In this document: positions 1 to 5,599 of the stretch, piece by piece
Numbering within the stretch: position 1 is the stretch's first letter
Layout: each line of letters opens with the position of its first letter
IMG/VR virus record: IMGVR_UViG_2703718812_000014
Location: 1 to 5,599 of that record
Length of the DNA: 5,599 bases
From: a virus
Taxonomy: Duplodnaviria > Heunggongvirae > Uroviricota > Caudoviricetes
Reading direction: 5' to 3' (one strand)
Made by a program: the position numbers and the translations under genes
The notes under the pieces: model-generated
What the model was told of the DNA's origin: nothing
What the model saw: the letters and a program-made list of their open reading frames with translations, nothing else
Databases searched by the model: none

Positions 1-39
1 ATGGTGATGAATTTTTCGAAACACAGAGCCGCAATGTAA
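1..39 (+). CDS. 3' end of an upstream ORF (partial; last 12 codons ...MVMNFSKHRAAM then TAA)
   Basis: Open frame from position 1 to TAA at 37-39, followed 30 nt later by a strong SD for the next ORF, which suggests an operon. Too short to identify. Confidence 0.25.
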   Translation: MVMNFSKHRAAM

Positions 40-82
40 CCGACTGGATGCCGCTACCAGAACCGCCGCAGGAGGTGCGCCA

Positions 83-166
83 ATGAACTGGCCTGAAGCA
101 TTTGCAATTACAGGCGTTGCTATGGCTATCGCTTTTTTAGTATATGTTATTTGTCGGTGGGGGTAA
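83..166 (+). CDS. small hydrophobic peptide, 27 aa (MNWPEAFAITGVAMAIAFLVYVICRWG), predicted single transmembrane helix
   Basis: ATG at 83 preceded by AGGAGGT (70-76) at 6-nt spacing; product is essentially one hydrophobic helix; below the 60-aa cutoff of the ORF track. Confidence 0.45.
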   Translation: MNWPEAFAITGVAMAIAFLVYVICRWG

Positions 167-201
167 AAACGTTCGCCGGGATTAACACCAAAGGAGGGAA
201 T

Positions 202-306
202 ATGTCGGATGATATTTCACTGGCAATGGAAGGTGCGCTGGCTGTTATTGCTGTTGTGGGCGTTTACTGCCTGGTTGTGTTTTTGATGGATCGACTAGGG
301 AACTGA
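202..306 (+). CDS. small hydrophobic peptide, 34 aa (MSDDISLAMEGALAVIAVVGVYCLVVFLMDRLGN), predicted single transmembrane helix
   Basis: ATG at 202 preceded by AAGGAGGG (191-198); acidic N-terminus followed by about 20 hydrophobic residues; TGA at 304-306; below ORF-track cutoff. Confidence 0.45.
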   Translation: MSDDISLAMEGALAVIAVVGVYCLVVFLMDRLGN

Positions 307-314
307 ATTCATTA

Positions 315-336
315 CGATATGGGAATTCCCATATCG
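315..336. repeat. perfect 22-bp palindrome CGATATGGGAATTCCCATATCG centred on GAATTC
   Basis: Read directly: the sequence equals its own reverse complement; lies between the small ORF at 202-306 and the hok promoter region. No flanking T-run, so not a typical intrinsic terminator. Confidence 0.6.
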
Positions 337-348
337 GGTAAAAACGGT

Positions 349-376
349 TTGCGGTAAAGCGAGAGTTAAGTAGAAT
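349..376 (+). promoter_or_regulatory. candidate hok/mok mRNA promoter (-35 TTGCGG 349-354, 16-nt spacer, -10 TAGAAT 371-376)
   Basis: The -10 is a 5/6 match to TATAAT. The predicted start (~383) falls at GCGGGTGCTTGAGGCTATCTGCC, which closely resembles my recollection of the 5' end of plasmid R1 hok mRNA. Confidence 0.4.
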
Positions 377-430
377 TGCTGCGGGTGCTTGAGGCTATCT
401 GCCTCGGGCATGAACACCAACGGCAGATAG

Positions 431-502
431 AGAAAAGCCCCAGTTAACATTACGCGTCCGGCAAGACGCTTAACATTAATCTGAGGCCATATCTATGACT
501 TG
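431..502 (-). ncRNA. sok: predicted Sok-like antisense RNA overlapping the mok start and SD
   Basis: On the minus strand a -35 TTGCCT (complement of 533-538) and -10 TAACCT (complement of 510-515) with a 17-nt spacer would start transcription near 502, running antisense across the mok ATG (495) and ending in a U-rich tract (complement of 429-437). Position matches the known hok/sok layout; exact ends are uncertain. Confidence 0.35.
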
Positions 503-707
503 CACATGTAGGTTAGCCTCTTACGCGCCGAAAGGCAAGGAGAAGCAGGCTATGAAGCAGCAAAAGGCGATGTTAATCGCCCTGATCGTCATCTGTTTAA
601 CCGTCATAGTGACGGCACTGGTAACGAGGAAAGACCTCTGCGAGGTACGAATCCGAACCGGCCAGACGGAGGTCGCTGTCTTCACAGCTTACGAACCTGA
701 GGAGTAA
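495..707 (+). CDS. mok: Mok-like leader ORF (70 aa), an in-frame N-terminal extension of hok
   Basis: ATG at 495 opens a frame that runs through hok to the same stop; the 19-residue extension MTCTCRLASYAPKGKEKQA resembles Mok leaders of chromosomal hok loci as I recall them. Confidence 0.55.
   Translation: MTCTCRLASYAPKGKEKQAMKQQKAMLIALIVICLTVIVTALVTRKDLCEVRIRTGQTEVAVFTAYEPEE
552..707 (+). CDS. hok: Hok/Gef-family type I toxin (51 aa), HokD/RelF-like
   Basis: Product MKQQKAMLIALIVICLTVIVTALVTRKDLCEVRIRTGQTEVAVFTAYEPEE has an N-terminal TM helix and the conserved Hok C-terminal signature (RKxLCEVR...EVAVF.AYE); it is nested in a mok-like frame with hok-like leader structure. Confidence 0.85.
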   Translation: MKQQKAMLIALIVICLTVIVTALVTRKDLCEVRIRTGQTEVAVFTAYEPEE

Positions 708-728
708 GAGACCAGGCGGGGTAAACCC

Positions 729-795
729 CCGCCACCTCTGATGTGTCAGGCATCCTCAACGCACCCGCACTTAACCTACTTCGGCGGTTTTTTTT
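729..795 (+). terminator. hok mRNA 3' domain: fbi-like element (754-768) and T8 run (788-795)
   Basis: CCTCAACGCACCCGC (754-768) is complementary, with one bulged C, to the predicted mRNA 5' end GCGGGTGCTTGAGG (381-394), as in tac/fbi pairing. CCGCC (729-733) can pair with GGCGG (783-787), followed by eight T. Confidence 0.4.
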
Positions 796-915
796 CACGT
801 ACTGTGGTTGTGAATACGATTGGTATTAGGATATGCTAACAACATTAGCTTGACTAATTTTGTATTGACTTGATTTTTGTTAAAGAACAGGACGGAGAAG
901 TAAGGGGGGCACCCA

Positions 916-1095
916 ATGAGCTACGCACTAAAAAAACACCCGCGATTGACTATTCCCCCTCGCGATAAAAGCGTTGTGGCAGCTCCGCGCCCGGCTATCG
1001 ATGAAAATTGCACTCATCGTGAGCAGGTGAAAAATGCTTTCGATTTCGGTTTTTCTCGTTACGAGAAGGCAATGGAAGAACTTTCAAAAGTGTAA
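916..1095 (+). CDS. hypothetical 59-aa protein, candidate cognate partner (antitoxin) of the downstream Doc-family toxin
   Basis: ATG at 916 with AAGGGGGG (902-909) upstream; ends in tandem stops TAA-TGA (1093-1098) 18 nt before the Doc ATG, in the same frame. Sequence MSYALKKHPRLTIPPRDKSVVAAPRPAIDENCTHREQVKNAFDFGFSRYEKAMEELSKV does not resemble Phd as I recall it. Missed by the ORF track (<60 aa). Confidence 0.5.
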   Translation: MSYALKKHPRLTIPPRDKSVVAAPRPAIDENCTHREQVKNAFDFGFSRYEKAMEELSKV

Positions 1096-1113
1096 TGATG
1101 GGTATTGTGCTCT

Positions 1114-1599
1114 ATGGCTGAGATTGTTGAAGGAGTGCATTACCTTACGGTTGATGATCTTGTTGAAATCAATCGTTCCCTAATTGAATTACAGACGCCA
1201 GATGAGCTCGTTGGTGTTCTGAGTCCAGATAACTTAAGTTCTTCTCAGGCCCGTCCCAGCATGGTTCGATGGTATGAACAGACTAATGACATGTTTGTAC
1301 TGGCATCGGTATTGATTGAAAGTCTGATTCAGAATCATCCGTTTGCTAATGCGAACAAACGAACAGCTATGATGGCTGGTTACGTCTTCTTGTTGTTGAA
1401 TGGCTATGAATTAACAGCACCAGGCGATGAAATCGTGGAAATGGCAGAGGGACTGGCCTGCAAAACCTATACTCGAGAAGATCTCGAGAACTGGTTGTGT
1501 TATTGGTCTCGCGCGTATGACAGCCGGGAATTATGTAAAACAGGCGCAACTATTGTTTTGTATGAAACTATCAAGTTTAAAATGGAACAGCAAAACTAA
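1114..1599 (+). CDS. doc: Doc (death-on-curing) family Fic/Doc toxin, 161 aa
   Basis: Contains HPFANANKRTA, matching the Doc-type Fic motif HxFx(D/N)(A/G)NKR. Start taken as ATG 1114 (MAEIVEG...); the ORF track's 1105 is a TTG start. Followed by a strong intrinsic terminator. Confidence 0.8.
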   Translation: MAEIVEGVHYLTVDDLVEINRSLIELQTPDELVGVLSPDNLSSSQARPSMVRWYEQTNDMFVLASVLIESLIQNHPFANANKRTAMMAGYVFLLLNGYELTAPGDEIVEMAEGLACKTYTREDLENWLCYWSRAYDSRELCKTGATIVLYETIKFKMEQQN

Positions 1600-1613
1600 A
1601 GGTGCTTCCAATG

Positions 1614-1637
1614 AAAACCCGCTTCGGCGGGTTTTTT
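1614..1637 (+). terminator. rho-independent terminator (CCCGC-TTCG-GCGGG followed by T6), possibly bidirectional
   Basis: Stem 1618-1622 / 1627-1631 with a TTCG tetraloop, A4 upstream and T6 downstream (1632-1637), 15 nt after the Doc stop. Confidence 0.75.
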
Positions 1638-1827
1638 GTTGTTTATTTTCGGTGAGTATGATGCATCTGGTTGTACTGATGTGGTTGGCTGATTCTGTTA
1701 TTCAGGTGGCTTATTGCTGTTGATCGGTATGTCTTCACGGCTAGAATCGAGGCTCTTAAGTAGCGCGCAGGGAGAAGAGGGATGGACCCCGAAGGGGAAG
1801 AGCTATTTATCTGGAAGGATTCTGAAG

Positions 1828-2001
1828 ATGAAAATCGAAGAATTGCGTGAAATTTTTAGTGAAAATGGCCTCTATGCTGTGCGCGTTGAGAATGGGAAAG
1901 TTGTCTACACAACGTTAATCCCTGATGATCATGTAATTTTATCTATCGAGGCATTCATTGAATACCTTGAAAGGCTCGGTTTCAAGGTAGTTCGCGAATG
2001 A
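1828..2001 (+). CDS. small hypothetical protein, 57 aa (MKIEELREIFSENGLYAVRVENGKVVYTTLIPDDHVILSIEAFIEYLERLGFKVVRE)
   Basis: ATG at 1828 with GGAAGGA (1813-1819) upstream; the long N-terminal extension in the ORF track (from 1714) has no RBS and looks non-coding. Family not recognised. Confidence 0.5.
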   Translation: MKIEELREIFSENGLYAVRVENGKVVYTTLIPDDHVILSIEAFIEYLERLGFKVVRE

Positions 2002-2060
2002 GTTATAATTCGTAAGCCAGCCTGAACAACTGGCAACCTACAGCGCCATTGGAGACAGCA

Positions 2061-2660
2061 ATGGCGCATATACAACTGGTCAAACAAACCTCTTCCGGAT
2101 TACTTCTCCCGGCGACGCCGGAGAGTTGTGATTTTCTGCATCAAATCAAAATAGGCGAGTGGATACACGCTGATTTCAAGCGCGTTCGTAACTACGCATT
2201 CCATAAGCGTTTTTTCAAACTTCTGCAACTCGGATTCGATTACTGGACTCCGGTCGGTGGGGCGATCACTCCTCGCGAGCGAAAACTGGTGTCCGGTTTC
2301 GTTGATTATCTGTGCGAATCAGTAGGCCGGGAACATACGCCAGCTCTGAGCGAAGCCGCAGAGCAATATCTGAATACAGTTGCGACACGCAGAACCCGAG
2401 ATACAGCATTGCTAAAGTCGTTTGAGGCTTTCCGCGAGTGGGTAACCATTCAGGCAGGATTTTACACCGAGCATATTTATCCTGATGGTAGTCGTGGGCG
2501 CAGGGCAAAATCTATCGCATTTGCGAACATGGACGAAACCGAGTTTCAGCAGGTTTATAAATCTGTACTGAATGTGCTGTGGAACTGGATCCTGTTCCGT
2601 AAATTTTCCTCTCCGGAGGAAGTCGAAAATGTGGCCGCGCAGCTGCTGGAGTTTGCGTAA
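2061..2660 (+). CDS. lambdoid nin-region protein, DUF1367-like (199 aa)
   Basis: ATG at 2061 with GGAG (2051-2054) upstream; the ORF track's 2049 is a TTG. Its stop overlaps the next start (TAATG at 2658-2662). Family assignment is from memory of nin-region gene order and needs a search. Confidence 0.7.
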   Translation: MAHIQLVKQTSSGLLLPATPESCDFLHQIKIGEWIHADFKRVRNYAFHKRFFKLLQLGFDYWTPVGGAITPRERKLVSGFVDYLCESVGREHTPALSEAAEQYLNTVATRRTRDTALLKSFEAFREWVTIQAGFYTEHIYPDGSRGRRAKSIAFANMDETEFQQVYKSVLNVLWNWILFRKFSSPEEVENVAAQLLEFA

Positions 2661-2950
2661 TGGTGGATTTACGTAAAGCGGCAAAAGGTCAGATGTGTAC
2701 AGTCAGAATTCCTGGCTACTGCAATCACAATCCCGAAACGTCCGTGCTGGCGCATTACAGGCTGGCGGGGACGTGTGGAACAGCGACAAAACCACACGAT
2801 ATGCAGGCGGCAATTGCCTGTAGCTCATGCCACGATTTAATCGACGGGCGGGTAAAAACCAGCGATTACACCAAAGAAGAATTGCGCCTGATGCATGCAG
2901 AAGGTGTTTTTCGCACACAAGAAATCTGGAGAAAGGAAGGTTATTTATGA
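2660..2950 (+). CDS. DUF1364 family phage protein, YbcO-like putative nuclease (96 aa)
   Basis: MVDLRKAAKGQMCTVRIPGYCNHNPETSVLAHYRLAGTCGTATKP...IACSSCHD carries the conserved Cys/His pattern and matches my recollection of DLP12 YbcO; start overlaps the upstream stop and its stop overlaps the Q start (ATGA at 2947-2950). Confidence 0.75.
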   Translation: MVDLRKAAKGQMCTVRIPGYCNHNPETSVLAHYRLAGTCGTATKPHDMQAAIACSSCHDLIDGRVKTSDYTKEELRLMHAEGVFRTQEIWRKEGYL

Positions 2951-3501
2951 TTTACCCAACAAATACAGGCAAAAGCGGGGAACGCCTTCGTCTCACCACG
3001 CTGGAAAGTGTCTGGATTCAGGGAAAACTGCGCATGTGGGGGCGCTGGTCGTATATTGGCGGCGGTAAGACGGGAAATATGTTCAACCAGTTGCTGACCT
3101 CTAAAAAGCTGACAAAAACGGCAATTAACGAGGCGCTCCGGAGGATGAAAAAAGCAGGTTTGGACAAACCTGAACTTGAGGCTTTTTTGCGGGATATGAT
3201 CAACGGCAAGCAAAAAAGCTGGCTGGTGCATTGTACTGATGCAGAGGCGTTATGCATTGATCGGGTGATTAGTGAAGTGCTGGCAGAACACCCAGGATTG
3301 ATTTGTATCCTCCGGCAACGATATGAAGGGAGGGGGATGACTAAGCGAAAAATGGCTGAATTGCTGAATGATTCACACCCTGAGTGGTGTTTTCGGACGT
3401 GCTGCAGTCGGGTAGATGTATGGCTAAATCTTGCTGAATATATGCTCTATCTACCGATGCGTGATGCATTCTCTTCCGGGGATCTAAAAACCGTCTGTTG
3501 A
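2947..3501 (+). CDS. Q: late-gene antitermination protein Q (184 aa)
   Basis: ATG 2947 with AGGAAGG (2934-2940) at 6-nt spacing; N-terminal ...KLRMWGRWSYIGGG...LLTSKKL resembles the Q-antiterminator family (compare DLP12 QuuD WGAW...LITSK). It sits just upstream of a promoter-plus-terminator pair, as expected for Q/PR'/tR'. Confidence 0.8.
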   Translation: MIYPTNTGKSGERLRLTTLESVWIQGKLRMWGRWSYIGGGKTGNMFNQLLTSKKLTKTAINEALRRMKKAGLDKPELEAFLRDMINGKQKSWLVHCTDAEALCIDRVISEVLAEHPGLICILRQRYEGRGMTKRKMAELLNDSHPEWCFRTCCSRVDVWLNLAEYMLYLPMRDAFSSGDLKTVC

Positions 3502-3527
3502 CTCAATCTGTTATCCGGGGCTATATT
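3498..3527 (+). promoter_or_regulatory. candidate late promoter PR' (-35 TTGACT 3498-3503, 18-nt spacer, -10 TATATT 3522-3527); a qut site is expected here
   Basis: Consensus-like hexamers directly after the Q stop, 60-80 nt upstream of an intrinsic terminator; this is the classic lambdoid Q-PR'-tR' layout. Inverted repeat TATCCGGGG (3512-3520) / CCCCGGATA (3565-3573) brackets the start region. Confidence 0.4.
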
Positions 3528-3588
3528 CCTCACGCGCCAGCAAAATCTGGCGTCGGGATTGGAACCCCGGATAGAGACCGCGACAGAC

Positions 3589-3610
3589 ACACGCCGCGAG
3601 CGTGTTTTTT
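3589..3610 (+). terminator. tR'-like rho-independent terminator (ACACGC-CGCGA-GCGTGT followed by T6)
   Basis: 6-bp GC-rich stem 3589-3594 / 3600-3605, 5-nt loop, T-run 3605-3610; about 75 nt downstream of the predicted PR' start. Confidence 0.6.
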
Positions 3611-3771
3611 ATTGTCGTATGCACGCGCACATCTGAATTATGGTGGGGCGCATGGGGGAGCTGAAAAGCTCGCCGGTCGGTTTCCCGGTAGTTCCAACCC
3701 TGTGCGTCTCACCACCCGATGATTGGAACCTGACGGTGGTGATAGTTTAGAAACCACCAGAGGGCGTCATT

Positions 3772-4188
3772 ATGACAACTCAAATTTCTGTTGAAACTCT
3801 CTCCCCGATCACCCATAACCGGATTCCTGTTATTACCACCGAACTTTTGGCGCAGCTTTACGGCACTGAGCCGGTGCGTATTCGCCAGAATCATCATGAG
3901 AACAAAGTACGCTTCGTTGAAGGGAAACACTTTTTCAAAGTTGTTGGTAATGACCTTAAAGAATTGCGGGTAGCTTTAAACTACTCACAAAATCCCATCT
4001 CTCCCAAAGCCCGCTCCCTTATCCTCTGGACAGAACGCGGAGCAGCCCGCCACGCAAAAATGCTCGAAACCGATCAGGCGTGGGATGTGTTCGAAAAACT
4101 GGAAGACTGCTATTTCAGTCAAAAGGATCCGTCAGCGCCAGTTGCATGCCAGAAAAGTTACGACACGCGAGTTCTCTGTTATCAGTGA
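3772..4188 (+). CDS. ORF6N-domain (phage antirepressor-like) protein, 138 aa; ends at an in-frame TGA followed by 46 further open codons to TAA 4327-4329 (possible truncation or readthrough)
   Basis: ATG 3772 with GAGGG (3760-3764) at 7-nt spacing; ...TTELLAQLYGTEPVRIRQNHHENKVRFVEGKHFFKV...ILWTERGAARHAKML fits the ORF6N pattern (AELYG...RFPE..F). The same frame stays open after TGA 4186-4188 with no independent start codon. Confidence 0.65.
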   Translation: MTTQISVETLSPITHNRIPVITTELLAQLYGTEPVRIRQNHHENKVRFVEGKHFFKVVGNDLKELRVALNYSQNPISPKARSLILWTERGAARHAKMLETDQAWDVFEKLEDCYFSQKDPSAPVACQKSYDTRVLCYQ

Positions 4189-4424
4189 GGTGGTGTCACT
4201 GTTTCCACAATTCAGTTACGGGATGATGATATTGTTATTTCCCTTGAGTCATGGCTGGAACTGGCGAGAGCCAATGGTTGGTTTGTTGTTCGCAGAGATA
4301 AACTGGTGGAAAGGTTGATGCAGCTTTAAAAAAGTTCTTGCATTTTTGCACATAAACTGCTTCAATTCCGGTACGCTTCGCAAAGCTGTATCGCGAGGCG
4401 AACCAAGCGCATGAACTTTACCAG

Positions 4425-4448
4425 AACCCGCCATTGAGCGGGTTTTTT
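4425..4448 (+). terminator. rho-independent terminator (AACCCGC-CATTGA-GCGGGTT followed by T6)
   Basis: 7-bp stem 4425-4431 / 4438-4444 and T-run to 4448, about 100 nt downstream of the ORF6N frame end. Confidence 0.65.
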
Positions 4449-4487
4449 ATTGCGGAATTAATTACGGACCGTTATTATTCTGCTCCC

Positions 4488-4563
4488 GGCCCTTTAGCTC
4501 AGTAGTGAGAGCGAGCGACGCATAATCGCCAGGTCGCTGGTTCGAATCCAGTACAACGCGCCA
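4488..4563 (+). tRNA. tRNA-Ile(CAU)-like element resembling E. coli ileX / phage ileZ, probably a non-functional remnant with an unpaired acceptor stem
   Basis: D-arm GCTC-AGTAGTGA-GAGC, anticodon loop CGCATAA (anticodon CAT, but G at position 33), T-arm GCTGG-TTCGAAT-CCAGT and 3' CCA. The 5' acceptor strand GGCCCTT cannot pair with the 3' strand ACAACGC, and the anticodon stem has an A-C mismatch. Confidence 0.45.
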
Positions 4564-4577
4564 CACTTATTTTCCCT

Positions 4578-4603
4578 GGCTCGCTTTTGCGGGCCTTTTT
4601 TTT
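4578..4603 (+). terminator. imperfect terminator-like hairpin (GGCTCGC-TTTT-GCGGGCC, one mismatch) followed by T8
   Basis: Read directly; sits immediately 3' of the tRNA-like element, as tRNA terminators often do. Confidence 0.35.
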
Positions 4604-4800
4604 AAATGTCTCACAATTCAGGCGGTTGACTGTTGTCTGGTTTGCGGGGAGTTTGTTAAAAGAAACTGGCATGGTGAATCCCCCTGTGCGGAGGGGCAAT
4701 CAGTGAGTAGGTATATGGGATAATCGCGGATTCAGGTGCTGGTACTGAATTCACCGGGAGGCACCCGGCACCATGCAAGAAAAAGAATGTGCATGCAAAC

Positions 4801-4827
4801 ATGCCCCTCTCCGGAGGGGCATTTTTT
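4801..4827 (+). terminator. rho-independent terminator (ATGCCCCTC-TCCG-GAGGGGCAT followed by T6), overlapping a second 10-12-bp A/T-rich hairpin (4817-4844)
   Basis: 9-bp stem, 4-nt loop, T-run 4822-4827; the T-run then pairs with A6 at 4834-4839 (GCATTTTTTA / TAAAAAATGC), giving mutually exclusive structures. The sequence runs into the N gap. Confidence 0.5.
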
Positions 4828-4848
4828 ATGGGTAAAAAATGCCCGAAT

Positions 4849-4884
4849 NNNNNNNNNNNNNNNNNNNNNNNNNNNNNNNNNNNN
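4849..4884. other. run of 36 N (assembly gap or masked bases)
   Basis: Literal n characters; true length and content unknown. Hides the start of the nanS-p-like gene. Confidence 0.95.
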
Positions 4885-4885
4885 C

Positions 4886-5599
4886 AGGGCGGCGTCGCCG
4901 TCAGACCTTGCTGATGCACTTGCTCAAAAAATTCGTGAAGGATGGCAACCATACGGCGGGCCGTTTTCTTCGTATACGGATGATGGCGCAGCACTTATTC
5001 AGGCGATTGTCGCAGAAGGTGATGTGAGCACACCTGTTGTGGTGAAGCCGACAGGTGGAGAAGGTGCAGTAATCAGCGCCACCAGAGACCCGGAGTATTA
5101 CTTTGTTGTGGTTCTGGCGGGGCAGTCAAACAGCATGGCATATGGTGAAGGCCTTCCGCTGCCGGAGACATATGACCGTCCGGACCCGCGTATTAAGCAG
5201 CTGGCGCGCCGCAGTACGGTGACACCGGGCGGTGTCGCCTGTAAATATAACGACATCATTCCGGCGGACCATTGTCTGCATGATGTGCAGGACATGAGCC
5301 GCCTTAACCATCCGAAAGCGGACCTGTCAAAGAGGCAGTACGGAACCGTGGGGCAGGGGCTGCATATCGCCAAAAAATTGCTGCCGTTTATACCGGCGAA
5401 TGCGGGCATTCTGCTGGTTCCGTGCTGTCGTGGTGGTTCAGCGTTCACCACCGGAGCTGATGGCACATACAGTGACGCGAGTGGTGCCTCGGAGAATTCA
5501 ACCCGCTGGGGTGTGGACAAGCCGCTGTATAAGGACCTTATCGGTCGAACAAAAGCAGCACTGAAGAAGAACCCGAAAAATGTGCTGTTTGCCGTGGTG
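4886..5599 (+). CDS. nanS: prophage sialate O-acetylesterase (NanS-p-like; SGNH/SASA hydrolase), internal fragment: 5' end lost in the gap, 3' end beyond the window
   Basis: Frame with no stop from 4886 to 5599: ...DLADALAQKIREGWQPYGGPFSSYTDDGAALIQAIVAEGDV...YYFVVVLAGQSNSMAYGEG...VPCCRGGSAFTTG.... The GQSN catalytic block is typical of the sialate O-acetylesterase family, and the position downstream of Q and a tRNA matches nanS-p in Stx phages. Confidence 0.8.

Follow-up and report, generated by a model that had tools for sequence, protein, structure and literature searches.

In the early-gene region of an Escherichia coli lambdoid prophage, two genuine and otherwise ordinary toxin-antitoxin (TA) cassettes adjoin, one being Hok/Sok and the other a Doc toxin with a small partner. 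The window (the whole stretch of DNA analyzed, 5,599 nt) holds at 349-794 an entire hok/mok/sok type I locus, recognized by Rfam, Pfam, folding and alignment. At 808-1637 follows a two-gene cassette: a 59-aa ORF, then the gene for a Doc-family toxin, then a strong terminator. The initial annotation of this DNA had placed a type I Hok locus and, directly after it, a Doc-family cassette at these positions, and both are borne out, the former by matches to RF01794 and PF01848, the latter by matches of TIGR01550 and PF02661 to the CDS at 1114-1599. The toxins are unrelated, as had been claimed: one is a type I membrane peptide and the other belongs to the type II Fic-fold kinases. The expected block of DUF1367, YbcO (formerly DUF1364) and DUF1133/Q-like genes is indeed found 3′ of both modules, at 2061-3501 (Pfam). 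The interval originally marked out begins at the first base of a weak -35 element (TTGCGG, 349) and ends at the end of a strong terminator (1637). The features of the region are as follows.

349-376, plus strand: candidate hok promoter (-35 TTGCGG at 349-354, 16-nt spacer, -10 TAGAAT at 371-376), read from the sequence
383-557, plus strand: hok mRNA leader (tac/ucb region, mok start and Sok target), from Rfam RF01794 ‘sok’
433-503, minus strand: antisense RNA Sok, placed by its homology with SokW as annotated in phage 933W
495-707, plus strand: mok ORF of 70 aa, in the same frame as hok (ORF list)
552-707, plus strand: hok toxin CDS, 51 aa (PF01848 HOK_GEF, phrog_251)
754-766, plus strand: fbi element, at which the 3′ part of the mRNA folds back onto its 5′ end (MFE fold)
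773-794, plus strand: hok terminator, degenerate; copy 1 of a direct repeat (repeat D1, fold energy)
808-870, plus strand: candidate control region of the Doc cassette, likewise read by hand
916-1095, plus strand: orf59, putative Doc antitoxin, 59 aa (phrog_2208, gene-pair conservation)
1114-1599, plus strand: Doc-family toxin CDS, 161 aa, with an alternative TTG start at 1105 (TIGR01550, PF02661, phrog_577)
1613-1637, plus strand: Doc cassette terminator; copy 2 of the direct repeat (terminator scan, fold energy)
1828-2001, plus strand: rem-like ORF (remnant), the ancestral neighbor of hok (phrog_340, 1e-18)

In the ORF list, mok, hok, orf59 and doc are all intact. The host prophage has frameshifted recE, terminase and capsid genes, and PGAP calls the rem-like ORF a partial pseudogene; the rem-like region (1755-1895) and the rem region of PPompW share 92% identity. 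An ARAGORN scan of the window found no tRNA.

The hok/mok/sok locus

The hok CDS matches PF01848 (1.2e-23, 82.9 bits against a cutoff of 22) and phrog_251 (2.8e-33), and on identical DNA RefSeq carries the label hokD (WP_000813254.1). The RNA architecture of the locus is complete. RF01794 is matched over its full length (model positions 1-157 of 157; 108.4 bits against a gathering score of 59, E 9.6e-25) by 383-557 of the plus strand; it should be noted that this model, named ‘sok’, matches the hok-sense strand. Sok itself is located by the SokW misc_RNA of 933W (1595-1665, minus strand, in locus L017), which aligns to 433-503. The minus strand of that region folds as a long hairpin with a U-rich tail behind it (-29.6 kcal/mol, z -3.85), and a candidate Sok promoter (TTGCCT, 17-nt spacer, TAACCT) can be made out by eye just upstream on the same strand. 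The Rfam match would place the 5′ end of the mRNA at 383, 7 nt downstream of the candidate hok promoter, which is conserved in an alignment of five loci. In the MFE fold of 383-796, the 5′ segment 383-394 pairs with the fbi element (-160.3 kcal/mol, z -5.5), and none of 100 shuffles folds as well.

The nearest known relative is hokW-mokW-sokW of 933W and Sakai Sp5, which belongs to the hok/sok family whose prototype is that of plasmid R1. Across the entire locus the nucleotide identity is about 94%, both have the fbi element, the Sok regions correspond base for base, and the mok/hok layout is the one annotated for mokW/hokW in 933W, and also for mok/hok in Rac-SA53. The hokW-sokW locus of Sp5 is a type I TA system by experiment, and the published primers for it, YO-349 and YO-350, have exact matches at 388-412 and 739-763 (PMC8621323). 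The two differ in place, hokW lying at the right end of phage 933W whereas the hok of the window has the replication genes on one side and the Q region on the other, and also in what follows, since the window copy has lost its terminator hairpin and has the Doc cassette 3′ of it. The terminator loss is a lineage-specific defect and no difference between families.

By analogy with this family, a stable hok mRNA would be kept silent in translation by the pairing of its 5′ and 3′ ends, while short-lived Sok would block translation of mok and thereby of hok. When Sok synthesis stops, processed mRNA would be translated, and the 51-aa Hok would then depolarize the inner membrane.

The Doc toxin and its small partner

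The second toxin is a Doc protein by every profile: TIGR01550 DOC_P1 (2.1e-36, 124.8 bits against a cutoff of 38.65), PF02661 (7e-12) and phrog_577 ‘Doc-like toxin’ (6e-51). Its relatives in the PDB are Doc proteins only, the closest being 9vzc (6.6e-13), with Doc of P1 (3k33) at 3e-5. In the kinase-type Doc motif, HxFx(D/N)(A/G)NKR, NKR replaces the GNGR of AMPylating Fic proteins. The kinase-type motif is kept here: H75-P-F-A-N-A-N-K-R83 aligns with H66-R74 of P1 Doc (HIFNDANKR).

The stop codon of orf59 lies 18 nt before the doc start. The gene belongs to phrog_2208, ‘unknown’ (2.7e-42), and is ‘hypothetical’ in RefSeq; it has no Pfam or NCBIfam match, and a Pfam scan of 37 representatives of the family was likewise empty. 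Profile searches of the PDB with orf59 alignments of 15 and 37 sequences returned chance matches only. Known antitoxin types were also considered. A Phd/YefM identity was rejected, there being no PF02604 match and an hhalign probability against Phd of 0.2%; a suspected likeness between the orf59 C-terminus and the helix by which Phd binds Doc, based on how F, F, L/Y and L are spaced, was dropped on the same comparison. The VbhA-type Fic inhibitor motif, (S/T)xxxE(G/N), is absent from orf59 by eye. AlphaFold predicts a lone C-terminal helix (residues 34-57, pLDDT above 90) in a protein that is otherwise largely unstructured, with no DNA-binding fold. Since orf59 has neither Phd similarity, nor a solved relative, nor a DNA-binding fold, classical autoregulation lacks an explanation in this cassette.

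The orf59 gene is nonetheless conserved. Both cassette genes are under strong purifying selection, with pN of 0.11-0.20 against pS of 0.73-0.82 for orf59. Its C-terminal 23 residues are invariant, and two motifs, RLxIPPRDK and QVxNAFxxxFxRYxKAxxxLSKV, are kept across the 37 representatives. At all informative loci with a confident homologue, orf59 lies directly 5′ of a Fic/Doc gene, on the same strand and with a gap of 3-18 nt. The pair has been seen in E. coli (four backgrounds), Salmonella, Ewingella, two Pseudomonas phages, a metagenome contig and another contig. No Doc gene follows one distant orf59-like protein (P0048, E 1e-4), which could be a false positive or the product of a solitary gene.

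We take orf59-doc to be a type II system. Doc, as a Fic-fold kinase, would be expected to phosphorylate EF-Tu and so stop translation, and the orf59 product would be the protein antitoxin, neutralizing Doc most likely through its invariant C-terminal helix, perhaps with a contribution of the conserved N-terminal RLxIPPRDK segment.

The model for such a pair is phd-doc of P1, whose Doc is a kinase of EF-Tu. Shared with it are the TIGR01550 subfamily, the kinase-type motif, a small gene close upstream and a temperate phage as carrier. The window Doc, at 161 aa, has a C-terminal extension of 30-35 aa and is 26% identical to P1 Doc, and its partner of 59 aa, unlike Phd, is outside the Phd/YefM family and has no DNA-binding fold. 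For the partner a likeness is offered by PaaA2, a very small antitoxin that is largely disordered and has no DNA-binding domain. Like orf59-doc, the paaR2-paaA2-parE2 system is a type II system on a prophage and has a tiny, mostly disordered antitoxin, the disorder being predicted in the case of orf59. The systems differ in toxin family, and paaR2 is a separate regulator whereas orf59-doc has no third gene. The carrier of paaR2-paaA2-parE2 is a cryptic prophage of E. coli O157:H7 (PMC8630535).

A cassette at the hok terminator

The initial annotation had credited each module with its own promoter-like and terminator-like signals, of which only part stands: the Doc terminator is strong, but the hok terminator is degenerate and a consensus promoter scan of 349-1637 found no promoter for either module at the threshold of 9/12. 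The promoters named here for hok and Doc are thus hand-read candidates, weak and below that threshold. The candidate Doc promoter consists of -35 TTGTGA (808-813), an 18-nt spacer and -10 TATGCT (832-837). An inverted repeat (GCTAA-CAACA-TTAGC, 835-849) and tandem TTGACT (850-855 and 865-870), picked out by eye, may be operators. The -10 form TATxxT is retained in three otherwise divergent upstream regions (that of the window type and those of L004 and L008), and tandem TTGAC repeats also occur 5′ of the Pseudomonas phage homologues.

The terminators are two copies of one sequence. The direct repeat D1 lies at 773-794 and at 1616-1637, a spacing of 843 nt. The second copy is intact: 1613-1636 forms a 10-bp stem with a T run (-16.2 kcal/mol, z -3.6), and this Doc cassette terminator is 100% identical to the hok terminators of L005 and L015 and identical to the consensus hok terminator. 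The first copy has lost its hairpin (-1.6 kcal/mol, where the intact copy of L005 has -12.7), retaining the T run at 787-794, so that the hairpin of the intrinsic terminator that would define the 3′ end of the hok mRNA is abolished in the window. This exact variant is present in 24 of 5,426 genomes; some 96 other hok-doc loci retain an intact hok terminator. Strain 13E0780 and an O121:H19 strain are examples with the degenerate form, and F6321 is one with the intact form. With the hok terminator destroyed, the two units may not be transcriptionally independent here, and the maturation of hok mRNA may be altered.

Junction alignments put the cassette at a precise position. Homology to cassette-less hok loci stops at 773-794, and in all loci compared the flanks diverge directly after the T run of the Doc terminator. 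An 843-bp cassette thus sits exactly at the hok terminator, with the duplicated terminator at both ends. In cassette-less alleles (Rac-SA53, PPompW and pPE4), the hok terminator leads straight to rem or DUF1367. Where the cassette is present its right flank varies between prophages; that of L003 is the sequence found 3′ of the hok terminator in pPE4.

The region had been read as a prophage cargo hotspot, and a comparison of the interval across related prophages had been proposed. So compared, the interval varies. Of the 5,426 complete E. coli genomes, 4,722-4,815 have hok, with about 10,800 hok terminator sites in the set. The Doc cassette is present in about 125, 120 of them with the cassette directly after hok, a linkage that the initial annotation had missed, and the full arrangement of 300-2100 in 39. 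The interval is not invariant, and its occupants differ: the same spot holds RelE with an HTH protein in O104:H4, where the pair is 3′ of the Doc cassette, ParDE with VapBC in Salmonella, and relBE in K-12 Qin. In Salmonella the cassette lies beside a different hok in the opposite orientation. It is found without hok in Ewingella, the Pseudomonas phages and L011. Carriers of the cassette include the Shiga-toxin-producing lineages O157:H7, O121:H19, O103:H2 and O104:H4.

The cassette resembles the morons of lambdoid phages (promoter-gene-terminator) in being compact, in having its own terminator, and in being present or absent between homologous flanks. It differs in being flanked by a duplicated terminator of its neighbor, which suggests a simple recombination route in and out. 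In our proposal, the cassette is a moron of 843 bp that went in precisely at the terminator of hok and has one of the two terminator copies on either side. Because of the duplication, one crossover in hok and a second, short one in the terminator could carry it to any hok locus, and it would be lost if the two copies recombined with each other. Such a route would account for the rarity of the cassette, its near-constant linkage to hok and the differing genes downstream.

Interpretation and significance

We prefer the view that the interval consists of two independent, selfish TA cassettes that have come to adjoin in a Rac-like lambdoid prophage, within its early region, the equivalent of nin, and consider it probable. 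Some kind of concerted function has to be weighed against it. The modules could have been selected together as an anti-phage or superinfection-exclusion islet, in which the shut-off of host transcription or translation by an infecting phage would free a membrane toxin and a translation toxin for a layered abortive infection. Clustered TA modules are typical of defense islands, and the islet would fit the placement of the cassette after hok in E. coli, its renewed proximity to a hok, with ParDE and VapBC, in Salmonella, and the RelE/HTH pair in O104:H4. However, the linkage would follow just as well from one insertion event at the terminator of hok, with later spread through recombination within hok, and the cassette also occurs apart from hok. 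PADLOC has no significant model match for either toxin: it returned nothing for Hok or orf59, and for Doc a weak partial match to the candidate PDC-S23 (E 0.002). Moreover, the tested homologue, hokW-sokW, promoted the release of its own phage instead of acting in defense (PMC8621323). A defensive islet is unlikely in our estimate, and we found nothing in support of cooperation between the two modules. A different form of coupling would arise if hok, orf59 and doc made up a single transcription unit in the lineage of the window, with read-through to the Doc terminator joining type I and type II. The weakened hok terminator, fixed in 24 genomes, would permit this, no strong promoter was found 5′ of orf59, and the next strong terminator is at 1613-1636. 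Similarly, hokD of Qin directly adjoins a type II pair, in an operon called relBEF (PMC3598666). On the other hand, the many hok-doc loci with an intact hok terminator imply that read-through is unnecessary for cassette function, and the conserved -10-like TATxxT 5′ of orf59 and the T run left behind the lost hairpin also speak for separate units. We give a single unit a low but real chance.

Doubts can also be raised about what the modules do. If orf59 were no antitoxin, Doc could be a Fic enzyme that acts alone or is controlled in another way, such as a phage-encoded one that modifies a host protein during lytic growth, and orf59 a co-transcribed small protein acting as regulator, chaperone or substrate adaptor. 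This would agree with the failure of orf59 to resemble any known antitoxin family, with its mostly unstructured state beyond one helix, and with the early-region location, from which transcription is expected on induction. But antitoxins are commonly disordered with a single binding helix, as in the C-terminus of Phd and in PaaA2. The order of small gene and toxin, with its 3-18 nt gap, kept in unrelated contexts across Enterobacterales and Pseudomonas phages, is a type II signature, and the NKR motif favors the kinase class of toxin. We find this version improbable. Equally improbable is that the modules are decaying, non-functional relics of a cryptic prophage. The frameshifted prophage genes, the rem remnant and the mutated hok terminator do point to decay around them, but both modules are intact and conserved in sequence: the four frames are open, the RNA elements complete, the catalytic motif undamaged, and both cassette genes are under strong purifying selection. 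With two selfish cassettes as the preferred reading, any benefit to the prophage may lie in its retention, in abortive infection or in the timing of lysis.

The K-12 Qin relBE-hokD locus is a precedent for hok and a type II pair as neighbors. In relB-relE-hokD (relBEF), too, a type II pair adjoins hok in the same lambdoid place, followed by rem and the Q region. In Qin, however, the pair is upstream and has taken the place of sok and the leader of hok, whereas the window has a complete hok/sok locus with the pair downstream of it; the toxin is RelE in the one and Doc in the other. A literature search on the pairing of hok with doc specifically found nothing. What is new is solely the protein partner of Doc and the seating of the cassette at the hok terminator. 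A more ambitious reading, that orf59 founds a family of minimal Doc antitoxins (about 55-60 aa, without a DNA-binding domain), on an 843-bp cassette that recombines through hok terminators and shares a fused type I/II transcript in 24 genomes, is one we entertain as a possibility while leaning against it.

The value of the finding is mostly in annotation. In lambdoid prophages of E. coli and Salmonella, type II systems (Doc, RelE, ParE and VapC) have repeatedly landed at the position just after the hok terminator, and a family so far named ‘hypothetical’ in RefSeq and ‘unknown’ in PHROGs gains a candidate role as Doc antitoxin. As the carriers include Shiga-toxin-producing strains, effects on the retention or induction of the prophage would be of some applied interest. 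If orf59, lacking both a Phd fold and a DNA-binding domain, does neutralize Doc, it would represent a new class of Doc partner, and how the cassette is regulated would become a question in its own right.

The Hok and Doc modules in a lambdoid prophage

The stretch comes from a Rac-like lambdoid prophage. E. coli 13E0780 has identical DNA, inside a prophage adjoining copD/yebY. That prophage runs from integrase through recombination genes, the repressor, the ydaU/ydaV replication genes, DUF1627, DUF977 and DUF551 to the hok and Doc modules, and then on to DUF1367, YbcO, DUF1133 (Q-like), lysis genes and head genes. By this gene order, the interval 349–1637 corresponds to the nin region of lambda, as the initial annotation had it. 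The RefSeq annotation at the locus already names hokD and a death-on-curing toxin. The modules comprise:

349–794: hok module
433–503 (minus strand): Sok RNA, its position carried over from the annotated SokW of phage 933W
495–707: mok, an in-frame 5′ extension of hok, laid out as mok is annotated in 933W and Rac-SA53
552–707: hok, 51 codons (Pfam HOK_GEF, 1.2e-23; phrog_251)
808–1637: Doc module
916–1095 (plus strand): orf59, 59 codons, with a good Shine-Dalgarno sequence and a stop 18 bases 5′ of doc
1114–1599 (plus strand): doc, Doc-family toxin gene
1613–1636: strong Doc terminator (−16.2 kcal/mol)

The entire hok locus can be aligned with hokW/mokW/sokW of 933W, and both primers published for hokW-sokW (PMC8621323) are present verbatim, at 388–412 and 739–763. 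When 383–796 is folded as a single RNA, the first 12 bases (383–394) pair with 754–766 (z = −5.5; 0 of 100 shuffles were as good); this tac/fbi fold-back of the 5′ end onto the 3′ end is the defining trait of hok mRNAs. The minus strand of the Sok region forms a long hairpin that leads into a U-rich tail (z = −3.85). Rfam "sok" covers its full model at 383–557 (108.4 bits; gathering score 59). It should be noted that, in all loci examined, the matches to this family ("sok antitoxin") fall on the hok-sense strand. The family therefore models the hok mRNA leader, the Sok RNA being on the opposite strand, and strand calls need inverting when Sok is located from such matches.

Just 5′ of hok, two tiny ORFs (83–166 and 202–306) encode strongly hydrophobic peptides, one of 27 aa (MNWPEAFAITGVAMAIAFLVYVICRWG) and one of 34 aa annotated as WP_001278450.1. 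Family searches with the two returned nothing beyond weak PHROG similarity. Further elements lie toward the other end:

3521–3573: a1b1 targets (50 bits)
3534–3610: isrK (77.5 bits)
3636–3719: C4 antisense RNA (71 bits)
3772–4188: ORF6N (antirepressor-type) gene
4494–4564: tRNA-like element
4640–4833: sRNA STnc100, full-length match (143.7 bits, E = 8e-33)
4849–4884: 36 N (masked bases or an assembly gap)

The three RNA matches follow directly 3′ of the Q-like DUF1133, with the ORF6N gene after them, and 3521–4188 looks like an immunity module of the P1/P7 c4-ant type or the Gifsy-1 IsrK/AnrP type in the late-regulation region. The RNA trio is found again in the O104:H4 locus. The tRNA-like element is matched by Rfam tRNA at 35 bits over model positions 7–64 only; ARAGORN calls no tRNA there and PGAP annotates tRNA-Met on identical DNA, and the element is possibly a degenerate phage tRNA. 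STnc100 is 5′ of the esterase-like ORF at the window end, and the N run is just 5′ of this long ORF, a DUF6645 or SASA-family esterase in RefSeq.

Doc and its candidate antitoxin

The toxin belongs to the Doc subfamily. Its gene product matches TIGR01550 (DOC_P1) at 124.8 bits (cutoff 38.65), as well as Pfam Fic and phrog_577, "Doc-like toxin". Among solved structures it is related to Doc proteins alone (9vzc, 6.6e-13; P1 Doc, 3e-5). Residues 75–83, HPFANANKR, align with HIFNDANKR of P1 Doc, and it is the NKR form of this motif that sets Doc kinases apart from AMPylating Fic enzymes.

The small gene orf59 very probably encodes the cognate antitoxin. The evidence is genomic, and from it we infer binding and neutralisation of Doc. 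In every informative locus with a confident orf59 homologue, a Fic/Doc gene lies directly 3′ on the same strand, and the surroundings of these loci are unrelated: four different E. coli prophage backgrounds, a Salmonella prophage, the baseplate region of an Ewingella myovirus-like prophage, a contig (L011) where the pair adjoins dinI-umuDC, two Pseudomonas aeruginosa temperate phages where its neighbour is an integrase, and a metagenome contig where it adjoins an IS element. Both genes evolve under strong purifying selection; against the Salmonella, Ewingella and L011 copies, pS is 0.73–0.89 (saturated) and pN 0.11–0.25.

The orf59 family is small and has no name. Pfam and NCBIfam searches of orf59 gave no match, and PHROGs places it in phrog_2208, function listed as unknown. 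The family has 17 clusters at 90% identity, with 39 representatives among 1.84 billion proteins; nearly all are 47–66 aa long, with a few up to about 95 aa, and no member carries a Pfam domain. Two segments are conserved family-wide: RLxIPPRDK toward the N-terminal end and, C-terminally, QVxNAFxxxFxRYxKAxxxLSKV. Whether run on the shallow alignment or the deeper one, AlphaFold predicts one confident helix (residues 34–57) and no folded N-terminal domain, and a search of solved structures found no relatives. A likeness of the C-terminus to the Doc-binding helix of Phd found no support (hhalign probability 0.2%). The protein does not belong to Phd/YefM and is without a recognisable DNA-binding domain. 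Thus, although the pair probably works like phd-doc, it is classed as a Doc toxin whose partner is not a Phd protein.

Candidate promoters and the lost hok terminator

Each module had been credited with its own promoter-like and terminator-like signals. This holds for the strong Doc terminator; the hok terminator is destroyed and the candidate promoters are weak. A promoter scan at a threshold of 9/12 found no site within 349–1637, and the following weak candidates were picked by eye:

349–376: hok, TTGCGG-16-TAGAAT, in the right place, 7 nt 5′ of the mRNA start
Minus strand: Sok, TTGCCT-17-TAACCT
808–837: orf59, TTGTGA-18-TATGCT

Across three upstream regions that have diverged, the candidate −10 of orf59 is retained as TATxxT. 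Tandem TTGAC(T/A) repeats, spaced 13–15 nt, precede orf59 in the window (850–870) and in the Pseudomonas phage loci L018 and L019, where the sequence around them is unrelated to that in E. coli; they may serve as operator half-sites or as twin −35 boxes. In L1_E925 (L004) and Salmonella, a palindrome, TGCAC-TAATTTA-GTGCA, replaces the TTGACT repeats.

The hok terminator hairpin (773–794) is abolished by three changes (CCCGC to CCTAC, and one G lost), its fold here having −1.6 kcal/mol and that of the intact terminator −12.7. Of 5,426 complete E. coli genomes, 24 share this degenerate allele, O121:H19 (outbreak-type) strains among them. With the terminator destroyed, hok transcripts may run into orf59-doc in this lineage, a minor rival reading that recalls the relBEF operon. 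The 3′ processing of hok mRNA may be affected as well.

A terminator-bounded cassette in variable cargo

Between hok loci that carry the orf59-doc cassette and those that lack it, homology stops exactly where the T run of the hok terminator, AACCCGCTTCGGCGGGTTTTT, ends. The terminator's 22–26 bases are repeated 3′ of doc (1616–1637), 843 bases downstream, and beyond the second copy comes the sequence that cassette-less relatives have after their only hok terminator: past this point the window resembles PPompW, and strain M6 resembles pPE4. This makes the cassette a moron flanked by two copies of one terminator. As a closely similar hairpin closes its Ewingella copy, the homology used at the original junction may have come from the terminator of the cassette itself. 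The cassette is also mosaic. Compared with L1_E925 (L004 3880–4684 against window 795–1599), orf59 has diverged (dS 0.61) and doc is almost identical (dS 0.01), with an unrelated upstream/promoter region; a recombination breakpoint lies inside the cassette.

Counts among the 5,426 complete E. coli genomes
hok segment: 4,722–4,815, usually several copies per genome
Doc cassette, coverage at least 80%: 125
hok and Doc contiguous: 120
Entire 300–2100 arrangement: 39

The right flank of the cassette varies among prophages. It is a rem remnant and DUF1367 in the window, M6 and F6321; an oppositely oriented RelE/ParE-family toxin and HTH pair, then ORF6N and ninB, in O104:H4; and DUF968, RusA and Q in L1_E925. 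In the cassette-less Rac-SA53, PPompW and pPE4, rem or DUF1367 is directly 3′ of hok. The Salmonella cassette has a different hok/sok locus, in opposite orientation, on one side and ParDE and VapBC on the other, making four TA modules (hok/sok, orf59-doc, parDE, vapBC) in about 2.5 kb (Salmonella enterica DAAWNC010000008.1, L008 3496–6009). An interval invariant across related prophages would refute a cargo hotspot; the interval varies, and with the cassette in so few genomes and its right flanks differing, that reading stands. A defence-model search gave no significant match to either module, and nothing in the analysis ties the two together in function. The textbook precedent for a type II pair stacked against hok in a lambdoid prophage is K-12 Qin, with relB-relE-hokD-rem at the equivalent site.

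Over hok and the DUF1367-YbcO-Q block, the pPE4 record (PP818812.1, "Actinobacillus phage vB_Apl-pPE4") shares 94–95% identity with the DNA of E. coli lambdoid prophages. This is unexpected for a phage from Pasteurellaceae; its host may have been misassigned, or an E. coli prophage may be the source of the sequence.

In closing, the stacked Hok and Doc toxin modules are real and were correctly interpreted, and we judge them ordinary. Modestly new are the terminator-bounded cassette at the hok terminator, the antitoxin family of orf59 and the loss of the hok terminator in this lineage. Two crossovers, the first within hok and the second within the terminator, could carry the cassette into any hok locus, and recombination between the two terminator copies could remove it. 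Transfer by such crossovers would account for the tight linkage to hok, with functional cooperation not needed.

Follow-up and report, generated by a model that had tools for sequence, protein, structure and literature searches.

Doc is one of the founding toxins among toxin–antitoxin systems. In all characterised Doc partners, a C-terminal helix that neutralises the toxin is joined to a further, folded domain of the Phd/YefM, AbrB-like or Panacea type. For Phd, the C-terminal helix alone binds and neutralises Doc, and residues F56 and L70 are essential (PMC9207808). The Doc protein of Enterococcus faecalis is likewise bound by the C-terminal helix of its antitoxin, which is AbrB-like (PMC13034048). 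The C-terminal part of Phd (Phd-C) is portable and is sufficient for neutralisation when stabilised, and there are known antitoxins with nothing but a neutralisation domain (PMC10440598).

Here we describe a Doc gene with a much reduced partner in a 5,599-nucleotide stretch of a Caudoviricetes record (IMGVR_UViG_2703718812_000014, hereafter the window). Roughly between positions 800 and 1642, the window probably carries a mobile type II module of the Phd/Doc class in which the antitoxin is minimal ('Phd-C-only'), present as a moron in an Escherichia coli lambdoid prophage (Table 1). A first-pass annotation, made by a model from the letters of the sequence, had described a 161-amino acid (aa) toxin preceded by a 59-aa ORF, with TAA-TGA stops between the frames, a restart 18 nt downstream and a terminator, and these elements were all located as claimed. 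The 18 nt separate the TGA from the ATG of Doc; the ORF listing also gives a TTG at position 1105 as an alternative start. Read-through into a single fused protein was ruled out by the two stops and by the frame relation, which is not kept in one of the related loci (L006); because the relation fails there, the reading frame common to both ORFs in the window is a coincidence.

Table 1 Features of the cassette and its flanks, in window coordinates
Feature	Position	Strand	Basis
Candidate extended -10 element TG-G-TATTAG (TGGTATTAG)	821-829	+	Recurrence in relatives
Two TTGACT hexamers (850-855 and 865-870)	850-870	+	Sequence
Shine-Dalgarno-like AAGGGGGG, 6 nt 5' of the antitoxin ATG	902-909	+	Sequence
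59-aa putative antitoxin gene	916-1095	+	ORF; RefSeq WP_000119356.1; PHROG 2208
Conserved N-terminal Pro/basic motif, antitoxin residues 10-27	943-996	+	Family alignment
Antitoxin C-terminal helix, residues 34-57, proposed Doc-neutralising element	1015-1086	+	AlphaFold2, conservation
Tandem in-frame stops ending the antitoxin ORF (TAA 1093-1095, TGA 1096-1098)	1093-1098	+	Sequence
Doc-family (Fic-fold) toxin gene, 161 aa from ATG	1114-1599	+	Profiles; RefSeq WP_000818166.1
Doc catalytic motif HPFANANKRTA (HxFx[D/N][A/G]NKR), Doc residues 75-85	1336-1368	+	Sequence
Intrinsic terminator: stem 1613-1636, 10 pairs, then T-rich tail	1613-1642	+	Terminator scan

The toxin had been named as a Doc-family protein on the strength of its HPFANANKRTA motif, and profile searches bore this out. 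TIGR01550 matched the 161-aa protein with 124.8 bits (E = 2e-36; cut-off 38.65) over 122 of 122 profile positions, Pfam PF02661 (Fic) with 46.4 bits (E = 7e-12; threshold 24) and phrog_577 with E = 6e-51, and the RefSeq annotation of WP_000818166.1 is consistent with the Doc family. Doc chains in the PDB were also matched, namely 9vzc_A (E = 6.6e-13), P1 Doc 3k33 (E = 3e-5), 3dd7 and 3kh2. The motif itself (HPFANANKR, residues 75-83) is of the Doc type, with K where Fic has G, and H75, F77, N79, N81, K82 and R83 are invariant among 28 Doc homologues. An AlphaFold2 model built from the 28-sequence alignment was all-helical and poor as a monomer (pLDDT 49), so the Doc fold is assigned from sequence. 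By family membership, the protein can be firmly placed among the Doc-type Fic toxins.

The 59-aa ORF is a genuine gene that evolves under purifying selection (pN 0.13-0.30 versus saturated pS 0.67-0.99), and homologues are kept at the protein level in at least three orders of Gammaproteobacteria. The exact protein occurs on at least 1000 Escherichia/Shigella contigs and a relative on at least 1000 Pseudomonas contigs. The suggestion that the gene might be unannotated was wrong: it is present in RefSeq as WP_000119356.1, 'hypothetical protein', and belongs to PHROG 2208 (E = 2.7e-42). Its current names are only 'hypothetical' or 'bacteriophage protein', and a literature search by accession found nothing. 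Searches of Pfam (E ≤ 0.1), NCBIfam, PADLOC and the PDB gave no match to the 59-aa protein, and a profile of the family gave none in the PDB. Among 32 diverse members searched at E ≤ 10, there was no PF02604, ribbon-helix-helix (RHH), AbrB, HTH or other consistent family match. The [S/T]xxxE[G/N] motif of class I Fic antitoxins is absent from the 59-aa sequence. A profile search of 1.84 billion representatives returned 39 matches, 37 of them 38-95 aa long. The other two, of 1,274 and 2,917 aa, matched by way of 8 and 6 short repeats, respectively, and were set aside as spurious; relatives of 82-95 aa look like start-codon overcalls rather than domain-bearing forms. The long 'cluster members' P0196 and P0204 were unrelated noise, and PfiT/PfiA of Pf4, considered as a characterised homologue, consists of ParE and an 83-aa Phd and is hence unrelated. 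The partner family is uncharacterised and, judged by these searches and the structural model below, has no recognisable DNA-binding domain; it seems to comprise no more than a helix for binding the toxin and a short conserved tail.

Conserved linkage of the 59-aa ORF with Doc had been set beforehand as a check able to refute the pairing, and the linkage proved strict in both directions. A homologous ORF of 47-60 aa lies upstream of Doc in 33/33 gammaproteobacterial loci examined (L006-L038, from Serratia, Yersinia, Providencia, Xenorhabdus, Gilliamella, Pseudomonas, Halomonas, Kushneria and Marinobacter), in which Doc is 38-76% identical to that of the window. Conversely, an intact Doc-motif ORF is found directly downstream in 80/80 IMG/VR loci identified with the small protein. 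The gap between the two genes is 0-23 nt in 33 of 34 loci, and the two proteins co-diverge (Mantel r = 0.89, a value reached by 0 of 2000 permutations). Relatives of Doc in Streptococcus and Symploca carry AbrB-type partners, and the contrast with the 59-aa partner is therefore real. As an adjacent, co-oriented pair that is inherited together, the two genes have the layout of a type II toxin-antitoxin system. A 54-aa ORF further downstream (1837-2001, phrog_340) was rejected as a partner: it lies past the terminator, RefSeq lists it as a pseudogene fragment, and it is unlinked in other contexts.

The window places the cassette in a lambdoid nin region, as the first-pass annotation had it, with replication genes upstream and the order hokD - cassette - DUF1367 - YbcO - Q-like DUF1133, and a mosaic joint follows hokD. 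Elsewhere the cassette was found in a myovirus baseplate cluster and in a DinI/umuDC neighbourhood, and it adjoins the integrase in Pseudomonas phages Sirocco and LPPA56. A hairpin with a T-run follows Doc in 19/34 loci, and the stem seen in the window, CCCGCTTCGGCGGG, recurs 3' of Doc in five further genera or contexts. The pair moves as a unit, together with its terminator, among unrelated contexts, which upholds the earlier description of a self-contained cassette; with a terminator of its own and varied surroundings, it probably qualifies as a moron. Among complete E. coli genomes, 135 of 5426 (~2.5%) carry the partner gene, many of them STEC O121/O157, and all 140 occurrences in E. coli are chromosomal.

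AlphaFold2 predicts that residues 1-33 of the partner are disordered or coil (pLDDT 59-71 over the N-terminal segment), followed by one helix at residues 34-57 (pLDDT 82-93), with no strand, no second helix and no folded N-terminal domain. Conservation across the family is highest in this C-terminal part, where the last 24 residues are nearly invariant; an alignment of close relatives has 21 invariant columns, and 17 of these fall in residues 37-59. Within the helix, F42 and L56 are invariant in that close set, and L56 is still invariant in a diverse set. The N-terminal segment also contains a conserved motif, RLxIPPRDKxxVxxPRP, in which I13, P14 and R16 reach 90% conservation or more among the 32 diverse members (38-80% identity).

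When the sequences are anchored at their C-termini, F42, F46, Y49, M53 and L56 of the partner stand opposite the Phd hot spots F56, M60, H63, L67 and L70, and F42 and L56 have the same spacing of 14 residues as Phd F56 and L70. Amphipathic helices show this hydrophobic pattern (i, i+4, i+7, i+11, i+14) generically. The score of the window protein against Phd-C is equalled by 42 of 1382 background C-termini and by 334 of 5000 shuffles; other family members do better, with 7-92 of 5000 shuffles. Similarity by hhalign was weak (probability 3%), and against P1 Phd hhalign favours another short register, with GFSRYEKA opposite TFEAYKKA. Over their full length, the last 17 residues of the partner align with the 17 C-terminal residues of AbrB-type partners from Streptococcus and cyanobacterial Doc relatives (hhalign P = 0.015). 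As evidence of homology to P1 Phd or to AbrB-type Doc antitoxins, the hhalign results were rejected as weak local matches only. The C-terminal helix weakly resembles the Phd neutralisation helix in its hot-spot spacing. The first-pass view that the partner is not of the Phd, MazE/AbrB or RHH type holds as regards the DNA-binding domain, with no antitoxin family matched at E ≤ 10, and is qualified by this weak, Phd-like spacing.

We propose that the 59-aa protein is the cognate antitoxin of the downstream Doc. It would be translated first, from a good Shine-Dalgarno sequence, and Doc would follow after the 18-nt gap, where no obvious Shine-Dalgarno sequence is seen. Free antitoxin is predicted to be largely disordered, and its amphipathic helix (residues 34-57) would dock in a groove of Doc as the Phd C-terminal helix does, with F42 and L56 taking the places of the Phd gatekeepers F56 and L70. 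If antitoxin synthesis stops, or if the presumably unstable antitoxin is degraded, free Doc would halt translation; by analogy with its family, the Doc kinase would phosphorylate EF-Tu on the conserved Thr382/383 and thereby arrest translation. The prophage may benefit through stabilisation of the element or through abortion of superinfecting phages. We refer to the antitoxin as 'neutralisation-domain-only' because only a conserved 30-residue Pro/basic segment (RLxIPPRDK...PRP) replaces the folded N-terminal domain of the Phd/YefM-, AbrB- and Panacea-type Doc antitoxins.

The TTGACT repeats, noted earlier as the cassette's own, are present (Table 1) but are not convincing as a promoter, and could be a -35 box, an operator or chance. 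In most close relatives, CTGACT or ATGACT stands in place of the first copy, and only the second is conserved; no sigma-70 consensus promoter was matched over positions 840-915; and the copies were rejected as -35 boxes, since neither has an acceptable -10 element 16-18 nt away. Chance alone would be expected to produce a hexamer that recurs at a distance of 15 nt. A better promoter candidate may be TGGTATT at 821-827: in 7 of 34 upstream regions that are otherwise unrelated, it recurs 59-117 nt 5' of the antitoxin start codon (0.94/kb versus 0.07/kb elsewhere, for a pattern chosen post hoc); the sigma-70 scan found no match at 821-829 either. Tandem TTGAC-N5-11-TTGAC repeats also lie upstream of three Pseudomonas cassettes (L024, L085 and L086). 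With patterns again chosen post hoc, tandem TTGAC is present in 4 of 34 upstream regions (0.54/kb versus 0.002/kb elsewhere) and TTGA-type palindromes in 10 of 34 (1.48/kb versus 0.11/kb elsewhere). In Providencia-type cassettes, a palindrome lies within a perfect promoter spacer. Such upstream palindromes and repeats, conserved in relatives, hint at autoregulation, which needs a DNA-binding function and is therefore at odds with a headless antitoxin.

One possible, if doubtful, elaboration is a two-element antitoxin class in which the Phd-C-like helix is joined to an N-terminal Pro/basic motif with a function of its own, either as a DNA-binding arm or as a sensor or degron. As a DNA-binding arm, a Doc-bridged dimer could read the TTGA(C) repeats or palindromes and autoregulate the operon without a folded domain. 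As a sensor or degron, the motif could couple Doc release to phage infection, making the pair an abortive-infection cassette across Gammaproteobacteria, including STEC and P. aeruginosa.

Somewhat less probable still, and in our view unlikely, is that the 59-aa protein is a complete, conventional autoregulating antitoxin whose N-terminal KK..RLxIPPRDK is a new minimal DNA-binding element, for example a beta-ribbon or arm that takes shape when a Doc dimer brings two antitoxins together, acting at TTGA(C) repeats or palindromes in the cassette promoter. The module would then resemble Phd/Doc in its regulation too, but through a DNA-binding motif that has escaped recognition. The segment is basic, its I13, P14 and R16 are conserved family-wide, and its KK-x-x-RLTI presumably resembles the N-terminal strand of RHH repressors. 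The upstream enrichment of TTGA-type palindromes and tandem TTGAC, with the Providencia-type palindrome in the promoter spacer, points the same way, as does the finding that the E. faecalis antitoxin drives Doc dimerisation (PMC13034048). However, TTGAC is the -35 consensus, and its enrichment near promoters is therefore expected, quite apart from the post hoc choice of patterns. Operator-like repeats also vary by locus whereas the N-terminal motif is constant, and close relatives do not keep the first TTGACT. RHH, AbrB, Phd and HTH families are unmatched even at E ≤ 10, and AlphaFold2 predicts residues 1-33 as coil.

We consider it very unlikely that the small protein instead assists a Doc-like enzyme whose role is non-toxic or directed at phages, for example as a subunit that confers specificity or activates the enzyme, or as a sensor that frees Doc upon infection, or that its N-terminal motif, not the helix, blocks the active site. 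Strict linkage and co-divergence show functional coupling but not its direction, and the partner has no homology to any antitoxin. Neutralisation of E. faecalis Doc need not occlude the active site (PMC13034048), and sensory roles have been proposed for non-neutralising antitoxin parts in the NetFlax study (PMC10440598). Nevertheless, a small first gene, a 0-23 nt gap, a labile-looking protein and an intact catalytic motif make up the canonical type II layout; all characterised Doc proteins with the motif are toxins, and in each case the upstream partner neutralises Doc through its C-terminal helix; and PADLOC contains no defence system with these proteins. Finally, that the 59-aa reading frame arose by chance or is a leader region beside a solitary or decaying Doc, as its shortness and the absence of Pfam and NCBIfam matches might suggest, is refuted by the linkage (33/33 and 80/80) and by purifying selection with saturated synonymous and low non-synonymous change, and is further opposed by the protein-level homologues in at least three gammaproteobacterial orders, the good Shine-Dalgarno sequence, the PHROG 2208 match and the exact protein on at least 1000 contigs.

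If the preferred reading of a neutralisation-domain-only antitoxin is true, the cassette would represent a widespread stand-alone mini-antitoxin, the minimal form of the Doc-neutralising helix. It would offer a clean system for studying Doc neutralisation, regulation without a recognisable repressor domain and the role of the N-terminal motif. A 'hypothetical protein' gene in ~2.5% of complete E. coli genomes could then be annotated as a Doc antitoxin, and toxin-antitoxin finders that need a known antitoxin domain would call such Doc genes orphans.

Compared with Phd/Doc of P1 and Salmonella Typhimurium (3K33, 3DD7), the window pair shares an HxFx(D/N)(A/G)NKR toxin, an upstream antitoxin gene, a short gap and carriage by a phage. 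In both, the antitoxin ends in an amphipathic helix, predicted in the case of the window partner, with a conserved F and L 14 residues apart, the Leu lying three residues from the C-terminus. Unlike Phd (73 aa), the 59-aa partner has a Pro/basic motif instead of the Phd/YefM DNA-binding domain. P1 Doc is only distantly similar to the window Doc (E = 3e-5), which has 161 aa rather than 126 aa and a conserved C-terminal extension (WLxxWSRxYDSRxLC), and the lambdoid prophage that carries the cassette is integrated rather than maintained as a plasmid.

The class I Fic antitoxins typified by VbhA/VbhT resemble the proposed antitoxin as ~60-aa inhibitors, without a DNA-binding domain, of a Fic-fold toxin whose gene follows theirs, but the partner lacks [S/T]xxxE[G/N] and its toxin is a Doc-type kinase (NKR) rather than an AMP-transferase (GNGR). 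The closest solved relative of the window Doc is that of E. faecalis Phd-Doc (9VZC; EFDoc, E = 6.6e-13). The E. faecalis antitoxin has a bent C-terminal helix ending in ...YKELVT, compared with ...MEELSKV in the window partner, and the E. faecalis and Streptococcus pneumoniae antitoxins (75-79 aa) carry a beta-sheet AbrB-like domain that reads a palindromic operator, of which the partner has no counterpart. The same concept is seen in PanA(Phd-C):Doc of Corynebacterium doosanense, in which a portable Phd-C helix neutralises Doc whatever its attachment (PMC10440598). In that system the helix is attached to a Panacea domain, and Phd-C by itself worked only with a SUMO tag, whereas the window partner is a candidate for a natural stand-alone form.

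The cassette spans approximately positions 800–1642 and has the layout described in the first-pass annotation, whose coordinates for the ORFs, stop codons, motif, TTGACT repeats and terminator were all correct on checking. Assignment of its 161-aa product to the Doc family is secure on sequence comparison: the protein covers the full TIGR01550 profile at 124.8 bits (cut-off 38.65), matches Pfam Fic (46.4 bits) and phrog_577 'Doc-like toxin' (6e-51) and, among solved Doc chains, has its closest relative in Enterococcus faecalis Doc (9VZC, 6.6e-13), with P1 Doc at 3e-5. The Doc-type motif HxFx(D/N)(A/G)NKR is complete, and its residues do not vary among 28 homologues at 63–98% identity. A conserved C-terminal extension, WLxxWSRxYDSRxLC, further sets the ~160-aa Doc subfamily apart from P1 Doc, in which it is absent. 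An AlphaFold2 model of the monomer was all-helical at low confidence (pLDDT 49). By analogy with its family, Doc would be toxic and phosphorylate EF-Tu.

Features of the cassette and its surroundings in the window
Feature	Position	Details
sok RNA	383–557	Rfam RF01794, 108 bits
HokD-like ORF	552–707	Pfam HOK_GEF, 1.2e-23
Candidate extended −10-like element	821–829	TGGTATTAG
TTGACT hexamers	850–855 and 865–870	
Partner ORF	916–1095	59 aa; AAGGGGGG six nt upstream
Tandem in-frame stops TAA-TGA	1093–1098	then an 18-nt gap
Doc ORF	1114–1599	161 aa
Motif HPFANANKRTA	nt 1336–1368	in Doc
Terminator	1613–1636	10 pairs
c4-a1b1	3521–3573	Rfam
isrK	3534–3610	Rfam
C4 antisense RNA	3636–3719	Rfam
ORF6N-domain ORF	3772–4188	just downstream of the c4-a1b1/isrK/C4 RNA matches
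tRNA-like sequence	4494–4565	Rfam 35 bits, above threshold; tRNA-Met in RefSeq
STnc100 sRNA match	4640–4833	Rfam 143.7 bits, after the tRNA-like sequence

Homologues of the 59-aa partner, the putative antitoxin, were small proteins only (17 clusters in a set of 5.8 billion proteins), and a profile search of 1.84 billion representatives returned 39 matches, 37 of them 38–95 aa long. The two long matches (1,274 and 2,917 aa), each made up of several short repeated stretches, look spurious. When ungapped 59-aa homologues from other genera were compared with the window sequence, pN was 0.13–0.30 against a saturated pS of 0.67–0.99, showing purifying selection on the partner protein.

Conserved linkage of the two genes, on which the pairing had been staked, was recovered from both sides. 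A search with the Doc alignment, run on a single genome from each species, yielded 33 gammaproteobacterial loci (Doc 38–76% identical) in genera including Serratia, Yersinia, Providencia, Morganella, Xenorhabdus, Hafnia, Gilliamella, Pseudomonas, Halomonas, Kushneria and Marinobacter, and a homologous ORF of 47–60 aa lay immediately upstream of Doc in all 33. In the other direction, searching IMG/VR with the partner alignment gave 80 loci, every one of them with an intact Doc-motif ORF directly downstream. The gap between the genes was 0–23 nt in 33 of 34 loci, and their pairwise divergences were correlated (Mantel r = 0.89, 0 of 2,000 permutations as high). The partner and Doc-motif ORFs were far apart (286 nt by the parser) at one locus only, L033 of the endosymbiont Arsenophonus nasoniae, which points to a copy that is disrupted or decaying.

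The partner matched no family in Pfam, NCBIfam or PADLOC. Scans of 32 diverse members of its family at E ≤ 10 gave no consistent family and no Phd/YefM, AbrB/MazE, RHH or HTH domain, so at the domain level the earlier impression of a protein unlike Phd, MazE/AbrB or RHH is correct; partner-family profiles retrieved nothing meaningful from the PDB. Every source names it 'hypothetical protein' or 'bacteriophage protein' (PHROG 2208, 'unknown function'), and a literature search by its accession found nothing. AlphaFold2, run with the family alignment, predicted coil over residues 1–33 (pLDDT 59–71) and a single helix over residues 34–57 (pLDDT 82–93). The family signature reads M-x-x-A-L-K-K-x-x-R-L-x-I-P-P-R-D-K-x-x-V-x-x-P-R-P in the N-terminal half and H-x-x-Q-V-x-N-A-F-x-x-x-F-x-R-Y-E-K-A-M-E-E-L-S-K-V in the C-terminal half. 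Conservation peaks in the last 24 residues, since residues 37–59 hold 17 of the 21 invariant columns in the close alignment set; the N-terminal IPxRDK motif (I13, P14, R16) is kept in at least 90% of diverse members.

We consider it probable that the cassette is a type II Phd/Doc-class module whose antitoxin has been cut down to a neutralizing helix and a conserved N-terminal tail. The partner's C-terminal helix would then be the Doc-neutralizing element, as with portable Phd-type helices. Neutralization of Doc by a portable C-terminal antitoxin helix is established (PMC9207808, PMC13034048, PMC10440598): a peptide of Salmonella Phd residues 52–73 has a Kd of 73 pM for Doc and can rescue cells (PMC9207808), an AbrB-like antitoxin binds E. 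faecalis Doc through its bent C-terminal helix (PMC13034048), and Phd-C, the C-terminal neutralizing helix of Phd, neutralizes a Corynebacterium Doc when carried on a Panacea domain and suffices when stabilized (PMC10440598). Antitoxins consisting of a neutralization domain alone also exist (PMC10440598). The hot spots of the Salmonella Phd peptide are F56, I59, M60, H63, L67 and L70, with F56 and L70 as essential 'gatekeepers' (PMC9207808).

Ungapped anchoring at the C-terminus places partner residues F42, G45, F46, Y49, M53 and L56 on these six positions. Neither F42 nor L56 varies in the close set, and L56 does not vary in the diverse set either; like the gatekeepers, F42 and L56 are 14 residues apart, with the Leu three residues from the end after E-E or K-E. 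Streptococcal and cyanobacterial Doc relatives have AbrB-type partners, of which hhalign aligned only the final 17 residues, pairing them with the final 17 of the partner family (P = 0.015). In an anchored BLOSUM test, devised after the hot-spot pattern was seen, 3% of background C-termini and 6.7% of its own shuffles scored at least as well as the window C-terminus, and for other family members the figure was 0.1–2%. Given these scores, the post hoc test, a hot-spot spacing that is general among amphipathic helices and the different short register that hhalign preferred against P1 Phd, the C-terminal likeness to Phd is consistent with such a helix but not demonstrative.

The main rival to this reduced antitoxin is that the module may be autoregulated, which would need a DNA-binding activity in the partner that is not visible in its sequence. 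Two patterns occur far above the flanking-DNA rate: TTGA-type palindromes, present in 10 of the 34 upstream regions, and TTGAC in tandem, present in the window and three Pseudomonas cassettes. A perfect TTGACT-17-TATAAT promoter whose spacer contains a palindrome occurs in Providencia-type cassettes and in Morganella. The upstream palindromes of related cassettes look like operators, although the partner has no recognizable DNA-binding domain, the patterns were chosen post hoc, and the −35 consensus is itself TTGAC. Palindromes at or near predicted promoters of related loci include TCAAC-N5-GTTGA (L002, L004, L006, L021), TGACA-type sequences (L011, L028, L034) and those of L007, L009 and L016; a TCAACtaaaaGTTGA palindrome about 130–190 nt upstream is common to three genera.

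The TTGACT repeats are poor evidence for a promoter: neither copy has an acceptable −10 at 16–18 nt, a scan of 400–1700 found no promoter, and in most close relatives only the second copy is conserved, the first reading CTGACT or ATGACT. The TGGTATTAG element appears to be a better candidate, with TGGTATT, a pattern chosen post hoc, lying 59–117 nt upstream of the partner ATG in 7 of the 34 upstream regions, which come from different genera and are otherwise unrelated (0.94 per kb there versus 0.07 per kb elsewhere).

The partner and Doc move as a unit between unrelated settings: within a myovirus baseplate/tail cluster in Ewingella, beside DinI and umuDC-like genes at another locus, beside the integrase at the phage end in Pseudomonas phages Sirocco and LPPA56, and after hokD in the window. 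Of 34 loci, 19 have a hairpin and T-run after Doc, and in several of these, from different genera, the stem is the window's CCCGCTTCGGCGGG. The proposed moron thus fits its definition in terminator and mobility; prophage maintenance and abortive infection as its roles are speculation, and PADLOC found no defence system matching either protein. The hok 3′ end (700–795) is present in 4,385 of 5,426 E. coli genomes versus only about 120–135 for the cassette, and in other lambdoid prophages hokD is followed by different genes, which places a mosaic joint near 796. The post-Doc terminator (AACCCGCTTCGGCGGGTTTTTT, 1613–1637), with a stem common to Ewingella, Citrobacter, Xenorhabdus and Pseudomonas loci, is nearly identical in sequence to the terminator of hok that immediately precedes the cassette in close relatives (L087-class loci); the window's own upstream copy (771–795) is degenerate. 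With one copy of this terminator on either side, the cassette may have a short-homology joint through which modules could be exchanged.

The window corresponds to the nin/Q region of a lambdoid prophage in E. coli. Its 800–1700 segment is 100% identical to O121 and O157 STEC chromosomes and occurs in 135 of 5,426 complete E. coli genomes, chromosomal in every case. RefSeq gives the order replication genes, hokD, WP_000119356.1 (59 aa, 'hypothetical protein'), WP_000818166.1 ('type II toxin-antitoxin system death-on-curing family toxin'), DUF1367, DUF1364/YbcO and a DUF1133 Q-like protein, and a Pfam scan of the window agrees. A complete type I hok/sok module (383–707) directly precedes the type II cassette. 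Upstream of sok are two very small hydrophobic ORFs (83–306; MNWPEAFAITGVAMAIAFLVYVICRWG from 83 and MSDDISLAMEGALAVIAVVGVYCLVVFLMDRLGN from 203), each of which looks like a single transmembrane helix. In an O121 strain with an identical cassette (L001, NZ_CP028110.1, 2296–5647), the replication genes are separated from hokD by a 'sce7726 family protein', a convergently oriented 'beta family protein' and an IS3 element, which may represent a further accessory or defence insertion in this prophage. The stretch at 3521–4188, downstream of the Q-like gene, looks like a P1/P7-type antisense-controlled antirepressor module; its ORF6N gene is a partial pseudogene per RefSeq in an identical-cassette strain. 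The tRNA-like sequence may be degenerate, as ARAGORN found no tRNA there. A 36-N run (gap or masked stretch) at 4849–4884 just precedes a large ORF leaving the window end, a DUF6645 protein per RefSeq in a related record.

Compared with known systems, the cassette would by analogy work like Phd/Doc, with a toxin from the same family. The partner lies outside the Phd/YefM, AbrB and RHH antitoxin families because their defining domains were tested and absent; with Phd it may share the Phd-C element only. It is also unlike VbhA-type Fic antitoxins, whose [S/T]xxxE[G/N] motif it lacks. Since neutralization-only antitoxins are an accepted concept, the partner family is not a new category; what is new here is an uncharacterized, widespread family of Doc partners.

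Follow-up and report, generated by a model that had tools for sequence, protein, structure and literature searches.

A tRNA-like sequence shared by Escherichia coli prophages is very probably a non-functional ileZ/argO chimera produced by a 174-bp deletion

A 76-nt tRNA-like sequence is found at positions 4488–4563 of a 5,599-nt stretch of viral DNA (the window, i.e., the whole stretch that was analyzed). It is very probably a non-functional chimeric tRNA pseudogene, the product of a 174-bp deletion in the three-gene operon ileZ-argN-argO. The 5′ body of ileZ is joined to the 3′ end of argO, and the parts of this hybrid are as follows.

4488..4563, plus strand: probable chimeric ileZ/argO tRNA pseudogene, 76 nt including the encoded CCA
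4488..4531, plus strand: unambiguous ileZ part (tRNA positions 1–44), with the 5′ acceptor strand, the D arm and the anticodon arm with CAT
4504, plus strand (linear position 17): G18-to-A in the D-loop GG, present in 3 complete genomes and in 2 of the 24 copies read
4520, plus strand: U33-to-G, present in all hybrid copies read and in no intact ileZ
4532..4543, plus strand: crossover interval (tRNA positions 45–56), a 12-bp direct repeat, GGTCGCTGGTTC, common to ileZ and M15-type argO
4544..4563, plus strand: argO part, with T-loop G57, the 3′ T-stem strand CCAGT, the 3′ acceptor strand ACAACGC, the discriminator G and CCA

Divided by structural element, the sequence reads GGCCCTT TA GCTC AGTAGTGA GAGC G AGCGA CGCATAA TCGCC AGGTC GCTGG TTCGAAT CCAGT ACAACGC G CCA. 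The D stem (GCTC/GAGC) and the D arm are regular, the anticodon stem has four of five pairs, the same as in the parent, and the T stem (GCTGG/CCAGT) has a G49-U65 pair in place of G-C and is accompanied by a GTTCGAATC-type T loop. These three arms agree with the canonical tRNA model (RF00005). Departures from the model are found in the acceptor stem, at U33 and at G18-G19. The acceptor strands GGCCCTT and ACAACGC form two of seven pairs (G1-C72 and T7-A66); ileZ and argO each form all seven. The anticodon is CAT (4521–4523), and the canonical U33 that should precede it is replaced by G at 4520. An earlier note on this DNA described a tRNA-Ile(CAU)-like body with a non-pairing 3′ acceptor strand and a G at position 33, and both descriptions hold. 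The change of G18 to A at 4504 is a further defect, absent from that note; G18 is kept in the common hybrid allele, and A18 is the allele of the window copy.

The ileZ character of the body is evident from the CAU anticodon and from identity to ileZ at 54 of 56 bases (55 of 56 in the common allele). The ileZ product of phages is a tRNA-Ile2, whose CAU anticodon reads AUA once it is modified with lysidine. TilS reportedly separates tRNA-Ile2 from tRNA-Met by the acceptor pairs C4-G69 and C5-G68. At these sites the hybrid has C4/A69 and C5/A68, i.e., the ileZ pairs are lost. Its 3′ strand is ACAACGC as against AAGGGCC in ileZ, and its discriminator is G as against A. Nor is the element an argO gene: argO contributes the last 20–32 nt only, with neither the UCU body nor the 5′ strand GCGTTGT. 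The 3′ strand is unpaired because this argO partner was deleted. No GCGTTGT that might serve as a 5′ partner is found nearby, and the sole other copy in the window, at 971, is about 3.5 kb off. Judged by the known recognition rules of RNase P, TilS and IleRS, maturation by RNase P, modification by TilS and aminoacylation of the hybrid are unlikely, and degradation is probable.

A BLAST search of positions 4350–4700 against phage records gave two-piece matches in which a 253-bp query corresponds to a subject span of 427 bp (phages Nil3 and PhiR49_2). The matched region is annotated in both phages as a tRNA-Ile/Met followed by two tRNA-Arg. The intact operon consists of ileZ (CAU), argN (UCG) and argO (UCU), and is said to have been described for phage 933W. 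The window is collinear on both flanks with the intact operons of Nil3, PhiR49_2 and E. coli M15, and an interior segment of exactly 174 bp is missing, comprising the 3′ end of ileZ, the whole of argN and the 5′ body of argO. From the start of ileZ to the end of argO there are 250 bp in the intact operon vs 76 bp in the hybrid.

When anchored on the left, the hybrid differs from the ileZ genes of Nil3, PhiR49_2, M15 and K_EC180 at 4504 and 4520 only, and bases 1–56 are otherwise those of ileZ. When anchored on the right, bases 57–76 (GAATCCAGTACAACGCGCCA; divided as GAATCCAGT ACAACGC G CCA) are identical to the argO 3′ ends of Nil3, PhiR49_2 and M15. The crossover is bounded by A44, the last base specific to ileZ, and G57, the first specific to argO. 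The T-arms of the two genes share the repeat GGTCGCTGGTTC[A/G]AATCCAG, which is exact over 12 bp and matches at 19 of 20 positions overall. Joining ileZ 1–56 to argO 58–77 in silico, for each of the three operons, yields the common hybrid with one mismatch, G33. The resemblance to a tRNA is not a chance one, because 54 of the first 56 bases match ileZ and the last 20–32 match argO exactly.

These alignments modify part of what the earlier note had proposed. It assigned positions 1–65 to an ileX/ileZ-type tRNA; the ileZ origin stands, but the ileZ part ends at or before position 56, the crossover lying within 45–56. It called the 3′ strand replaced, and this strand is indeed not that of ileZ, but it is argO's own 3′ end rather than foreign sequence. 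It saw no argN- or argO-like T-arms downstream; argN is gone, but the T-loop half and acceptor strand of argO are inside the feature itself. Its reading of the element as a scar of deletion or recombination, and not a remnant of integration, at the position of the Stx-phage ileZ-argN-argO cluster, is supported by the comparison with intact operons and their additional 174 bp. The breakpoint alignment that it suggested places the crossover in the 12-bp T-arm repeat at 4532–4543.

The ancestor would have been the three-gene operon in its Stx-phage or lambdoid-prophage slot. A single 174-bp deletion between the near-identical T-arms of ileZ and argO, presumably by replication slippage or short-homology recombination between the direct repeats, would have fused an ileZ 5′ acceptor strand to an argO 3′ acceptor strand with which it could not pair, and three tRNAs would have been lost in one step. 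Under relaxed constraint the remnant may then have gained U33G, which is in all copies, and subsequently G18A in the window lineage, and would have been handed by recombination from one E. coli prophage to another. In E. coli, slippage or short-homology recombination has reportedly been described as a source of spontaneous deletions between short direct repeats. The hybrid resembles such deletions in that the endpoints are in a 12-bp exact repeat, one copy is kept and the intervening DNA is lost. It differs in that conserved T-arms from two different tRNA genes serve as the repeats and the product is tRNA-like; the mechanism is a presumed one.

A reciprocal product, with the 5′ part of argO and the 3′ part of ileZ, was found neither in E. 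coli genomes, where the top hits were all two-piece joins across intact operons, nor in IMG/VR. This is compatible with an intramolecular deletion, without proving one. A locus of E. coli SCPM-O-B-9504 (L030, 557–760) was considered as a reciprocal product and rejected, as it represents an argO gene disrupted by IS3. This locus retains an intact ileZ and a degenerate argN that ARAGORN does not call; an IS3-family insertion cuts argO within the variable loop.

Decay of the operon by other routes is also seen. Phage vB_EcoS-611R1 (L008, 996–1064) has an ileZ-derived ‘tRNA-Pseudo-TAT’ whose 5′ half is altered and whose anticodon region is shortened. It is located upstream of intact argN and argO, and is a separate and independent route to the loss of ileZ. 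In neither of these decayed operons are T-arms fused as in the hybrid; their lesions are an IS insertion, or point changes together with small internal deletions. In a prophage of E. coli K_EC180 (L005, 1501–1810), ileZ has a TTCGAAT T-loop and is followed by tRNA-Thr and tRNA-Gly, with no argN-argO, which shows the phage tRNA cassette to be modular. Given this ileZ allele, the ileZ/argO T-arm repeat would be exact over 20 bp.

In Stx and lambdoid prophages, the operon is found between the Q/methylase region and either stx or the esterase/lysis region. The hybrid has the corresponding position, downstream of Q and a methylase and upstream of STnc100, an esterase gene and lysis genes. Its leader and terminator are shared with the ileZ-argN-argO operons of Nil3, Lahn2 and Stx2a phages (e.g., AP012536), but it has lost the 174-bp interior and acquired U33G, as well as G18A in the window copy, and no functional tRNA is left. 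The flanking transcription signals are these.

4450..4478, plus strand: putative tRNA-operon promoter, identified by reading; TTGCGG (4450–4455), a 17-nt spacer, TATTAT (4473–4478) and a G+C-rich discriminator, CTGCTCCC
4578..4603, plus strand: intrinsic terminator that belonged to the tRNA operon, GGCTCGC-TTTT-GCGGGCC and then T8

The promoter hexamers are kept in both types of upstream leader, with a different spacer. A consensus promoter scan missed 4450–4478 because the −35 hexamer matches at just three of six positions. The terminator is unchanged after the end of argO, and is identical to that found 3′ of argO in Nil3. As both the putative promoter and the terminator are retained, a short unstable transcript is possible, and a short hybrid transcript may still be made. 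That the remnant persists as a stable tRNA-like RNA of use to the prophage or the host (say, a regulatory RNA, or a decoy or sponge that captures a nuclease or tRNA-binding factor), with U33G fixed by its benefit and not by drift, is most improbable.

Gene finders and covariance models do not agree on the hybrid. ARAGORN makes no tRNA call in the window or in the identical RefSeq locus; it calls all three parental genes (CAT, TCG and TCT) in intact operons and none of the hybrids. The Rfam tRNA model RF00005 matches the window at 4494–4553 with 35 bits (E 1.2e-4, gathering score 29). The alignment is local, covering model positions 7–64, and the acceptor stem falls outside it. Rfam tRNA scores and folding z-scores are as follows.

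ileZ: 72.5 bits, full length; folding z-score −4.03
argO: 70.1 bits, full length; folding z-score −2.02
argN: 50.4 bits, full length
Hybrid: 35–37 bits, local (7–64); folding z-score −1.09 (window copy) and −0.97 (common allele)

The hybrid thus scores about half of the 70–72 bits of ileZ and argO. Its predicted fold is no stabler than that of shuffled sequence, alone or with flanks, and no alternative acceptor-like helix formed when it was folded with its flanks. A low covariance score had been anticipated in the earlier note, which held that a high-scoring canonical tRNA call would speak against its reading; the Rfam score is above the gathering score but half that of the intact genes, and the tRNA annotated by PGAP is just 71 nt long and starts at position 6.

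In all RefSeq genomes examined, PGAP labels the element as a 71-nt ‘tRNA-Met’ (equivalent to window 4493–4563) with no pseudogene flag. Examples of this label on hybrid copies in RefSeq loci are these.

L001: 5144–5214
L004: 3006–3076
L006: 3006–3076

The ‘tRNA-Met’ of E. coli O111:H- 11128 has the locus tag RS33710, which sits out of series between RS08455 and RS08460 and suggests that it was added at re-annotation. A local covariance hit that carries a CAT anticodon gives rise to this spurious label, which represents a systematic PGAP mis-annotation of the chimeric pseudogene in the hybrid-bearing genomes examined.

The full-length hybrid is present in about 160 (162–164) of 5,426 complete E. 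coli genomes, always on the chromosome and in at most two copies per genome. This estimate is from a megablast search with the 76 nt, which seeds on hybrids or rare ileZ alleles only and matched 191 complete E. coli genomes; among 60 evenly spaced rows of the ranking, rows 1–51 were full-length matches. Carriers are mostly of STEC serotypes (O157:H7, O111, O121, O145, O103 and O45), with some swine strains. Only three genomes have the A18 allele of the window, and the others differ from the window by that single base. The hybrid is also found in 21 IMG/VR prophage contigs. No copy of its junction was seen in 50,697 phage records or in 185,579 species-representative genomes.

In the 24 copies read there are two 76-nt alleles, all with G33, in two types of upstream leader and three types of downstream flank. 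One of these flank types diverges 3 nt past the CCA. The possibility that the third type represents a hybrid ahead of stx was rejected, as this flank has a diverged terminator and then an STnc100-like element; at one locus (L028) a diverged version of STnc100 follows the hybrid. By their genes, at least two upstream contexts can be distinguished: DUF1133, isrK/C4 and ORF6N (the window and O157 Z1813), and Q, a hypothetical gene and a DNA methyltransferase (O111 11128). G33 is found in none of 7,490 copies of intact ileZ in 3,053 genomes, and no T33 hybrid is found in the 5,426 complete E. coli genomes, where the best single-piece match is 98.9%. As G33 is in all hybrids and in no intact ileZ, U33G arose in the hybrid lineage, and G18A later.

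A rival reading on history alone is that the hybrid arose repeatedly, with the T-arm repeat as a deletion hot spot. One 76-nt sequence in two leader types and three downstream flank types could be taken in this way, as could the decay of the operon by other means elsewhere, namely the IS3 insertion in argO and the shortened pseudo-ileZ of 611R1. But each deletion would need the same extra substitution, since all 24 copies have G33, and repeated origin is accordingly unlikely. The universal presence of G33 favours one deletion followed by recombinational mosaic spread among lambdoid prophages, and a single origin with recombinational spread is the simplest reading. The same substitution bears on whether the junction might be a sequencing or assembly artefact from collapsed tandem tRNA genes. 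A run of 36 N is present 285 bases downstream (4849–4884), and the source is thus masked or gapped, yet about 160 complete genomes that were finished independently, by many laboratories and on many platforms, have the same junction, as do the 21 IMG/VR contigs, and it carries G33 as its own diagnostic substitution; an artefact can hardly be entertained. A scar of site-specific integration into a tRNA gene is just as remote. tRNA genes are frequent integration targets and the locus is inside a prophage, but the replaced end is argO, beyond which are the normal operon terminator and downstream region, and the upstream leader is the normal ileZ leader. In addition, 174 bp were lost and nothing was inserted, the 5 kb to each side of the hybrid contain no annotated integrase gene, and integration normally duplicates the 3′ part of a tRNA gene rather than replacing it. 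The tRNA pseudogenes at the ends of cryptic prophages in E. coli K-12 are an example of tRNA fragments left at the attachment sites of prophages or islands. They and the hybrid are alike as tRNA-derived pseudogenes in prophage DNA, but the former are duplicated 3′ pieces made by integrase at element borders, while the latter is internal, keeps the 5′ body and is attributed to a deletion within an operon. The hybrid is situated between Q-region and lysis-region genes, with normal operon flanks on both sides.

The reading that the hybrid encodes a functional non-canonical tRNA or tRNA-like RNA (a regulatory RNA, a decoy or a tRNA with an unusual acceptor) draws on more observations. The unflagged ‘tRNA-Met’ call (PGAP uses tRNAscan-SE) in all genomes examined is one, although this call starts at position 6 and reflects a truncated match to the model. 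The Rfam score exceeds the gathering score, and the locus still has three arms, its CCA, the terminator and a plausible promoter, but the acceptor stem has two of seven pairs with no GCGTTGT near the locus, the universally conserved U33 is G, G18 is A in the window copy, the fold is no stabler than shuffled sequence and ARAGORN rejects the element. The 76 nt are near-identical in about 160 genomes and in several flanking contexts while the flanks vary; this near-invariance is equally expected of a young allele spread by recombination. As deletion accounts for every feature of the sequence with no need of a function, a functional RNA is very unlikely.

The chimeric pseudogene is of importance chiefly for annotation and bookkeeping, in that about 160 complete E. 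coli genomes, mostly STEC, bear a spurious ‘tRNA-Met’. Its presence also signals that all three phage tRNAs for rare codons (AUA, CGA/CGG and AGA/AGG) have been lost. The junction with G33 is a clean marker of apparently single origin that could be used to trace recombination of lambdoid prophages in EHEC lineages. No new mechanism is revealed; the element is best seen as an ordinary pseudogene from a deletion between short direct repeats. A search of the accessible literature on ileZ/argN/argO and on hybrid or chimeric tRNA genes found no report relevant to the hybrid. A preprint on the STnc100/Pas sRNA mentions nearby tRNA hits but not the hybrid.

Several other elements are found in the window. 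A full-length match to the STnc100 sRNA (143.7 bits) is at 4640–4833, straight after the tRNA-operon terminator, with a TTGACT hexamer (4627–4632) just upstream. STnc100 fills the slot between the tRNAs and a DUF6645 esterase-like gene, where stx is found in Stx phages. The run of 36 N at 4849–4884 corresponds to about 220 bp in the matching RefSeq loci L001 and L004. These bases include a strong match to the AgvB anti-GcvB sRNA on the minus strand (L004, 3346–3407, 96.5 bits), which adjoins STnc100.

Upstream of the pseudogene, positions 3521–3719 and 3772–4318 display isrK (77.5 bits), the C4 antisense RNA (71 bits) and c4-a1b1 target elements, followed by an antirepressor-like ORF6N gene. 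Compared with the intact 185-aa reading frame of O157 Z1813, the ORF6N gene of the window has a premature stop near 4186–4188, and it is flagged as a pseudogene by PGAP.

Toxin-antitoxin sequences are present near the start of the window. A hok/sok type I system is located at 383–707, with a sok match of 108.4 bits at 383–557 and hokD annotated in the RefSeq equivalent at about window 552–707. A match to rsmX at 1548–1637 (34.9 bits, below the gathering score of 56) overlaps an istR hit in or at the end of a doc gene and is probably due to chance. The doc gene itself, which encodes a Doc (death-on-curing) family toxin, is at about 1114–1599 within the segment 916–1599. It is preceded by a 59-aa open reading frame (916–1095) that may encode the antitoxin.

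Follow-up and report, generated by a model that had tools for sequence, protein, structure and literature searches.

A closed toxin site and an sRNA block upstream of nanS-p in a probably stx-negative lambdoid prophage of Escherichia coli

Introduction

STnc100 is an sRNA reported from Salmonella, and we take it to be the same as EcOnc27 of prophage Sp5. In EHEC lambdoid prophages, convergent sRNA pairs occupy the moron site of Sp5, where they lie 3′ of stx2B, and also that of Sp3, 4, 9, 10, 11, 15 and 17 (PMC4104026). One of these sRNAs, AgvB, is found in Sp10 and Sp17; it has the GcvB-target motif CACAACA and pairs with the R1 seed of GcvB, acting as a sponge that relieves the repression of targets such as dppA (PMC4104026). 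The stx2 operon is followed by STnc100 at a distance of 75 nt, and STnc100 homologues are known to be expressed (PMC12370729); Hfq binding, too, has been described for homologues. STnc100 matches often lie near Pas sRNAs, and the related PasD sits directly upstream of an esterase gene (bioRxiv 10.64898/2026.05.13.724894).

Here, we analyse a stretch of 5,599 nucleotides (the window; IMG/VR record IMGVR_UViG_2703718812_000014, positions 1 to 5,599) in which a run of Ns immediately precedes nanS-p. A first-pass annotation, made from the sequence alone, had located the stx slot between a tRNA element and nanS-p and had considered that the gap might conceal stx. The picture that emerges from our comparisons is, with high probability, that window 4604-4885 belongs to an stx-negative lambdoid prophage, where it forms the sRNA block in the leader of the late operon, and that the toxin slot has been read and is empty and the Ns stand for an agvB segment of about 220 bp.

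Results

Organization of the region between the Q-like gene and nanS-p

As annotated here, the window runs from a Q-like gene through a c4/isrK/ORF6N module, the leader with its terminator, a hybrid tRNA, a terminator and the closed junction to STnc100 on the plus strand, an AgvB-type gene on the minus strand and, finally, nanS-p (Table 1). A gene order like that of Stx phages had been recognised on first reading, and the succession of Q-like gene, post-Q leader, tRNA and nanS-p indeed matches it.

Table 1. Features of the region, in window coordinates.
Feature	Position	Strand	Basis or remark
Q-like late antiterminator gene, DUF1133 family	2947..3501	+	Pfam DUF1133, 350.9 bits
P1 immI-like module between Q and leader	3521..4188	+	c4-a1b1, isrK and C4 RNAs, 3521-3719; truncated ORF6N ORF, 3772-4188
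Post-Q leader of the late operon, PR′/tR′-type region	4337..4448	+	GC hairpin and T run, 4425-4448
Hybrid ileZ(5′)/argO(3′) tRNA pseudogene, argN deleted	4488..4563	+	Alignment: ileZ up to the T arm, then argO
Intrinsic terminator after tRNA	4578..4603	+	Terminator scan: stem 4578-4595, then T8; left edge of stx moron site
Closed stx moron junction (true stx slot)	4604..4607		Homology blocks abut at 4604/4607
STnc100-family sRNA gene	4640..4833	+	Rfam RF02076, 143.7 bits
AgvB-type anti-sRNA gene, last 15 nt (3′ terminator arm and U tail)	4834..4848	-	Rest inside the gap
36-N gap	4849..4884		About 220 bp in relatives
nanS-p, prophage sialate O-acetylesterase, codon 10 onward	4886..5599	+	Pfam DUF1737 and SASA; continues beyond the window end

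The Q-like protein gives a marginal match to Phage_antitermQ (26.9 bits, cutoff 26), and the homologue of its gene in phage vB_EcoS-666R9 carries the annotation antitermination protein Q. In that phage the homologue of window 4337-4446 begins directly after the Q stop codon, and the leader is 95-97% identical to the sequence directly 3′ of Q genes in several phages. In the window, an inserted stretch of about 835 bp (3502-4336) separates Q from the leader. The RNAs of the module found there were detected by Rfam (c4-a1b1, 50.1 bits; isrK, 77.5 bits; C4, 71 bits), and its ORF6N antirepressor-like ORF (Pfam) has 138 aa versus a 558-nt intact gene in two compared loci and is marked as a pseudogene by RefSeq in the closest genome; the module resembles the Gifsy-1 isrK locus. 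The hairpin of the leader (AACCCGC-CATTGA-GCGGGTT, followed by TTTT) was read by eye and is unlisted by the terminator scan. Consensus scans detected no sigma-70 consensus promoter for PR′, STnc100 or agvB. The closest closed genome is that of E. coli O103:H2 strain 129, which is 99.9% identical to the window over positions 3500-5599 and in which several genes of the prophage are annotated as pseudogenes.

What had been called a tRNA element is indeed tRNA-like, but it is not an intact tRNA. ARAGORN finds no tRNA in the window, and the Rfam tRNA model gives 35 bits on the element and covers model positions 7-64 only. The blastn matches of ileZ and argO overlap at 4532-4551. Between the two acceptor strands of the hybrid (5′ GGCCCUU vs ACAACGC) 2 of 7 pairs form, its fold has a 3-bp acceptor end helix compared with 7 bp in intact ileZ and argO, and U33 is changed to G. 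RefSeq annotates the element as tRNA-Met, though the cloverleaf cannot form. Hundreds of closed EHEC-type genomes share this conserved ileZ/argO hybrid.

Towards the other end, the window also contains a hok/sok type I toxin-antitoxin locus at 383-707 (Rfam sok, 108.4 bits; hokD is annotated in the closest genome) and, within 916-1599, a toxin gene of the Doc/Fic family (1114-1599); the 59-aa ORF ahead of it, for which Pfam gives no match, may encode the corresponding antitoxin.

The stx site is closed

Three Stx phages that share sequence with the interval were compared: Stx2a_WGPS6 (AP012539), Shigella phage 75/02 and phiSTEC1589-Stx1c. The order in Stx2a_WGPS6 is ileZ, argN, argO (3550-3626), stxA (3719-4678), stxB (4690-4959), STnc100 (5034-5245) and nanS-p (from 5823). 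Shigella phage 75/02 (Stx1) has STnc100 at 4972-5170, after an stxB that ends at 4893, and in phiSTEC1589-Stx1c the end of stxB at 4815 is followed by tandem copies of STnc100 at 4898-5109 and 5171-5384 (138.7 and 198.4 bits). The distance from stxB to STnc100 is 75-83 nt in the Stx2a, Stx1a and Stx1c phages. The same contiguity extends to many more phages, since argO-stx2AB runs contiguously into the start of STnc100 in 242 Stx2-type phage records and stx1AB is contiguous with STnc100 in 80 Stx1-type phage records, and in no Stx phage examined was stx seen between STnc100 and nanS-p.

When the window was aligned to Stx2a_WGPS6 by pairwise blastn, two blocks of homology were obtained. The left block joins window 4532-4604 to phage positions 3595-3667, which comprise the 3′ portion of argO and 41 nt beyond it, with 97% identity; the right block joins window 4607-4825 to phage positions 5001-5240. 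The intervening 1333 bp of Stx2a_WGPS6 consist of the stx2 promoter region, stxA and stxB, and this moron, which would lie between the post-tRNA terminator and STnc100, is absent from the window, where both blocks abut. The left edge of the junction is the T run of the intrinsic terminator, ending at 4603, and its right edge reads ...TGTCTCACAATTCAG. The terminator itself is 97% identical to the post-argO sequence of the Stx2a phage up to the start of the stx2 promoter region. Since the site of stxAB in Stx phages is bounded by the tRNA terminator on one side and STnc100 on the other, the toxin slot of the window has been read completely and is empty. The first-pass annotation, which let the slot extend from the tRNA to nanS-p, thus misplaced it; the slot lies upstream of STnc100, at 4604-4607. 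Phage Nil3, which has three intact tRNAs and no stx in its record, likewise passes from argO straight into STnc100, with 92.7% identity to the window. In Stx2a_WGPS6 the stx2 moron is flanked by a short direct repeat, ATCTG (3660-3672 and 4996-5008), a microhomology that could mediate gain or loss of the stx2 moron.

No Stx homology was found elsewhere in the window either. Stx1A, Stx1B, Stx2A and Stx2B from two Stx phages, compared with the whole window by tblastn, gave a best E value of 2.1, blastn with the stx1 and stx2 loci returned chance matches of 15-23 nt only, and the stxA and stxB coding sequences of the late region of an Stx-converting phage are thus absent from the window by both programs. 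With these null results, and no toxin ORF in 4604-4848, the interval after the tRNA element is toxin-free as had been proposed, and with the slot empty and no Stx homology in the window the proposed relationship to an stx-negative relative of Stx phages is borne out as well. The short ORFs in 4587-4994 (39, 66 and 112 aa) were rejected as genes, as they overlap STnc100 or cross the Ns; the ORF annotated in the equivalent of this region in the closest genome is labelled an incomplete pseudogene by RefSeq.

STnc100 and the 3′ end of an AgvB-type gene fill the interval

The roughly 250 bp of structured non-coding DNA described on first reading turned out to be a full-length STnc100 gene, whose region has a fold z-score of -2.3. 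The match covers model positions 1-206 of 206 (gathering score 47, E 8e-33), and the terminator scan places its own terminator at 4801-4822 plus a T run. The STnc100 primer of an earlier study, CATGGTGAATCCCCCTGTGC, is found at window 4670-4689 (PMC12370729). STnc100 has homologues at the equivalent site of Stx1, Stx1c and Stx2a phages and of Nil3, and the allele of the window has only 69% identity to the post-stx2 allele. The description of the interval as structured non-coding DNA needs one addition, namely the 3′ end of a second sRNA gene, on the minus strand.

This second gene is recognised through strain 129. The reverse complement of window 4834-4848, ATTCGGGCATTTTTT, is identical to the 3′ end of the strain 129 agvB, which Rfam detects as AgvB (RF02702) at 7335-7396 of that locus, on the minus strand, with 96.5 bits versus a gathering score of 56. 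This AgvB corresponds to window 4834-4848 together with the 47 nt at the left end of the gap and contains CACAACA. The window itself, in which 15 nt of the gene are readable, gives no Rfam AgvB match, and the gap starts in the loop of the AgvB terminator hairpin. The gap is the sole run of Ns in the 5599 bases and comprises exactly 36 N. In strain 129, where the 400 bases on each side of it match the window with 100% identity, 220 bp take the place of the 36 Ns; two closed genomes have 800 flanking bases 100% identical to the window, and the gap measures 220 bp in both. The remaining content of the gap in strain 129 is a plus-strand terminator (7421-7442), a 13-bp hairpin, the ribosome-binding site and the first 26 nt of nanS-p, and the agvB promoter is presumably within this 220-bp segment too. 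The hairpin (GGGCUGUAGUCC...GGACUACAGCCC core), at strain 129 7455-7501, precedes the nanS-p start by about 40 nt and has a fold z-score of -3.7. For the genome of the window, we infer from these sequence identities that the 36 Ns replace about 220 bp carrying most of agvB and the start of nanS-p.

The nanS-p start codon is at position 7544 of strain 129; since the right edge of the gap follows 26 nt later, the codon falls inside the gap in the window. The part of NanS-p that can be read in the window matches DUF1737 (31.5 bits) and SASA (25.4 bits). The strain 129 protein (648 aa, gene 99.6% identical) adds a C-terminal DUF6645 domain (246.8 bits), which is beyond the window end here. In the closest closed genome the NanS-p gene precedes the holin and lysozyme genes.

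The length of the gap is conserved among relatives

A query made by joining 400 nt from each side of the gap was searched in 5426 closed E. coli genomes, and the flanks were counted as being in one place when no more than 900 bp apart. By this joining rule, both flanks are together in 341 of the closed genomes and the room between them is therefore too small for stxAB. In the best 60 of the 341 genomes (97.5-100% identical) the spans are 1017-1025, which leaves gaps of 217-225 bp, exactly 220 in 53 of the 60. Results from viral contigs are in line with this: of 44 IMG/VR contigs in which the 33-mer bordering the gap on its left is found unchanged, 43 go on into the same stretch of agvB, and in 40 the right flank follows 219-224 bp later. 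A spacing shorter than 217 bp was found in none of these 100 relatives (60 closed genomes and 40 IMG/VR contigs), and the arrangement of left flank, exactly 36 bases and right flank has zero matches in GTDB genomes and IMG/VR.

Three draft IMG/VR contigs end at or near the segment, one exactly at the equivalent of window 4848, one 16 nt past the right edge and one 140 nt into the segment. Contig ends at or near the boundaries of the 220-bp segment suggest that assemblies break here repeatedly. For the gap itself, a break in assembly is the most likely origin, and the Ns would then mark a scaffolding gap across a segment that is bounded by hairpins and that prophages have in common.

Longer spans were rejected as inserts in the gap. 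In one closed genome the extra length is due to IS903B inside nanS-p, downstream of the gap position, and in O157:H7 strains Z869 and Z1813 it is due to an extra ~208 bp upstream, between the stop codon of the Q-like gene and the tRNA-like element. In E. coli H105 (ST131-like), a minus-strand iraM anti-adapter gene lies between a truncated STnc100 and the esterase gene (2520-3312), at the agvB position. The agvB site takes different small cargo in different lineages.

Discussion

Could the unread stretch beside nanS-p still hide a toxin? All that speaks for stxAB, or another toxin, inside the gap is its unread state and its location between the tRNA and nanS-p, and we regard this as extremely improbable, given that stx is upstream of STnc100 in every Stx phage examined, that the slot at 4604-4607 is closed and that the stretch measures about 220 bp in all relatives. 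The earlier suspicion that the gap might conceal stx is not supported by the observation that stxAB precedes STnc100 in Stx phages, since the gap belongs to the interval from STnc100 to nanS-p. A larger non-stx insert in the interval from STnc100 to nanS-p (an IS element, for example, or a further moron) has more in its favour: some Stx2a phages are reported to have IS elements inside nanS-p or in the stretch that separates it from stx (PMC10462455), IS903B interrupts nanS-p in one closed genome, iraM takes the agvB position in the ST131-like genome, and multi-copy IS elements commonly break short-read assemblies. However, with an IS insertion some of the 220-bp segment should still be read on either side and here the whole segment is missing, such an insert is absent from the 60 closed genomes and 43 viral contigs with near-identical flanks, and the IS903B case sits downstream of the gap position, so that an insert of this kind appears very unlikely. 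We give equally little credence to the Ns being of true length, which would imply a 184-bp deletion removing most of agvB and the nanS-p start codon and leaving nanS-p startless. That 36 differs from 220, and that masked stretches preserve length in some collections, would fit such a deletion; against it, the exact 36-base spacing has no match in genome contigs or IMG/VR, no spacing below 217 bp occurs among the 100 relatives, and the contigs of other drafts stop at or near the same boundaries, which points to an assembly break. The chance that the gap holds a lineage-specific replacement (another anti-sRNA allele or a small moron like iraM), or a deletion silencing agvB and nanS-p, is similarly slight. 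The reading that we favour remains an unread agvB segment of about 220 bp next to a toxin slot that is read and empty.

The closed junction could also be viewed as the scar of a recent event, in which an Stx2 phage lost stx by precise deletion of the moron, instead of as the mark of a long-standing stx-free lineage. The 97% identity to the Stx2a phage over the 73 nt up to the junction, and the ATCTG repeat flanking the Stx2a moron as a possible mediator of deletion, agree with recent loss. On the other side, the STnc100 allele is just 69% identical to the post-stx2 one, the closed junction together with the hybrid tRNA is present in 341 closed genomes, including O103:H2, O121:H19, O157:H7, O111:H8 and O45:H2, and Nil3 has the same closed junction with intact tRNAs. 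Therefore, the allele is old and widespread, and a recent loss is improbable. As far as these sequence comparisons indicate, the closed junction represents an stx-free allele of long standing in a mosaic lambdoid prophage; an ancient loss of stx at the junction is possible.

A working model of the sRNA block can be drawn from published homologues and laid over the anatomy described above. In the lysogen, STnc100 and AgvB would be made on their own, convergently, ending at back-to-back terminators, and AgvB from the prophage would sponge GcvB. Upon induction, Q-modified RNA polymerase would pass the leader, post-tRNA, STnc100 and in-gap terminators and proceed into nanS-p and the lysis genes.

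The arrangement of the locus is already known, and the stx-negative lambdoid E. coli prophage that carries it is widespread. The convergent sRNA pair, nanS-p and the stx-free kin of Stx phages have all been described previously, and biologically the locus adds nothing new. Its usefulness is for the screening of genomes: knowing where stx lies with respect to the STnc100/AgvB pair makes it feasible to call a draft prophage locus toxin-free on nothing more than the bases that were read, despite a gap beside nanS-p, and it is this relative position that removes the worry over concealed toxin cargo at the gap of the window.

Which of the known systems does the locus resemble most closely? The sRNA pairs of EHEC lambdoid prophages (AgvB in Sp10 and Sp17; AsxR/EcOnc27 in Sp5; Tree et al. 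2014, PMC4104026) occupy the same site, with Q/PR′ and the tRNAs ahead of it and the esterase and lysis genes behind it, and have the same layout, in which a plus-strand STnc100-type sRNA faces a short minus-strand anti-sRNA with back-to-back terminators (PMC4104026). Compared with those pairs, the window displays 15 nt of the anti-sRNA, and its closest genomes carry AgvB with CACAACA. As regards the STnc100/PasD family, the copy of the window is a full-length match far over the gathering score, whereas the pairing with stxB that has been suggested for this family (PMC12370729) is inapplicable to an stx-free prophage. Stx2a phages (933W/Sp5 type, Stx2a_WGPS6, AP012539) share the order of tRNAs, terminator, STnc100, nanS-p and lysis genes, and the likeness to Stx2a_WGPS6 reaches 97% identity over the 73 nt before the junction and 90% in the 5′ part of nanS-p. 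The window differs from this phage in being without the 1333-bp stx2 moron and in having the three tRNAs reduced to one ileZ/argO hybrid, and the spacer from the sRNA to nanS-p is 220 bp with agvB in the relatives of the window versus about 580 bp in Stx2a_WGPS6. The non-Stx nanS-p prophages, of which there are several per EHEC genome (PMC8065619, PMC10462455), are likewise stx-free and lambdoid, with a three-domain NanS-p (DUF1737, SASA and DUF6645).
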